Origin: Patescibacteria group bacterium
Lineage (GTDB): Bacteria; Patescibacteriota; Patescibacteriia; Patescibacteriales; UBA12465
Length of the DNA: 64,000 nucleotides
Direction: 5' to 3'
Assembly: GCA_038323715.1 (NCBI GenBank)
Contig: JBBQHF010000004.1
Coordinates: forward strand, 6,159 to 70,158
The notes below the pieces were generated by a model that saw only the letters and a list, made by a program, of their open reading frames with translations, was not told the DNA's origin and did not search any database. The translations under genes were made by a program, and so were the position numbers. Shown here piece by piece: positions 1 through 64,000 of this stretch. Each line of letters starts with the position of its first letter. Position 1 is the first letter of the stretch.

Positions 1-195
1 TATATATTCTTTGCGGCCAGCTATGGTTTTGGAGCCTTAGTGGCCGTGCTTATGTTCTTGGCGTTAGCTCTAATCTTATTTATCGGCTCCCTCCTAACAA
101 CCTTCCAGGTTTCGGCCTGGACAAGTCTTTTCCTTGAACTACAGGCAGGTAATGGAGAAGCGAAATTAGAAAGAGTTTTCAAAAAAAGAAAATAA
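1..195 (+). CDS. 3' end of a membrane protein gene (5' part lies outside the window)
   Basis: Frame 1 is open from base 1 to TAA at 193-195. The tail YIFFAASYGFGALVAVLMFLALALILFIGSLLTTFQVSAWTSLFLEL... is hydrophobic; no family recognised. Confidence 0.5.
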   Translation, partial: YIFFAASYGFGALVAVLMFLALALILFIGSLLTTFQVSAWTSLFLELQAGNGEAKLERVFKKRK

Positions 196-198
196 GCT

Positions 199-3100
199 AT
201 GAGTAAAATGGATTCTATTGAAAATTTGATAAACCCGACAGGCGACGAAGAAAGCGTCGCCGGTCTTTTTGCTAAGAAACAGGAGGAAATTCAATTAAAA
301 GAACTGGAAAGACAAACTCAAAGAAATGCCCAAGATTTAGAAATAGACTATGTAAACTTAACCGGTTTTCCTATTAGTCCCGAGGCAATTGCCTTAATCC
401 AAGAAGAAAGAGCTAAAGAGCTAGGCGCTTTATGCTTCTTTTATGATGGCACTAATATTAGAGTTGCCTGCCTAAACCCAACCACTGAGGTTGTGGCTGA
501 AATGAATAGATTGGGCGATCAATATTTTGCGGATACCAAATTATATTTAATTTCAGAAAATAGTTTCAGACACGCGCTTGATATATACCACGCCGTGCCA
601 AAAATAAAAAAATACGACAGCGGTATTGAAATTAGCCCCGATCAATTAGAAAAATTCAAAGCAGATATTGCAAATTATAAAAGTCTTAACGATAAGGTTA
701 ACGATGTGAACGTCAGTGATGTTGTAACTTTAATATTGGCGACCGCCCTGAAAGCTGGAGCAAGTGATATCCACATAGAGGCTGAAGAAAAGGGCGTTGT
801 CGTTAGGTTGAGACTAGATGGCGTTTTGCAAGAAGCGGCGGTAATTAGTAGAGAGAAGTGGCATAAAATAATCTCCCGCTTAAAAATACTAGCGCGAGTA
901 AAAATTAATATAGAAAATAAGCCCCAAGACGGACGCTATACAATATATCTTAAAGAAAGGCGAGTTGATGTACGTTGCTCTTTTTTGCCAACGGCGTTTG
1001 GAGAAAGCGTGGTCATGCGTTTGCTGGATTCCAAAATTACTTCTTTAGATATTGAAACTCTAGGACTACGACCAGAAATACTTCCAATCTTAAAAAGAGA
1101 AATTACTAAACCAAACGGTTTAATTTTAACTACCGGGCCTACTGGAAGCGGAAAAACAACAACTCTCTATGCCGTCATCAATAAACTAAACAAGCCAGGA
1201 ACAAAAATTATAACCTTAGAGGATCCAATTGAATATCAACTATCTGGTATTAACCAAAGCCAAGTTGATAGCAAACATGGTTTTAGTTTTTCTGAAGGGT
1301 TAAGATCGGTTTTAAGACAAGATCCTAATGTGGTAATGGTTGGAGAAATTAGAGATTTAGAAACCGCCGAAATTGCTGTTCAAGCATCGTTAACAGGACA
1401 TTTAGTATTATCCACTCTCCATACCAATGATGCCTCTGGGGTAATCCCAAGATTAATTGATATTGGCGTTAAACCATATTTTTTAGTTCCCTCAATTAAT
1501 GCCGTTATCGGCCAACGTTTAGTGAGAAGGTTGTGCACGCATTGCCGCACAGAAGTAGAAATAGACGCCGCGGGCAAAGAAACAATTAACAAAATATTAG
1601 CCGTTATTTCTCCAAAGGCGGGAATTGATATCCCTTCTATACTGCCCAAGGTCTTCCAGGCAGGAGCAGGCTGCGAATACTGTAATTTTACTGGATACAA
1701 AGGACGTTCAGGAATATTTGAAGTTTTTGTGATGAGCGATAACTTACGTCAATTAACAATTGACCAGGCGCCATCTTTTAAAATTTTACAACAAGCAATT
1801 GAAAACGGCATGATTACCATGCTTCAAGACGGAGTTTTAAAGGCGCTGGCCGGAGAAACCAGCCTTGAAGAGGTCTATAGAGTAATTGGAAATTTTGACT
1901 ACGTTAATGAACTTTATGATGTAGTTATTTCTCAAACTATCGGACGCGGGGTTAAGATTGACCAAGAACAGGTAGACCGGGCAATTGAATTTAGTAAAAA
2001 TATTTTTGACATTAGCGAGCAAGCACAAGAAATACCAACCTCTAACTTGATTCAATTAACCATGGCCCTAGCGGCCATCAGAGAAGCGGGCGATGTTCAC
2101 ATCGAGCCAACGGCTAATGACGTAAAAATAAGATTTCGTATTGACGGAATTTTACATGATATTTTTTCTCTACCAAAAACAAGTTATCTACCCTTACTCT
2201 CAGAAATAAAAATTCTCGCCGGAACCCCAACTAACATAAAGCGGGCCACTTTTGATGGACGTTTTAGTGTTTATCTTCCTAATCATAAAATAGATTGCCG
2301 TTTATCTATTATCTCTGGTGGTTACGGGGAAACTATTGTTATTAGAATGCTCACTACCGAAGCTGCCGATTTGGATATGATAAAATTAGGGATTACCCCC
2401 ATAACGCTTAAGCCCCTGGAGCTAGCGATGAAGAAAAATAAAGGGATTATTATTACTACCGGCCCAACAGGCAGTGGTAAGACAACTACCCTTTACAGCA
2501 TTCTTAATAAACTCAATAAACCCGATGTAAAAATTATTACGATTGAAGATCCGATAGAATATCAATTGCCAGGGGTAATGCAGACTCAAATTGATGAGGC
2601 GAGTGGTTATACTTTTGCCTCAGCGATGAAATCCCTGCTCAGACAGAATCCAAACATAATGATGATTGGGGAAATAAGAGATGGCGAAACAGCCAAAATA
2701 TCAATTGAGGCTGCGATGACGGGACATCTTGTATTATCAACCATCCACGCTAACAGCGCTGCCGGAGCGATTTCTCGTTTTGTAGGTCTAGGAGTTGAAA
2801 GACAAGCTTTAGCAAATTCCATAGAATTTACTATTGGCCAAAGATTAGCGAGAAAAATTTGTCCATATTGTAGACAGCCAATAGAAATATCCGAAGAAGA
2901 AATGGAAAAAGTAAAAAAAATAATTGTTAGTATTAATAATCCAGCCGTCGTTATTCCGGAAAAATTGGTTTTCTATAAAGGTGCCGGTTGTGAAAAATGT
3001 GGTCAAATAGGGTATAAAGGCAGAATTGGTTTATATGAAGCAATTACTATGACCCCAAATATACAAACCATAATCCAAAACGACAGAGTAACCGATTATG

Positions 3101-3210
3101 ATATAGAACAAGAAGCCATAAAAAATGGCATGGTTACAATTTTACAAGACGGAATAATAAAAGCGCTAGCCGGGGAAACAACGATAGAAGAAGTTTTCCG
3201 CGTAATTTAA
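199..3210 (+). CDS. Tandem-fused double GspE/PilB-family secretion ATPase (two complete ATPase modules in one 1003-aa chain)
   Basis: Each motif occurs twice: Walker A GPTGSGKTTT (nt ~1135 and ~2461), Asp box ITLEDPIEYQ/ITIEDPIEYQ, Walker B VMVGEIRD/MMIGEIRD, His box GHLVLSTLHTND/GHLVLSTIHANS, and the tetracysteine CxxC...CxxC. A T2SE_N-like region precedes module 1 only. Confidence 0.9.
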   Translation: MSKMDSIENLINPTGDEESVAGLFAKKQEEIQLKELERQTQRNAQDLEIDYVNLTGFPISPEAIALIQEERAKELGALCFFYDGTNIRVACLNPTTEVVAEMNRLGDQYFADTKLYLISENSFRHALDIYHAVPKIKKYDSGIEISPDQLEKFKADIANYKSLNDKVNDVNVSDVVTLILATALKAGASDIHIEAEEKGVVVRLRLDGVLQEAAVISREKWHKIISRLKILARVKINIENKPQDGRYTIYLKERRVDVRCSFLPTAFGESVVMRLLDSKITSLDIETLGLRPEILPILKREITKPNGLILTTGPTGSGKTTTLYAVINKLNKPGTKIITLEDPIEYQLSGINQSQVDSKHGFSFSEGLRSVLRQDPNVVMVGEIRDLETAEIAVQASLTGHLVLSTLHTNDASGVIPRLIDIGVKPYFLVPSINAVIGQRLVRRLCTHCRTEVEIDAAGKETINKILAVISPKAGIDIPSILPKVFQAGAGCEYCNFTGYKGRSGIFEVFVMSDNLRQLTIDQAPSFKILQQAIENGMITMLQDGVLKALAGETSLEEVYRVIGNFDYVNELYDVVISQTIGRGVKIDQEQVDRAIEFSKNIFDISEQAQEIPTSNLIQLTMALAAIREAGDVHIEPTANDVKIRFRIDGILHDIFSLPKTSYLPLLSEIKILAGTPTNIKRATFDGRFSVYLPNHKIDCRLSIISGGYGETIVIRMLTTEAADLDMIKLGITPITLKPLELAMKKNKGIIITTGPTGSGKTTTLYSILNKLNKPDVKIITIEDPIEYQLPGVMQTQIDEASGYTFASAMKSLLRQNPNIMMIGEIRDGETAKISIEAAMTGHLVLSTIHANSAAGAISRFVGLGVERQALANSIEFTIGQRLARKICPYCRQPIEISEEEMEKVKKIIVSINNPAVVIPEKLVFYKGAGCEKCGQIGYKGRIGLYEAITMTPNIQTIIQNDRVTDYDIEQEAIKNGMVTILQDGIIKALAGETTIEEVFRVI

Positions 3211-3216
3211 ATATAT

Positions 3217-3792
3217 ATGATTGATAAAAAATTCTTAGAAGTTTTAAAAAAAGATTACCAAGCGAATGAAAGTGAAAGACGCCAAATAATAAGCGCTTCC
3301 AACAATATTTTATTTGAAGCAAAAAAAATAATTTTTTCCTTACAACGCCAAGATTTTAAAACTGCTGAAGGAAAATTAACTGAAATAGAAAAAGCCTTAG
3401 CTAATTTGGAGAGTCGTTTTGGCGCCGACAGATTAAAAAAAGAAGGGGCTTACAAGGCGGCGGCTGAAGAATATTTAGAAGGTAAAACTTTTTATTTAAT
3501 CATCAAAAAGAAAGAAATAAAAGCAGTCAGCGGTCTAACCCTTGATTACGAATCTTATCTAGGTGGTATTTGCGATTTAATTGGAGAAATGGTTCGCTAC
3601 GCCACTAATCAGGCAGCTAAAGGCAAGTATTCCGAGGTCGCAAAAATAAAAAAAACCGCCGAGGAAATAATGGCTCAACTGATAGATTTTGATATGACGG
3701 GATATCTCAGAACTAAATATGACCAATCACGTGGTCATTTGCGCAAGTTGGAACAAATGTCTTATGAGATAAAGTTGAGAATAGGAAAATAG
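3217..3792 (+). CDS. Translin-family (COG2178-like) predicted nucleic-acid-binding protein
   Basis: All-helical 191-aa protein. AAEEYLEGKTFY and YLGGICDLIGEMVRYA resemble the translin-family C-terminal signature. Called from memory of the family, not a search. Confidence 0.45.
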   Translation: MIDKKFLEVLKKDYQANESERRQIISASNNILFEAKKIIFSLQRQDFKTAEGKLTEIEKALANLESRFGADRLKKEGAYKAAAEEYLEGKTFYLIIKKKEIKAVSGLTLDYESYLGGICDLIGEMVRYATNQAAKGKYSEVAKIKKTAEEIMAQLIDFDMTGYLRTKYDQSRGHLRKLEQMSYEIKLRIGK

Positions 3793-3796
3793 TAAT

Positions 3797-4297
3797 ATGT
3801 TAATTGCTATTATCTCTGATATCCACGACAATCTTCCCAATCTGGAAAAATGTTTGGCATGGTGTAAAAAAAATAAAATAGAAAAAATAATTTGTTGTGG
3901 CGATGTCTGCAACTATGACACTTTAGAATTTCTCTCTACTAATTTTAGTGGTGAGATTTTTTTAGTTGAGGGTAATGGCGAAACTTACGAAGCAAAAGAT
4001 ATTAATAATTTGAAGAATATTAGTTATCGCAATTTAATCGGTATTGAAAAACTGGGAAGTTTGACATTGGGTTTTTGTCATCAAGAACGCGAAATACCAA
4101 CCTTATTAAAAAAAGCCGAACAGTGCCTAGACTTTATCTTTTTCGGTCACAGCCATAAGCCATGGCTAGAAAAACAGAACAATATTTTTATTGCTAACCC
4201 AGGAAATTTAGCTGGTACCTTTTTTCAGCCGACATTTGCCAGCTTAAATACAGAAACCAAAGAATTAGAACTAAAGATTCTACACGACTTAAAATAA
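3797..4297 (+). CDS. YfcE/MJ0936-type metallophosphoesterase
   Basis: Motifs ISDIHDN, CCGDVC, GNGE and GHSHKP occur in the canonical order. Confidence 0.8.
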   Translation: MLIAIISDIHDNLPNLEKCLAWCKKNKIEKIICCGDVCNYDTLEFLSTNFSGEIFLVEGNGETYEAKDINNLKNISYRNLIGIEKLGSLTLGFCHQEREIPTLLKKAEQCLDFIFFGHSHKPWLEKQNNIFIANPGNLAGTFFQPTFASLNTETKELELKILHDLK

Positions 4298-4328
4298 ATA
4301 TAAATCAAAAAAACTCTCTATAAGATAG

Positions 4329-6815
4329 TTAGATTTTTCTCAAATATTCACCTGTATAACTTGTGGCTGATTGAGCAATCTGGTCAGGTGTCCCTTCGGC
4401 AACTAAATAACCACCCTTTTCACCTCCTGAAGGACCAAGGTCGATTACCCAATCGACTGATTTTATTACATCAATATTGTGTTCAATAACTAAAACCGTA
4501 TTTCCTTGTTCAACCAACATATTAAGGACTTTTAATAATCTATCGATATCATCAAAATGTAGACCGGTTGTCGGCTCATCTAAAATATATAAAGTTTTTC
4601 CAGTTGAGCGACGAGACAGTTCAGTTGCTAATTTTATACGCTGCGCCTCTCCTCCAGAAAAAGTGGTAGCGCTTTGGCCTAATTTAATATATCCCAAGCC
4701 GACCTCATCTAAAGTATTTAGCTTCTGAGTGACAGCCGGAACCCCCTTAAAAAATTCACGCGCCTCACTAACCGTCATCTCTAAAACTTCATAAATATTT
4801 TTTCCTTGATATAATACTTCCAAAACTTTTGGTTTGAATTTTTTTCCGCCACAAACGTCGCAAGTTAAATAAACATCAGATAAAAATTGCATCTCAACTT
4901 TTATTACTCCATCGCCGGAACAATTTTCACATCTTCCTCCGGGAACGTTAAAAGAAAAATGTCCGGCTCCCAAACCTTTAACCCTAGCCTCCGGTAGTTC
5001 AGCAAATAAATCTCTAATATTTGTGAATAATCCGGTGTAGGTGGCTGGGTTAGAACGAGGAGTACGACCAATAGGCGATTGGTCGATATCAATCACTTTA
5101 TCAATAAATTCTAAGCCTCTTATTTCTTGATGGGCACCTGGCTCCGTTTTGGCGCGATAGAATTTTTTTGTTAAAGCGTTGGCTAAAATATCATTCATTA
5201 AAGTTGACTTACCTGAACCAGAAACACCGGTAATGGCAATCAACTTACCTAGCGGGAATTTAACATCAATATTCTTCAAATTATGTTCTTTAGCCCCAAT
5301 TATTTCCAAAAGCTTGCCGGAACCTTTCCTAAATTCTTTAGGAACACTAATTTTTTTCTTACCAGACAAATATGCTCCCGTTAAAGATTCGGGGCATTTT
5401 TTAATATCTTCAGGGGCACCAACAAATAAAATATTACCGCCATGGTCGCCAGCGCCAGGGCCAACATCGATCAAACAATCGGCCGCCATCATAGTGGCCG
5501 CGTCATGCTCTACCACAATAACCGTATTGCCATTATCCCTAAGACTTTTTAAAGTATTTATTAACTTATCATTATCCTTTTGGTGTAAACCAATAGAAGG
5601 TTCATCTAAAACATACAAAACACCCGATAAAGCAGAGCCAACCTGGGAAGCGAGTCTAATTCTTTGAGCTTCACCGCCTGATAAAGTAGCCGCTGAACGA
5701 GACAGAGTTAAATAACCCAACCCAACGTCAGCTAAAAAACAAAGATTTTTACTTATTTCTTTCAAAATAGGCGTCATAATTTGTATTTGGCCACTGGTTA
5801 TTTTTGAATTACTAGACCAACCTAAAAAAACTTCTTTTAGCTTATCAATACTTAACTGAGAAACTTCAAAAATAGACAGTTCTCCAATCTTAACGCTCAA
5901 GGCCTCTGCCTTTAATCTAGCGCCGTGGCACAAAGGACAAAGAGAACGCCTCATTATTTTTTCTATCTCCTGTTTAACAAAATTAGATTTTGTCTCTTGA
6001 TATTTATTTTCTAAATAATTAACTACTCCAGTAAAGCCAGGGTCGCCCTGTAAAATAATTTTTCTAATTTCTGGCGTTAAATCTTTAAGCGCAGTTCTTA
6101 AACTAAAATTATGACGGGTTGCTAAAGATTCTAAATTAGTAATTAAACCATTGCCAATTAAGTTAGCGTGAGATAAGGGCTTAATTGCTCCCTCTAAAAT
6201 ACTGAGATTTAAATTAAAAACTAAATCGGCATCTATTTCCATTTTAGTCCCCAATCCTGAACAATCTGGACAAGCACCATGGCCAGAATTAAAAGAAAAA
6301 TCTCGTGGCTCCAAATCAGCACGACGATAACCACAATCAGGACAAACAAAAAATCTTTCTACGTGCGATGATTTTATTTGTCTTCCTTTAATTAATTTAG
6401 AAGTTTTTTTCTCTTCAGCAGATTTTGTTAGCTTGGCTGAGCAGTTGGGGCAATGTGGCTGACCACACTTTGAATATAATAAACGCAAATAATCATAAAT
6501 TTCCGTAATCGTACCGACAGTAGAGCGGGGATTAGACCCGACAGTCCTTTGATCAATAGAAATAGCGGGCGATAACCCCTCTATCATATCAACATCAGGT
6601 TTATCCATCAGCCCCACAAATTGGCGAGCGTAAGAAGATAATGATTCTACATAGCGTCTTTGTCCTTCGGCATAAATAGTGTCAAAGGCTAACGAAGATT
6701 TACCGGAACCAGATAGCCCAGTAATAACAACCATTTTATCCCTAGGAATATCTAAGTCGATGTTTTTAAGGTTATTAGTTCTAGCGCCACGAATCTTTAT
6801 AAAATTAACTGCCAT
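4329..6815 (-). CDS. uvrA: UvrA-family excinuclease ATPase, short form lacking the UvrB-binding domain
   Basis: N-terminus [59 protein letters not shown]. Two ABC modules ([16 protein letters not shown]; LSGGEAQR twice). Only 32 aa lie between the CPNC and CPDC zinc ligands. 828 aa. Confidence 0.9.
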
Positions 6816-6934
6816 AACAAATAAATTAAAATTAATGTTGCAGATATTATAGACAAAAATTACTAAAAAAACAAGGCCTAAACTATTTAGGCCTTTATTA
6901 ACTTGCTATGGTTAAACTTATAAAATTATTAAAA

Positions 6935-7975
6935 TTAAAAAATGGGATAGAAAAATTTGAAGAATCTAATTAATAATTTATCGCCGAGACTTATTTTTTG
7001 TCTATAATCTGGATCAAATTGGTCAGCTTCTCCCTTCCAGGTCTCAATTATTTTTTTTAAATCAGCCACTAAATTTTTTTGACGCGAAAATATACCTACT
7101 TCAAAATTCCATCCGAAAGATAAAATATCCATATTCTGTGAGCCGACCAAACCCTCAATATCATCTATTAACATCAGCTTGGCATGATTCATAGTTTTAG
7201 TCATAAAAAATTTAACCCCCAGTGATGACAAGCGACAACAATTTAAATAATTTATTTTATTCAAAGCTTTAATATCGGTATCTTCAGGGATAATTATTTC
7301 CACTCTTACCCCGCGACGACAAGCATCATCTAAAACAGCAATCAACCAACGAGGAGGCAATAAATAAGGAGTAACAATTTGCACTAAAGTTTCGGCTTCA
7401 GTAATTTTAAGACGATAATAATCATTCAAATAATAAAGTTTGTTTGTTCCCGTCCAATTATCCATCACCCAATATTTCAACTTTCTCGATAAGGGTATAA
7501 AACTAAAACGCAACACCGAGTCACGACGCCCACCGCATTTACGATAAGAATTTGCGAATGATTTGACCATAAATCTAACGGCGCCTCCCTCAATTTTTAT
7601 TTGTAAATCTTTCCAGTTTCTAATTTTTTCCTCTATATTAACCCCACCCAAAAAAGCGATTCGGTTATCAATAATTAGAATCTTGCGATGTGTTCTTTTC
7701 AGCCAATGACTAAAAAAAATGAATTCTGCACCAGCGTCTCTTAAACCTTTGATAATTTCAGGCTTTAAAGAAGAACTTCCATGGGCATCCGCGATAATAA
7801 TAACTTCCACCCCACTGCTAGCTTTTTCCTTTAACAATTTAAAGAAATTATGGGTCGCACTAGTATCTCCAGATAAAATATACATCTCTAGATATATCGC
7901 TTTCTCCGCCTTAAGCATTGCCTTAAACATCCCATCCCAAGCTTTGTTTGAAGTTGTATATAACTTATATTTCAT
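6935..7975 (-). CDS. Phospholipase D / cardiolipin synthase-like protein (two HKD motifs)
   Basis: HxKxxxxD occurs twice: HRKILIIDN and HAKLMLIDD. Confidence 0.8.
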   Translation of the reverse strand: MKYKLYTTSNKAWDGMFKAMLKAEKAIYLEMYILSGDTSATHNFFKLLKEKASSGVEVIIIADAHGSSSLKPEIIKGLRDAGAEFIFFSHWLKRTHRKILIIDNRIAFLGGVNIEEKIRNWKDLQIKIEGGAVRFMVKSFANSYRKCGGRRDSVLRFSFIPLSRKLKYWVMDNWTGTNKLYYLNDYYRLKITEAETLVQIVTPYLLPPRWLIAVLDDACRRGVRVEIIIPEDTDIKALNKINYLNCCRLSSLGVKFFMTKTMNHAKLMLIDDIEGLVGSQNMDILSFGWNFEVGIFSRQKNLVADLKKIIETWKGEADQFDPDYRQKISLGDKLLIRFFKFFYPIF

Positions 7976-8781
7976 TTTAATAATTTTTTAATACTCGGCA
8001 GCGCTTTTTCAGCTTCTTTACGACCAATATAAATCATCTTTTCCATAATATCTCTAGTAAAATACTGTCTTAAGCTGGTATTTTGAATATGATACGAATT
8101 GTCAGGATTAATAACCACGCTAGCATTTTTTACCTCCGATTGAGATAAGTTATACAAAGCAATGCGCGTGCTTCTCAGTGCAACCTTAGTAAACGTAAAT
8201 CGTTTATCCGTAAATTCTTTTTTATGATAAAGATTAACGGCAATAATTTCATCTGCCCCTGCACCTTGCAGAGCATCAACGGGAACCGGACTACTTAAGG
8301 CCCCATCAATAAAATTATGGCCATGATATTTAACCGGCTCAAAAACAACTGGCACGGAGGAGCTGGCGCGTACAGCTAAAGACAGCTTTCCGGTATGGAA
8401 AACAAAAGGTTCCCCACTCGCTAAGTCCGTGGCAATTATTTTCACAGGAATTTTAGTTTCTTCAAAAGTATGACGGCCAAGAAGATTCTCAATTATCTTT
8501 TCATATTTTCTAGTACTAAGTAGCCCTCCTCGAAAACCAAAATCTGACAAACCCAGTAACCGCCCCTTTTTGGTGTCTAAAAATTTTTCTTCAAGTCCCG
8601 ATATTTCTCCATAGAAAGCATAATAAGCAGCGGCCAGCGCCCCAATTGAAGACCCACTAATAAAATCGATCGGAATATTATTTTCTAACAAAACCTGGAT
8701 TACGCCAATATGAGAAAACCCCCGAAAACCACCAGAGCCAAGAGCGAGTCCTATCTTTTTTCTTTTAGCATTACTGCTCAT
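7972..8781 (-). CDS. Patatin-like phospholipase
   Basis: GSGGFRG oxyanion motif, GSSIG (GxSxG) nucleophile elbow, and IDGAL catalytic Asp motif. Its 3' end overlaps the PLD-like gene start by 4 nt. Confidence 0.85.
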   Translation of the reverse strand: MSSNAKRKKIGLALGSGGFRGFSHIGVIQVLLENNIPIDFISGSSIGALAAAYYAFYGEISGLEEKFLDTKKGRLLGLSDFGFRGGLLSTRKYEKIIENLLGRHTFEETKIPVKIIATDLASGEPFVFHTGKLSLAVRASSSVPVVFEPVKYHGHNFIDGALSSPVPVDALQGAGADEIIAVNLYHKKEFTDKRFTFTKVALRSTRIALYNLSQSEVKNASVVINPDNSYHIQNTSLRQYFTRDIMEKMIYIGRKEAEKALPSIKKLLK

Positions 8782-8958
8782 AACAAATTAGATTAATATT
8801 CTATTATTATAACAAAAAAATATTGGAAAGGCGAAGGTTGACCCATCAAAAAAATTATGTTTTAATCACTAGAAGCTGATATAATTTAATTTATATGGTT
8901 TAATCTAATCCGACGAGAATTCGGAACGGTTATTAATAAGTACTTTAAAACTCAACTA

Positions 8959-9714
8959 ATGAAAAGCAAAATGAGAAATTTGGCTTTCCAAAATTTGGAA
9001 GATTTACGTCAAAATGTTTATCCGGGACGTGGAATAATTTGTGGCATGGATGAGACTGGGCAATACATTGTTCAAATTTATTGGATAATGGGCAGAAGCG
9101 AAAATAGTCGTAATCGCGTTTTCGTTTTTGATGAGATAAATGGCACCGTTAAAACCGAGGCGGCTAATCCCGAGTTAGTAAAAGACGCCTCGCTTATTAT
9201 CTACACCGCAATGGCGGAAAAGAATTTGCGCTACGTTGTCAGTAACGGTCATCAAACCTTGTCGGTTGCCAATGGCTCAGTAAATCGAGGAATATTACCG
9301 CTTACCAAAATCTGGAGCTACGAGGATGATGCTCCTAATTTTACGCCGCGCATTACCGCCTCCGTTTTTTTAGGAGAAAATGATGACTCCGGTTACTCTG
9401 CAGAAATAGCGGTTTTCAAAAAAGAAGACAAAAGCAATGTTTGTCTAAAATCTTCTTATGTTGCAAATTTAGAGCCAAAATTTGGGCACTGCATTACAAC
9501 TTACGATGGAGACGGCAACCCATTACCATCATTTTCAAAAGATCCTTACTTGCTACCGCTCCTTGGTGACATTGAACAAATTACCGACACAATTTGGGAC
9601 GCCTTAAACGAAGACAATCGAATCTCATTGGTTGTAAAATTTATTGACATCCATACTGGCAAAAGTCAGTTAAATGTTATCAATAAATATGAACAAGTGC
9701 TGGCTGAAAACTAG
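8959..9714 (+). CDS. purO: IMP cyclohydrolase, archaeal PurO type
   Basis: YPGRGIICG...IMGRSENSRNR...VVSNGHQT parallels the PurO pattern Y-x-GR...SRS-x-x-NR...VSNG-x-HT. Confidence 0.65.
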   Translation: MKSKMRNLAFQNLEDLRQNVYPGRGIICGMDETGQYIVQIYWIMGRSENSRNRVFVFDEINGTVKTEAANPELVKDASLIIYTAMAEKNLRYVVSNGHQTLSVANGSVNRGILPLTKIWSYEDDAPNFTPRITASVFLGENDDSGYSAEIAVFKKEDKSNVCLKSSYVANLEPKFGHCITTYDGDGNPLPSFSKDPYLLPLLGDIEQITDTIWDALNEDNRISLVVKFIDIHTGKSQLNVINKYEQVLAEN

Positions 9715-9737
9715 CTAAGTGATTTTCTACAATAAAA

Positions 9738-9778
9738 GACCCCGCCGAACAATAAGTTCAACGGGGTTTCTTTTTTTC
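9738..9778. terminator. Bidirectional intrinsic terminator between convergent purO and the purH-like gene
   Basis: ACCCCG (9739-9744) pairs with CGGGGT (9762-9767). An A-run lies upstream and a T-run (9767-9777) downstream. Confidence 0.6.
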
Positions 9779-9789
9779 AAAAAACAATT

Positions 9790-18480: not shown

Positions 18481-18552
18481 TAGTCCCTAGGGGAATCGAA
18501 CCCCTGTTAACAGGATGAAAACCTGACGTCCTAACCACTAGACGAAGGGACC
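18481..18552 (-). tRNA. tRNA-Glu (UUC)
   Basis: Reverse complement GGTCCCTTCGTCTAGTGGTTAGGACGTCAGGTTTTCATCCTGTTAACAGGGGTTCGATTCCCCTAGGGACTA. Anticodon loop TTTTCAT. No encoded CCA. Confidence 0.9.
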
Positions 18553-18677
18553 AATATTTAATTGGCGAAAATAAAAATCTAATCGCTTAGATTTAACTTC
18601 ATTTTATAGACAAACATCCATCTTGTCAATATTAAATATATTTGTCTTTTTCCAAAAATACCCTACAATACTTATAT

Positions 18678-19721
18678 ATGTATATCCTAGGAATAGAAAC
18701 CAGTTGCGACGAAACAGCCGCTTCAATTATAAAGGCCGATAGAAAAACCGGCAAAGTTTTAGTTTTGTCTAATATAATATCCTCCCAGATTGAAATTCAC
18801 CAAAAATATGGGGGAGTTGTGCCCGAGGTTGCCGCGCGTGAGCATGTTTTAAATATCTTACCCGTTGTTGACGAAGCGCTAGATAAAGCTAACATAAACT
18901 CAAAAAAATTAGACTTAATCGCTGTTACCAAAGGCCCTGGTCTTATTACTTCGCTGATGACTGGGATGGAAACCGTACGGGCACTCTCTTTTGCTTGGGG
19001 CAAGCCGGTTATAGAAGTCAATCATATTGAAGGACATATATATTCAAATTTTATTACCCCAGAAAGCAAAATCAATTTTCCCGCTCTAATTTTAACCGTT
19101 TCCGGCGGGCACACCAATCTCGTCTTAATGGATAAAAATAGAAAAATAAAAATCATTGGAGAAACTCTTGATGATGCGGCTGGGGAGGCTTTTGATAAAG
19201 GCGCTAAAATGATGTCTTTAGGTTATCCTGGAGGGCCAATAATTTCCAAAATGGCCGATGAATTCCAAACCAATAACCCAAATAATATCAGCGACATAGT
19301 TTTACCGCGACCAATGTTAAATTCCAATAACCTAAATTTTTCCTTTTCCGGGCTAAAAACCGCTCTTCTCTATCAACTAAAGAAAGACCAAGGTTGGGAA
19401 ACCCGTATTGCGGAATATTGTTTTGAATATCAACAAGCAATTATTGATGTTTTAGTAGGAAAAACTATTAAAGCGGCCAGAAAATATGATGTTCGGACGG
19501 TAATGTTGTCAGGAGGGGTAAGCGCTAATAAAGCATTACGCTTAGCACTTAACGTAGCAGTAAAAGAGAAATTAGAAAAAATTAATTTTTTAGTACCCAA
19601 GCTAGAATACACTACCGATAACGCCACAATGATTGCTGCGGCCGGATTTTTTAAATCAGAAACTCAAACAACTACCAGTTTTCCCAAATTAAGAGTAGAT
19701 CCTAGTTTACAACTTAAATAA
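18678..19721 (+). CDS. tsaD: tRNA N6-adenosine threonylcarbamoyltransferase TsaD
   Basis: MYILGIETSCDETAASI, VAAREH, HIEGH and SGGHT motifs. ATG 18678 is preferred over the upstream TTG 18642. Confidence 0.9.
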   Translation: MYILGIETSCDETAASIIKADRKTGKVLVLSNIISSQIEIHQKYGGVVPEVAAREHVLNILPVVDEALDKANINSKKLDLIAVTKGPGLITSLMTGMETVRALSFAWGKPVIEVNHIEGHIYSNFITPESKINFPALILTVSGGHTNLVLMDKNRKIKIIGETLDDAAGEAFDKGAKMMSLGYPGGPIISKMADEFQTNNPNNISDIVLPRPMLNSNNLNFSFSGLKTALLYQLKKDQGWETRIAEYCFEYQQAIIDVLVGKTIKAARKYDVRTVMLSGGVSANKALRLALNVAVKEKLEKINFLVPKLEYTTDNATMIAAAGFFKSETQTTTSFPKLRVDPSLQLK

Positions 19722-19749
19722 GATAAGCTAAAATCCTATTACACAGACT

Positions 19750-19823
19750 GGATCGATGGCGAAGTGGTCTAACGCTGCAGTTTGCAAAACTGCCATTCGT
19801 GGGTTCGACTCCCACTCGATCCT
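19750..19823 (+). tRNA. tRNA-Cys (GCA)
   Basis: GGATCGA...GCAGTTTGCAAAACTGC...GTGGGTTCGACTCCCACTCGATCCT. Anticodon loop TTGCAAA, discriminator U. Confidence 0.9.
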
Positions 19824-19831
19824 CACATAAT

Positions 19832-19856
19832 AAAAACCCCTAATCAGGGGTTTTTA
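19832..19856. terminator. Intrinsic terminator after tRNA-Cys
   Basis: AAAAACCCCT-AATC-AGGGGTTTTT. Confidence 0.75.
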
Positions 19857-19983
19857 TTTTATGCACAGCTTTTTTGAAAAATATTTTGACAAAGCTGTGG
19901 ATAACTTGTGTTTTATGTGTATAAATATATTTTTTTAGTCCAAGCTATCCTAGACTTAAATTATGTATTTTAATATTTTTACA

Positions 19984-20000
19984 TTAATATTAGCCAAATA
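19984..20000 (+). repeat. Intergenic 17-mer TTAATATTAGCCAAATA (copy 1 of 3)
   Basis: Exact match to 61856-61872 and to the reverse complement of 50741-50757. Confidence 0.9.
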
Positions 20001-20384
20001 TATGATTTACGATAACTTTAGTCCAGACTACTTGACCCTTATTTTTTATAATGCTATTATTATAGTAGGTTCTTTAACTAACTCCTTCGATTCTATGCCA
20101 ACGCTGACGTGGCAAGAAATTTATATGAGCAATTAAACTAGCGTGCTAATCAAAATGAGATAAGATTTAATAAAAGTCAAAAAGAAATTTTTACTAGATC
20201 TAATCGAAAATTAGCAAAAATATTTAAAATATAACAGTTTTAATATGCTAGGAGTTGGTGAAGATACGCTCTTTAAGTCAGCAAAGTAGCTTTAATGCCT
20301 TAAAAATACAGAAAAATCTGTGATAAAAAGGCATGAGGCTCAGACGATGCCCATTATTTATTAGCTTTTACTATATAATAAAAA

Positions 20385-20410
20385 CCGGCCCGTTCTGGGC
20401 CTCTTTTTAT
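20385..20410 (+). terminator. Terminator-like hairpin with no annotated upstream gene
   Basis: GGCCC (20387-20391) pairs with GGGCC (20397-20401), followed by TCTTTTTATTTT. Confidence 0.5.
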
Positions 20411-20478
20411 TTTCTAAAAAACCCTGTATATTAATCTTGATAACCGCGATGGTTATTACTAATACTTATTCAGAATTT

Positions 20479-21543
20479 ATGGCATTATCAATCGGAATTG
20501 TCGGTTTACCTAATGTCGGTAAATCAACCTTATTCAATTTACTTACCAAAAAGGGCGTAGAGGCCGCTAATTATCCTTTTTGTACAATAGATCCAAACGT
20601 TGGGGTGGTAAAAGTCCCTGATTTTCGTTTGGAAAAACTAGCCGAAGTATCTAAACCAAAAAAAATAATTCCCACAACCATTGAATTTGTTGATATTGCT
20701 GGTCTCGTTGCCGGCGCCAGTAAAGGCGAAGGCCTTGGTAACCAATTTTTAGCCCATATCCGTGAGTGTAGCGCTATCTGTGAAGTAATTAGGGATTTTA
20801 AAGATAAAAATATTATTCATGTTAACGGCAAGATTGACCCTTCTGGCGATAAAGAGACTATTAACATGGAGCTTATCTTCGCTGATTTAGCGACGGTAGA
20901 AAAAAGATTGGATAGATTGAGACGTGATGCTAAAAGTGGCGATAAAGAATTAAGAGCTAATTTGGTCATTCTAGAAAAAATTTATCCACATCTTAGCGCT
21001 GGGCGCGCAGTTAGAGAAATGTCTTTTGAGGAAGATGAAATGATTTTTGTAAAAACTTTAAGTCTTTTAACAATCAAGCCGATTCTCTATTTAGTAAATA
21101 TTGACGAAACAACTGATGACGATGTTCTCTCGGGCACAAACGAAGAGATAATAAAAATAAATGTTAAGCTTGAAGAAGAAATTGTTAACCTCCCAGAAGA
21201 AGAACAAGCGGAATATATTAAAGAGCTTGGGCTTTCCCAAAGTGGTTTAGATAAATTAATTCAAAGTGCTTACAAGCTTTTAGGTCTTGATACCTTTTTT
21301 ACTACCGGGGCGGATGAGAGTCGCGCTTGGACTATCAAGCATGGTTCTAAAGCACCGAACGCCGCCGGAGAAATTCATACTGATTTTATTAAAGGTTTTG
21401 TCCGCGCCGAAGTTATTAATTGGGAAAAATTTATTGAATGTGGTTCTGATGCTCGCGCTAAAGAACTAGGACTCATAAAAATTGAAGGTAAAGATTATAT
21501 TGTTAAAGATGGTGATGTCTGCAATTTCTTGATTAATAAATAA
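20479..21543 (+). CDS. ychF: Ribosome-binding ATPase YchF
   Basis: MALSIGIVGLPNVGKSTLFN, YPFCTIDPN, DIAGLV, and a C-terminal TGS-like segment IKGFVRAEV. Confidence 0.9.
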   Translation: MALSIGIVGLPNVGKSTLFNLLTKKGVEAANYPFCTIDPNVGVVKVPDFRLEKLAEVSKPKKIIPTTIEFVDIAGLVAGASKGEGLGNQFLAHIRECSAICEVIRDFKDKNIIHVNGKIDPSGDKETINMELIFADLATVEKRLDRLRRDAKSGDKELRANLVILEKIYPHLSAGRAVREMSFEEDEMIFVKTLSLLTIKPILYLVNIDETTDDDVLSGTNEEIIKINVKLEEEIVNLPEEEQAEYIKELGLSQSGLDKLIQSAYKLLGLDTFFTTGADESRAWTIKHGSKAPNAAGEIHTDFIKGFVRAEVINWEKFIECGSDARAKELGLIKIEGKDYIVKDGDVCNFLINK

Positions 21544-21610
21544 ACTAAAAATTTTGATATCTAAAAAACGCCCCTTATTCTAGAGGCGTTTTTATATTAT
21601 AAGCTAGCAA

Positions 21611-22804
21611 TTATTCTTTTTCCAAAACGACAATTTCTCGGAAAACTTTCTGACCGGCGCGACCATAAATTATAGTATCTCTTCCGGTGGTAGCATTTTT
21701 AACTAAAGCATTGTCTTGTAACTCAACGGGAATAAAATTTAAAATTTTAAAACCGGAAATACTGGGCACAATCGGTTTATTACCATAAAAAACGGGCCAA
21801 ATCATCACCACCCGCCCGCCAGCAACTAAAACTTGATGGAATTCTTGAATAGCGCTGGAGTATAGTTTTTCTAATTCATAAATAGTTTCTTCAAATTCAA
21901 TGCGTCCACGCTGTGGGCCTAAATAAGGCTCAGTGACAACGGCGGCCACACTATTAATCTTTACAAATTTGGATAAACTTAAAACATTCTTCACTAAAAA
22001 TTTCATCTTAATATCTTTTAGCTTATACATCTCTTTTACCCAGCTGATATTTGTCTTAGTATCTTCAACTGCCTTTATCGATATATCTGAACCAAAAATA
22101 TCTTTATAACCCATCAGCATCGCTTCACTAAGAATCGTGCCGGAGCCACAAAATGGATCAATAATTAAATCAGACTCATTTCTAACTTGAGCCAAGTTAA
22201 TCATAATCTGTGCTAATTTAGGGGGTATCATACCAGATAAATCATCACGTGCTGGGCGGCCGTAATCACGCAAACTTAAGTCCTTAAAAAATTGTACCGC
22301 TAAAGTTTCTCCCAAATAAACAACCCCATCTAATTCCGCTAACACAATTTCAATGCCTCGAGTTAATAATTTATTTTGGGTAACGACGACACTAGATAAA
22401 GTTTTTTCACGACTAACAACAAAACGAGAGCTAATTGCCTGTTCACTAAAATGTTTTTTTAATTTAATCCCTAAATCTTTCTTATCAAATCCTCGTGGCC
22501 CATAATCAGAAAAACCAAAATTAAATTTTCCGTCTTTGCTAATATTTTTCTTACTAGCAGCTAGTTCTAAAACATTTTTCAATAGAGTTCCCTTTTCTGA
22601 GTTTGGGGAAATTTCAGATCGGATAGCACCAATCTTAATTATTCCTCCCAATTTTTTAATTAAATTCTCAGGGTTAAGTTCAGCCGGACTATCCACAATT
22701 AAAAAATCATTACCAATAAGCTTGGCATTCTTGATTCCAATAACCGCTGACAACTCTGCCAAAGACAAGGCGGTATTAGTTCCTAAAACAAAGAAATATT
22801 TCAT
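21611..22804 (-). CDS. RNA (guanine-N2)-type SAM methyltransferase, Trm11/RlmL-like
   Basis: DPFCGSGTILSEA (motif I) and VTEPYLGP (NPPY-like motif IV) follow a ~190-aa N-terminal domain. Confidence 0.6.
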   Translation of the reverse strand: MKYFFVLGTNTALSLAELSAVIGIKNAKLIGNDFLIVDSPAELNPENLIKKLGGIIKIGAIRSEISPNSEKGTLLKNVLELAASKKNISKDGKFNFGFSDYGPRGFDKKDLGIKLKKHFSEQAISSRFVVSREKTLSSVVVTQNKLLTRGIEIVLAELDGVVYLGETLAVQFFKDLSLRDYGRPARDDLSGMIPPKLAQIMINLAQVRNESDLIIDPFCGSGTILSEAMLMGYKDIFGSDISIKAVEDTKTNISWVKEMYKLKDIKMKFLVKNVLSLSKFVKINSVAAVVTEPYLGPQRGRIEFEETIYELEKLYSSAIQEFHQVLVAGGRVVMIWPVFYGNKPIVPSISGFKILNFIPVELQDNALVKNATTGRDTIIYGRAGQKVFREIVVLEKE

Positions 22805-23104
22805 ATAAAATCATCATATCTTAAACTAGGATACCTGGCAATCATCACCCAGTAAACTTCATTAAATCACTCTTGATTTCTTTATTAATCTGTGTTAAAG
22901 TCCTAATACAAATAAATAATAACGATATCTTTCCCATGTTTTAGCCTCGTTGCTAAAATAATTCTGCCAATATTAGAGCAGGATTAAAGGTATTCTAAGC
23001 CCCAAAGGTTCTTGGAATACTTGGGGATTTTATTTAAATTGAGGGTTTACAGCTATTTTAACATTTGTTTAAGGTCGCTTTATCCCTTAAGAATTATAAT
23101 AAAT

Positions 23105-23629
23105 ATGTCCAAAACAAAAAAATCAACAATTGGCCACTATGAAATGTTATTCATTATGCCAAACAAATTTACCGAAGATGAGGCAAAAACGATCATCGAA
23201 AAGGTAGAAAAGGTTATTTCTGAAAACAATGGCCAGATTACTTACCGTGAATATTGGGGTAAGAAGAAATTAGCCTACGAAATTAAACATAATGCCTACG
23301 GCTATTACAGCCTATGCGAGTTTGATTCCGAAAAGAAAGATTTAGAGGCTATTAATCAAACCTTGCGTCTATCAACTGATGTTTTACGTCATCAGATTGT
23401 TATTAAACAAGCTAAAAGCGAAAAAGAAATTGCTCGCAATAAGCAAATTAATGAAAAAATAGAGGCAAAAAAGGCGGTTGAGGAAAAAGAAGCTAAAGAC
23501 AAAGAAAAAAAACACACAGAATCTACTAAATCGGCTCCTAAATCGGCAACGAAAAAGGAAAGACCTACTGATTTAAAAGATTTGGACGAAAAATTAGAAG
23601 GCATTTTAAGTGCTAAAGATTTAATTTAA
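23105..23629 (+). CDS. rpsF: 30S ribosomal protein S6 with a K/E-rich C-terminal extension
   Basis: HYEMLFIM...YWGKKKLAYEIKHNAYGYY. ATG 23105 is preferred over the long upstream ORF extension. Confidence 0.9.
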   Translation: MSKTKKSTIGHYEMLFIMPNKFTEDEAKTIIEKVEKVISENNGQITYREYWGKKKLAYEIKHNAYGYYSLCEFDSEKKDLEAINQTLRLSTDVLRHQIVIKQAKSEKEIARNKQINEKIEAKKAVEEKEAKDKEKKHTESTKSAPKSATKKERPTDLKDLDEKLEGILSAKDLI

Positions 23630-23678
23630 AAATCCTGCTTTCGCCGCTGGCGGCTGAATTTAGGATTTGTCCAAGAAT

Positions 23679-24113
23679 ATGAATTTAAACAAAGCAATGA
23701 TCATCGGTAATGTTACCCGTGATCCTGAATTAAAAAATACTCCCTCTGGACAAAGCGTCGTTTCTTTTGGAGTCGCCACCAATTTGGTCTGGACAGATCA
23801 AAGCGGGCAACAACAAAAGAAGGTTGAATTTCACAACATTATTGCTTGGAGAAAATTAGCTGAAGTCTGCGCTAAATACTTAAAGAAAGGTTCTAAGGTT
23901 TATATTGAAGGTAGATTACAAACTACTGATTGGACTGGCCAAGACAGTGTAAAAAGATATAGAACCGAAATTGTAGCTGAAAACATGATTATGTTAGACA
24001 GCAAAGGCGGAACTCCATCTGGATCCCCGATGGGTGGTCCAAGTGAAGAAATAATAGAAATCCCTGAAGATCCTGCAGAGGAAGAAATCAGGGTTGAAAA
24101 TATTCCTTTTTAA
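23679..24113 (+). CDS. ssb: Single-stranded DNA-binding protein
   Basis: MNLNKAMIIGNVTRDPELK OB fold, and an acidic tail ending ENIPF. Confidence 0.9.
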   Translation: MNLNKAMIIGNVTRDPELKNTPSGQSVVSFGVATNLVWTDQSGQQQKKVEFHNIIAWRKLAEVCAKYLKKGSKVYIEGRLQTTDWTGQDSVKRYRTEIVAENMIMLDSKGGTPSGSPMGGPSEEIIEIPEDPAEEEIRVENIPF

Positions 24114-24124
24114 TAATAATAAAT

Positions 24125-24337
24125 ATGAACAAACAGAAAACTAAAGAATGTTATTTTTGTGTTAATAATCTAGATGTAGATTACAAAGATACTAGAACTT
24201 TAAGACGCTTCATTAATTTTTACATGAAGATTCTTCCTGGAAAAAGAACTGGTATTTGCGCTTGGCATCAAAGAAAGCTAGCGACCGCTATTAAACGTTC
24301 ACGCGTAATGGCTCTTTTATCAGCTACTCACAAATAA
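24125..24337 (+). CDS. rpsR: 30S ribosomal protein S18
   Basis: CYFC...DYKD...LRRFI...KILPGKRTG...HQRKLATAIKRSR. Confidence 0.9.
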   Translation: MNKQKTKECYFCVNNLDVDYKDTRTLRRFINFYMKILPGKRTGICAWHQRKLATAIKRSRVMALLSATHK

Positions 24338-24355
24338 AAAATTAAAACAAAACCT

Positions 24356-24916
24356 ATGCTTAATTTCAATGAAATAAAAACTGGCAAGGTTATCAAGTTA
24401 AACAGCGAGCCATACGTTATTATTAAAACCGATCATCACAAAACTGCTCGCAGTGGTTCGGTTTTAAAAGTTAAATGCCGCAACTTGATAAATGGCAATA
24501 TTCTTGAAAGAACTTACCAGGGGGCTGAAAAGGCCGAAGAGGCAGAAACGGAAACCAAAAAAGCTAACTTTATGTATAAAGATAAGGACGAGGCCTACTT
24601 TATGGATAATATTAGTTACGAGCAATTTAATTTACCAATTGAAGAACTTGGTGAATCTGCCCAATTTCTTAAAGATGGCACTGATGTTGACGTTTTATAC
24701 TTTGAGTCTAAACCGGTAACCGTTAGTTTACCAATTAAGATGGAGTTTAAAGTTATCAGTGCTCCTCCTGGAGTAAAGGGTAATTCCGCCGGCAATGTTA
24801 ACAAACAGGTAGAAATTGAAACCGGCGCACAAATTAATGTTCCCATGTTTATAAATGAAAATGACGTCATTAGAATTAATACCGAAACTGGAGAATATGT
24901 AGAAAGAGTAAGCTAA
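24356..24916 (+). CDS. efp: Elongation factor P
   Basis: Aligns along the full length with EF-P (EPY..., PPGVKGNSAG, GEYVERV). The tip loop reads KTARSGS. Confidence 0.85.
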   Translation: MLNFNEIKTGKVIKLNSEPYVIIKTDHHKTARSGSVLKVKCRNLINGNILERTYQGAEKAEEAETETKKANFMYKDKDEAYFMDNISYEQFNLPIEELGESAQFLKDGTDVDVLYFESKPVTVSLPIKMEFKVISAPPGVKGNSAGNVNKQVEIETGAQINVPMFINENDVIRINTETGEYVERVS

Positions 24917-25031
24917 AATCAAACAAATAGAAGACCGCCTCTTGTCCGCTAGTAGCGGCGGGGGCGGTTTTCATTTATTTCTGTTTAATTGTAGGGGGTG
25001 ATATAATATAAAAATAAATATAATTTATAAT

Positions 25032-26414
25032 ATGATTAGTATTCTGATTGCTTCTTTAATATTTTTTTCAATAATCGCTATTTTGCGCTTAGATTTAGCG
25101 GTCTTATTTATAATTGCCTTGCTACCAAGCTATCTTATTCGCTTTGCTGTTTTAGGAGTGCCCATGACCTTTCTAGAGGCAATGATTCTTATCTCTTTCG
25201 CTCTTTGGTTTTTCCAAAAAGTAGCCCCGAATCTTAAAACTTGGCTTAAAAATAGAAATACCCGCGTCGCTTATCCATTCGGGCTAGAAATCATCGCCCT
25301 GATTATAATTTCTTTTATTGCCGTAGGAATTTCTGGATTCAGTTTTGGCGCGATGGGAATCTGGAAGGCCTATTTTTTTGAACCAATTTTACTTTTTATA
25401 TTAATATTAAATATTTTACCTGGACAAGTAGGTCGTAAAAAAATAATAAATGCTTTATTAATCGGAGCCGGCGGCACAATCTTAGTCGCCTTATTTCAAC
25501 AAGCGACCGGATTATTTATTTTTAATAAATTTTGGGCAGACATAGAAACAAGACGTGTGGTTTCTTGGTTTGGCTATCCTAATGCGGTCGGTCTTTTTTT
25601 AGCGCCGCTCACCATGATATTTATTGGCTGGGGATTAACTATAAAAAACACAAAAAATAATTACTACATTTTAAAATCATCCGCACTCTTATTAATTATC
25701 TTGTTATCCTTAATGGCAATTTATTTTGCCAAATCAGAGGGGGCTTTAATTGGCTTACTAGCGGGAATTTTCTTTTTTTGTTTTTTCTCCAGAAAAATAA
25801 TGCGCTTAATCGTTGGGGGGGGAGCGATTTTGGCAATCATCATAATTATTTCTATCCCCAGTCTTAAAGCTTATGCTACCGATAAAGTTTTTCTTAATGA
25901 TTTATCTGGAGAAATAAGACAAAGACAATGGAAAGAAACGATGATGACGCTTAAAGGTTGGCGTTTTATAACCGGTAATGGATTAGATAATTATCAAACC
26001 GCTGTTAAGCCTTATCATCAGGAGGGAATATTTTTCAATAGCAATAAATTGGAAGATTTTGATAATCAGTTAAGGGCGAGCGCCGAATTACGTGCTAAAT
26101 ATTGGCAGCCAGTGGAAATATATATGTATCCCCATAATATTTTCTTAAATTTCTGGAGTGAATTAGGATTACTAGGACTCTTGATTTTTACTTGGCTAAT
26201 TGGTAAATATATATTATTATCACTTAAATTATTTTATACAATTCAGACTAGAGAAAAATATATTGCCTTGGGATTATTTGGGGCCATGATCGCTATTCTG
26301 ATTCACGGGTTAGTTGATGTCCCTTATTTTAAGAATGACCTATCAGCCATGTTTTTTATTCTTTTAGCCCTGCTAAGTTCATTAATTATAGACACTAAAA
26401 ATCAAAATATATGA
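25032..26414 (+). CDS. O-antigen ligase (Wzy_C)-like polytopic membrane protein
   Basis: 460 aa, about 11 TM helices and a large loop after TM9, the typical layout. No search was run. Confidence 0.55.
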   Translation: MISILIASLIFFSIIAILRLDLAVLFIIALLPSYLIRFAVLGVPMTFLEAMILISFALWFFQKVAPNLKTWLKNRNTRVAYPFGLEIIALIIISFIAVGISGFSFGAMGIWKAYFFEPILLFILILNILPGQVGRKKIINALLIGAGGTILVALFQQATGLFIFNKFWADIETRRVVSWFGYPNAVGLFLAPLTMIFIGWGLTIKNTKNNYYILKSSALLLIILLSLMAIYFAKSEGALIGLLAGIFFFCFFSRKIMRLIVGGGAILAIIIIISIPSLKAYATDKVFLNDLSGEIRQRQWKETMMTLKGWRFITGNGLDNYQTAVKPYHQEGIFFNSNKLEDFDNQLRASAELRAKYWQPVEIYMYPHNIFLNFWSELGLLGLLIFTWLIGKYILLSLKLFYTIQTREKYIALGLFGAMIAILIHGLVDVPYFKNDLSAMFFILLALLSSLIIDTKNQNI

Positions 26415-27136
26415 ATGCAGTTTTACAAAAAGTAATCGCCGATAGCGGTTTAATGTCCCGAAGAGAAGCGGAAAAATTAATTAGAGTGGGTGCCATAAAA
26501 GTGAACGGCAAAGTAGCCAGCCTGGGCGACAGAGCCAACCCCGAAGAAGACACCATCACAATTAGAGGACGGGCTTTACCGAAAAGTGCTGATAAAATTT
26601 ATATTAAATTTAACAAGCCGGTTGGTTATACTTGCACTAATCGTTCTTTCCCGGGAGAACAAAATATATTTCAGCTTATAACCTTAAAGGAAAGACTATT
26701 TTCTATTGGCCGTCTAGACAAAGATAGTCGAGGAATTATTTTGCTTACCAACGATGGTGATTTATCACAGAAAATTTCTCACCCCAAGATGCAACATGAA
26801 AAAATATATGAAGTTAAAACCTTTCAGCAAAGAGGCGAGGATATTTCAGATTATGAGGGCCGCCAGATTGCTTATTTATTAACTAAGGGCGTTGAAATTG
26901 GCGAAGGAGATGGTATCGCTAAGGCGAAGCGCGCTCAATATTCAGGAAATAATATCTTTATAATAACTTTGAGTGAGGGCAAAAAAAGACAAATTAGAAG
27001 AATGTTTGGTGGTCTAAGACTAAGAATAGCTGATTTACAAAGAACCAACTTCGCCGGCATTGGTTTGGGCGGAATCAAGGAAGGAGAGTGGAGAAATTTA
27101 AGTGCCCAAGAAATAGTTAAACTTAAAAAAGAGTAA
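26411..27136 (+). CDS. Pseudouridine synthase, RsuA/RluB family
   Basis: N-terminal S4 domain (SRREAEKLIRVGAIKVNG) and catalytic GRLDKDSRGIILLTNDG. Confidence 0.85.
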   Translation: MNAVLQKVIADSGLMSRREAEKLIRVGAIKVNGKVASLGDRANPEEDTITIRGRALPKSADKIYIKFNKPVGYTCTNRSFPGEQNIFQLITLKERLFSIGRLDKDSRGIILLTNDGDLSQKISHPKMQHEKIYEVKTFQQRGEDISDYEGRQIAYLLTKGVEIGEGDGIAKAKRAQYSGNNIFIITLSEGKKRQIRRMFGGLRLRIADLQRTNFAGIGLGGIKEGEWRNLSAQEIVKLKKE

Positions 27137-27157
27137 ATCTGCTGATTATGTAAATTG

Positions 27158-27245
27158 GGAGACGTGGCAGAGCTGGTTGAATGCGCCACACTCGAAATGT
27201 GGTATACCAGAAATGGTATCAGGGGTTCGAATCCTCTCGTCTCCG
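27158..27245 (+). tRNA. tRNA-Ser (CGA)
   Basis: GGAGACG...CCACACTCGAAATGTGG with a long variable arm, then GGGGTTCGAATCCTCTCGTCTCCG. Confidence 0.9.
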
Positions 27246-27280
27246 CCCATTTTAAATAGTCCTGCAGATAATAATTGTGT

Positions 27281-28735
27281 ATGACAAAAAGTAATAAATT
27301 TTTAAATTTAAACGGATATCAACTTATTCCGGAAGCGAGTCGCTCTTCATATTTTTATATTGCTGAAATAGTGGCTAATTACTGCTGGCAAAAACACAAT
27401 TTTTTACCAATTAACATCTTAACCTTAGTAGAATACAAAACTAATAAGTGGCAAGTTTATTATGCGATTAAAGATCGTAGTCGTTTTTTAGAAGTTTTAC
27501 AGAGATTTGTGAAGCAACCGTCGTTACTCACTAAGATGGAAAAATACTTAACTGAAACCAGAGAGTCCGCTATTTTCCATATTACTGAAAAACCATTAGA
27601 ATCATTAACTGACAAACAATTAGGAAATCTTCTTGCTTTTTATTATTTACGGAGTCAAGAGCTACATAAAGCGGCCATGACTCTTCGCTTAATAGACCGC
27701 GGTGCACTTGATTATTTCCATAATTTATTTGAAAAACAAAATATTACCAATCAAAGCAACATAATGTCCACGTCTAAATGCCAAAGCTTTACTGCACAGG
27801 AAAATGTGGCTCTTTTAAAATTAGCCGTTAAGGTAAACAAAGGCCTAATTAAAATTGACTCAAAAAGTTATGTGCAACAACTGAAAAAAATATATAACAA
27901 TTTTTGTTGGTTAACATTAGGATATTATGATGAAACCCTGCCATCTTTAGAGGATTATGATAAAAAAGTTAAAAATTTAGCAAACAACAAACCAGCACTA
28001 CTTTTAACAAAAAAGAATTTAAATATAATCAAAGAACAAAAACAAAGAGCCTCTTTGTTAAAAAATTATCCTTCAGCAACTAAACGAATAGCTGATGTAG
28101 CCGCCGAATCAAGTTATTTAAAAGATTATTTTAAATTTTCTACCAATAAGATGCAGTTTTATGGAGAAAAAATATTTCAGGAAATTAGTAATCGTACCAA
28201 TATTAAGATAGGTGAACTAAAAAATTTACCTCACAATATAGCCAGCGCTCTTACAGCTAACCATGGGAAATTTAATAAATTAGAAGCTAAAAAATACCAA
28301 CGTCATACAATATTTATTAGCCTGACCGGAAAAATAAGAGAAAAATATATAGGGGTTGATGCTGATAAGTACAAAAAATTATTTTTAACACATTCTAAAA
28401 ATACTACCGGAGAATTTAAAGGACGAACTGCCTGTTTAGGAAAGGTTACCGGATATGCCAAAGTCGTATATTCCCCGAAAGATTTTAATAAAGTAAAAAA
28501 AGGCAATATTATTATAGTTATGAACACTGGGCCTGATTTTGTGCCGGTTCTTTCTCGTGTCGGAGCGATAGTAGCTGAAGAAGGAGGAATTACCGCTCAT
28601 GTTTCCATAATAAGTCGCGAATTAAAGGTGCCCTGTGTAGTGGGCATTCCTCACATAACCCAAGAGATTAAAGATAATGATTATTTAGAGGTAGATGCAA
28701 ATCAAGGAATAGTCAAAATATTAAAGTCCGCTTAA
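27281..28735 (+). CDS. Protein with a C-terminal PEP-utilizer mobile (swivelling phospho-His) domain and an uncharacterised ~380-aa N-terminal region
   Basis: The C-terminus GRTACLGKVTGYAKVV...VAEEGGITAHVSIISRELKVPCVVG matches the PpsA/PPDK swivel domain (compare [21 protein letters not shown] in the ppsA at 51462). Confidence 0.7.
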   Translation: MTKSNKFLNLNGYQLIPEASRSSYFYIAEIVANYCWQKHNFLPINILTLVEYKTNKWQVYYAIKDRSRFLEVLQRFVKQPSLLTKMEKYLTETRESAIFHITEKPLESLTDKQLGNLLAFYYLRSQELHKAAMTLRLIDRGALDYFHNLFEKQNITNQSNIMSTSKCQSFTAQENVALLKLAVKVNKGLIKIDSKSYVQQLKKIYNNFCWLTLGYYDETLPSLEDYDKKVKNLANNKPALLLTKKNLNIIKEQKQRASLLKNYPSATKRIADVAAESSYLKDYFKFSTNKMQFYGEKIFQEISNRTNIKIGELKNLPHNIASALTANHGKFNKLEAKKYQRHTIFISLTGKIREKYIGVDADKYKKLFLTHSKNTTGEFKGRTACLGKVTGYAKVVYSPKDFNKVKKGNIIIVMNTGPDFVPVLSRVGAIVAEEGGITAHVSIISRELKVPCVVGIPHITQEIKDNDYLEVDANQGIVKILKSA

Positions 28736-28788
28736 AACATCCACCACAAACTTCACCGCCAATGCCAAATAAATTATTATTTATTTTT

Positions 28789-29286
28789 ATGCCAAAGACA
28801 ACAATTAGATTTCAACAAGTTAGTGACGCCAAAAGATTTTTTGAGATTCTAAACAACCCAAATTTTATTTACTTTCGCATTACAACCAAATCAATTGCTG
28901 ACCAAAAAAAATGGTTAAAAGAAAATCCTAAAAGAAGAAAAGAAAATAAAGAATGGAATTATTCTATTTTATATGGCCAAGAAATGGTGGGCGGGATTGG
29001 TATAAAAATAAATCAATTTAGAAAATACATCGGCGAAATTGGCTATTTTATTGATGAAAAATATTGGGGCAAGGGCATTACCACTAAAGCTGTTAAACTA
29101 GTAGAAAAAGAGGGGTTTAAAAAACTTGGGCTCAGCCGCATAGAAATATTGATGCGCCCAGAACATAAGGCCAGTGAAAAAATTGCCATTAAAAATGGCT
29201 ATCAGAAGGAAGGCTTAATGAAGAAAGTTATTAAGGATAGAGAAGGAAAAATGAGAGACTCTTTTTTATATGCTAAAGTTTTATAG
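28789..29286 (+). CDS. GNAT-family N-acetyltransferase (RimJ/RimL-like)
   Basis: GEIGYFIDEKYWGKGITTKAVKL acetyl-CoA motif. An alternative start exists at 28762. Confidence 0.7.
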   Translation: MPKTTIRFQQVSDAKRFFEILNNPNFIYFRITTKSIADQKKWLKENPKRRKENKEWNYSILYGQEMVGGIGIKINQFRKYIGEIGYFIDEKYWGKGITTKAVKLVEKEGFKKLGLSRIEILMRPEHKASEKIAIKNGYQKEGLMKKVIKDREGKMRDSFLYAKVL

Positions 29287-29288
29287 AT

Positions 29289-29696
29289 ATGAAAAAAAAT
29301 ATTACTCCACACGATAATGTTTACACCAGACTAGGTATTTCAAAAATACACGGCATTGGTGTTTTTGCAATTCGCGATATTCCTAAAGAAATCAAAGTTT
29401 TCAAAGGCGAGGACAGCAAATTAATTTGGTTTAGTAAAGAAAAAGTTGATAAATTACCGGCAAAAATAAAAAAATTATATGAAGACTTTTGTGTTTTAGA
29501 AAATGGTAATTATGGTGCACCTGATAACTTTAATAATATTACTGTCGGTTGGTATCTTAACCATAATCCTAAAAATCCAAACATTAGATGCAACCGCGAT
29601 TGCGAATATGTATCAATACGTAAAATAAAAGTGGGAGAAGAGTTAAGCGTTGATTATTCAAAATTTGCCTTCAATCATATAGTCCTCAAAAAATAA
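29289..29696 (+). CDS. SET-domain protein (putative lysine methyltransferase)
   Basis: GIGVFAIRDIPKE, WYLNHNPKNPN (NH motif) and GEELSVDY (ELxxDY) in SET order. Confidence 0.6.
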   Translation: MKKNITPHDNVYTRLGISKIHGIGVFAIRDIPKEIKVFKGEDSKLIWFSKEKVDKLPAKIKKLYEDFCVLENGNYGAPDNFNNITVGWYLNHNPKNPNIRCNRDCEYVSIRKIKVGEELSVDYSKFAFNHIVLKK

Positions 29697-29749
29697 AAAA
29701 GCTTCATCTTGGAATTACGTCCAAAACGAAGCTTAATTTTTAGCCACTG

Positions 29750-30295
29750 CTATCCAATCACTAAAAACAAAAAGTGGTGTTTTTCTGCCATCCAATCATA
29801 GGTTAACCCAAGGTTAATGCATTGCTCGTGATCCCTAGACATACTAGGAAAAGCACGCGTTTTTGAGTTAACTCTATTATACTCTCTGAGCGCTAAGACA
29901 TATAAATACTTCCAGTTGGATAAGGATTTTTCCTTTTTAACAACTCTAGTAAATAATGCTAGCTCGCCTAAACCAGCGACCTCTTTGCCAAATGAAGCAA
30001 ATGTTTTAAAAGCCTCATCAATAGAGGGGTAGGAGGACATTTTATCTTCCCATAAATCCACTAAAGATAGCTTAACGGTTTGTGCGCCATACTTAATTGG
30101 CTTGACTTTGACCAAATCATCATTATCAATCAAGCGAATGACTGGTAACAATGTTTTAACAGCCGTTGATTGATAATCAACCGTTACCACTCTCTCCCAA
30201 ACGACATTTAATTCTGGTTTCTTGGCCACTTCTTTGAACATTAAAGTTAATAACTCATGTTTAATGCGAATAGCGGGTAATAATGCTTTGTTCAT
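29750..30295 (-). CDS. Hypothetical protein
   Basis: 181-aa ORF; no motif recognised. Confidence 0.45.
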   Translation of the reverse strand: MNKALLPAIRIKHELLTLMFKEVAKKPELNVVWERVVTVDYQSTAVKTLLPVIRLIDNDDLVKVKPIKYGAQTVKLSLVDLWEDKMSSYPSIDEAFKTFASFGKEVAGLGELALFTRVVKKEKSLSNWKYLYVLALREYNRVNSKTRAFPSMSRDHEQCINLGLTYDWMAEKHHFLFLVIG

Positions 30296-30418
30296 TACTA
30301 ACGTTTTAATTAAAGAACTAAAAAAATTTATTTAACACAACCATTACCTTACACTTTTACTCAAGTTCTGTCAATATAAACAAAAACAGCCCAATAACAA
30401 CTGGACTGTTTTTAAATG

Positions 30419-30492
30419 CGGAACGGACGGGGGTCGAACCCGCGACCTCCTGCGTGACAGGCAGGCGCTCTAACCAACTGAGCTACCGCTCC
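30419..30492 (-). tRNA. tRNA-Asp (GUC)
   Basis: Reverse complement GGAGCGGTAGCTCAGTTGGTTAGAGCGCCTGCCTGTCACGCAGGAGGTCGCGGGTTCGACCCCCGTCCGTTCCG. Confidence 0.9.
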
Positions 30493-30591
30493 TCAATTTA
30501 TTCGCTAAAAAATGGCTATATATGAGTAAGCCACAAAAAAAGCATAGCAAAAAGATTATAGTTTGTCAAAAATATAGAAGCAGGACAAACC

Positions 30592-30620
30592 TTGCAAAAA
30601 TAGGGCATATATACTATAAT
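30592..30620 (+). promoter_or_regulatory. Sigma70-type promoter upstream of the DksA/TraR-like gene
   Basis: TTGCAA (30592-30597), 17-nt spacer, TATAAT (30615-30620). Confidence 0.55.
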
Positions 30621-30682
30621 TTAAGCAGAACTAGAACATCATAGTTTTTTTATTTACAATAATTTAGAGAATATTTAAAAAT

Positions 30683-31072
30683 ATGGAAGCTACTAACCAA
30701 ATTGATACAAAAGTAATTGAGGAAATAAAAGCCTCTCTTTTGTTACAAAAAAAACAAATTATAGATGATTTAAGTGATGTTTCTAGAAAAGATAGTCATG
30801 AAGCAGATAATAGAAGCGCTCAATTTCCAGAATATGGAGACAAGCCCGATGAAAATGCTCAAGAAATTAGTGATTTTTCCACAACTATTGTGGCGCAAAA
30901 GGTATTAGAAAAAAGCCTAGAAGACATTGAGAGCGCTTTAAAAAGAATAGATAAAGGAACTTATGGAATTTGTAAATATTGTGGCAATCCTATAAACGAA
31001 AAGAGGCTTCAAGCTAGACCAACTGCTGGTGCTTGTATAACCTGCAAAACCGGTCTTCAAGAAAATGAATAA
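30683..31072 (+). CDS. DksA/TraR-family C4 zinc-finger protein
   Basis: CKYCGNPI...ACITC four-Cys finger after a coiled-coil region. Confidence 0.75.
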   Translation: MEATNQIDTKVIEEIKASLLLQKKQIIDDLSDVSRKDSHEADNRSAQFPEYGDKPDENAQEISDFSTTIVAQKVLEKSLEDIESALKRIDKGTYGICKYCGNPINEKRLQARPTAGACITCKTGLQENE

Positions 31073-31568
31073 AATTAACTTCAATAAAAATTTTAAAGAT
31101 ATAGCTATTATAATGATGATAGCTATATTTTTTATAGCTGACAGAATTCTAAAACAACGAGCCAATAATCTATTTAACACCGAAAATTATTCTCTTATCA
31201 AAAATCTTTTTTCCTTTAGCTTAACGAAAAATTATAATATCGCTTTTTCTTTACCTCTCAGCGGCCCCTGGCTAAACATTTTAATTAGCATAATAATACT
31301 AACCTTGTTATTTATAATAATTCAGTCTATTTATAAACAAAAACAAATCCCCCGAGAAACTTTAGTATTAATTTTTATTCTATTTGGTGCTATAAGTAAT
31401 ATTATAGATCGTTTCCAATATGGCTACGTGATAGACTATTTAGAACTTAAATATTTTACCGCTTTTAATCTGGCCGATGTAATGATTAGCCTCGGCGCCC
31501 TACTTCTCATTCTGCAAAATATTAATTTTTTAGCTATATGCTCCAAGACAAAATTGAAAACGCAATAA
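31065..31568 (+). CDS. lspA: Lipoprotein signal peptidase II
   Basis: NYNIAFSL, GAISNIIDR, VIDYL and FNLADV motifs. The start overlaps the upstream gene by 8 nt. Confidence 0.85.
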   Translation: MNKINFNKNFKDIAIIMMIAIFFIADRILKQRANNLFNTENYSLIKNLFSFSLTKNYNIAFSLPLSGPWLNILISIIILTLLFIIIQSIYKQKQIPRETLVLIFILFGAISNIIDRFQYGYVIDYLELKYFTAFNLADVMISLGALLLILQNINFLAICSKTKLKTQ

Positions 31569-32224
31569 ATAAATATGAAAACAACGGCTCAAGATTAGAA
31601 GAGGAGTTTGTGGGCTCAGTAAACGGTAGACGCTATAAAGAACTCGCCTATTCTTTTTTGCATAAAGATACTCTTAATTTTGAAGGTTTATCTAATGATG
31701 AAAAAATGGAAAAAACTTTACAGATGCGCGACCGAGCGTCTGAATCTTTCCAAAATATAGGAGATTTTAAAAATAATTATATTAATCGACGTGAGTCAAT
31801 GCGACTTATAGAAAAATGCCAAGTCGGAAACCCCGAAAGACCTAACCGATTTTTCTCTAGGAAGTTATACGATTCAGTTAAAAATCGCTTTAGCGAAAAA
31901 GATTTTATGCTAAAATTTTTTACAGCTACTGGGGGAACTCACTTGGATGTCATGCATAAAATCGACTGTTTCTTTAAATTATACATCAGAGAAACTGAAG
32001 CAGAGGTGGCCTGCGCCACAATTGATTTAACTCAAAACCAAAATAAAACGACAGCGGATGCTGACATTTTAATAAATATAACCGACGAAGAAAAAGACTC
32101 TTACGACCCCAGCAGAAGCAATGATAAATTTAACGCGGGAGAGCTCGACTTAAGAATATCAGAAATAACCGAACAAGTAGTGGAGGCTTTAACGGAAGAC
32201 TATCGTCAACGAAATAGTAAATAG
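31538..32224 (+). CDS. Hypothetical protein
   Basis: 228-aa soluble ORF overlapping the lspA 3' end by 31 nt; no motif recognised. Confidence 0.45.
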   Translation: MLQDKIENAINKYENNGSRLEEEFVGSVNGRRYKELAYSFLHKDTLNFEGLSNDEKMEKTLQMRDRASESFQNIGDFKNNYINRRESMRLIEKCQVGNPERPNRFFSRKLYDSVKNRFSEKDFMLKFFTATGGTHLDVMHKIDCFFKLYIRETEAEVACATIDLTQNQNKTTADADILINITDEEKDSYDPSRSNDKFNAGELDLRISEITEQVVEALTEDYRQRNSK

Positions 32225-32251
32225 TATAAACAAAAAGATTAAACATTATGT

Positions 32252-32713
32252 TTAATCTTTTTTTATTTTTATATTTTTTCTATCATCAGTAATTTCTAAT
32301 ATTCTTTCATCTTCTTGCAAATGTTTAAATTTAATTTTAATTTTATTACGAGGCCAGATTGCCTTAACTTTTTCAGCCCATTCAATCGCTACAACCATTT
32401 CTTTATCGGCCAGAATTTCTTCTATTCCTAAAGCTTTTAAATCCTGAGCGCTTGATAACCGATAAGCATCTATATGACAAAAAGATTTTACCACTGAACC
32501 CTTTTTAGTTTTATAAAGTTTTAAAATATTAAAAGTCGGACTGTTAACTTGGCCTGTTACCCCAAGTCCTTGAGCCAAGCCCTGCAAGAATGTTGTTTTA
32601 CCAGCGCCTAAATCACCACTTAAAACAAAAACTTCTTGCCCGCTACAAATAGCCCCCGCTTCTCTGCCAAGTATTTGCATCTCTTTGCGACTATGGGTAA
32701 TAATTTTCTCCAT
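32252..32713 (-). CDS. tsaE: tRNA threonylcarbamoyladenosine biosynthesis ATPase TsaE
   Basis: LSGDLGAGKTTFLQGL, SPTFNI and HIDAYRL. Met at 32713 is chosen because the longer ORF runs into tRNA-Val. Confidence 0.85.
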   Translation of the reverse strand: MEKIITHSRKEMQILGREAGAICSGQEVFVLSGDLGAGKTTFLQGLAQGLGVTGQVNSPTFNILKLYKTKKGSVVKSFCHIDAYRLSSAQDLKALGIEEILADKEMVVAIEWAEKVKAIWPRNKIKIKFKHLQEDERILEITDDRKNIKIKKD

Positions 32714-32765
32714 AAATATATTATAACAAAAAACAGACGAAAGTACGCCTGTTTTTAAAATAGGG

Positions 32766-32839
32766 TGGGCGCACAAGGATTCGAACCCTGGACCCCTTCG
32801 GTGTAAACGAAGTGCTCTAACCAGCTGAGCTATGCGCCC
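32766..32839 (-). tRNA. tRNA-Val (UAC)
   Basis: Reverse complement GGGCGCATAGCTCAGCTGGTTAGAGCACTTCGTTTACACCGAAGGGGTCCAGGGTTCGAATCCTTGTGCGCCCA. Confidence 0.9.
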
Positions 32840-32877
32840 TTAATCGGCCGAGGATGCCAATATATTTTAAGCGAACG

Positions 32878-32961
32878 GTGGGCGAAAGAGGACTCGAACC
32901 TCCACAGCCTTGCGGCCACAAGCCCCTCAAGCTTGCGTGTCTACCAATTTCACCATTCGCC
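32878..32961 (-). tRNA. tRNA-Leu (GAG)
   Basis: Reverse complement GGGCGAATGGTGAAATTGGTAGACACGCAAGCTTGAGGGGCTTGTGGCCGCAAGGCTGTGGAGGTTCGAGTCCTCTTTCGCCCA, with a long variable arm. Confidence 0.9.
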
Positions 32962-32988
32962 CGACTAATCGTCCGACACAACGTGCGA

Positions 32989-33330
32989 TTATTTTACAAC
33001 TTTTTCTTTCAATTTCTTCTTGAAGCCAGCGCGCAAGTAATATAACTTTGCTCTTCTAACTTCAGCCTCTTTCTTAATTTCAATTTTTGTAATAGTTGGC
33101 AAATTGAGCGGAAATATTTTTTCTACCCCAATTCCATCAGAAACTTTACGCACAGTAATAGTCGCACCAATTTCTTTATTGTGCTTACGTGCAATAATCA
33201 TACCTTCAAAATATTGAACTCTTTCTTTTTCCTCTCCCTTAGAATTAAGTTCTTTAATTTTTTGGTAAACCCTGACAGTCAGCCCCGGTTTTAATTCCAT
33301 TTTAGTTTCAACCATATTGTTGATAAACAT
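32989..33330 (-). CDS. rplS: 50S ribosomal protein L19
   Basis: PGLTVRVYQKIKE...RVQYFEGMIIARK...TITVRK...GVEKIFPL. The exact start Met is uncertain. Confidence 0.9.
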   Translation of the reverse strand: MFINNMVETKMELKPGLTVRVYQKIKELNSKGEEKERVQYFEGMIIARKHNKEIGATITVRKVSDGIGVEKIFPLNLPTITKIEIKKEAEVRRAKLYYLRAGFKKKLKEKVVK

Positions 33331-33396
33331 ATAAACGAGATTGCTTAAATCCCGTTATTTTGCTTTTAGTTTTATAAATCTTGTCTAATATTATAA

Positions 33397-33975
33397 TTAA
33401 TTTTTGGATATGTCAAGATTCTTTAATATATATCCATAAACAGCGTCAAAAACCTCATCAGGAGTTAGCTTCGTAGTATCAAGATAGAAATCATAATTTT
33501 TGACATCATTGACATCTATGCCATAATATTTCTCATATCTGAGCCTATCGCTGGCCAATCTGCGATTCATACTATCTTTAACGCTCTCAACATTCTCCAA
33601 ATTAACATCCTCATTTCTATCATTTTTCTGCTGTAAATGGCCAAAAACTCGTCTATTCCCCTCTGCCTCCTCTACATCAAAGTATAATTTTAAAGAATGA
33701 GGAATAAAATACCAAGAAGTTCTGCCCTCAATTACAAAATTATCCTCTTTTTCTCCTAATTTCTTTTGATATTCATCAACTTCCTGGTCTGTTTTGGGGT
33801 CGCTTTCTCCTAATTTATTATATTCTGCTAAGGTCATCCCTCGCTCCTTAGCTGCCTCTCTCCTTAATCCGCCCATATAATAACGTGGCCAACCAAGTTT
33901 TTCAGACAATCTTTGGGCAATAGTGCTTTTTCCGGAACCATGAGCTCCACTTATAGAAATTATCATATAAATCAT
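33397..33975 (-). CDS. Cytidylate kinase-like (archaeal-type CMP kinase family) P-loop protein
   Basis: ISISGAHGSGKSTIAQRLSEKLG Walker A plus the length and layout of the Cytidylate_kin2 family. Confidence 0.55.
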   Translation of the reverse strand: MIYMIISISGAHGSGKSTIAQRLSEKLGWPRYYMGGLRREAAKERGMTLAEYNKLGESDPKTDQEVDEYQKKLGEKEDNFVIEGRTSWYFIPHSLKLYFDVEEAEGNRRVFGHLQQKNDRNEDVNLENVESVKDSMNRRLASDRLRYEKYYGIDVNDVKNYDFYLDTTKLTPDEVFDAVYGYILKNLDISKN

Positions 33976-34104
33976 ATTAACTTATTGTCTTTCAAAAATC
34001 AATAAATTAACTTATAATAAAAGCAGTTCAGAGTAGTTAGCTGTTTTTATTTTAATAAATAAACTTTTTTGCCCCTTAGGTGGGCTGAGAAACTCTTTTT
34101 TGAT

Positions 34105-37100
34105 ATGTATCTAGAAAAATTAGAAATTCAAGGATTTAAATCTTTTGCCAGTAAAAACAAATTAATATTTTCCGGTCTGTTAGAAGATAGACGTCGTGGG
34201 TTAACCGCTATTGTTGGCCCTAACGGATCCGGCAAATCAAATGTTGCCGACGCTATCAGATGGGCGCTCGGAGAACAAAGTCTTAAAACTTTAAGAGGTA
34301 AAAAAAGTGAAGACGTAATCTTTTCAGGCTCTGATCAAAAAAGTCAGCTCGGTTTAGCCGAGGTTTCTTTATTTTTAAATAATGAGGAATCGGTTAAACG
34401 AAATTTAGAAGAACCAAAATCTATTGAAAAAGAAAGTGATTTAGACCAAATAATAAAAAGCTGTTCTGAAATAGTCATTACTAGAAGAATATTTCGAAAC
34501 GGTGAGGGGGAATACTTATTAAACGGGAGTCGCGTTAGGCTAGCAGACATTCAGATGCTTCTAGCTAAAGCAAATTTTGGGCAAAAAACTTATAGCGTTA
34601 TTGGCCAAGGGATGGTAGAAAATTTTTTAAGTTCAACGGCCGCCGAAAGAAAAGATTTTTTTGATGAAGCCACCGGCGTTAAACAATTTCAAATAAAAAG
34701 AGATTCTGCTTTAAATAAACTAGAAGCAAGTTATGAAAATCTACAACAAGTAGATATGTTGCTAATAGAAATACGCCCTCGATTAAAAAGTTTAACTAGA
34801 CAGGTGGAAAAATTAAAACGTCGCAGCGAAATAGAAGCCGAGTTGCGCTCAACTCAATTCAACTACTATGGTTTCCTCTGGCAAGATATTAATAAAAAAT
34901 TAGATTCATTAAATGAACAATTTTTAGAATTAGATAAAGTTAAAATAGATCGTGATAAAAAATTAGAAAAATTAAGTGAAGATTTAAACAAAATTAGGGC
35001 TACCGATAATTTTCGTGAAATAAATGAATTACAGCCACACCTTCGTGATTTAGAAAACCAAAAAAGCCAGTATCAAAAAAAGTTATCAAAATTACAAGCT
35101 GAATTAGAGGTGCAACTTGAAGCTCAGGGACAATTTGATGTTTCTTGGTTAAATAACAAAGCCGGTGAACTTAGTGCCGAACTAGAAAATATTATTTTAG
35201 AAGTTAATTCCCTAGAAAACAGCCGCCCCAAGTCAGAAGCCGAAGCTTTGTCCTTAGAATTATCCGCTGTTCACCAAGAAATTAGCGCCTCAGAAGAAAT
35301 AAAGAGAACCATTAATAATCTTGAAAACGAAAAATTTAATTTCAATCGTCAAATATCAAAATTAGAGGCCGTACTAGAAGCTAACTTGGAAGCGCAAGGA
35401 CAATTTGATGTTTCTTGGTTAAATGGCAAGCAAGAAGAGCTAACCATGGAATTCAAAAAAATAAATGAAGAGGCTGAGACTCTTCGTCAAGATAACAACC
35501 AGGAAGAAAGCCAAGAAATGAGTGATAAGTTAAATCTTATCCAACAAGAATTAGTAAATTTAAACAAGGAGCTATCCGTCATTCATGAGCGCATTAAAAT
35601 GGCGGCTAAATCCGGAACCAAAGATGAACAAATTAGTAAAATCGTAGATGAATTTTTACAAAAATTAGACGCGATAAACAACACCGCCAGTCTAGAGGAG
35701 GTAAAACGATTAATTCTAGATGCAAAAAATAATTTTAAAACTAAAATTAAAGAAACGTTAACCGGAGAAAGTGATGAGGACGCAAAACGTATCTCAGAAA
35801 TACAACAAACAATAATTAATCTAACCGACAAAAGACAGGATATTAACAACAGACTAAATGAAGAACTGTTACGTCTTTCCACTATCCGTGAGCGTTTACG
35901 GGCAACCGAAGAAAAAAATATCCAAATTCAAAGAGAGTTGGCTGATATAAAGTCAAAGCTGGAAAAAGCGCAAGTTAAATTTGATGCCGGAAAAATAGAA
36001 GATGAAAAAATAATTATTACCAAAAAATTAACAGAAACAGAAAAGGAAATAGAAAAATTAAAGAATTCTTTTCAGGGACAGCAATTACAAGATAAAAAAC
36101 AAACTATTCAAGAAAAAATACAAGTTTGCCGAATTAAAGACTCATCCATTAACGAACGCGTTAGACTTTTAAACGACAAAAAACAGCAAACTGAACAAGA
36201 GGTAAATGATATAAAAATAAAAATAGCAAAAAGTTCAATTAAGTTTGATGCTTCGGCAATTGAAAACGAAAAAAATGAATTAAGTAAACAGATTGACGCT
36301 CTTGACCAAGAAATGGGAGTTATTTCTAAAAAATTAGAAACCCTGAACCAGGCAAAAGAAAAAGAAAAAGGTCAAATGTTTGAATGCCAAAAAAATATTC
36401 AAATCATCCAACAAGAAATTAATGTTATTTCTTCAAAACTCGGGGATTTAAAAGTTAATTCTACACGGCAAGAAACGAAACTAGAAGATTTGGAAAATAA
36501 TATTCGTAATGACGAGTTAACGATCAGTGAAATTAAGGCTCATAAAATAGAAGGGGACGATTCTAATTTAGCTTATTGGCAAAAAATTCTTATCAACAGC
36601 AAAAACCAACTTGAACAAATTGGTGGCATTGACCCGGAAACAGAAAAAGAATACGAAGAAACTAAAACCCGTTATGACTTTCTAAGCACCCAAACAAACG
36701 ACCTCAACCAAGCAGTTAAATCCCTTGAAGAAGTAATTTATGAACTTGATATGAATATCAAGAGTCGTTTTGACCAGGAATTTAAGGTTATCTCAGAAAA
36801 GTTTAACGATTACTTTAAAATTTTATTTAACGGTGGTTCGGCTAAAATATCTAAAGTAATGGTTGAGGATTTAGAAAAAGAGGATGCTAAAAATGGTAGC
36901 CCAAAAAACGACAGCGCCTACCAAGGATTAACCCAAGCAGAAATAGAAATGAAACAAATGGCGGAAGAAAAAATGAAGAAGATTAAATTCTTAAAGAAAT
37001 ACAACGCCGTCGGTCTCGCTGGAATAGAAATTCAAGCTATCCCTCCAGGAAAAAAGATTCAAGCGGTGACCATGTTATCTGGTGGCGAAAGAGCGTTGAC

Positions 37101-37368
37101 GGCTATCGCTCTTATCTGTGCAATTATCAGTGCCAACCCTTCACCGTTTGTTGTTTTAGACGAAGTTGACGCTGCCCTTGATGAATCAAATTCAGAACGT
37201 CTCGCCAGAATTCTTGATGACTTATCTGACAAAACTCAATTTATCGTTATCACTCATAACCGCGCTTCAATGCAAAGAGCTAGTATTTTATATGGCGTAA
37301 CTATGCAATCAGATGGAGTAAGTAAATTATTAAGCGTCAAAATTGATGAAATTAATAATAATAAATAA
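34105..37368 (+). CDS. smc: SMC chromosome condensation ATPase with an atypical middle region
   Basis: N-terminus LEIQGFKSF...[24 protein letters not shown]. C-terminus [17 protein letters not shown]...[10 protein letters not shown]. Long coiled coils. ATG 34105 is preferred over TTG 34069. Confidence 0.85.
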   Translation: [1087 protein letters not shown]

Positions 37369-37453
37369 TTTAAAAAAAATTTAAGCTGGTTTCAAGTCAA
37401 ATATATTAAAATAATAATCGTCCCTAAAGGACGATTTTATTTTTAATAACCAG

Positions 37454-38977
37454 ATGACCACAAAAATATTATCCGCTGCTTTAATTGGCATAGAAGCCGC
37501 TATCATAGAAATAGAAGCCGCTATCGGCGGTGGTGATTTTGGGCAAATAACTATTGTTGGGCTGCCCGATGCTTCCGTCTCCGAATCTAAAGAACGAGTA
37601 CGGAGTGCTCTGCTCAATAGTTCGTTAGAATTTCCTAAAAGAAAAATAACAATCAATCTCGCCCCGGCCGATTTAAAAAAAGTCGGACCAATATATGATT
37701 TACCAATTGCAATTAGTATTCTGTCATTAAAATATAAATTAAATTTTGATTTTAAATCCTGTCTGATTGTCGGGGAGTTATCACTAGCGGGCGAAGTAAG
37801 AAAAATAAAAGGGATTGTTCCGATTGCCATTGCCGCTCAAGAAATGGGGCTAAAATATCTATTTTTGCCGCAAGACAATGCCCAAGAGGCAAGCTTAATC
37901 AAAGAATTAATAATATTACCGGTTGTAAGTTTACAACAATTATTAGATCATTTATCTGGAAAACATATTATCATGGCCTATATGCATGAGCCGCGTGTTT
38001 ATGTTAGCAACCAAGAAAATAACGATTTTATCCATATAAAAGGCCAGAAACAAGCAAAAAGAGCCCTGGAAATAGCCATCGCCGGCGGTCATAATATCCT
38101 TATGAGTGGTCCTCCTGGTTCCGGAAAAACTATGCTCGCTAAAGCGACGACCAGTATTCTGCCGGAGCTATCAGAAAAAGAGAAAATAGAAATATCAAAA
38201 ATATATAGTATCGCCGATGGGTTAACCAATCTTTCTCTACAACCATTCTCTGCTAATATGCGTCCATTTCGAGCACCTCATCATAGCGCCTCCGCTGCTG
38301 CCTTAATCGGTGGCGGGCTAAAATTCAGGCCAGGTGAAATATCTCTTGCTCATTTTGGTATTCTTTTTCTTGATGAATTCCCGGAATTTTCGCGCTACGC
38401 TATAGAAAGTTTACGTCAACCGCTGGAAGATGGCTCAATAACAATTAGCCGAGCTGCTGGTAATATACTACTCCCTGCCAGATTTATTTTGATTGCCGCC
38501 ATGAACCCTTGCCCCTGTGGCTTAAGGGGCATTGCTGGAAAAATATGTAAATGCTCGTTAGAACAAATAACGAAATACCGAAAAAAGATATCAGGCCCAA
38601 TCCTAGACAGGATAGACTTAAGAATTAATGTTGATAATCTTAAAATTCAAGAATTGGAACAACCAGAAAACGCGGAAACATCAAACACTATCAAGCACAG
38701 AATAGAATTGGCTAGAACAATACAGGCGCACCGTCTTAAAAAATTTTTTCCAGCCCTTAATTCTACTATTCCATCTTCACAAATTCATAACTTATTTAAA
38801 ATTGAAAAAATTGGTTTAAATTTTATCAAAACGGCCGCTAACACACTAGAGTTATCCAACCGCTCTTATTTTAAAATTCTAAAAATAGCCAGAACTATCG
38901 CCGACCTAGAAGACAGCCCCACCGTAAACCAAAACCACATCGCTGAAGCTCTCCAATATCGCCCAAATTACAATTAA
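37454..38977 (+). CDS. comM: Mg-chelatase-like ATPase YifB/ComM
   Basis: N-terminal Lon-protease-like domain, Walker A MSGPPGSGKT, FLDEFPEF, and the C-terminal Mg_chelatase_C region. Confidence 0.85.
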   Translation: MTTKILSAALIGIEAAIIEIEAAIGGGDFGQITIVGLPDASVSESKERVRSALLNSSLEFPKRKITINLAPADLKKVGPIYDLPIAISILSLKYKLNFDFKSCLIVGELSLAGEVRKIKGIVPIAIAAQEMGLKYLFLPQDNAQEASLIKELIILPVVSLQQLLDHLSGKHIIMAYMHEPRVYVSNQENNDFIHIKGQKQAKRALEIAIAGGHNILMSGPPGSGKTMLAKATTSILPELSEKEKIEISKIYSIADGLTNLSLQPFSANMRPFRAPHHSASAAALIGGGLKFRPGEISLAHFGILFLDEFPEFSRYAIESLRQPLEDGSITISRAAGNILLPARFILIAAMNPCPCGLRGIAGKICKCSLEQITKYRKKISGPILDRIDLRINVDNLKIQELEQPENAETSNTIKHRIELARTIQAHRLKKFFPALNSTIPSSQIHNLFKIEKIGLNFIKTAANTLELSNRSYFKILKIARTIADLEDSPTVNQNHIAEALQYRPNYN

Positions 38978-39049
38978 AAACTGGACTTTAAAAATTGGAA
39001 CAAAAAAGCTATTTTTGTTATAATAAACATAAGATAAATAAACAAAAAT

Positions 39050-40429
39050 ATGTTCAAAAAAATAACCGCTCTTTTCCTGTTGGCTATAGTATTTTTTACG
39101 TCTGGATTCGGCTGTAAAGTACAAGATAAATCTACCGCGACGGCTACAGTGCCAGTGACTCTTGTCTACTGGCGCGTATTTGACGGACAAGATGCTTTTG
39201 ACGATATTATCAAGAACTATCAAGCACTTCACCCTTTTGTTAAAATTGAATATCGCAAATTGCGTGCCAGTGAATATGAAACTGAATTATTAAATGCTCT
39301 CGCCGAAGACCGTGGTCCAGATATATTTTCTATCCATAATACTTGGGTGAGAAAATATCAATCAAAAATATCACCAATGCCAGACACAACCACTATGGCC
39401 TTTATGGTTACTCAAGGAACTATTAAAAAAGAAGTTATTCCAGAACTACGCACTACCAGAACTTTAAGTCTTAAAGAAATACGCGACAACTTTGTTGATG
39501 TTGTAGGCAAGGATGTTATTCTAGCGGACAATAAGATATACGGGCTTCCTTTATCCGTTGATACGCTCGCGATGTTTTATAATAAAGACTTGCTTAATAA
39601 TGCGGGTGTCAGCGAAGTCCCTAAGTATTGGAACCGTGATTTTTTACAAGCAATTAAAAAACTTACCAAACAAGACCCAAAAAGAGGACTCATCCAATCC
39701 GGCATTGCTATGGGAGGAAGTAGTAATATAGAAAGATACAGCGATATTTTAGCAACCTTAATGCTTCAAAATGGGGCGACGATGATTAACGACGGCAATC
39801 AGGTACGCTTCAATATGATTCCTGACTTTGCTAAAGATACTGGGTATAACCCCGGAATGGAGGCCCTGAGATTTTATACTGATTTTGCCAACCCGACTAA
39901 AGAGTCATATGCTTGGAACAACGAATTAAATAATTCCCTAGAAATGTTTATCAACGGTAACCTAGCAATTATGTTTGGCTATGCTTATGACATCCCTCTA
40001 ATCAAAGCAGGGGCACCAAAATTAAATTTCTCAATTGCTAAATTCCCGCAAATTGAAGGCAATCCTCCAACTAATATAAATTTTGCTAACTACTGGGTAG
40101 AGACGGTATCAAAAAAAAGTCAGCACGCTAACGAGGCTTGGGATTTTATACAATTCATTACCAGAGAAGAACAGGCTAAAATTTACTTAGCTAAGACGCA
40201 AAAACCAACAGCACTTAGATCATTAGTGGCTAGCCAGAAAGAAGAAGATTTAGTTGGAGTTTTTGCTGACCAAGTTTTAACCGCCAGAAGTTGGTATCGT
40301 GGTAAAAATGTGACCGCGGCCGAAGATGCAATTAAAGAAATGATAGACACTGTCATCGCTAATGGCACCGAAAAATTACAAAATATAATAAATAACGCCG
40401 CCAATAAAGTTCAACAAACTATCAATTAA
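39050..40429 (+). CDS. Extracellular solute-binding lipoprotein (ABC family 1 type), orphan
   Basis: Lipobox FTSGFGC, then a sugar-SBP-like sequence (LVYWRVFDGQDAF..., YGLPLSVDTLAMFYNKDL). No permease or ATPase gene is adjacent. Confidence 0.7.
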   Translation: MFKKITALFLLAIVFFTSGFGCKVQDKSTATATVPVTLVYWRVFDGQDAFDDIIKNYQALHPFVKIEYRKLRASEYETELLNALAEDRGPDIFSIHNTWVRKYQSKISPMPDTTTMAFMVTQGTIKKEVIPELRTTRTLSLKEIRDNFVDVVGKDVILADNKIYGLPLSVDTLAMFYNKDLLNNAGVSEVPKYWNRDFLQAIKKLTKQDPKRGLIQSGIAMGGSSNIERYSDILATLMLQNGATMINDGNQVRFNMIPDFAKDTGYNPGMEALRFYTDFANPTKESYAWNNELNNSLEMFINGNLAIMFGYAYDIPLIKAGAPKLNFSIAKFPQIEGNPPTNINFANYWVETVSKKSQHANEAWDFIQFITREEQAKIYLAKTQKPTALRSLVASQKEEDLVGVFADQVLTARSWYRGKNVTAAEDAIKEMIDTVIANGTEKLQNIINNAANKVQQTIN

Positions 40430-40433
40430 TTTT

Positions 40434-40916
40434 ATGTTAAAGAAAATTCTATTTTCTGTCGCACTGATAACCATCACCTGTTCTATTGGATTATTATCTA
40501 TCAATAATTCTGCCCTCGCTCAAAACACCGGCACCGGTTTTATTCCTCAGGCAACCGGAGAACAGTCAGCTAACTGTCATGCGCCCGCCGATTCAGGAAT
40601 GGACGATAAAACATATTGCGGAGATTATGCCGTCAGTGACTTTCTCTCCATTGCTATTATCGCCTCTCAATGGATACTTGGCATCGTTGGCTCTTTAGCC
40701 CTAATTATGTTTATCTATGGAGGATTTATGTTTTTAATTTCGGCTGGTTCAAGCGATAAAGTCGGTCAAGCAAAAAAAATACTGGTCGCCGCTATAATCG
40801 GATTAATAATAGTATTTTCCAGCTGGTTAATAATAAAATTTGTTACTGGCTCCATTGGAGCAAAAAAGGTTTTCAATGGCACAGTTAGTTTAAGCAGTTA
40901 TCTAGTTAAAATATAA
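40434..40916 (+). CDS. VirB2/TrbC-like pilin paralog P0
   Basis: Signal peptide ending ALAQ. A Cys pair lies in the exposed region. The C-terminal hairpin LALIMFIYGGFMFLISAGSSDKVGQAKKILVAAIIGLIIVFSSW is homologous to the 45452-48023 array. Confidence 0.65.
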   Translation: MLKKILFSVALITITCSIGLLSINNSALAQNTGTGFIPQATGEQSANCHAPADSGMDDKTYCGDYAVSDFLSIAIIASQWILGIVGSLALIMFIYGGFMFLISAGSSDKVGQAKKILVAAIIGLIIVFSSWLIIKFVTGSIGAKKVFNGTVSLSSYLVKI

Positions 40917-41572
40917 TGGTCCCTTTTACTCCAAAAAGATTAATTAATGACAGTCTGGGCGAAGAATTAAGACGACTCAGAAATTTAAAGAATTTAAAAA
41001 TAGAAGATATCGCCACTAAATTGGGGATTAGAAAAGAATATATTCTATCTATGGAGGCTGAAGATTTTAGCTCTTTACCATCAGGGCTATACGGTAAAAA
41101 TTTCCTTAAAAAATATGCCAACTTTTTGGGAGTTGACCCGCTAATAATTAAACAGTATCTAGCCGAATCATCTTTGGAGAACTTAGACAACAACCCTTTT
41201 TCTCAGAAAGTATTAAAAAAAAGTAAATTCTTAATTTTTCCAAAAATTATTAGAAATTTAGCAATCAGCTTGGCGGTTATTATTTGCTTTTTATATCTAA
41301 TGTTTTACTTCAAAAAAATTATTCTCCCTCCAGACTTAATACTAACCCAACCGGATCGCAATCTCATGATAAAAGAATCCTCCATTCTGATAACGGGCAA
41401 GACCGAAGAAGAGGCAGAAGTCAAAATTAACGGAGAATTGATTCTAAATAATAATAACGGTGAATTCTCTCAATTGGTAAATTTAAAAAAGGGGATGAAT
41501 AACTTGGAGGTCAGTGCTAAAAAAAAGTATAGCCAAGAGAATATAATAATTAGGCAAATATTAGTAGAATAA
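40916..41572 (+). CDS. RodZ-like HTH membrane protein
   Basis: N-terminal XRE-type HTH (LGEELRRLRNLKNLKIEDIATKLGIRKEYILSMEAEDF), one TM helix and a beta-rich C-terminal domain. The start overlaps the P0 stop (TAATG). Confidence 0.6.
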   Translation: MVPFTPKRLINDSLGEELRRLRNLKNLKIEDIATKLGIRKEYILSMEAEDFSSLPSGLYGKNFLKKYANFLGVDPLIIKQYLAESSLENLDNNPFSQKVLKKSKFLIFPKIIRNLAISLAVIICFLYLMFYFKKIILPPDLILTQPDRNLMIKESSILITGKTEEEAEVKINGELILNNNNGEFSQLVNLKKGMNNLEVSAKKKYSQENIIIRQILVE

Positions 41573-41586
41573 TTAGCTTAAATCAT

Positions 41587-42138
41587 ATGTTTGAAATAAA
41601 TAAAACCGCCCTATTTGACATTGCCGCTATTTTGAATAAAATAACAGTAACCGAAAGACAGAAAGTAGCTGAACTAGGTTGTGGTAATTTTGGATTTTTT
41701 ACTTTCCCTTTAGCTCGCTTAGTTGGCCGTTCGGGAAAAGTTTATGCCGTTGATATTTTAAAATCCACGTTGACAGAAATCAAAGACAGAGCAACTAAAG
41801 AAAATATGCCTCAAATAATTCCAATTTGGAGTAATTTAGAGGTATTTAAAGGGACAAAAATAGAGACTGCGAGCCTAGATAGTTGCCTCTTGATAAATGT
41901 ATTGCACCAATCCGAGAAAAGGGTTGAAATAATCAGAGAGGCATCAAGACTATTAAAAAGTGGCGGAAAACTACTTATCGTTGAGTGGAGTAATGCCGAT
42001 TCCCCATTAGGGCCTAAACCAGAAAAAAGGCTGAAGCTAGAATCTTTGAAAATAGCCGCTGTAAAATTAGGGTTTGATGTTAAAGAAGAATTTATTGCCG
42101 GCCCCTATCATTACGGATTAGTGTTAATTAAATTATAA
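41587..42138 (+). CDS. Class I SAM-dependent methyltransferase
   Basis: Motif I VAELGCGNFGFF, and LIVEW. Confidence 0.65.
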   Translation: MFEINKTALFDIAAILNKITVTERQKVAELGCGNFGFFTFPLARLVGRSGKVYAVDILKSTLTEIKDRATKENMPQIIPIWSNLEVFKGTKIETASLDSCLLINVLHQSEKRVEIIREASRLLKSGGKLLIVEWSNADSPLGPKPEKRLKLESLKIAAVKLGFDVKEEFIAGPYHYGLVLIKL

Positions 42139-42193
42139 ATTATATCTGCTTATTCGCCACTTAAAAGCGTCAAGCTGACTAACAAGAAAAGTT

Positions 42194-42577
42194 ATGACAA
42201 ACCTATTCACCTGGAAATACTGGTTTACCGTCAATCCGGAACCACTAACTCCACTCGCCTTCAAAGTTTTAGTTGGAATATTAATTCTCTTAGCTGTCAG
42301 CGCAATCATTATTGCTATTATCAAAAGAAAAAATAGCTTATACCGCGGGGTATTTAAAAAATTATACAATCTGTGTGCTAGCAACCTCGTGATTGGATTA
42401 ATCATCTTATTTTTCAATTACGAAACTGTTCCTTTCTTATCTTCAAGATTGTGGATAGGAGCCTGGGTTTTAGAAATGGCCATTTGGAAATTCTTTATTT
42501 TAAAAGATGCTAAAGAAATTCCAAAAAATAAAAAAGCGCTAGAGGCTCAAAAAGAATTAAAAAAATATCTTCCTTAA
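42194..42577 (+). CDS. Small membrane protein
   Basis: 127 aa, 3 TM helices, co-oriented with its neighbours; preferred over the antisense ORF 42133-42417. Confidence 0.45.
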   Translation: MTNLFTWKYWFTVNPEPLTPLAFKVLVGILILLAVSAIIIAIIKRKNSLYRGVFKKLYNLCASNLVIGLIILFFNYETVPFLSSRLWIGAWVLEMAIWKFFILKDAKEIPKNKKALEAQKELKKYLP

Positions 42578-42653
42578 ATTAATTGAAAACAAAAATTACA
42601 AAAATATCAATCTCACAAAAGCCTCATATTGTATGAGGCTTTTGTTTAATAAT

Positions 42654-43010
42654 ATGAACCAGAAAACTATTGGCAATTTTGGAGAAAATTTAGCCTGTAA
42701 ATATTTAGAAAATAAAAATTATAAGATACTGGGACGCAATATAAAAGTTAGTCGCTTAGAATTAGATATTATCGCTTCAAAGTCAAAAAAAATAGATTTC
42801 TTTGAAGTCAAAACTAGAATTAAAAATTCAGAAACAGAAAAAGATATTTTTCTAGGCGCGCACCAAATTAAGAATCTAAAAAAAGCGACAATCCGCTATG
42901 CCGCTTTACACAAAATAAATTTTGAATTTATTAGATTCAACTTAATTGTAATTTTATTAGACCGACAAAATAAAACCGCCCTAATCAAGCACTACCCCGA
43001 TATTTTTTAA
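42654..43010 (+). CDS. YraN-family (UPF0102) endonuclease-like protein
   Basis: GENLACKYLENKNYKILGRN...ELDIIA...FFEVKTR. Confidence 0.75.
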   Translation: MNQKTIGNFGENLACKYLENKNYKILGRNIKVSRLELDIIASKSKKIDFFEVKTRIKNSETEKDIFLGAHQIKNLKKATIRYAALHKINFEFIRFNLIVILLDRQNKTALIKHYPDIF

Positions 43011-43730
43011 TGTTTTTAATCTACGCCTAAAAACTAATAAACATTTTAGAAATCTCCAACTATCACTGATAATTCTAATATTACTCTTTTTGCTCCCCAC
43101 CCTATTTTCAGTCCAGGTAACTGCTATTTCTCGGACTCTTAAACCCATCCTTTTAGCCAAAACAACTAGCTCGGTGTCAAAAAACCAATTATCGTCAGTG
43201 AGCAGGTTGTCTAATTTTCTAAAACTATCTTTACTAATGGCCTTGAATCCGCACTGAATATCTAAAATTTTATGATGTAAAATAAACTGTGACAATAGAA
43301 TATAACTCTTAGAAATTAGCCCTCGACGCCAAGAACGACTAGCAGAGGCGCCAGGAACAAAACGAGACCCAATAACTAAATCAGCCTCTTTATTTAAAAT
43401 TGGTTCAATCAAACTATTCAAGGCTTCTAAGGATACGGCCAAATCAGCATCCATAAAAGCTAAAATGTCGGCTTCGCTATTATACCACCCAGTCCTTATC
43501 GCTCTCCCTTTTCCTGGCTCTTGGATGTTTAAATAATCTATTTTAGTAGGTAATTTTTCTTTTAAGTTAGCTAGAATTAATTCTGAATTATCATTGGACC
43601 CATTAATAACTCCGATAATCTTCCAAGTAAAACTAAAATTTTTACTTTCCAAATACAAAATCAGCTGCAAAATATTTTTTTCCAGAATATCAGCCTCATC
43701 TTTTATTGGTAAACAAAAATCTACTCTCAT
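42981..43730 (-). CDS. Family 2 glycosyltransferase (polyprenol-phosphate sugar synthase-like)
   Basis: GT-A layout with VINGSNDNS and the FMDADLA (DxD) motif. 249 aa. Confidence 0.75.
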   Translation of the reverse strand: MRVDFCLPIKDEADILEKNILQLILYLESKNFSFTWKIIGVINGSNDNSELILANLKEKLPTKIDYLNIQEPGKGRAIRTGWYNSEADILAFMDADLAVSLEALNSLIEPILNKEADLVIGSRFVPGASASRSWRRGLISKSYILLSQFILHHKILDIQCGFKAISKDSFRKLDNLLTDDNWFFDTELVVLAKRMGLRVREIAVTWTENRVGSKKSNIRIISDSWRFLKCLLVFRRRLKTLKNIGVVLD

Positions 43731-43736
43731 ATTTAA

Positions 43737-45320
43737 TTAATTGCGTATATATATTTTAGCAGTTTCGTCTTGATATACAATCTTCCAAGCTGATGATGTT
43801 TCTAAATACTCTCTAAGTTTATTGTGCGCTTTAAGATCCGAATCTTTAATCTTAAAAAATATTTTTTCCCACTTCTTGGCAAACACATCTTTATCCCTTG
43901 TTTTTAAAATTACCAATTTAATATCATACTCTTCTAATTTCTGTGCCTGATGATTATCGCCCACAAAAAAACTATAATATTCCTGGATAAAGGTCCAGTC
44001 GGCAAACTTAACTTGCGGCAAACGTCCGTCTATAAAAATTTGTCTCTCCGGTAATACATAAATTAAAAATCCTCCCCAGCCATAATTATTAAAAATATTA
44101 TAATTTACATATTGTGGTTGTGACTTTAAAAAATTAACTGCCTCGCAGGGATAATCAGCGCAAAAAGAAACAAAGGGGTTCTTAACCATCTTCAAAGTAA
44201 TAAACTGCGCAGCAATTGCTAAGCTAATACAAAAAATAAAAAGCCCTTTCAACCAATTAGCATAAGCTATTTTTATCTCAGTAAAGAATTCATTAAACAC
44301 ATCAACCATAAAGACAAACGAGACCACAAAAAATAAGGGGAAATGTCGGCGTGATTTAAAACTTAAAATTAGAAAAACAAAAGATAAAAATATTTTCCAA
44401 GTTTCTAGGCTCTGTTTGTGTTTTAATTTAAAAAATAAATAGATGAACAGAGCGGACAGTCCTAACGCTAAATATATTAGCTGATCGTAATGGAAAGGAA
44501 ATGAATACTGTGGCAACCATTCTTGAATAAGAGACAAGTAGGCTTTATTCTGGTAACCAGCTAAAAATCCATATAATTCTAACTTATACGGCGTTAAGAA
44601 AGTTACAACCAAGGAAGCCAGCGCCGCCATAGAAAAAAATTTAATCTGTTGGGGGGCGACTAAATTATGAACATTAAAAATATGGAGGCTAGTTTTATGA
44701 ACTATAAACCTTTCAAAGAGAGTAATCCCTAGCCAAGAAAATATTATAAAAAATCCAATCAAAAAACTAGCGTGCAAATTAGCCCAAAAGAAAAATATTA
44801 TTGGTAATAATATTAAAATACGCCAATTTTTTGTCTTACTATAATTTTCAATTATTATTAGTAAAATAATAATGAATAAAAGGGCTAGTTCTTGTATTCT
44901 TAAGCCGAGGTGAGGCAAGGAAGCTAAAACACCAAATAATTGCAACCCCGCCATCAACCAAAATGGCGGTTTATTTCCTAATTTATATCTAACAAAATAA
45001 TTTAAAAGCACTAAAACTAGTATTATTAAAAGGGCAAACAAAACAACCAAAAATCCATACCCCAGATTATGATATATGAGAGCAATTACGGCATTGGATA
45101 GCCATTCATGATCAACCCAATTGCCAACATAAGTATAGTTGTAAGGATTAGCGTGAGGCACTTGATAAGAAGCAATGATCTCTTCCCCCACCTTCAGATG
45201 CCAACCGAAATCAGGGTCCAAATAAGAAAACCCGCCTCTTAATAAGAGACCAAATAATAAAAAGTAAAACAAAACCCAAAAAATGTTAACAAATTTAATT
45301 TCCCGTATTATTTTCAACAT
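43737..45320 (-). CDS. Polytopic GT-C-like membrane glycosyltransferase
   Basis: 527 aa, at least 11 TM helices, an acidic first-loop motif YLDPDFGWH, and a C-terminal soluble domain. Confidence 0.5.
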   Translation of the reverse strand: MLKIIREIKFVNIFWVLFYFLLFGLLLRGGFSYLDPDFGWHLKVGEEIIASYQVPHANPYNYTYVGNWVDHEWLSNAVIALIYHNLGYGFLVVLFALLIILVLVLLNYFVRYKLGNKPPFWLMAGLQLFGVLASLPHLGLRIQELALLFIIILLIIIENYSKTKNWRILILLPIIFFFWANLHASFLIGFFIIFSWLGITLFERFIVHKTSLHIFNVHNLVAPQQIKFFSMAALASLVVTFLTPYKLELYGFLAGYQNKAYLSLIQEWLPQYSFPFHYDQLIYLALGLSALFIYLFFKLKHKQSLETWKIFLSFVFLILSFKSRRHFPLFFVVSFVFMVDVFNEFFTEIKIAYANWLKGLFIFCISLAIAAQFITLKMVKNPFVSFCADYPCEAVNFLKSQPQYVNYNIFNNYGWGGFLIYVLPERQIFIDGRLPQVKFADWTFIQEYYSFFVGDNHQAQKLEEYDIKLVILKTRDKDVFAKKWEKIFFKIKDSDLKAHNKLREYLETSSAWKIVYQDETAKIYIRN

Positions 45321-45372
45321 AAAAGGGTTAATATTAGGCTTATATCTCTTATATTAACATAGGCGATTTTAT

Positions 45373-45401
45373 TTGTCTTGTTAAAAATAGTGTGCTAAAA
45401 T
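45373..45401 (+). promoter_or_regulatory. Sigma70-type promoter with extended -10 for the pilin array
   Basis: TTGTCT (45373-45378), 17-nt spacer ending in TGC, TAAAAT (45396-45401). Shine-Dalgarno AAAGGGGGTGA at 45437-45447. Confidence 0.55.
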
Positions 45402-45451
45402 TAGAGGTGTAAAATTAAAAATTATTAACATTTAAGAAAGGGGGTGAAAAT

Positions 45452-45853
45452 ATGAATAAAATTTCTAAACACTTAATTTCACTAGCTATCGTTTCCTTGC
45501 TAGTTATCCCAGTTTTTGTTTTACCAGCTAACGCACAAACCGCAGACTTTGGTATCAACCAAGTTGAAAATGGTTTGGGTGGCGCTTTAGGCGGTAAGGA
45601 CACAGACCCAAGAGAACTAGTTGGCCGTATCATTAATCTTGCCTTAGGTTTCTTGGGCTTGATTGCAGTTGTTATCATCTTAATGGGTGGTTTCAAATGG
45701 ATGACTGCCGGAGGGAATGAAGACAAGGTTGCTGAAGCTAAAAAATTATTAGGCGCTGGAGTTATCGGCCTAGTTATCGTACTAGCTGCCTGGGCCCTCG
45801 CAAGTTGGCTTATTGGTGCTATTTACAATCAAACTATCGGAGTTACCCCTTAG
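45452..45853 (+). CDS. VirB2/TrbC-like pilin paralog P1 (candidate major subunit)
   Basis: Signal peptide ...VLPANAQ. LMGGFKWMTAGGNEDKVAEAKKLL lies between two hydrophobic helices. This is the only array member with a strong SD. Confidence 0.75.
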   Translation: MNKISKHLISLAIVSLLVIPVFVLPANAQTADFGINQVENGLGGALGGKDTDPRELVGRIINLALGFLGLIAVVIILMGGFKWMTAGGNEDKVAEAKKLLGAGVIGLVIVLAAWALASWLIGAIYNQTIGVTP

Positions 45854-45887
45854 TAAAATATGTGGTTCTCATTATAATGATGGGAAT

Positions 45888-45926
45888 CACTGGCCGAGGC
45901 GCAAATACTTTGTGCTTGGGCCAGTG
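45888..45926 (+). promoter_or_regulatory. Long stem-loop between P1 and P2
   Basis: CACTGGCC (45888-45895) pairs with GGCCAGTG (45919-45926), extended inward by GCGCAAA/TTTGTGC. No T-run follows. Confidence 0.5.
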
Positions 45927-45941
45927 AATAACTACTTTTCT

Positions 45942-46337
45942 ATGAAAAACAAAATTATATCTTTTTCAGTTCTTTTGTTCTCTTTAGCTATTATCTGCGG
46001 CTCATTTCTAGCTCCGGTTTTAGCGCAAGATGCCACTTTAAATGGTTTAAACACCTCGGCTCAAAAAGTTGATGCTTTTTCAGGGCAAACTGGCGCAAAC
46101 TATAATAACTTTATCCAAACTAAGGCCGGGCAAATTATCGGCATAGTATTGTCTTTTGTAGGGATTATTTTCCTTGTTTTAATGATTTATGCGGGCGTAA
46201 CCTGGATGACTGCCGAAGGGAACGAACAAAATGTCACTAAAGCCAAAAGTTTATTAATAAATGCAACTATTGGAATAATTATCGTCTTTGCCGCTTATGC
46301 CATTACTTCTTTTATTGGCGGCGAGGTTTTAAGATAA
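45942..46337 (+). CDS. VirB2/TrbC-like pilin paralog P2
   Basis: MKNKIISFSVLL...PVLAQ signal peptide; YAGVTWMTAEGNEQNVTKAKSLL loop. ATG 45942 is preferred over the longer ORF from 45813. Confidence 0.75.
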   Translation: MKNKIISFSVLLFSLAIICGSFLAPVLAQDATLNGLNTSAQKVDAFSGQTGANYNNFIQTKAGQIIGIVLSFVGIIFLVLMIYAGVTWMTAEGNEQNVTKAKSLLINATIGIIIVFAAYAITSFIGGEVLR

Positions 46338-46342
46338 TAAAA

Positions 46343-46744
46343 ATGAAAAATTTATTTATAAAAAAATTTATTGGATTCTTGGCGCTATTTTTCATATTGG
46401 CGCCAGTTTTTATTTCCACGCCCCTAGCCTTAGCACAGGGTAGTTATGATTTTAATAAGGATAGCGGCTTAGACCAAAGTGCGGATACCGGCGGCTTCAC
46501 CACGGGCTCCGATGCGGCCACTGTTGATAGTATAGTGGGGAGAATTATTGCCGTTGTCTTAAGCATGTTAGGCGTAGTGTTTATGGGCTTTGTAATTTAT
46601 GGTGGTATCGTTTGGATGACAGCCGACGGTAATGAAGAAAAGGTAAAAACCGCCAATAAGATTGTCATGAATTCTTTATTTGGCCTGATTATTATTCTAT
46701 CAGCTTACGTTTTAAGCTCATTCCTAATTAAATTTTTCGGTTAG
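46343..46744 (+). CDS. VirB2/TrbC-like pilin paralog P3
   Basis: Signal peptide ...PLALAQ; YGGIVWMTADGNEEKVKTANKIV loop. Confidence 0.75.
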   Translation: MKNLFIKKFIGFLALFFILAPVFISTPLALAQGSYDFNKDSGLDQSADTGGFTTGSDAATVDSIVGRIIAVVLSMLGVVFMGFVIYGGIVWMTADGNEEKVKTANKIVMNSLFGLIIILSAYVLSSFLIKFFG

Positions 46745-46746
46745 AT

Positions 46747-47160
46747 ATGAAAAATATAAAAAAAATAGCAATAGTTTTAAGTTTTCTAAGCATTTTAGGC
46801 TTTGCTTACGCGCTAACGACTTTAGCTCAGGGAAGTATTCTAAAAGATACTAAACAAACAGAAATAAACAATAGTACCAATAGCTTTGCTGATCAGGGCG
46901 GATACGACAAAACGAAAAGTCTAGAAGATATGATTGCAACCGCCATCAGGATGGTGCTCGCAACACTTGGAACAATATTCATTGTCTTTATGTTTGTCGC
47001 CGGAAACATGTGGATGCAGGCCGCCGGAAATGAAGAAAAAATAAAAAAATCAAAAGCCAGAATTCAATCATTAGTAATTGGCTTAATTATTGTATTAATT
47101 GCCTACGCTTTAAGTTCTGGATTTTCAGGGCTACTCGCCAGCGCCTTACTGCGACAATAA
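46747..47160 (+). CDS. VirB2/TrbC-like pilin paralog P4
   Basis: Signal peptide ...LTTLAQ; VAGNMWMQAAGNEEKIKKSKARI loop. Confidence 0.75.
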   Translation: MKNIKKIAIVLSFLSILGFAYALTTLAQGSILKDTKQTEINNSTNSFADQGGYDKTKSLEDMIATAIRMVLATLGTIFIVFMFVAGNMWMQAAGNEEKIKKSKARIQSLVIGLIIVLIAYALSSGFSGLLASALLRQ

Positions 47161-47178
47161 GTTTTACTTATAAATAAT

Positions 47179-47604
47179 ATGAAAAAAATTATTAAATTAT
47201 CATTTCTATTAGCGCTACTGGTATTTTTAGTTATCCCGGTTACCGTCGGGGCGCAGATTGATGAGGTAACTGGTGACCCAATTGTTACCGAATCTTCTAC
47301 CGGTGTTTCCTCAATTAAAGATAGATTGAGCAATGTTGGCTCTAAAGCTGGATTTACAACCGATCCCAATATTGCCTCTACTCCAAAAATAATCGGAGTT
47401 GTCGTTGGTGCTTTCATTAATTTTACGGGTTTAATTTTTATCGTTTTAATGATTATTGCAGGATACGGCTGGATGACCTCAAACGGTAATGAAGAAAAAA
47501 CTAAAAAAGCAGTTAGCACTATCAAAGCAGCTATTATTGGATTAATTGTTTCCCTATCGGCGTGGGTAATTTGGAACTTTATATTTGAAAAATTAATTGG
47601 CTAA
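47179..47604 (+). CDS. VirB2/TrbC-like pilin paralog P5
   Basis: Signal peptide ...VTVGAQ; IAGYGWMTSNGNEEKTKKAVSTI loop. Confidence 0.75.
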   Translation: MKKIIKLSFLLALLVFLVIPVTVGAQIDEVTGDPIVTESSTGVSSIKDRLSNVGSKAGFTTDPNIASTPKIIGVVVGAFINFTGLIFIVLMIIAGYGWMTSNGNEEKTKKAVSTIKAAIIGLIVSLSAWVIWNFIFEKLIG

Positions 47605-47609
47605 AAAAT

Positions 47610-48023
47610 ATGAAAAAATTTATTTTAACAATATTTTCCGTCGCGCTATTCTGTCAATTATTTATTGGACAAATTGCTTCCGCCCAACTTTTAAATAATA
47701 CCAGCGATTTAGACAGCATGACCATAGAAACAAAAAATGCTGCTAATTTAGGTGATGTAAGCTTAGGTGCGGTGGTAGCTAAAATTATTCAAATTGCCTT
47801 AGGATTCCTCGGCGTGATTTTTATAATCTTGATTATTATTGCCGGCTTTAGATGGATGACTGCCTCGGGGAATGAAGAGTCTATTAAAAAGGCAACTGCT
47901 ACTATAAAATCAGCCATTATCGGATTGGTAATTGTCCTTGCTGCCTACACGATTACCTACTTTATATTTAATGCCCTACCTTTTGCTGGTGGCGGTGCTC
48001 CCCAAACTACGACCGGAGGATAG
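47610..48023 (+). CDS. VirB2/TrbC-like pilin paralog P6
   Basis: Signal peptide ...QIASAQ; IAGFRWMTASGNEESIKKATATI loop; G-rich tail. Confidence 0.75.
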   Translation: MKKFILTIFSVALFCQLFIGQIASAQLLNNTSDLDSMTIETKNAANLGDVSLGAVVAKIIQIALGFLGVIFIILIIIAGFRWMTASGNEESIKKATATIKSAIIGLVIVLAAYTITYFIFNALPFAGGGAPQTTTGG

Positions 48024-48047
48024 ATAAAAAATTAACTGAACAAATTT

Positions 48048-48079
48048 AAAAGGAGTACCGATTTGATACTCCTTTTTTT
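48048..48079. terminator. Bidirectional intrinsic terminator closing the pilin array
   Basis: AGGAGTA (48051-48057) pairs with TACTCCT (48067-48073), followed by a T-run at 48073-48079. Confidence 0.75.
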
Positions 48080-48131
48080 GTTTGTTTTGTTTTAGTTTTT
48101 TTAAAAAATTTTTGCGTTTTTACGCTTTGGC

Positions 48132-49061
48132 TTACATGCCTCTTGGCGTATAAACAAAGTTGAAACATGACTCACCTTTGTAGTCATGCACCTGACCATC
48201 AATGGTTAACTTGTTTACAAGTTCCTGTTTTTTTCCATTAATGTAAGTTTCAACCATGTACACACCTGGCATCAAAAATTTTGTCCGTCGAGTTTTAGCC
48301 TCAACAGTAACTGCCAAACGAGCCATACCAGCGCTAGTTACAATATAAGTTGCGGGACGCATGTACATATTGTCAAAAATTACTTTGTAACCAGACTCTT
48401 GGCCACCAGGACTAATCGCCGATGAGATGTTCTGCTCAATCTTTGAGATAACTAATTCATCAACTCGCAACACATTAGCGCGAGAACGACGATTTTTGTT
48501 ATAACGAGAAACTTCAACTGGAACAGTGCGATTAATTTCTTTTTCAACAATTTCTTCTTTGGCTTCTGATTTTTTAGAATCATCAGCTTTAACAACTTTT
48601 TGCGTTTCTGCTTTTTTTGGAGCATCAACTGGAGTAATAGCCTTCTTAATGTTTAAAGCGACCGGTGCTGACGTTCCAGAAATTTGAATGCCAGCTTTTA
48701 GAAGCTCTGCTCTTTTGTCTTGGCATGATTTTAAATACGCCAATTCATTTTGCACGAAGTCACCAGATTCCAACTTTGAAACAGAATCTAATTCTAATTT
48801 CAGTTTCTTGATTTCAGCAGCTGCCGCATCTTTAGCTTCAGCATTCTGAGACCTCTTACCCTGAATTTCCTGGATACGAATATCCCGTTTTATTTCTGCA
48901 ATGTTTCTGGCATTCTGAGACTCAAAATCTTTTTCAGCTTTTTTAACTTCCGCTTGGGCAACTTTTATTTCCTTATTTACGGAAACTAAGTCTTGAGCAA
49001 TAACCGATTGGCCAATAGCTACTACAGCCATCAAAGCCACAAATACTAACATTTTTTTCAT
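48132..49061 (-). CDS. Secreted hypothetical protein (signal peptide, coiled-coil K/E/A-rich region, beta-rich C-terminal domain)
   Basis: MKKMLVFVALMAVVAIGQSVIAQ signal peptide from ATG 49061. The longer ORF from 49169 adds a non-signal N-terminus. Confidence 0.55.
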   Translation of the reverse strand: MKKMLVFVALMAVVAIGQSVIAQDLVSVNKEIKVAQAEVKKAEKDFESQNARNIAEIKRDIRIQEIQGKRSQNAEAKDAAAAEIKKLKLELDSVSKLESGDFVQNELAYLKSCQDKRAELLKAGIQISGTSAPVALNIKKAITPVDAPKKAETQKVVKADDSKKSEAKEEIVEKEINRTVPVEVSRYNKNRRSRANVLRVDELVISKIEQNISSAISPGGQESGYKVIFDNMYMRPATYIVTSAGMARLAVTVEAKTRRTKFLMPGVYMVETYINGKKQELVNKLTIDGQVHDYKGESCFNFVYTPRGM

Positions 49062-49227
49062 GATTCTTTTGTTTTTTATGTGTGTATAAATTTTTAACGA
49101 ACTAAAAATAACTCTGTAACTGTAAGTAATTATATCATATAAATAAGATTTTGTCAATATAATGTGCAATATAAAAGAGCCCTTTGCTTAAAAGAGCTCT
49201 TTTTAGCTAATATTAATCTTATTTTAC

Positions 49228-50529
49228 TTAGAAAACAAACAAATACATCAAAATCCAAACTGCGATAGCGGCCAAATAACCCAATAATGCTGGAATAGTA
49301 ATCTTTTTTAGATAATAGCCGAAGGTAAGTTCTTTAACTTGCCCCATAGCCGCTACACCAGCCGCTGAGCCAATAACTAATATAGAACCGCCTGTTCCAG
49401 CGGTAATCGCTAATAATACCCAAATAACCGTTGGCGTGCTAATAGCTAACATTTTAATGGCGGCTGCCACTAAGGGCACGTTATCTAGGATGGAAGACAT
49501 AAAACCTAAAACAACATTCCCGCCAATTAAACGCGCCATGTTTAATTCTGTCCCAAAAATTGAATCACTTAATTTTGCGAGTAATCCGACATGAGATAAA
49601 GCGCCCACGGCTAACAATATCCCAATGAAAAATTTTAAAGTTGAAATATCAACCTTCTGAATCATTTTAACTATTTGCCCTTCTTTATAATGATCATCTT
49701 GTTTTTTAGCGGTCACATCAATAAACATCCAAAGCACGCCAACACCGGTTAACAATCCCAAGAAAGGAGGAAGACCAATTAAGTTAAAACAAACCGGCAG
49801 CAAGAACGAAAGAAAACCAATTACGATAACTGACCAGTATGGTTTAATTTCTTCTTTGTCTCCCTCAACTTTTACATCATGAGCTTTTTCCGCTTCTTCA
49901 TGGTGTTTAATTTTTTTACCAATTAAGAACTGCGGAATAACCCAGGCGACAAGAGCCGGAACTATCCCCATAGAAATAATTTGTAAAGCATTGAACTTAC
50001 CCGCGAGCCACAGCATGATAGTAGTCACATCGCCAATCGGACTAAAGGCCCCGCCAGCATTAGCGGCCACAATAGTATTAGCCGTAAATAAAAGAAAATT
50101 TTCTTGATTTTTGTATATTTTACGGCCTATTTGAATCATTATCAAAGTAGTCGTTAAATTATCCAAAAAGGCAGATAATATAAAAGTTAATCCGCCTAAC
50201 AGCCAGAATAATCCGGATGCACTTATTTTTTTCTGCATTATCTTATCTTGCAACCAATCAAAAAAACGATAATGAACTAAAATTTCAACAATCGTCATGG
50301 CCGCTAACAGAAAAATAACAATACTAAATATTTCCTGAGTCTCGTGCATTAATGCTTCTCCTACCTCTGATTTCAATCCTTCAAAAAAATCAACAATCAA
50401 CCAAAGCAAAGAACCAATTATAATAGCGGTCCCACTTTTATTAATTTTCACATTGTGTTCCAGCGCGATAAGAGCGTAACCAAGCACAAAGATTCCGCCC
50501 ATGAGCAAAAAAAGCCAAGTGTGTTCCAT
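49228..50529 (-). CDS. ArsB/NhaD-superfamily ion transporter (Na+/H+ antiporter NhaD-like)
   Basis: 433 aa, about 12 TM helices, internal two-fold layout. The family call rests on overall resemblance only. Confidence 0.55.
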   Translation of the reverse strand: MEHTWLFLLMGGIFVLGYALIALEHNVKINKSGTAIIIGSLLWLIVDFFEGLKSEVGEALMHETQEIFSIVIFLLAAMTIVEILVHYRFFDWLQDKIMQKKISASGLFWLLGGLTFILSAFLDNLTTTLIMIQIGRKIYKNQENFLLFTANTIVAANAGGAFSPIGDVTTIMLWLAGKFNALQIISMGIVPALVAWVIPQFLIGKKIKHHEEAEKAHDVKVEGDKEEIKPYWSVIVIGFLSFLLPVCFNLIGLPPFLGLLTGVGVLWMFIDVTAKKQDDHYKEGQIVKMIQKVDISTLKFFIGILLAVGALSHVGLLAKLSDSIFGTELNMARLIGGNVVLGFMSSILDNVPLVAAAIKMLAISTPTVIWVLLAITAGTGGSILVIGSAAGVAAMGQVKELTFGYYLKKITIPALLGYLAAIAVWILMYLFVF

Positions 50530-50583
50530 AGATTAATATTGTTTAATTATTATGTTTATTTTTTTGATTTTCAACTGTTAAAA

Positions 50584-50611
50584 ATTATACGGGAACCATC
50601 AGAAGAGTCAA
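50584..50611 (-). promoter_or_regulatory. Near-consensus sigma70 promoter for the transporter gene
   Basis: On the minus strand: TTGACT (50611-50606), 16-nt spacer, TATAAT (50589-50584). Confidence 0.6.
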
Positions 50612-50695
50612 GATGCCAAAAAAACTTATACCCGTTTAATCCCCAGGCGACCATTGACTTTTGTTGTCTATCGTGATACATTACTCAGTCAAGAA

Positions 50696-50741
50696 AATCC
50701 CAGCTTGATCATTATCTATGATGATATGCTAGGGATTTTTT
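50696..50741 (+). terminator. Terminator-like hairpin inside the 5' leader of the 3D-domain gene
   Basis: AATCCCAGC (50696-50704) pairs with GCTAGGGATT (50728-50737) with one bulged A. There is an inner ATCAT/ATGAT stem, followed by TTTTTT. Confidence 0.45.
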
Positions 50742-50757
50742 ATTTGGCTAATATTAA
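50741..50757 (-). repeat. Intergenic 17-mer TTAATATTAGCCAAATA (copy 2 of 3, reverse orientation)
   Basis: TATTTGGCTAATATTAA on the plus strand. The 23-nt extension is identical to the 61855-61877 copy. It ends 6 nt before the 3D-domain gene ATG. Confidence 0.9.
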
Positions 50758-50762
50758 ATAAT

Positions 50763-51389
50763 ATGACAAAAATCCAAACAATTCGTGAGGAAATAGTGCC
50801 TCTCAGTAGAAAACAGGGGATAATCTTATTAGTTATTGTCGCCTGTATCTTTCAATTCGTTCTTTTCTATGCACCAGCACTTGCTGAAGACTCAATTAAG
50901 GTCGCTCAAGCGCAAACAAGTGACGATAATATGATGGTTTCCAACGAAATCATGGTCAAGGATGCAGAGTTAAACAAAGTGGAAGCGATTGCTCCTCAAG
51001 CTGTTAACAAAATTGCGTCATCGACACCAGAACAAGCGGTTTCTCCTGCGGTAATAACGGATACAGAAAAACCGGAATATAAAATTATTAGTACCAGCAC
51101 CCATGTTATGACTGCCTACAATTCAGAGCCAGGGCAAACAGATGATTCTCCATGTATAACTGCTAACGGATTCAATGTTTGTAAACATGGCGAAGAAGAT
51201 ACGATTGCGGCTAACTTTTTAAAGTTTGGCACCAAAGTCATGATTCCTGAGTTATTTGGCGATAGAGTTTTTGTAGTCAGAGACAGAATGAATAAGAAAC
51301 ACCCCGACAGAGTAGATATTTGGATGGTTAACCACAGCGACGCGATGAAATTCGGCGTTAAGGTTGCTAAAATCCAGATTATAGAATAA
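50763..51389 (+). CDS. 3D-domain protein (MltA/RlpA-like cell-wall-binding or lytic fold) with an N-terminal membrane anchor
   Basis: TAYNSEPGQTDDSPCITANG...GTKVMIPE...VVRDRMNKKHPDRVDIWM matches the 3D-domain pattern. Confidence 0.7.
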   Translation: MTKIQTIREEIVPLSRKQGIILLVIVACIFQFVLFYAPALAEDSIKVAQAQTSDDNMMVSNEIMVKDAELNKVEAIAPQAVNKIASSTPEQAVSPAVITDTEKPEYKIISTSTHVMTAYNSEPGQTDDSPCITANGFNVCKHGEEDTIAANFLKFGTKVMIPELFGDRVFVVRDRMNKKHPDRVDIWMVNHSDAMKFGVKVAKIQIIE

Positions 51390-51461
51390 ATAATTTGCAA
51401 ATCAATAAAAACAAAAAAGCACCACTTAATTAGGCGGTGCTTTTTTGTATATTTTTATGTT

Positions 51462-53873
51462 CTAGAAGAATAAACTTAAAAAACCTTTTTTACGTCTTAT
51501 CTGTTGTTCTTTTTTATAAATAGCAATTGTGGTAGCGATAACTGAATCCGGGTTTAATGATAAGCTGTTAATACCCTGTTCTACTAAGAACTCCGCAAAC
51601 TCAGGAAAATCACTTGGCCCCTGACCACAGATACCAACCTTACGTTTATTTTTCTTAGCAATCACAATTAAATTTTTAATAAGTATCTTTACCGCCTCAT
51701 TTCTTTCATCAGAACTGCCTGCGACCTCTAACGTTCCTCCAGAGTCTCTATCAATACCAAGCGTTAATTGAGTCAAATCATTGGAACCGATAGAAAATCC
51801 ATCAAAAATATGACAAAATTTTTCTGCTAAAATAATGTTTGCTGGAATTTCGGCCATCATATAAACCTCTAATCCATTTTGTCCACGTTTCAAACCGTTT
51901 TCAGCCATAATTTCCAAAACCTTTCTTCCTTCTTCAACAGTACGACAGAAAGGAACCATTACTTTTAGATTATTCAACTTCATATTTTCACGAACAATCT
52001 TTATGGCCTGACATTCAAGTTTAAAGGCTGGCAAAAATATTTTTGAATAGTAACGACTCGCTCCTCTAAAACCAATCATCGGATTAGACTCAACTGGTTC
52101 ATAAGCCTTTCCACCAATTAAATTGGCATATTCATTACTTTTAAAATCGCTAAGACGGAAAATAACATCTTTAGGATAAAAAGCGGCTGCAATCATCCCC
52201 ATTCCTTGCGCTAAACGATCAATAAAGTATTGTTTTTTATCTTTATATCCGTAGGTAAGTTTATCAATTTCTTTCTTAGCCTCTTTATCTGCTAAGCGAT
52301 TATAATTCAAAAGGGCTAAAGGATGAATTTTAATATAGTTGTTAATAATGAACTCCAAACGAGCTAAGCCGACGCCATCATTAGGTAATAATGAATTTAA
52401 AAAAGCTTTATCGGGCTCACCAATATTTAACATTATCTTAGTTTTTGGCCTTTTCAAATCTTTAATATCAGTCGTATCAGTTTGGATAGGTAAAACTCCT
52501 TCATAAACGTAACCGGTTTCTCCCTCAGCACAACTAACCGTAATCTTTTTACCAGTTTTTATTTTAGTAGAGCAAGACTTAGTTCCAACAACACAAGGAA
52601 TTCCCAGTTCTCTGGACACTATCGCTGCATGACAGGTACGACCACCTTTGTCGGTTACAATTGCGGAAGCAATCTTCATAATTGGCTCCCAATCCGGATC
52701 GGTCATATCAGTAACTAAAACTTGCCCAGGCTTAAATTTGGCAATATCTTTAATGCTCATCATGCGATTAGCAATACCAGCGCCAATTTTATTACCAACA
52801 CTCTGGCCCTCACAAATTAATTTACCTTTCTTGGGCAAACTATATCGCTCAATAATATTTTTATTATGCATGCTTTGAACGGTTTCTGGACGAGCCTGAA
52901 TAATAAATAATTCTTGGGTTCTCCCGTCTAAAGCCCACTCAATGTCCATTGGTCGTCCATAATGTTCTTCAATCATCATCCCCCAATTAGCTAATTGTAA
53001 AACTTGTTTATCGGAAATTGATTGTTTTAATTGATCAACCTCGGAAACGGGGATATTCTTAACGGGCACCTTACCCTTTAAATCATAAATCATTCTTTTT
53101 GCTTTCTGCCCGATACTTTTAGAAATAATTGCCTTAGTCGGTTTAAAAATATAAAATTCATCAGGCGTAACATGTCCCTGAACGATATTTTCCCCTAAAC
53201 CAAAAATGGAATTAATTAAAATAGCATTTTTGAATCCAGATTCGGTATCAATTGTGAACATAACTCCAGAAGAACCAAGGTCCGATCTAACCATTTTCTG
53301 AACACCAACAGACAAGGCAATTGAGAAATGATCAAATTTCTTATCAACCCGATAGGAAATTGCGCGATTGGTAAATAGAGAAGCGATGCATTTTTTAACG
53401 GCCAATAATAAATCCTTTTCTCCAGTTACATTTAAAAAGGTTTCTTGTTGTCCGGCAAAAGAGGCATCCGGCAAATCTTCAGCGGTTGCACTGGAGCGAA
53501 CAGCTACGTCAGTTCCTTTAGATTTATAATCGGCTGATAATTTTTTATAAGCTGAGACTATTTCGTCGGCTAGGTCTTTAGGGAAAGGGGTAGCGATAAT
53601 TAATTTTCTAATTTCCTCGCCTCGTTTCATTAAATCAGTAACATTGTGGGTATCCAAACCTTTTAGAATCTTTTTAATTTGAGCTTTTAGGTTAGCCGAA
53701 TCTACAAAATAACGATAAGCGTCGGCTGTCGTTGCAAAACCATTAGGCACTCTAAGGCCTTTTTTAGCTAAAGCGCAATACATTTCCCCCAAAGAAGCGT
53801 TTTTACCGCCTACTTGAGGCACATCTTTAATGGAGGTTGTTTCAAAAAATTTAACGAATTTATTCTTAATCAT
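51462..53873 (-). CDS. ppsA: Phosphoenolpyruvate synthase (pyruvate, water dikinase)
   Basis: GGKNASLGEM, swivel His GGRTCHAAIVSRELGIPCVVG, and C-terminal PEP-binding GSNDLTQ. 803 aa. Confidence 0.9.
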   Translation of the reverse strand: MIKNKFVKFFETTSIKDVPQVGGKNASLGEMYCALAKKGLRVPNGFATTADAYRYFVDSANLKAQIKKILKGLDTHNVTDLMKRGEEIRKLIIATPFPKDLADEIVSAYKKLSADYKSKGTDVAVRSSATAEDLPDASFAGQQETFLNVTGEKDLLLAVKKCIASLFTNRAISYRVDKKFDHFSIALSVGVQKMVRSDLGSSGVMFTIDTESGFKNAILINSIFGLGENIVQGHVTPDEFYIFKPTKAIISKSIGQKAKRMIYDLKGKVPVKNIPVSEVDQLKQSISDKQVLQLANWGMMIEEHYGRPMDIEWALDGRTQELFIIQARPETVQSMHNKNIIERYSLPKKGKLICEGQSVGNKIGAGIANRMMSIKDIAKFKPGQVLVTDMTDPDWEPIMKIASAIVTDKGGRTCHAAIVSRELGIPCVVGTKSCSTKIKTGKKITVSCAEGETGYVYEGVLPIQTDTTDIKDLKRPKTKIMLNIGEPDKAFLNSLLPNDGVGLARLEFIINNYIKIHPLALLNYNRLADKEAKKEIDKLTYGYKDKKQYFIDRLAQGMGMIAAAFYPKDVIFRLSDFKSNEYANLIGGKAYEPVESNPMIGFRGASRYYSKIFLPAFKLECQAIKIVRENMKLNNLKVMVPFCRTVEEGRKVLEIMAENGLKRGQNGLEVYMMAEIPANIILAEKFCHIFDGFSIGSNDLTQLTLGIDRDSGGTLEVAGSSDERNEAVKILIKNLIVIAKKNKRKVGICGQGPSDFPEFAEFLVEQGINSLSLNPDSVIATTIAIYKKEQQIRRKKGFLSLFF

Positions 53874-53964
53874 AAAACAAAATTAAAAAAATTTATCTAT
53901 TTATTATAGACTCATTATAACACAATCTTTACTTTATAAAAATAATTGTTTAATATACAAATAT

Positions 53965-54046
53965 GCGGACGTGGCGAAACTGGTAGACGCACTTGGCTTA
54001 GGACCAAGCGGGGCAACTCTTGAGAGTTCGAGTCTCTCCGTCCGCA
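53965..54046 (+). tRNA. tRNA-Leu (UAG)
   Basis: GCGGACGTGGCGAAACTGGTAGACGCACTTGGCTTAGGACCAAG, a long variable arm, then GAGAGTTCGAGTCTCTCCGTCCGCA. Confidence 0.9.
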
Positions 54047-54133
54047 CACAAATAAAAGCGCCTATTGGCGTTTTTTTGTTTTATTCTATGCATAGTCTTT
54101 GCTAACAAACCTTAAAATTGATAAACTTTAAGT

Positions 54134-54961
54134 ATGTTTTACCTCCTGCACACATTCTCGCCTCAATCAATAATAATTACTCTTGGCCCCATAAGCTTAC
54201 ACTGGTATGGCCTATTTATTGTTATCGCAATTACCACGGCACTCATTATAACTCAAAGGCTGGGTAAAAAATATTATAATTTAGATTCAGAAAAAATATT
54301 TGACTTATCTTTTTGGCTTATTATTTGGGGCGTAATCGGAGCTAGGGTTTATGATATCTTTCTCCAACTTCCATACTATATCAACCACCCCCTACAAACC
54401 TTACAAATTTGGAAAGGGGGCTTGGCTATTCATGGTGCCATCTTAGCCGGACTAATTGTAATATTCTATTTTAGCCGGAAAAACAAAATTAACTTTTTTA
54501 AAATTACTGCCTTATTCGTGCCCGGGTTAGCCCTAGGGCAAGCTATCGGCCGATTCGGTAATTATTTCAACCAAGAATTATTTGGTCTGCCGACAAATCT
54601 ACCATGGGGAATACCAATTGAGGCTATTAATCGTCCAGCCGAATTTATAACCTTTAAATATTTTCAACCTACATTTTTATATGAAAGTTTAGGATGTTTA
54701 TTAATATTTATTATTTTATATCAAGTACAAAAAAAATATCATACCCAAAAAATAATAAAACCAGAATTTTATATTTGGTTCACAGCAATGTATATGATAT
54801 TATATTCATTGTTAAGATTCTCTTTAGAATTTATTAGAATAGATTATGCTCCGGTTATATTAGGGTTGCGCTTACCGCAAATAGCAAGTTTAATTTTAAT
54901 CTTATTGTCACTTTTAATATTAATTAAAAAAACTAATGTTTTTGCTAAATATAAAAAATAA
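54134..54961 (+). CDS. lgt: Prolipoprotein diacylglyceryl transferase
   Basis: HWYGLFIVIAI, GARVY, WKGGLAIHG and GRFGNYFNQELFG. Confidence 0.9.
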   Translation: MFYLLHTFSPQSIIITLGPISLHWYGLFIVIAITTALIITQRLGKKYYNLDSEKIFDLSFWLIIWGVIGARVYDIFLQLPYYINHPLQTLQIWKGGLAIHGAILAGLIVIFYFSRKNKINFFKITALFVPGLALGQAIGRFGNYFNQELFGLPTNLPWGIPIEAINRPAEFITFKYFQPTFLYESLGCLLIFIILYQVQKKYHTQKIIKPEFYIWFTAMYMILYSLLRFSLEFIRIDYAPVILGLRLPQIASLILILLSLLILIKKTNVFAKYKK

Positions 54962-56117
54962 AGGAATAAAGTCTCGCCGTTATTTAATGTACTCGATTGG
55001 CTTTATTCTATCAGTCTCCACGGCCTTGCCAGCTTACATTCAATCAAGTTTCTTAAGGCAATACCTTAGCCTAGAATTGATTAGTTTATTGTTTGTAGCT
55101 ACTAATACAATCACCATCGCGGCTATCAGCTTGTTCCCGCATATTATAAGAAAGTTTAGTAATTATTTAACAGCTAAATTTACAGTGATCGCTTATGGCA
55201 TCTCTTTGCTAGGACTAGCGACTATTAATTCTCCATATTTAATTATATTTTTCTTTCTAACGTTTATCGTCAGTTCTAATTTACTCTGGATAAACATGGA
55301 TATTTTGCTAGAGTCGGCTTCGTCTGATAAAAAAACAGGGAGAATCAGAACTCTTTATTTAACTTTAAATAACCTCGGCTGGATATTATCACCAATGATC
55401 TCAGTTTACTTAGTCCGAGATGGCGGCTACTCTTTGCCTTTTTTAATTTCTGCGACCTTAATTATTCCTCTGTTTTTGGTTTTGATAATCCAGAAAAAAA
55501 ATTTAAAAATTGCGAAGAAATATAAAAAAGAAAATTTATTAAAAAGTTTTAAAAAATTATGGGCTAATTCAAACTTAAAAGGCGTGTTTGTTTTAGCTGT
55601 TTTACTCAATCTTTTTTACAGTTGTGCGGTTTTATATTTGCCAATTTATTTAAACCAAGGCTTGGGGATAGATTGGAAAAATTTGGGCTGGATGTTTTCT
55701 TTAATGCTTGTGCCTTTTTCTCTGTTTGAATTTCCGGCAGGATACTTAGCCGATAAATACTTTGGCGAAAAAGAAATGATGTCTATTGGATTATTTATTA
55801 TTTTTATTTCATTAATTCTTTTCTTTTTAATAAGTACCCCCACTCTTTGGGTATGGGCGATTGCCTTATTTATAAGTAGAATTGGAGCTGCTCTAGTAGA
55901 ATCAATGAGAGACACATATTTCTTTAAAAACGTAAATGCCGGAGAAGTTGGTTATATAAATATATTTCGTATGACTGGCCCCTTGGGTTATGTTTTAGGA
56001 GCCGCTCTAGCTTCTTGCCTGCTCTGGGTTATGCCAATAAATTATTTATTTATTGCTTTCGCAATTATTTTAGTACCAGGATTCTATTATATATCCATAA
56101 TCAAGGATACCAAATAG
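54936..56117 (+). CDS. MFS-type transporter
   Basis: About 12 TM helices in a 6+6 layout with a basic central loop. An alternative ATG at 54987 would remove the 26-nt overlap with lgt. Confidence 0.6.
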   Translation: MFLLNIKNKGIKSRRYLMYSIGFILSVSTALPAYIQSSFLRQYLSLELISLLFVATNTITIAAISLFPHIIRKFSNYLTAKFTVIAYGISLLGLATINSPYLIIFFFLTFIVSSNLLWINMDILLESASSDKKTGRIRTLYLTLNNLGWILSPMISVYLVRDGGYSLPFLISATLIIPLFLVLIIQKKNLKIAKKYKKENLLKSFKKLWANSNLKGVFVLAVLLNLFYSCAVLYLPIYLNQGLGIDWKNLGWMFSLMLVPFSLFEFPAGYLADKYFGEKEMMSIGLFIIFISLILFFLISTPTLWVWAIALFISRIGAALVESMRDTYFFKNVNAGEVGYINIFRMTGPLGYVLGAALASCLLWVMPINYLFIAFAIILVPGFYYISIIKDTK

Positions 56118-56171
56118 CAATTGACTTTCAGGCAATTATTTTATAATATAGGAAGCGACAGTAAAATACAC

Positions 56172-56243
56172 GCGGGTATCGTATAATGGCTTTTATATCA
56201 GCCTTCCAAGCTGAGGATAGGGGTTCGATTCCCCTTACCCGCT
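56172..56243 (+). tRNA. tRNA-Gly (UCC)
   Basis: GCGGGTA...TCAGCCTTCCAAGCTGA...AGGGGTTCGATTCCCCTTACCCGCT. Confidence 0.85.
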
Positions 56244-56252
56244 CAGTAAAAC

Positions 56253-56280
56253 AAAGAGACTCCGAAAGGAGTCTTTTTGT
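56253..56280. terminator. Intrinsic terminator (GAAA tetraloop)
   Basis: AGACTCC (56257-56263), GAAA loop, GGAGTCT (56268-56274), followed by TTTTT. Confidence 0.75.
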
Positions 56281-56306
56281 TTTTCAATATTTGATAAAGA
56301 TAATAC

Positions 56307-56723
56307 TTATTTTTTTCTATTTATTAAAACAATGAGCAATAGAATTAAAAATATTAAATGTAGAAAAAAATCTGTCGGATTAGCATTAAATACAAATAGC
56401 TCACTTAAACTGTGAATGATTCTAACTCCGTTAATTTTCAAAGCATTAACCAGCGCAAAAACTAAGAATAAAATTAAAACGGTGGCGGCTAATTTAACCT
56501 TTCTGCCTATTAATAAAAGAATACCAAAGCCTATTTCTATAATTAGAATAAACCAAGTAAAAAATATAGGTAAATCTAAATAAACCAGTTCTAACTCCGC
56601 TACGCCTGGATTAAAAATACGAAAGAAGCCAGCCGCTAAAAAAATGAGGGCCATTAAAATACGTAACAGCTCTGCTGGTTTAAAAAATATTTTTTTAAAA
56701 TTTTCCAAAATCATATTTAACAA
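56307..56723 (-). CDS. DoxX-like small membrane protein
   Basis: 138 aa with 4 TM helices, a DoxX-type layout. Confidence 0.45.
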   Translation of the reverse strand: MLNMILENFKKIFFKPAELLRILMALIFLAAGFFRIFNPGVAELELVYLDLPIFFTWFILIIEIGFGILLLIGRKVKLAATVLILFLVFALVNALKINGVRIIHSLSELFVFNANPTDFFLHLIFLILLLIVLINRKK

Positions 56724-57402
56724 TTTGTTTTCTTATTTTTCTGTTGGTAATTGTAAACAGCCCCATCTTTAACCATTTCCAGCCTGATTGAAAAAATCCC
56801 TCTTTCTCTATCCGTCTTGAAGAATATAATAATTTAACTTTTTTGATCATTCTAAATCTTCCCAATTTTGCCATCCTTTCACAATAATCATAATCCTCTG
56901 CTAAAACAACGGTCAAATCAAAGCCATTTATACTATTATGCGCTTTATGATCAGCGATTAGACCAGCGCCAATCGCCGCTGGATGTTTGGAATTTTGTTT
57001 TAAATAACAAATTACATTTGAAGTAAGAGAATATATATTATAACACCAGCGATTAGGATTGAACTTAATAAAAAATCCAGCGATATACAAATTTCTATCT
57101 TTAAATTGTTGATAAATGATTGATAAAAAATTGTCAGGCAAAACTGAGTCCGCATCTAAGAATAAAAGCGTGTCTCCCTGCGCCAGTTTAGCCCCGCTGT
57201 TACGTTGGAATGACGGATGCTTAACACTACCATCAACAATTAACTTAGTCTGAAATGTTTTAGCAATTTCAACTGTTTTATCGGTGGACCCGCCATCAGA
57301 CACAATGATTTCGTAATCAAAAAAATTCTGCCTTTTAATTGATTGCAAAAGACGAGGTAAATATTTCTCTTCATTTAAAGTGGGAATGATAATAGACAAC
57401 AT
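56695..57402 (-). CDS. Family 2 glycosyltransferase
   Basis: LSIIIPTLNEEKYL, VSDGGSTD and the FLDADS (DxD) motif. Confidence 0.8.
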   Translation of the reverse strand: MLSIIIPTLNEEKYLPRLLQSIKRQNFFDYEIIVSDGGSTDKTVEIAKTFQTKLIVDGSVKHPSFQRNSGAKLAQGDTLLFLDADSVLPDNFLSIIYQQFKDRNLYIAGFFIKFNPNRWCYNIYSLTSNVICYLKQNSKHPAAIGAGLIADHKAHNSINGFDLTVVLAEDYDYCERMAKLGRFRMIKKVKLLYSSRRIEKEGFFQSGWKWLKMGLFTITNRKIRKQIVKYDFGKF

Positions 57403-57407
57403 AAAAA

Positions 57408-58457
57408 TTAAAAAATAGTTTTAGCAAATTCCCAATAGTCTTTATTGCCATTTTGATATTGATAATACCACCATTCAACTCCCCAAAGATAAGTTTTATT
57501 AAAATTAATATTAATCGCGTACTGTAAATTAGCCTTAAACTGTTCTAAATTAAAAGATTTATCAGCTTCGCTCTCTTGTAAATAAATTATGTTGCCCTGA
57601 GGCACCCAGGGCTCTGCCTGTAATTCAACGATCACTCGTTTATCTTTTGGAACACCAGCTAAATAGGCTTTTAGGCCATAAAACCAGGCGGGAATAGGAT
57701 ATCTAACATAACCGCTCCATTTGCCCCAGACAACACGATAGACAGTACTGCCAAAGATATCGGCTAATTTAGCTTCTTTGTGCCACCAGCTTAATTCACC
57801 TGTTGCCGAAATCATTATCGGCCTATCGTCTATTTTCTTAACGGCTTCTAGCTCTTTACTAAAGAACCATTCATCACTCGGAGGACAAATGCCAAATTCA
57901 TCAAAAAATGGCTCATTTTCTAATTGCCAGGCGATAATTGAGCTTTCCCCCTTATAGTGTTCTACCGTCGTAGAAAGCATTCTAATAGCTCTAGCTTGAG
58001 TCATGGATAAACTTTCTTGGTTGGTCCATTCTGGCGCGTGACATTCTGGCCATCTTGGTAAACGCCAGCCAATATTAGCAATGAACCTAACATCTCTCTT
58101 TTTCCCCTCCGCAATCATATAATCATAATCGGAAAAATCAAAAACACCATTAACCGCCTCAATATCATCCCAATAAATTGGCAACCTAACTTCTTTGACT
58201 TTCAAATCATCAAGCATCGCGAGATAAACTTCTTTCCAATCAAGGCCCATCTCCCGACAAAATTTAGTAGAAAAAGTTACCCCGAAAAAATCTGGTTCAT
58301 GTTTTAAATTGATATCAAGTGGGTAATTATTTGCAATTTTTGTAAAATAAATACCAGCCGCAATTAAAACTAAAAAAATTCCAATTACAAAACAACGACG
58401 ATAATTACACGCAAAATTATTTTGGATACCAAAATTTTTTATTTTTCCTTTAAACAT
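57408..58457 (-). CDS. Membrane-anchored clan GH-A (TIM-barrel) glycoside hydrolase-like protein
   Basis: N-terminal TM helix. WQLENEPF contains the Asn-Glu acid/base motif typical of GH-A families. Confidence 0.45.
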   Translation of the reverse strand: MFKGKIKNFGIQNNFACNYRRCFVIGIFLVLIAAGIYFTKIANNYPLDINLKHEPDFFGVTFSTKFCREMGLDWKEVYLAMLDDLKVKEVRLPIYWDDIEAVNGVFDFSDYDYMIAEGKKRDVRFIANIGWRLPRWPECHAPEWTNQESLSMTQARAIRMLSTTVEHYKGESSIIAWQLENEPFFDEFGICPPSDEWFFSKELEAVKKIDDRPIMISATGELSWWHKEAKLADIFGSTVYRVVWGKWSGYVRYPIPAWFYGLKAYLAGVPKDKRVIVELQAEPWVPQGNIIYLQESEADKSFNLEQFKANLQYAININFNKTYLWGVEWWYYQYQNGNKDYWEFAKTIF

Positions 58458-58483
58458 AAAATTAAACCATCTATTAATATATC

Positions 58484-59419
58484 TTATAAAGCAATAAAAT
58501 AAAGGCCAATCGCAATTAAAATAACGGCGAATGTTTTTTGCAGAACAATGCGCCAGGAAAAAACATCTTTTAATAACTTGGGAGCCAAGGAAGCTAAAAC
58601 CGCGCTAATGATTAATAGAAAAGCATATTGGAATCCTTGTAGCGCATTTACAATAGCCACTGATCCTAAAAAAATCGCATAATTTTGTAGCATGAAACCA
58701 GAAGCACCTAACATCTGATTTATAACCACTAAACTTTTATTAGCGCCTGGTTGATTATTCTGAAATAATAAAAATATTTGCTGTCTATCCTTTTTTCTAA
58801 TTAAAAATAAGAGCACAAATAATCCCGCGCCTAAACGAGTCCAAAGAAAAGCGCTCAAAAAAGTTTGGTCAGTATAAGAATATTTAGTTATTATAAAATA
58901 CAAAGAATATAAAAAGGCCGACAGCAAGGCTAGCCATAATCCTCCTTTTCCATAATTTTGTCCCAAACGCATCTTCTTCATCACTCTAGTTAAAAAGCTG
59001 CGTGACTGCGGCAAAAAGGCAATCGTTAGAGCTCCGGCCAGTAAAGCAGCCATTCCTCCCCATTGATTGATGGTAAATATTTCTTTAAAAAATAAAATGG
59101 AAAATATAATTGAAAAAATAGGTGTTAGCCCTCCAATAAAAACAAGGATTTTAGCCGCTTCGCCTCTTTTCAAAGATTCATACAAAGACCAAAGCGCCAA
59201 AGCAAAAATAATACCCGCAAAGATATCAAGCAAAAATAAAAACCCTCCGGGCCATTTCATAAACCAAGGGGCTAATCCTAAAACCAGTAAACCCAAAATA
59301 CAAGCAGCAAAAGTATAAGCTAATGAACTCTTTAAAACATTATCAACTACGAACTTATCTAAGAGATTCGCAATTGCTAAAAAAAGATAAGCAGTCAGAG
59401 CAACAAATAACCAGGTCAT
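58484..59419 (-). CDS. EamA/DMT-family transporter
   Basis: 311 aa, 10 TM helices arranged as two 5-TM repeats. Confidence 0.6.
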   Translation of the reverse strand: MTWLFVALTAYLFLAIANLLDKFVVDNVLKSSLAYTFAACILGLLVLGLAPWFMKWPGGFLFLLDIFAGIIFALALWSLYESLKRGEAAKILVFIGGLTPIFSIIFSILFFKEIFTINQWGGMAALLAGALTIAFLPQSRSFLTRVMKKMRLGQNYGKGGLWLALLSAFLYSLYFIITKYSYTDQTFLSAFLWTRLGAGLFVLLFLIRKKDRQQIFLLFQNNQPGANKSLVVINQMLGASGFMLQNYAIFLGSVAIVNALQGFQYAFLLIISAVLASLAPKLLKDVFSWRIVLQKTFAVILIAIGLYFIAL

Positions 59420-59422
59420 AAA

Positions 59423-60703
59423 TTATTTTTTTAAAAATATATTTTCTATTTCGTAAGCGCCAAGGCTGTTACCATTTAAAAATCCATCCATCGCCGCGCG
59501 CGCTAAACGCCCGGAGTCCAGCATATCAAATAGCCATTCATCAACATATTTAACATCCATGCTATCTATACCCGCTCCAATAGAAATTAACCATTCGCGA
59601 TTAAAATCCTCCTGACTACCAACAGGGGCGGACATAATAATTGGCAAACCTAATCCACTATAAAACGAGAGTTCAGATGGCTTTGTCCAAAGAATATCAG
59701 TATTATGTAAACAATTATTAAAAAGCTTAAAATATTTTAGCTTATCTTCATGAAATATTATTTTAACATCGCCCCCCTCAACCAATCCACACTTGCTAAT
59801 CTCTTCTTTAAAATATTCTACAACCTCTGGCCTATTGCCAGCGACCAAATTTAAACTAATTTTTTTATCTCTTATCTTATTTGCCAGTCTTTTCATAACT
59901 AAAATTCCAATTTCTTTTTGAGCACCAGCACCACCGACAGCGAAAGTAATCGCAATTTTTTTTGAACCTGTTTTGGTTAAACATTCAGGCACTATTTTTT
60001 CTAACAGCGCTTTTTCTTTACTGCGATAACTACCCTTGGAATCAAGGGTTGATAATCTTTTTGCTAAATCTTCTTTTAATATAAATTGTTTTTCTCCAAC
60101 ATTTTCCTTTGGTAGCGGAAAGCCAGAAATTATAATATTTTTAGCACTAACCCCATACATCATTAGTCTCTTTTTAACTTTTTCGCTAGGAACAAAAAAC
60201 TTAGTGCGACTATCTTGAGGTTTTATAGGAGCCCAAGCACGCGAAATATCAGCGTCACATACCACACAATAAATATCACCTTGATAATTATGATATTCCG
60301 CCATATAAGCAACCACAAAAAATGTTGTCACTAGCGGCAACTGGCTAACACTTAATTTATCCATCAAGTCTTTGCCTAAGCCTTTTTTGACAAGCTTAAA
60401 AAAATATCTTTGTTGTATTGTTGGTTCTGATAAATTTCTAAAAGGATATAGGGGTTGAATTTTCTGAAAAGCATCCATTATTTTAAAAACTGCTTGTCCT
60501 AAAATAGGAATCTTTTTAAATCTAGATATCTTTTCGTAAGAGCTTAAATTTTTTATCCAATAATTTTTTTCCCAATCTGGGATTCCCTCATAATCATTAA
60601 CGGTAATAATTTCTCCACCACCAAGATCTAATAATGGATAGGCGGCACGTTGATGTCCATACCCCATATCAGCCGCTACTAAATTTATTTTTTTATTCTT
60701 CAT
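59423..60703 (-). CDS. GT-B glycosyltransferase, MGDG synthase/UgtP (GT28)-like
   Basis: N-terminal DMGYGHQRAAYPL (G-x-GH-x-x-AA), and C-terminal WTKPSELSFYSGLGLPIIMSAPVGSQEDFN resembling TKPGG...GLP...P-x-GQE. Confidence 0.55.
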   Translation of the reverse strand: MKNKKINLVAADMGYGHQRAAYPLLDLGGGEIITVNDYEGIPDWEKNYWIKNLSSYEKISRFKKIPILGQAVFKIMDAFQKIQPLYPFRNLSEPTIQQRYFFKLVKKGLGKDLMDKLSVSQLPLVTTFFVVAYMAEYHNYQGDIYCVVCDADISRAWAPIKPQDSRTKFFVPSEKVKKRLMMYGVSAKNIIISGFPLPKENVGEKQFILKEDLAKRLSTLDSKGSYRSKEKALLEKIVPECLTKTGSKKIAITFAVGGAGAQKEIGILVMKRLANKIRDKKISLNLVAGNRPEVVEYFKEEISKCGLVEGGDVKIIFHEDKLKYFKLFNNCLHNTDILWTKPSELSFYSGLGLPIIMSAPVGSQEDFNREWLISIGAGIDSMDVKYVDEWLFDMLDSGRLARAAMDGFLNGNSLGAYEIENIFLKK

Positions 60704-60751
60704 AAAAAAAACTAAAAACTATTTTCTTAATAACTGTTAATATTATAGCAA

Positions 60752-61663
60752 TTAGGACTTCATTTGAATATATTGATAAGCGTGTAGAGCGGCGATTGTT
60801 GCTTGCCCCATAGCGATTGTTATCTGTTTAAATTCACAATCGGTAACGTCGCCAGCCGCAAAAAGACCAGGAGTCTTTGTTTCCATATTCTTTTTTACAA
60901 TAATTTGATTTTTTTCATTGCGCTCTACAAAATCAGCTACTAAGTCGGTACTAGCAATTCTTCCCACCTCAACAAAAACACCATCTAGCTCAATTTCTCT
61001 TTCAGCTAAAGTATTTCTATCTTTTATTATGATTTTTTCGACTTTATTGTTTCCGGTAATATTTTTAATTTCAGAATTCATGATGATTTCCAGATTATCA
61101 CGCCCCTTCACTTCATCTATAAGAGTATCAAAGGCCTTAAAAGTATCATTTCTATGGATTAGATACACCTGAGACGCAATTTTGGACATTAGTTCGGCCG
61201 CATCTAAAGCAGAATTACCGCCCCCAATAATAGCCACCTTCTTATTTCTATAAAATGGTCCATCACAATTGGCACAATACGAAACACCCTTGCCATTAAA
61301 TTCTACTTCACCGGACACAGCTAAACGTCTCGGAGATAGGCCCATGGCAATTATAACCGTTTTAGCCTCAAAAGAAGCACGATTAGTATACAAGGTAAAA
61401 TGGCCATCTTCGGCCTTTTCTATTTTTTGGACCTCATCATCTGCAAACTCAACGCCAAAATTACCAGCCTGCTGTCTAATTCTTTGAATTAACTCAAAAC
61501 TCTTAATTAACTCAAATCCAGGATAATTTTCTATCTCATTAGCCCACACAAGCTGTCCGCCAACCTCTTTGCCGATTATAAGCGTTTTCATCTCTCTTCT
61601 CACTGCATATATGCCAGCAGTCATCCCTGCTGGACCAGAGCCAATAATTATAACGTCATACAT
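60752..61663 (-). CDS. trxB: Thioredoxin-disulfide reductase
   Basis: IIGSGPAGMTAGIYA, redox CANCDG, second GxGxxA (IIGGGNSALDAA), and GLFAAGDV. Confidence 0.9.
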   Translation of the reverse strand: MYDVIIIGSGPAGMTAGIYAVRREMKTLIIGKEVGGQLVWANEIENYPGFELIKSFELIQRIRQQAGNFGVEFADDEVQKIEKAEDGHFTLYTNRASFEAKTVIIAMGLSPRRLAVSGEVEFNGKGVSYCANCDGPFYRNKKVAIIGGGNSALDAAELMSKIASQVYLIHRNDTFKAFDTLIDEVKGRDNLEIIMNSEIKNITGNNKVEKIIIKDRNTLAEREIELDGVFVEVGRIASTDLVADFVERNEKNQIIVKKNMETKTPGLFAAGDVTDCEFKQITIAMGQATIAALHAYQYIQMKS

Positions 61664-61855
61664 AAAAAGTAAATGCCACCAATAAGCAGCTAAAATAAAT
61701 AAATTATAATTATATTATAAGGTTTTTAGACATTAAAAGCAAACAAAAAAACTATGATATGGCCCATTTTTTGAAAAATAAAAAATACTTAATTCTAGCT
61801 AAATATGACCTGATAGTAACAGCTTTTCCACAGTTTTTACTCTAAATTATTTTGT

Positions 61856-61872
61856 TTAATATTAGCCAAATA
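61856..61872 (+). repeat. Intergenic 17-mer TTAATATTAGCCAAATA (copy 3 of 3)
   Basis: Exact match. 61855-61877 (TTTAATATTAGCCAAATAAAAAA) equals the reverse complement of 50736-50758. Confidence 0.9.
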
Positions 61873-61916
61873 AAAAAGAAAAGTCCACATTTTTGTAGAC
61901 TTTTCCTCTTTTTTTA
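61872..61916. terminator. Intrinsic terminator (serves the minus-strand HAD-like gene; bidirectional design)
   Basis: GAAAAGTC (61878-61885) pairs with GACTTTTC (61898-61905), with A/T runs on both sides. Confidence 0.7.
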
Positions 61917-61956
61917 AATATCACAGATAAAAATATTTTTTACTATTTTATAATTA

Positions 61957-62361
61957 CTAATCGTCTAAAGATGCTTGATCTAAAAAATTTTTTAAAGCAT
62001 GTAAATCTTGTTTGCTTTCATCATAATGATGGGTATTTATACCTACAGAATTTGCACTGTTTATTGCCGCTAAATCATGTTCAAAATATATAACATCCTT
62101 TGCTGTTAGATTATTTTTATGCAGAAATATATCAAAATATTCTGGATTAGATTTTTCTGGGTTATGTTGTAACGTAAATACTTCATATGGCATTTTGTTT
62201 AACTCATATTCCTCGAATTTTTCATTATTTGCTCCAGTCAGAATAATTTTTTTATTTTCATACTTCTCAAGTAATTCATACATGTCTTTAAAAATACCAA
62301 ACTTTCCATCGTCTTTTTTTATTATAAAACAAAATACAGCGTCTACTAAAATAACTTTCAT
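61957..62361 (-). CDS. Small HAD-like hydrolase fold protein with a degenerate motif I
   Basis: 134 aa. ILVDAVFCF stands in place of DxDxT/V. The C-terminal IYFEHDLAAINSANSVGI resembles HAD motifs III/IV. Confidence 0.4.
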   Translation of the reverse strand: MKVILVDAVFCFIIKKDDGKFGIFKDMYELLEKYENKKIILTGANNEKFEEYELNKMPYEVFTLQHNPEKSNPEYFDIFLHKNNLTAKDVIYFEHDLAAINSANSVGINTHHYDESKQDLHALKNFLDQASLDD

Positions 62362-62413
62362 AAATTTTAATAATTAATTCAATTAATTAAAACTTCTAAT
62401 GATTAAAGCTTCT

Positions 62414-62441
62414 AAAAAAACTAGCATAAGCTAGTTTTTTT
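62414..62441. terminator. Terminator 3' of tRNA-Ala
   Basis: AAAAAAACTAGC-ATAA-GCTAGTTTTTTT. Confidence 0.65.
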
Positions 62442-62442
62442 G

Positions 62443-62516
62443 TGGACCATAAGGGACTTGAACCCTTGACCTCTTCCATGCCATGGAAGCGCTCTAGCCA
62501 ACTGAGCTAATGGCCC
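62443..62516 (-). tRNA. tRNA-Ala (GGC)
   Basis: Reverse complement GGGCCATTAGCTCAGTTGGCTAGAGCGCTTCCATGGCATGGAAGAGGTCAAGGGTTCAAGTCCCTTATGGTCCA. The G3:U70 identity pair is present. Confidence 0.9.
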
Positions 62517-62544
62517 TTTAATGCTTAAGTCAATCGCTTACTTG

Positions 62545-62592
62545 ATCCGGATACTTTCTAAGCTCCGTTAGTTGCGAGTTAGCTAATGACCC
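62545..62592 (-). pseudogene. Degenerate copy of the tRNA-Ala 5' half (acceptor 5' strand plus D-arm)
   Basis: Reverse complement GGGTCATTAGCTAACTCGCAACTAACGGAGCT compared with genuine GGGCCATTAGCTCAGTTGGCTAGAGCGCT. No anticodon arm or T arm follows. Confidence 0.45.
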
Positions 62593-62603
62593 ATACTATC
62601 TTA

Positions 62604-62778
62604 ATTGTTCCTTGCAGAACATTCTCCCTAACTGTTTATAATTACTGACGCGTGCTTGATTTACAATATCTAAATCACTGATGTTCTTTGAAGAACATTC
62701 TTACGCCCGTTTTATAATTTTTAAGGGGAACAATCCTGCGCTGTGACTGCAGCGGTCATTGTTCCTTGAAGAACAATC
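62604..62778. repeat. Three spaced copies of a ~21-bp palindromic element (TGTTC-N6-GAACA core)
   Basis: ATTGTTCCTTGCAGAACATTC (62604-62624), GATGTTCTTTGAAGAACATTC (62680-62700) and ATTGTTCCTTGAAGAACAATC (62758-62778). Spacing is 76 and 78 bp. An extra half-site GAACAAT lies at 62728-62734. Confidence 0.8.
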
Positions 62779-62803
62779 AGTAAATACCTCAAACTACCAT
62801 AAA

Positions 62804-62831
62804 ATTATACCTAACCTGAAATAGTTGTCAA
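62804..62831 (-). promoter_or_regulatory. Consensus sigma70 promoter firing toward the palindromes and tRNA-Ala
   Basis: On the minus strand: TTGACA (62831-62826), 16-nt spacer, TATAAT (62809-62804). Confidence 0.6.
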
Positions 62832-62896
62832 TACCAAGCAATACAACTTTATTACGTTCTTGTCAATATATTGACAGAATTACTAATAAATACTGG

Positions 62897-62968
62897 TGTC
62901 CTCACCAGGAGTCGAACCTGGATCTAGAACTTAGGAGGCTCTTGTTCTATCCATTGAACCATGAGGAC
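62897..62968 (-). tRNA. tRNA-Arg (CCU)
   Basis: Reverse complement GTCCTCATGGTTCAATGGATAGAACAAGAGCCTCCTAAGTTCTAGATCCAGGTTCGACTCCTGGTGAGGACA. This is the only tRNA here followed by an encoded CCA (62896-62894). Confidence 0.85.
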
Positions 62969-63059
62969 TATATTTACTCCTGACAACACCATTATGCTGT
63001 TGTAATTTTAAGGCTGCCTTAATCTTATACTAATTTATTTTGTTTTTCAACTTTTTCCT

Positions 63060-63088
63060 TTGACAAGCTTGTCATATTAACTTAAAAT
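63060..63088 (+). promoter_or_regulatory. Sigma70-type promoter inside the palindrome TTGACAAGCTTGTCA
   Basis: TTGACA (63060-63065), 17-nt spacer, TAAAAT (63083-63088). The -10 overlaps ATG 63087, which argues for the downstream start. Confidence 0.45.
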
Positions 63089-63125
63089 GAAAGCAGTTAG
63101 GCTATTTTATTCACCTTTTAAATAT

Positions 63126-63530
63126 ATGTTCAACAGAGAAAACAAGTTGGAAAAATTCAAAGACGCGGAAACTATCATTGGGCCCTCTATTAAAGTGAAG
63201 GGTAATTTTCATGGTCAGGGAAACATTATTATTGAGGGAACTTTAGAAGGTTCTTTAAAAACTGATGCTAACATTTTTATTGGCGAAAAAGCAAAAGTAA
63301 TTGCTAGCATTGAAGCGCGCGATTTGATTATCAACGGAAACATTAAAGGGAATATAAAAGTAAAAAATTATCTTTCACTTGGTGGAACCGCTCAAGTTAA
63401 TGGCGATATACAATATGCTGAATTATCAATTGAAAAAGGGGCAATCGTAAACGGGCAACTTCTATCAATAGTTGAAACAAATAAAAAAGGCGAAAGAGTG
63501 GAAGCTGAAATTACGGAGACAGAAGAATAA
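63126..63530 (+). CDS. Bactofilin (polymer-forming cytoskeletal protein)
   Basis: Repetitive beta-helix sequence IKVKGNFHGQGNIIIEGTLEGSLKTDANIFIGEKAKVIASIEARDLIINGNIKGNIKV. The ORF maximum starts at 63087. Confidence 0.8.
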   Translation: MFNRENKLEKFKDAETIIGPSIKVKGNFHGQGNIIIEGTLEGSLKTDANIFIGEKAKVIASIEARDLIINGNIKGNIKVKNYLSLGGTAQVNGDIQYAELSIEKGAIVNGQLLSIVETNKKGERVEAEITETEE

Positions 63531-63552
63531 TAGCTACTTCAAAAAAATTTCT

Positions 63553-64000
63553 ATGCACGTCTATATATACGACGACTATTTAAATAAAAGTAAATATAAC
63601 AAGGCTGTAAACCGCATGGAAATAAGGTTAACTGACCTTGGTTTAAATGGAAAAATTATTAGACTCGGGGGCATAAAAAACATTAAGGGAACTATCCAAA
63701 ACGAAATCAAATTAGGCGCGAAAACCATTGTCGCTGTTGGTAATAATCAAACTGTCAATAAAATTATTGGCGCGATTATTGATACTGATGTATATGGTGA
63801 TTTTCAAAAGAAAACCTTGCTCGGTATTATTCCTATCGGTGACGATAATTCCATCGCCGCCTCTTTTGGAATTAAAAATGAAGAAGATGCTTGTAACATT
63901 CTCCTCGCCCGAAGAATAGAAAAAATAGATTTAGGTTTAGCGGGAGATTATTATTTTTTAAATGAAGCCTCGATAGAAAGTCTAAATACGACGATTGATT
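63553..64000 (+). CDS. Diacylglycerol/lipid kinase catalytic-domain (YegS/BmrU-like) protein, 3' end outside the window
   Basis: My own translation from ATG 63553 stays open to the window end: MHVYIYDDYLNK...TIVAVGNNQTVNKIIGAI...LGIIPIGDDNSIAASFG. This parallels the DAGK_cat motifs (GGDGT; PxGTxNDFA), but here they are degenerate. Confidence 0.6.
   Translation, partial: MHVYIYDDYLNKSKYNKAVNRMEIRLTDLGLNGKIIRLGGIKNIKGTIQNEIKLGAKTIVAVGNNQTVNKIIGAIIDTDVYGDFQKKTLLGIIPIGDDNSIAASFGIKNEEDACNILLARRIEKIDLGLAGDYYFLNEASIESLNTTID

Follow-up and report, generated by a model that had tools for sequence, protein, structure and literature searches.

The window, as the whole 64-kb stretch of DNA analyzed here will be called, carries on its minus strand two neighboring tRNA genes, tRNA-Arg(CCT) and tRNA-Ala(GGC), separated by a spacer of 377 bp (Table 1). 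A first-pass annotation of the sequence had considered this spacer unusually long, and so it is: the only other neighboring tRNA genes of the window, those for Val and Leu, lie 37 bp apart. The elements that the annotation described within the spacer are also present. They comprise a consensus promoter aimed into it, the ATTATAAA boxes, an extra half-site, a hairpin rich in G and C, and three 21-bp elements, here called W1, W2, and W3, that have exact TGTTC-N6-GAACA cores and lie 76 and 78 bp apart. The centers of the three, read on the minus strand, are TTCAAG, TTCAAA, and TGCAAG, as described. The palindromes are 81–90% alike, and W2 is a perfect 7-2-7 inverted repeat. The spacer contains another perfect palindrome, TGTCAATATATTGACA, but this is an element separate from the TGTTC-N6-GAACA sites. 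Rfam reported only the two tRNAs in the region of the spacer, at gathering thresholds and also at permissive ones (E ≤ 10).

Table 1. Coordinates of features in and around the tRNA-Arg/tRNA-Ala spacer of the window and at the related locus L177
Feature	Position	Strand	Evidence or remark
Window
Terminator-like perfect 12-bp inverted repeat with A7/T7 flanks, after tRNA-Ala	62414..62441	none	Inverted-repeat search and reading
tRNA-Ala(GGC)	62442..62516	minus	ARAGORN; Rfam
12-nt fragment GGGTCATTAGCT	62581..62592	minus	11/12 identical to the tRNA-Ala 5' end
Palindrome W1, core TGTTCTGCAAGGAACA (minus, 62606-62621)	62604..62624		Repeat and pattern search
Palindrome W2, core TGTTCTTCAAAGAACA (minus, 62682-62697), parS-like	62680..62700		Repeat and pattern search
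Lone half-site ATTGTTC	62728..62734	minus	Direct sequence reading
G+C hairpin CGCTG-N6-CAGCG	62739..62754	none	Window-specific
Palindrome W3, core TGTTCTTCAAGGAACA (minus, 62760-62775), parS-like	62758..62778		Repeat and pattern search
Sigma-70-type promoter TTGACA-16-TATAAT, toward tRNA-Ala	62804..62831	minus	12/12 consensus match
16-bp perfect palindrome TGTCAATATATTGACA, each arm a TTGACA hexamer	62861..62876	none	Repeat analysis
tRNA-Arg(CCT)	62894..62968	minus	ARAGORN; Rfam tRNA 66.5 bits
Locus L177
tRNA-Ala promoter	8341-8368
tRNA-Ala	8385-8459
Intrinsic terminator	8465-8486
Palindromes	8506 and 8577
trxB promoter	8659-8687

Exact copies of TGTTC-N6-GAACA number three in the 64 kb, all of them within this spacer. 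If one mismatch is permitted, the window has seven matches where 1.48 are expected, a count reached by none of 100 shuffled sequences. The annotation had allowed that the palindromes might occur at random frequency, and within the window they do not. One of the single-mismatch matches, at position 58532, was considered as a further site and set aside, because it lies within the EamA coding region at a position that is not conserved, and about 1.5 such matches are expected by chance.

A three-way alignment of the window with the related loci L132 (its closest DNA relative) and L134 shows as conserved blocks the TGTCAA..TTGACA palindrome (its counterpart is TGTCAAGTATTGACA in L132 and AGTCAATATAATTGACA in L134), the promoter (both hexamers and much of the sequence between them), and the TGTTC palindromes. 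W2 aligns with the second palindrome of both relatives, and W3 with the first, its center flipped. The CGCTG/CAGCG hairpin is absent from both.

Local duplication in the spacer

The annotation proposed that the spacer also holds a broken copy of the acceptor and D-arm of tRNA-Ala (62545-62592) and that the layout reflects repeated partial duplication of a promoter-leader-tRNA unit. Part of each proposal survives. What remains of the copy is the 12-nt fragment GGGTCATTAGCT, which starts exactly 76 nt upstream of the start of the real tRNA-Ala and sits 13 nt after W1, and in relatives the real tRNA-Ala begins 7–12 nt after a palindrome. The other 64 nt of the claimed copy are aligned to tRNA-Ala equally well by 305 of 2000 shuffled sequences, and 50 of 1000 reach the score that the whole spacer attains in local alignment with the tRNA. 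With only 12 nt alike, the remainder at the level of shuffled sequence, and ARAGORN and Rfam both blank there, a tRNA pseudogene was rejected. A decayed array of tRNAs was also considered, as, in a series of 76-nt units, the palindromes come close to the T-arm position, but the similarity to tRNA-Ala ends at 12 nt and the relatives have other spacings, so this too was rejected.

As to duplication, the 76-nt units that contain W1 and W2 align with each other better than do 997 of 1000 shuffles. The likeness resides mainly in a block of about 40 nt (AATTATAAA...GAATGTTCTNCAARGAACA); a 38-nt direct repeat within the two units, D2, is 76% identical, and the autocorrelation of the region peaks at a shift of 76 nt. 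Since the units are significantly alike, part of the regular layout is a local duplication. The spacing of 76 and 78 bp, the ATTATAAA boxes, the third site, and the 12-nt fragment are best explained as products of a tandem duplication of about 76 bp, and the fragment is likely a remnant of it. The duplication would have taken place around an ancestral junction in which a palindrome is followed by 12 nt and then tRNA-Ala, the junction found in L132. The palindromes as such are conserved in relatives.

Sites in related lineages

A scan of the genome collection for two TGTTC-N6-GAACA sites 50–70 bp apart returned mostly TGTTCCACGTGGAACA clusters plus one true relative, L070 (Candidatus Falkowbacteria). 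A scan of metagenomes for two sites, with the pattern restricted at the center, gave 60 loci, 13 of which are low-GC contigs having the gene order of the window. Relatives found by pattern were selected for two sites; the six loci that escape this bias (L184, L185, L186, L190, L191, and L192) were obtained through homologues of DUF6938 with the palindromes ignored. In each of the six, the stretch from tRNA-Arg to trxB contains two or more exact sites. By DUF6938, the closest relative of the window is 76% identical to it. A search for contigs encoding the window's proteins yielded only a 6-kb Logan contig, which ends within tRNA-Ala, and a search of viral contigs yielded only two unrelated matches. 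Judging from the names of the organisms in which the homologues occur (Falkowbacteria, Paceibacterota, and 'Patescibacteria group'), the clade belongs to the Patescibacteria.

The gene order common to these loci begins with DAGK and bactofilin, which are transcribed away from the tRNAs, and continues in the opposite direction with tRNA-Arg(CCT), tRNA-Ala(GGC), a small gene that varies, trxB, DUF6938, and EamA. tRNA-Arg(CCT) was found at every related locus and marks the upstream limit of the palindrome zone in all relatives; tRNA-Ala is 93–100% identical among them. The spacers of tRNA-Arg, tRNA-Ala, and trxB that house the cluster lie next to the bactofilin gene, and the clade includes both Falkowbacteria-like and Paceibacteria-like members.

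The annotation raised the possibility that the region is not conserved at all in close relatives. In 16 related lineages of Patescibacteria, however, there are always 2–4 sites between tRNA-Arg(CCT) and trxB. All 27 exact sites from 10 non-redundant loci fall within this zone, and the other DNA of the clade that was sampled (about 127 kb) contains no further exact site. The annotation's suggestion that TGTTC-N6-GAACA be sought upstream of other genes therefore has a negative answer, both for that DNA and for the 64-kb window.

The sites of the clade are 16 bp long and conform to the consensus TGTTCYT-(CA/TG)-ARGAACA (site form TGTTCYTCAARGAACA, pattern TGTTCYNNNNRGAACA). Positions 1–5 and 12–16 are invariant by virtue of the search criterion. 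Positions 6 and 11 are Y and R, positions 7 and 10 are mostly T and A, and the two central bases are invariably a pyrimidine followed by a purine. The sites examined came from 16 lineages in all, and the orientation of the center was counted in 35 sites from 13 non-redundant relatives: on the strand with the sense of the tRNA, the central dinucleotide is CA in 14, TG in 15, CG in three, and TA in three. Both orientations occur within a single cluster in L165/L181, and in L132 the orientation is opposite to that in the window. The constant orientation that the annotation emphasized is thus peculiar to the window, and the same is true of the even spacing, for in relatives the sites may be as little as 29 bp or more than 800 bp apart.

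The sites are no more constant in their placement with respect to transcription. They lie between the promoter and tRNA-Ala in the window, L132, L134, and L165/L181, after tRNA-Ala in L124, L150/L177, and L151, and on both sides of it in L070/L130, L156/L162, L185, L186, L191, and L192. The arrangement in L177 (Table 1) is instructive: its sites are predicted to fall in an untranscribed gap between the terminator and the trxB promoter, and the arrangement in L151 is similar.

These observations bear on three ideas put forward in the annotation. RNA hairpins with a conserved 6-nt loop do not accord with centers divided between CA and TG, nor with sites that follow a terminator in some lineages. 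A regulatory or processing platform for tRNA-Ala is difficult to reconcile with L124, L150/L177, and L151, where the sites come past the terminator of tRNA-Ala and before the promoter of trxB. A protein site, the remaining idea, fits well once it is stripped of direction, the orientations being nearly equal overall, mixed in L165/L181, and reversed in L132: the pattern is that of a conserved DNA site read by a dimer. Because the centers are divided about 50:50 and the sites are indifferent to whether their position is transcribed, the site should be symmetric and recognized as double-stranded DNA. We consider it very probable that the palindromes constitute a conserved cluster of sites that bind a protein.

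Position relative to the origin of replication

In L070/L130, L124, L150/L177, and L156/L162, the genes beyond bactofilin can be followed to dnaA, with the support of Pfam. The order is dnaN and dnaA in one direction, rnpA and yidC in the other, and then, in the first direction again, DAGK and bactofilin, followed by the tRNAs. The distance from the first palindrome to the start codon of dnaA is 3.2–3.5 kb (L070, L124, L162, and L177), and DnaA boxes cluster in the spacer between dnaA and dnaN. In the subgroup to which the window belongs, DAGK is instead adjoined by infC-rpmI-rplT-secG-SBP-RNase J. On the 911,214-bp contig of L185/L187, dnaA occupies 681.8–683.2 kb and the sites are at 714,987 and 716,037, so that about 32 kb separates them from dnaA, 3.5% of the 911-kb chromosome. 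The closest relative of the window has dnaA and the locus together on one contig of 52,388 bp.

GC skew is positive over the whole 21 kb in L184–L186. This uniformity indicates that the locus is not itself the origin and that the origin is to be sought toward infC, which matches the position of dnaA. The plus strand of the window has an overall negative GC skew, pointing in the same direction. On the strength of synteny and skew, then, the locus in the window is probably close to the origin. The locus was considered as oriC and rejected, as there is no cluster of DnaA boxes at 62.5–63.1 kb and no switch of GC skew in relatives. A dif/Xer site was ruled out as well, the locus being near the origin and the palindromes being present in multiple copies.

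Likeness to parS and other systems

What might bind such sites? Their arms suggest one candidate. The general consensus of parS is TGTTNCACGTGAAACA, the parS of Pseudomonas aeruginosa is TGTTCCACGTGGAACA (PMC4368675; PMC7022226), and that of Myxococcus xanthus is nearly TGTTCCACGTGGAACA (PMC7022226, table 1; PMC4368675). The sites of the clade match this Pseudomonas/Myxococcus type at 11–14 of 16 positions, those of the window at 11–12 (W3 at 12), and the best match among relatives is TGTTCTACGTAGAACA, in L156/L162, at 14. The arms agree with parS but the CACGTG core does not, and neither a canonical parS, with up to two mismatches allowed, nor a further palindrome was found in the window, at the related loci, or in the 21 kb that surround dnaA. 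In other respects the sites behave as one would expect of parS: 2–4 clustered copies per locus, independent of orientation and context, in a position that in relatives is near the origin (3.2–3.5 kb, or about 32 kb, from dnaA).

Sites of the same class occur beside parAB in other bacteria. The ParA, ParB, and RsmG proteins of L168 were used as tblastn probes against the 182 loci of the two pattern scans. A parA or parB gene was found in 78 of these, with a median distance of 128 bp to the nearest palindrome, and 37 of the 78 lack any site with a CACGTG core. In their place, next to parAB, are sites with centers such as CTGAAG, CTGCAG, CTCAAG, CTTAAG, or CGCAAG, or with centers that vary within the locus. 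The 37 loci appear to be mostly Terriglobia/Acidobacteriaceae-like, according to record titles and ParA identity. Pfam recognizes ParA, ParB (ParB_N, HTH_ParB, and ParB_C), and GidB in L168, and ParA in L139, where five copies of TGTTCCTCAAGGAACA lie beside parA. In Terriglobia-like genomes, TGTTCCTCAAGGAACA takes the place of canonical parS directly upstream of parA, and the identical 16-mer occurs in four lineages of the clade: L070, L165/L181, L184, and L186. From the presence of these core-variant 16-mers beside parAB, it follows that sites with these arms hold the classical position of parS in another phylum, and their position suggests that ParB binds them there. The searchable literature contains no mention of these variant 16-mers.

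Perhaps, then, the palindromes of the clade are variant parS sites bound by ParB. We would put the chances of this at about even or slightly below. By this model, dimers of ParB would load at the variant sites near the origin and spread or slide from them, and the sites would mark the region of the origin for segregation and for the loading of SMC. The parS reading is favored because it accounts for the sequence, the copy number, the single locus, the proximity to the origin, and the indifference to transcriptional context. Against it stands the failure to find ParB in the DNA of the clade that was searched. A motif scan and tblastn with Terriglobia-like ParB and ParA turned up neither protein in the 64-kb window or at any of the related loci, neither was found within 10 kb of dnaA, and nothing useful concerning ParB or parS in Patescibacteria was found in the literature. 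The distance from parAB is a different matter. Many of the scan loci have canonical parS clusters away from parAB, some of them near dnaA, so the lack of adjacency is no argument against parS.

The parS reading can be extended, at somewhat greater risk. The clade may have re-specified its centromere, keeping arms of TGTTCY/RGAACA around a CA/TG core and moving the cluster away from parAB, while the Terriglobia relaxed the core in parallel. We regard this as a tentative proposal, a little less probable than that of variant parS sites as such. In a more radical version, the clade may have no ParB at all, and another protein reads the sites.

The principal rival to variant parS sites is a set of operators, at which a dimeric regulator other than ParB, or a nucleoid-associated protein, controls tRNA-Ala, trxB, or both. 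Inverted repeats of 16–18 bp are typical of helix-turn-helix (HTH) dimers. The start of the first site comes about 25–42 nt after the -10 hexamer in the window, L132, L134, L162, and L181, and in seven lineages a site lies 7–12 nt before mature tRNA-Ala, just past the promoter, a classical position for an operator. About 110 nt separate the trxB start site from the nearer palindrome upstream of it in L124, L150/L177, and L151, which may reflect the architecture of the promoter. But no relation to a promoter is common to all lineages, and no gene for a transcription factor is annotated within 10 kb on either side in seven gene maps, whereas a local operator should have a fixed position at its promoter and a regulator gene nearby; a regulator, if there is one, may be encoded farther away. 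Nor are there extra sites in the roughly 127 kb of clade DNA such as a regulon would provide; the AATATTAGCCAAA motif, by comparison, appears in five of the window's intergenic regions. Finally, operators leave unexplained the identity with 16-mers found beside parAB elsewhere. We consider operators unlikely, though they deserve to be taken seriously.

Much less can be said for hairpins in the RNA of the tRNA-Ala precursor, where, in leader or trailer, they would influence its processing, its stability, or its termination. A conserved consensus promoter does drive transcription of the sites in the window's subgroup, and in seven lineages a hairpin would fall 7–12 nt before the site of RNase P cleavage. 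Six sites have T and G at positions 6 and 11 on the strand with the sense of the tRNA, which in RNA would be a G-U wobble, and the leader folds slightly better than shuffled sequences (z = -2.1). However, two other sites have C and A on that strand, no Rfam family matches, and no tract of T follows the hairpins. The loop is unconserved, UCAA and UUGA types being about equally frequent and both occurring in one cluster. Such a hairpin should always be part of the transcript and should show a strand-specific loop or covariation; instead, all sites of L124, L150/L177, and L151 lie past a terminator and before the next promoter. RNA hairpins thus seem improbable.

Still less probable is a role in site-specific recombination, with the palindromes as the core sites at which a recombinase adds cassettes of small genes beside tRNA-Ala. 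Arms of 6–7 bp around a short asymmetric center are suggestive, as are the lineage-specific small genes between tRNA-Arg and trxB, flanked by palindromes in L162, L184, L185, and L186, but no palindrome stands between the variable gene and trxB in the window, L132, and L134, no locus has an integrase gene, and recombination between direct repeats around tRNA-Ala, as in L070, would delete the tRNA. Integron attC sites in particular were discarded, as they have core motifs that the sites do not fit. Least credible of all is a neutral relic of promoter-leader-tRNA tandem duplication with palindromes devoid of function, since, despite the 76-nt autocorrelation, the similar W1 and W2 units, and the 12-nt piece of tRNA-Ala, the palindromes are all that stays conserved besides the promoter while the flanking genes have diverged to 58–89% protein identity, and they persist in 16 lineages at different spacings.

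If the clade has indeed re-specified its centromere, then recognition between ParB and parS is far more plastic than is implied by the picture of a universally conserved parS. The site is generally treated as among the most invariant DNA motifs of bacteria, and surveys rely on its CACGTG core. If core variants are in use, such surveys miss the centromere in the clade and in Terriglobia, and the paired ParB proteins would offer natural variants in specificity for studies of how DNA is read. For the Patescibacteria, which are uncultivated and reduced, variant parS sites would provide a first concrete handle on the organization of the region of the origin. Were some other protein to bind, the sites would still constitute a conserved binding cluster near the origin.

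Several known systems resemble the cluster in part. REP/BIME elements and CRISPR and TIGR arrays are likewise short palindromic repeats with regular spacing in one intergenic region. The palindromes, however, are confined to a single locus rather than scattered as copies throughout the genome, which excludes REP/BIME. CRISPR and TIGR arrays were excluded because no cas or tas genes are nearby, the DNA between the repeats is partly duplicated, and the repeats are only 81–90% alike; moreover, the locus is syntenic within the clade, not variable as such arrays are, and the orientation of the loop is not conserved. The operators of HTH dimers, such as the 7-2-7 sites of the NarL type and the tra box of TraR, are 7-2-7 or 18-bp palindromes and so are similar in length and symmetry. 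They differ from the sites of the clade, which have no fixed relation to a promoter, no adjacent regulator gene, and no spread like that of a regulon.

With parS the similarities go further. Both are 16-bp inverted repeats with identical outer arms, TGTTC(C)/(G)GAACA, present in few copies tens of bp apart and close to the origin (3–32 kb from dnaA in the clade), and the cluster, like parS, is the only one of its kind in the DNA sampled. The centers differ: the four central bases are TCAA/TTGA, GCAA, TTAA, or ACAA in the clade, with the exception of TGTTCTACGTAGAACA in L156/L162, and ACGT in parS, the canonical center being what well-studied ParB proteins contact. Unlike parS, the sites of the clade have no adjacent parAB, and in the window they lie within the transcribed leader of a tRNA. 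There is also a likeness to the variant clusters, of the form TGTTCC-N4-GGAACA, that Terriglobia/Acidobacteriaceae-like genomes carry between rsmG and parA, with 2–7 copies 35–140 bp apart. These stand directly upstream of parA-parB, a link that the sites in Patescibacteria do not have, but the two groups share the same arms, centers other than ACGT, and two identical 16-mers, TGTTCCTCAAGGAACA and TGTTCCTTAAGGAACA.

The zone between tRNA-Arg and trxB

The small gene that lies between tRNA-Arg and trxB in the window is an open reading frame for 134 aa, whose product has no Pfam match. At the equivalent positions of other loci (L132, L134, L162, L181, L184-L186 and L190-L192) the gene differs by lineage: some products are assigned by Pfam to NUDIX, Ser_hydrolase or DUF218, and others were judged by eye to be kinase-like, ASCH-like or a lipoprotein. 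The zone is a gene-insertion hot spot.

Just downstream of tRNA-Arg is a perfect palindrome, TGTCAATATATTGACA, kept in L132 and L134. Both of its arms are -35-like TTGACA, and its centre is similar to an NrdR-box core. A related sequence, TTGACAAGCTTGTCA, lies within the bactofilin promoter.

Elsewhere in the window (3217-3792) is encoded a 191-aa protein matching the Translin family (PF01997, E = 5.6e-20), which is found mostly in eukaryotes and archaea.

A recurrent 13-mer and DnaA-box-like sequences

The 13-mer AATATTAGCCAAA has three exact copies in the window, as against about 0.01 expected from a rough composition-based estimate, and its copies there are intergenic. Nearly all relatives carry it upstream of trxB too, pointing one way or the other. 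Genome-wide, the 13-mer may serve as a regulatory motif or as one associated with promoters.

Most lineages also have, 40-230 bp 5' of trxB, a DnaA-box-like 9-mer (at most one mismatch to TTATCCACA); in L124, L150 and L151 these are interspersed with the palindromes. A cluster of three DnaA boxes (TTATGCACA, TTATCCACA and TTATACACA, spanning about 65 bp) is found in the window away from dnaA, directly after tRNA-Cys and about 60 bp ahead of a copy of AATATTAGCCAAA.

Coordinates of features in the window and in loci from other genomes and metagenomes
Feature	Locus	Position	Strand
Small-gene ORF	window	61957-62361	
TGTCAATATATTGACA	window	62861-62876	
TTGACAAGCTTGTCA	window	63060-63074	
AATATTAGCCAAA, exact	window	19986-19998	+
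AATATTAGCCAAA, exact	window	50743-50755	-
AATATTAGCCAAA, exact	window	61858-61870	+
AATATTAGCCAAA, 1 mismatch	window	10848; 49202	
DnaA-box cluster	window	19859-19924	
9-mer 5' of trxB	window	61824-61832	
9-mers 5' of trxB	L124	6833; 6883	
9-mer 5' of trxB	L150	2734	
9-mer 5' of trxB	L151	896	
9-mer 5' of trxB	L184	8844	
9-mer 5' of trxB	L185	8890	
9-mers 5' of trxB	L186	8879; 8890	
Palindrome array	L175	255-1103	
Palindrome array	L123	3772-3919	
Palindrome array	L183	10557-10827	
Palindrome in EamA, 1 mismatch	L134	12203	
Palindrome in EamA, 1 mismatch	L184	11608	
Palindrome in EamA, 1 mismatch	L185	11612	
Palindrome in EamA, 1 mismatch	L192	11526	

The palindrome class beyond the tRNA spacer

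Long tandem arrays of the window's palindrome class occur on metagenome and viral contigs. That of L175 consists of TGTTCCTAAAGGAACA repeated 17 times, with a period mostly of 44 bp, and the copies in L183 fall within a repetitive ORF. Several relatives also have a one-mismatch copy of the palindrome inside the EamA gene, some 325 nt from its start; this copy has no equivalent in the window and probably reflects conservation of coding sequence rather than a site.

In Terriglobia/Acidobacteriaceae-like genomes (L029, L054, L077, L107, L111, L120, L127, L139, L168 and about 28 more loci), two to seven TGTTCC-N4-GGAACA sites occupy each rsmG-parA spacer, upstream of parA-parB. Canonical parS, with its ACGT centre, was absent from the sampled stretch of these loci. 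The non-ACGT centres of the sites are TGAA, TGCA, TCAA, TTAA and GCAA, in some spacers differing from copy to copy within a single locus. With such centres beside parA-parB, it looks as if the parS core has been relaxed or re-specified across this lineage.
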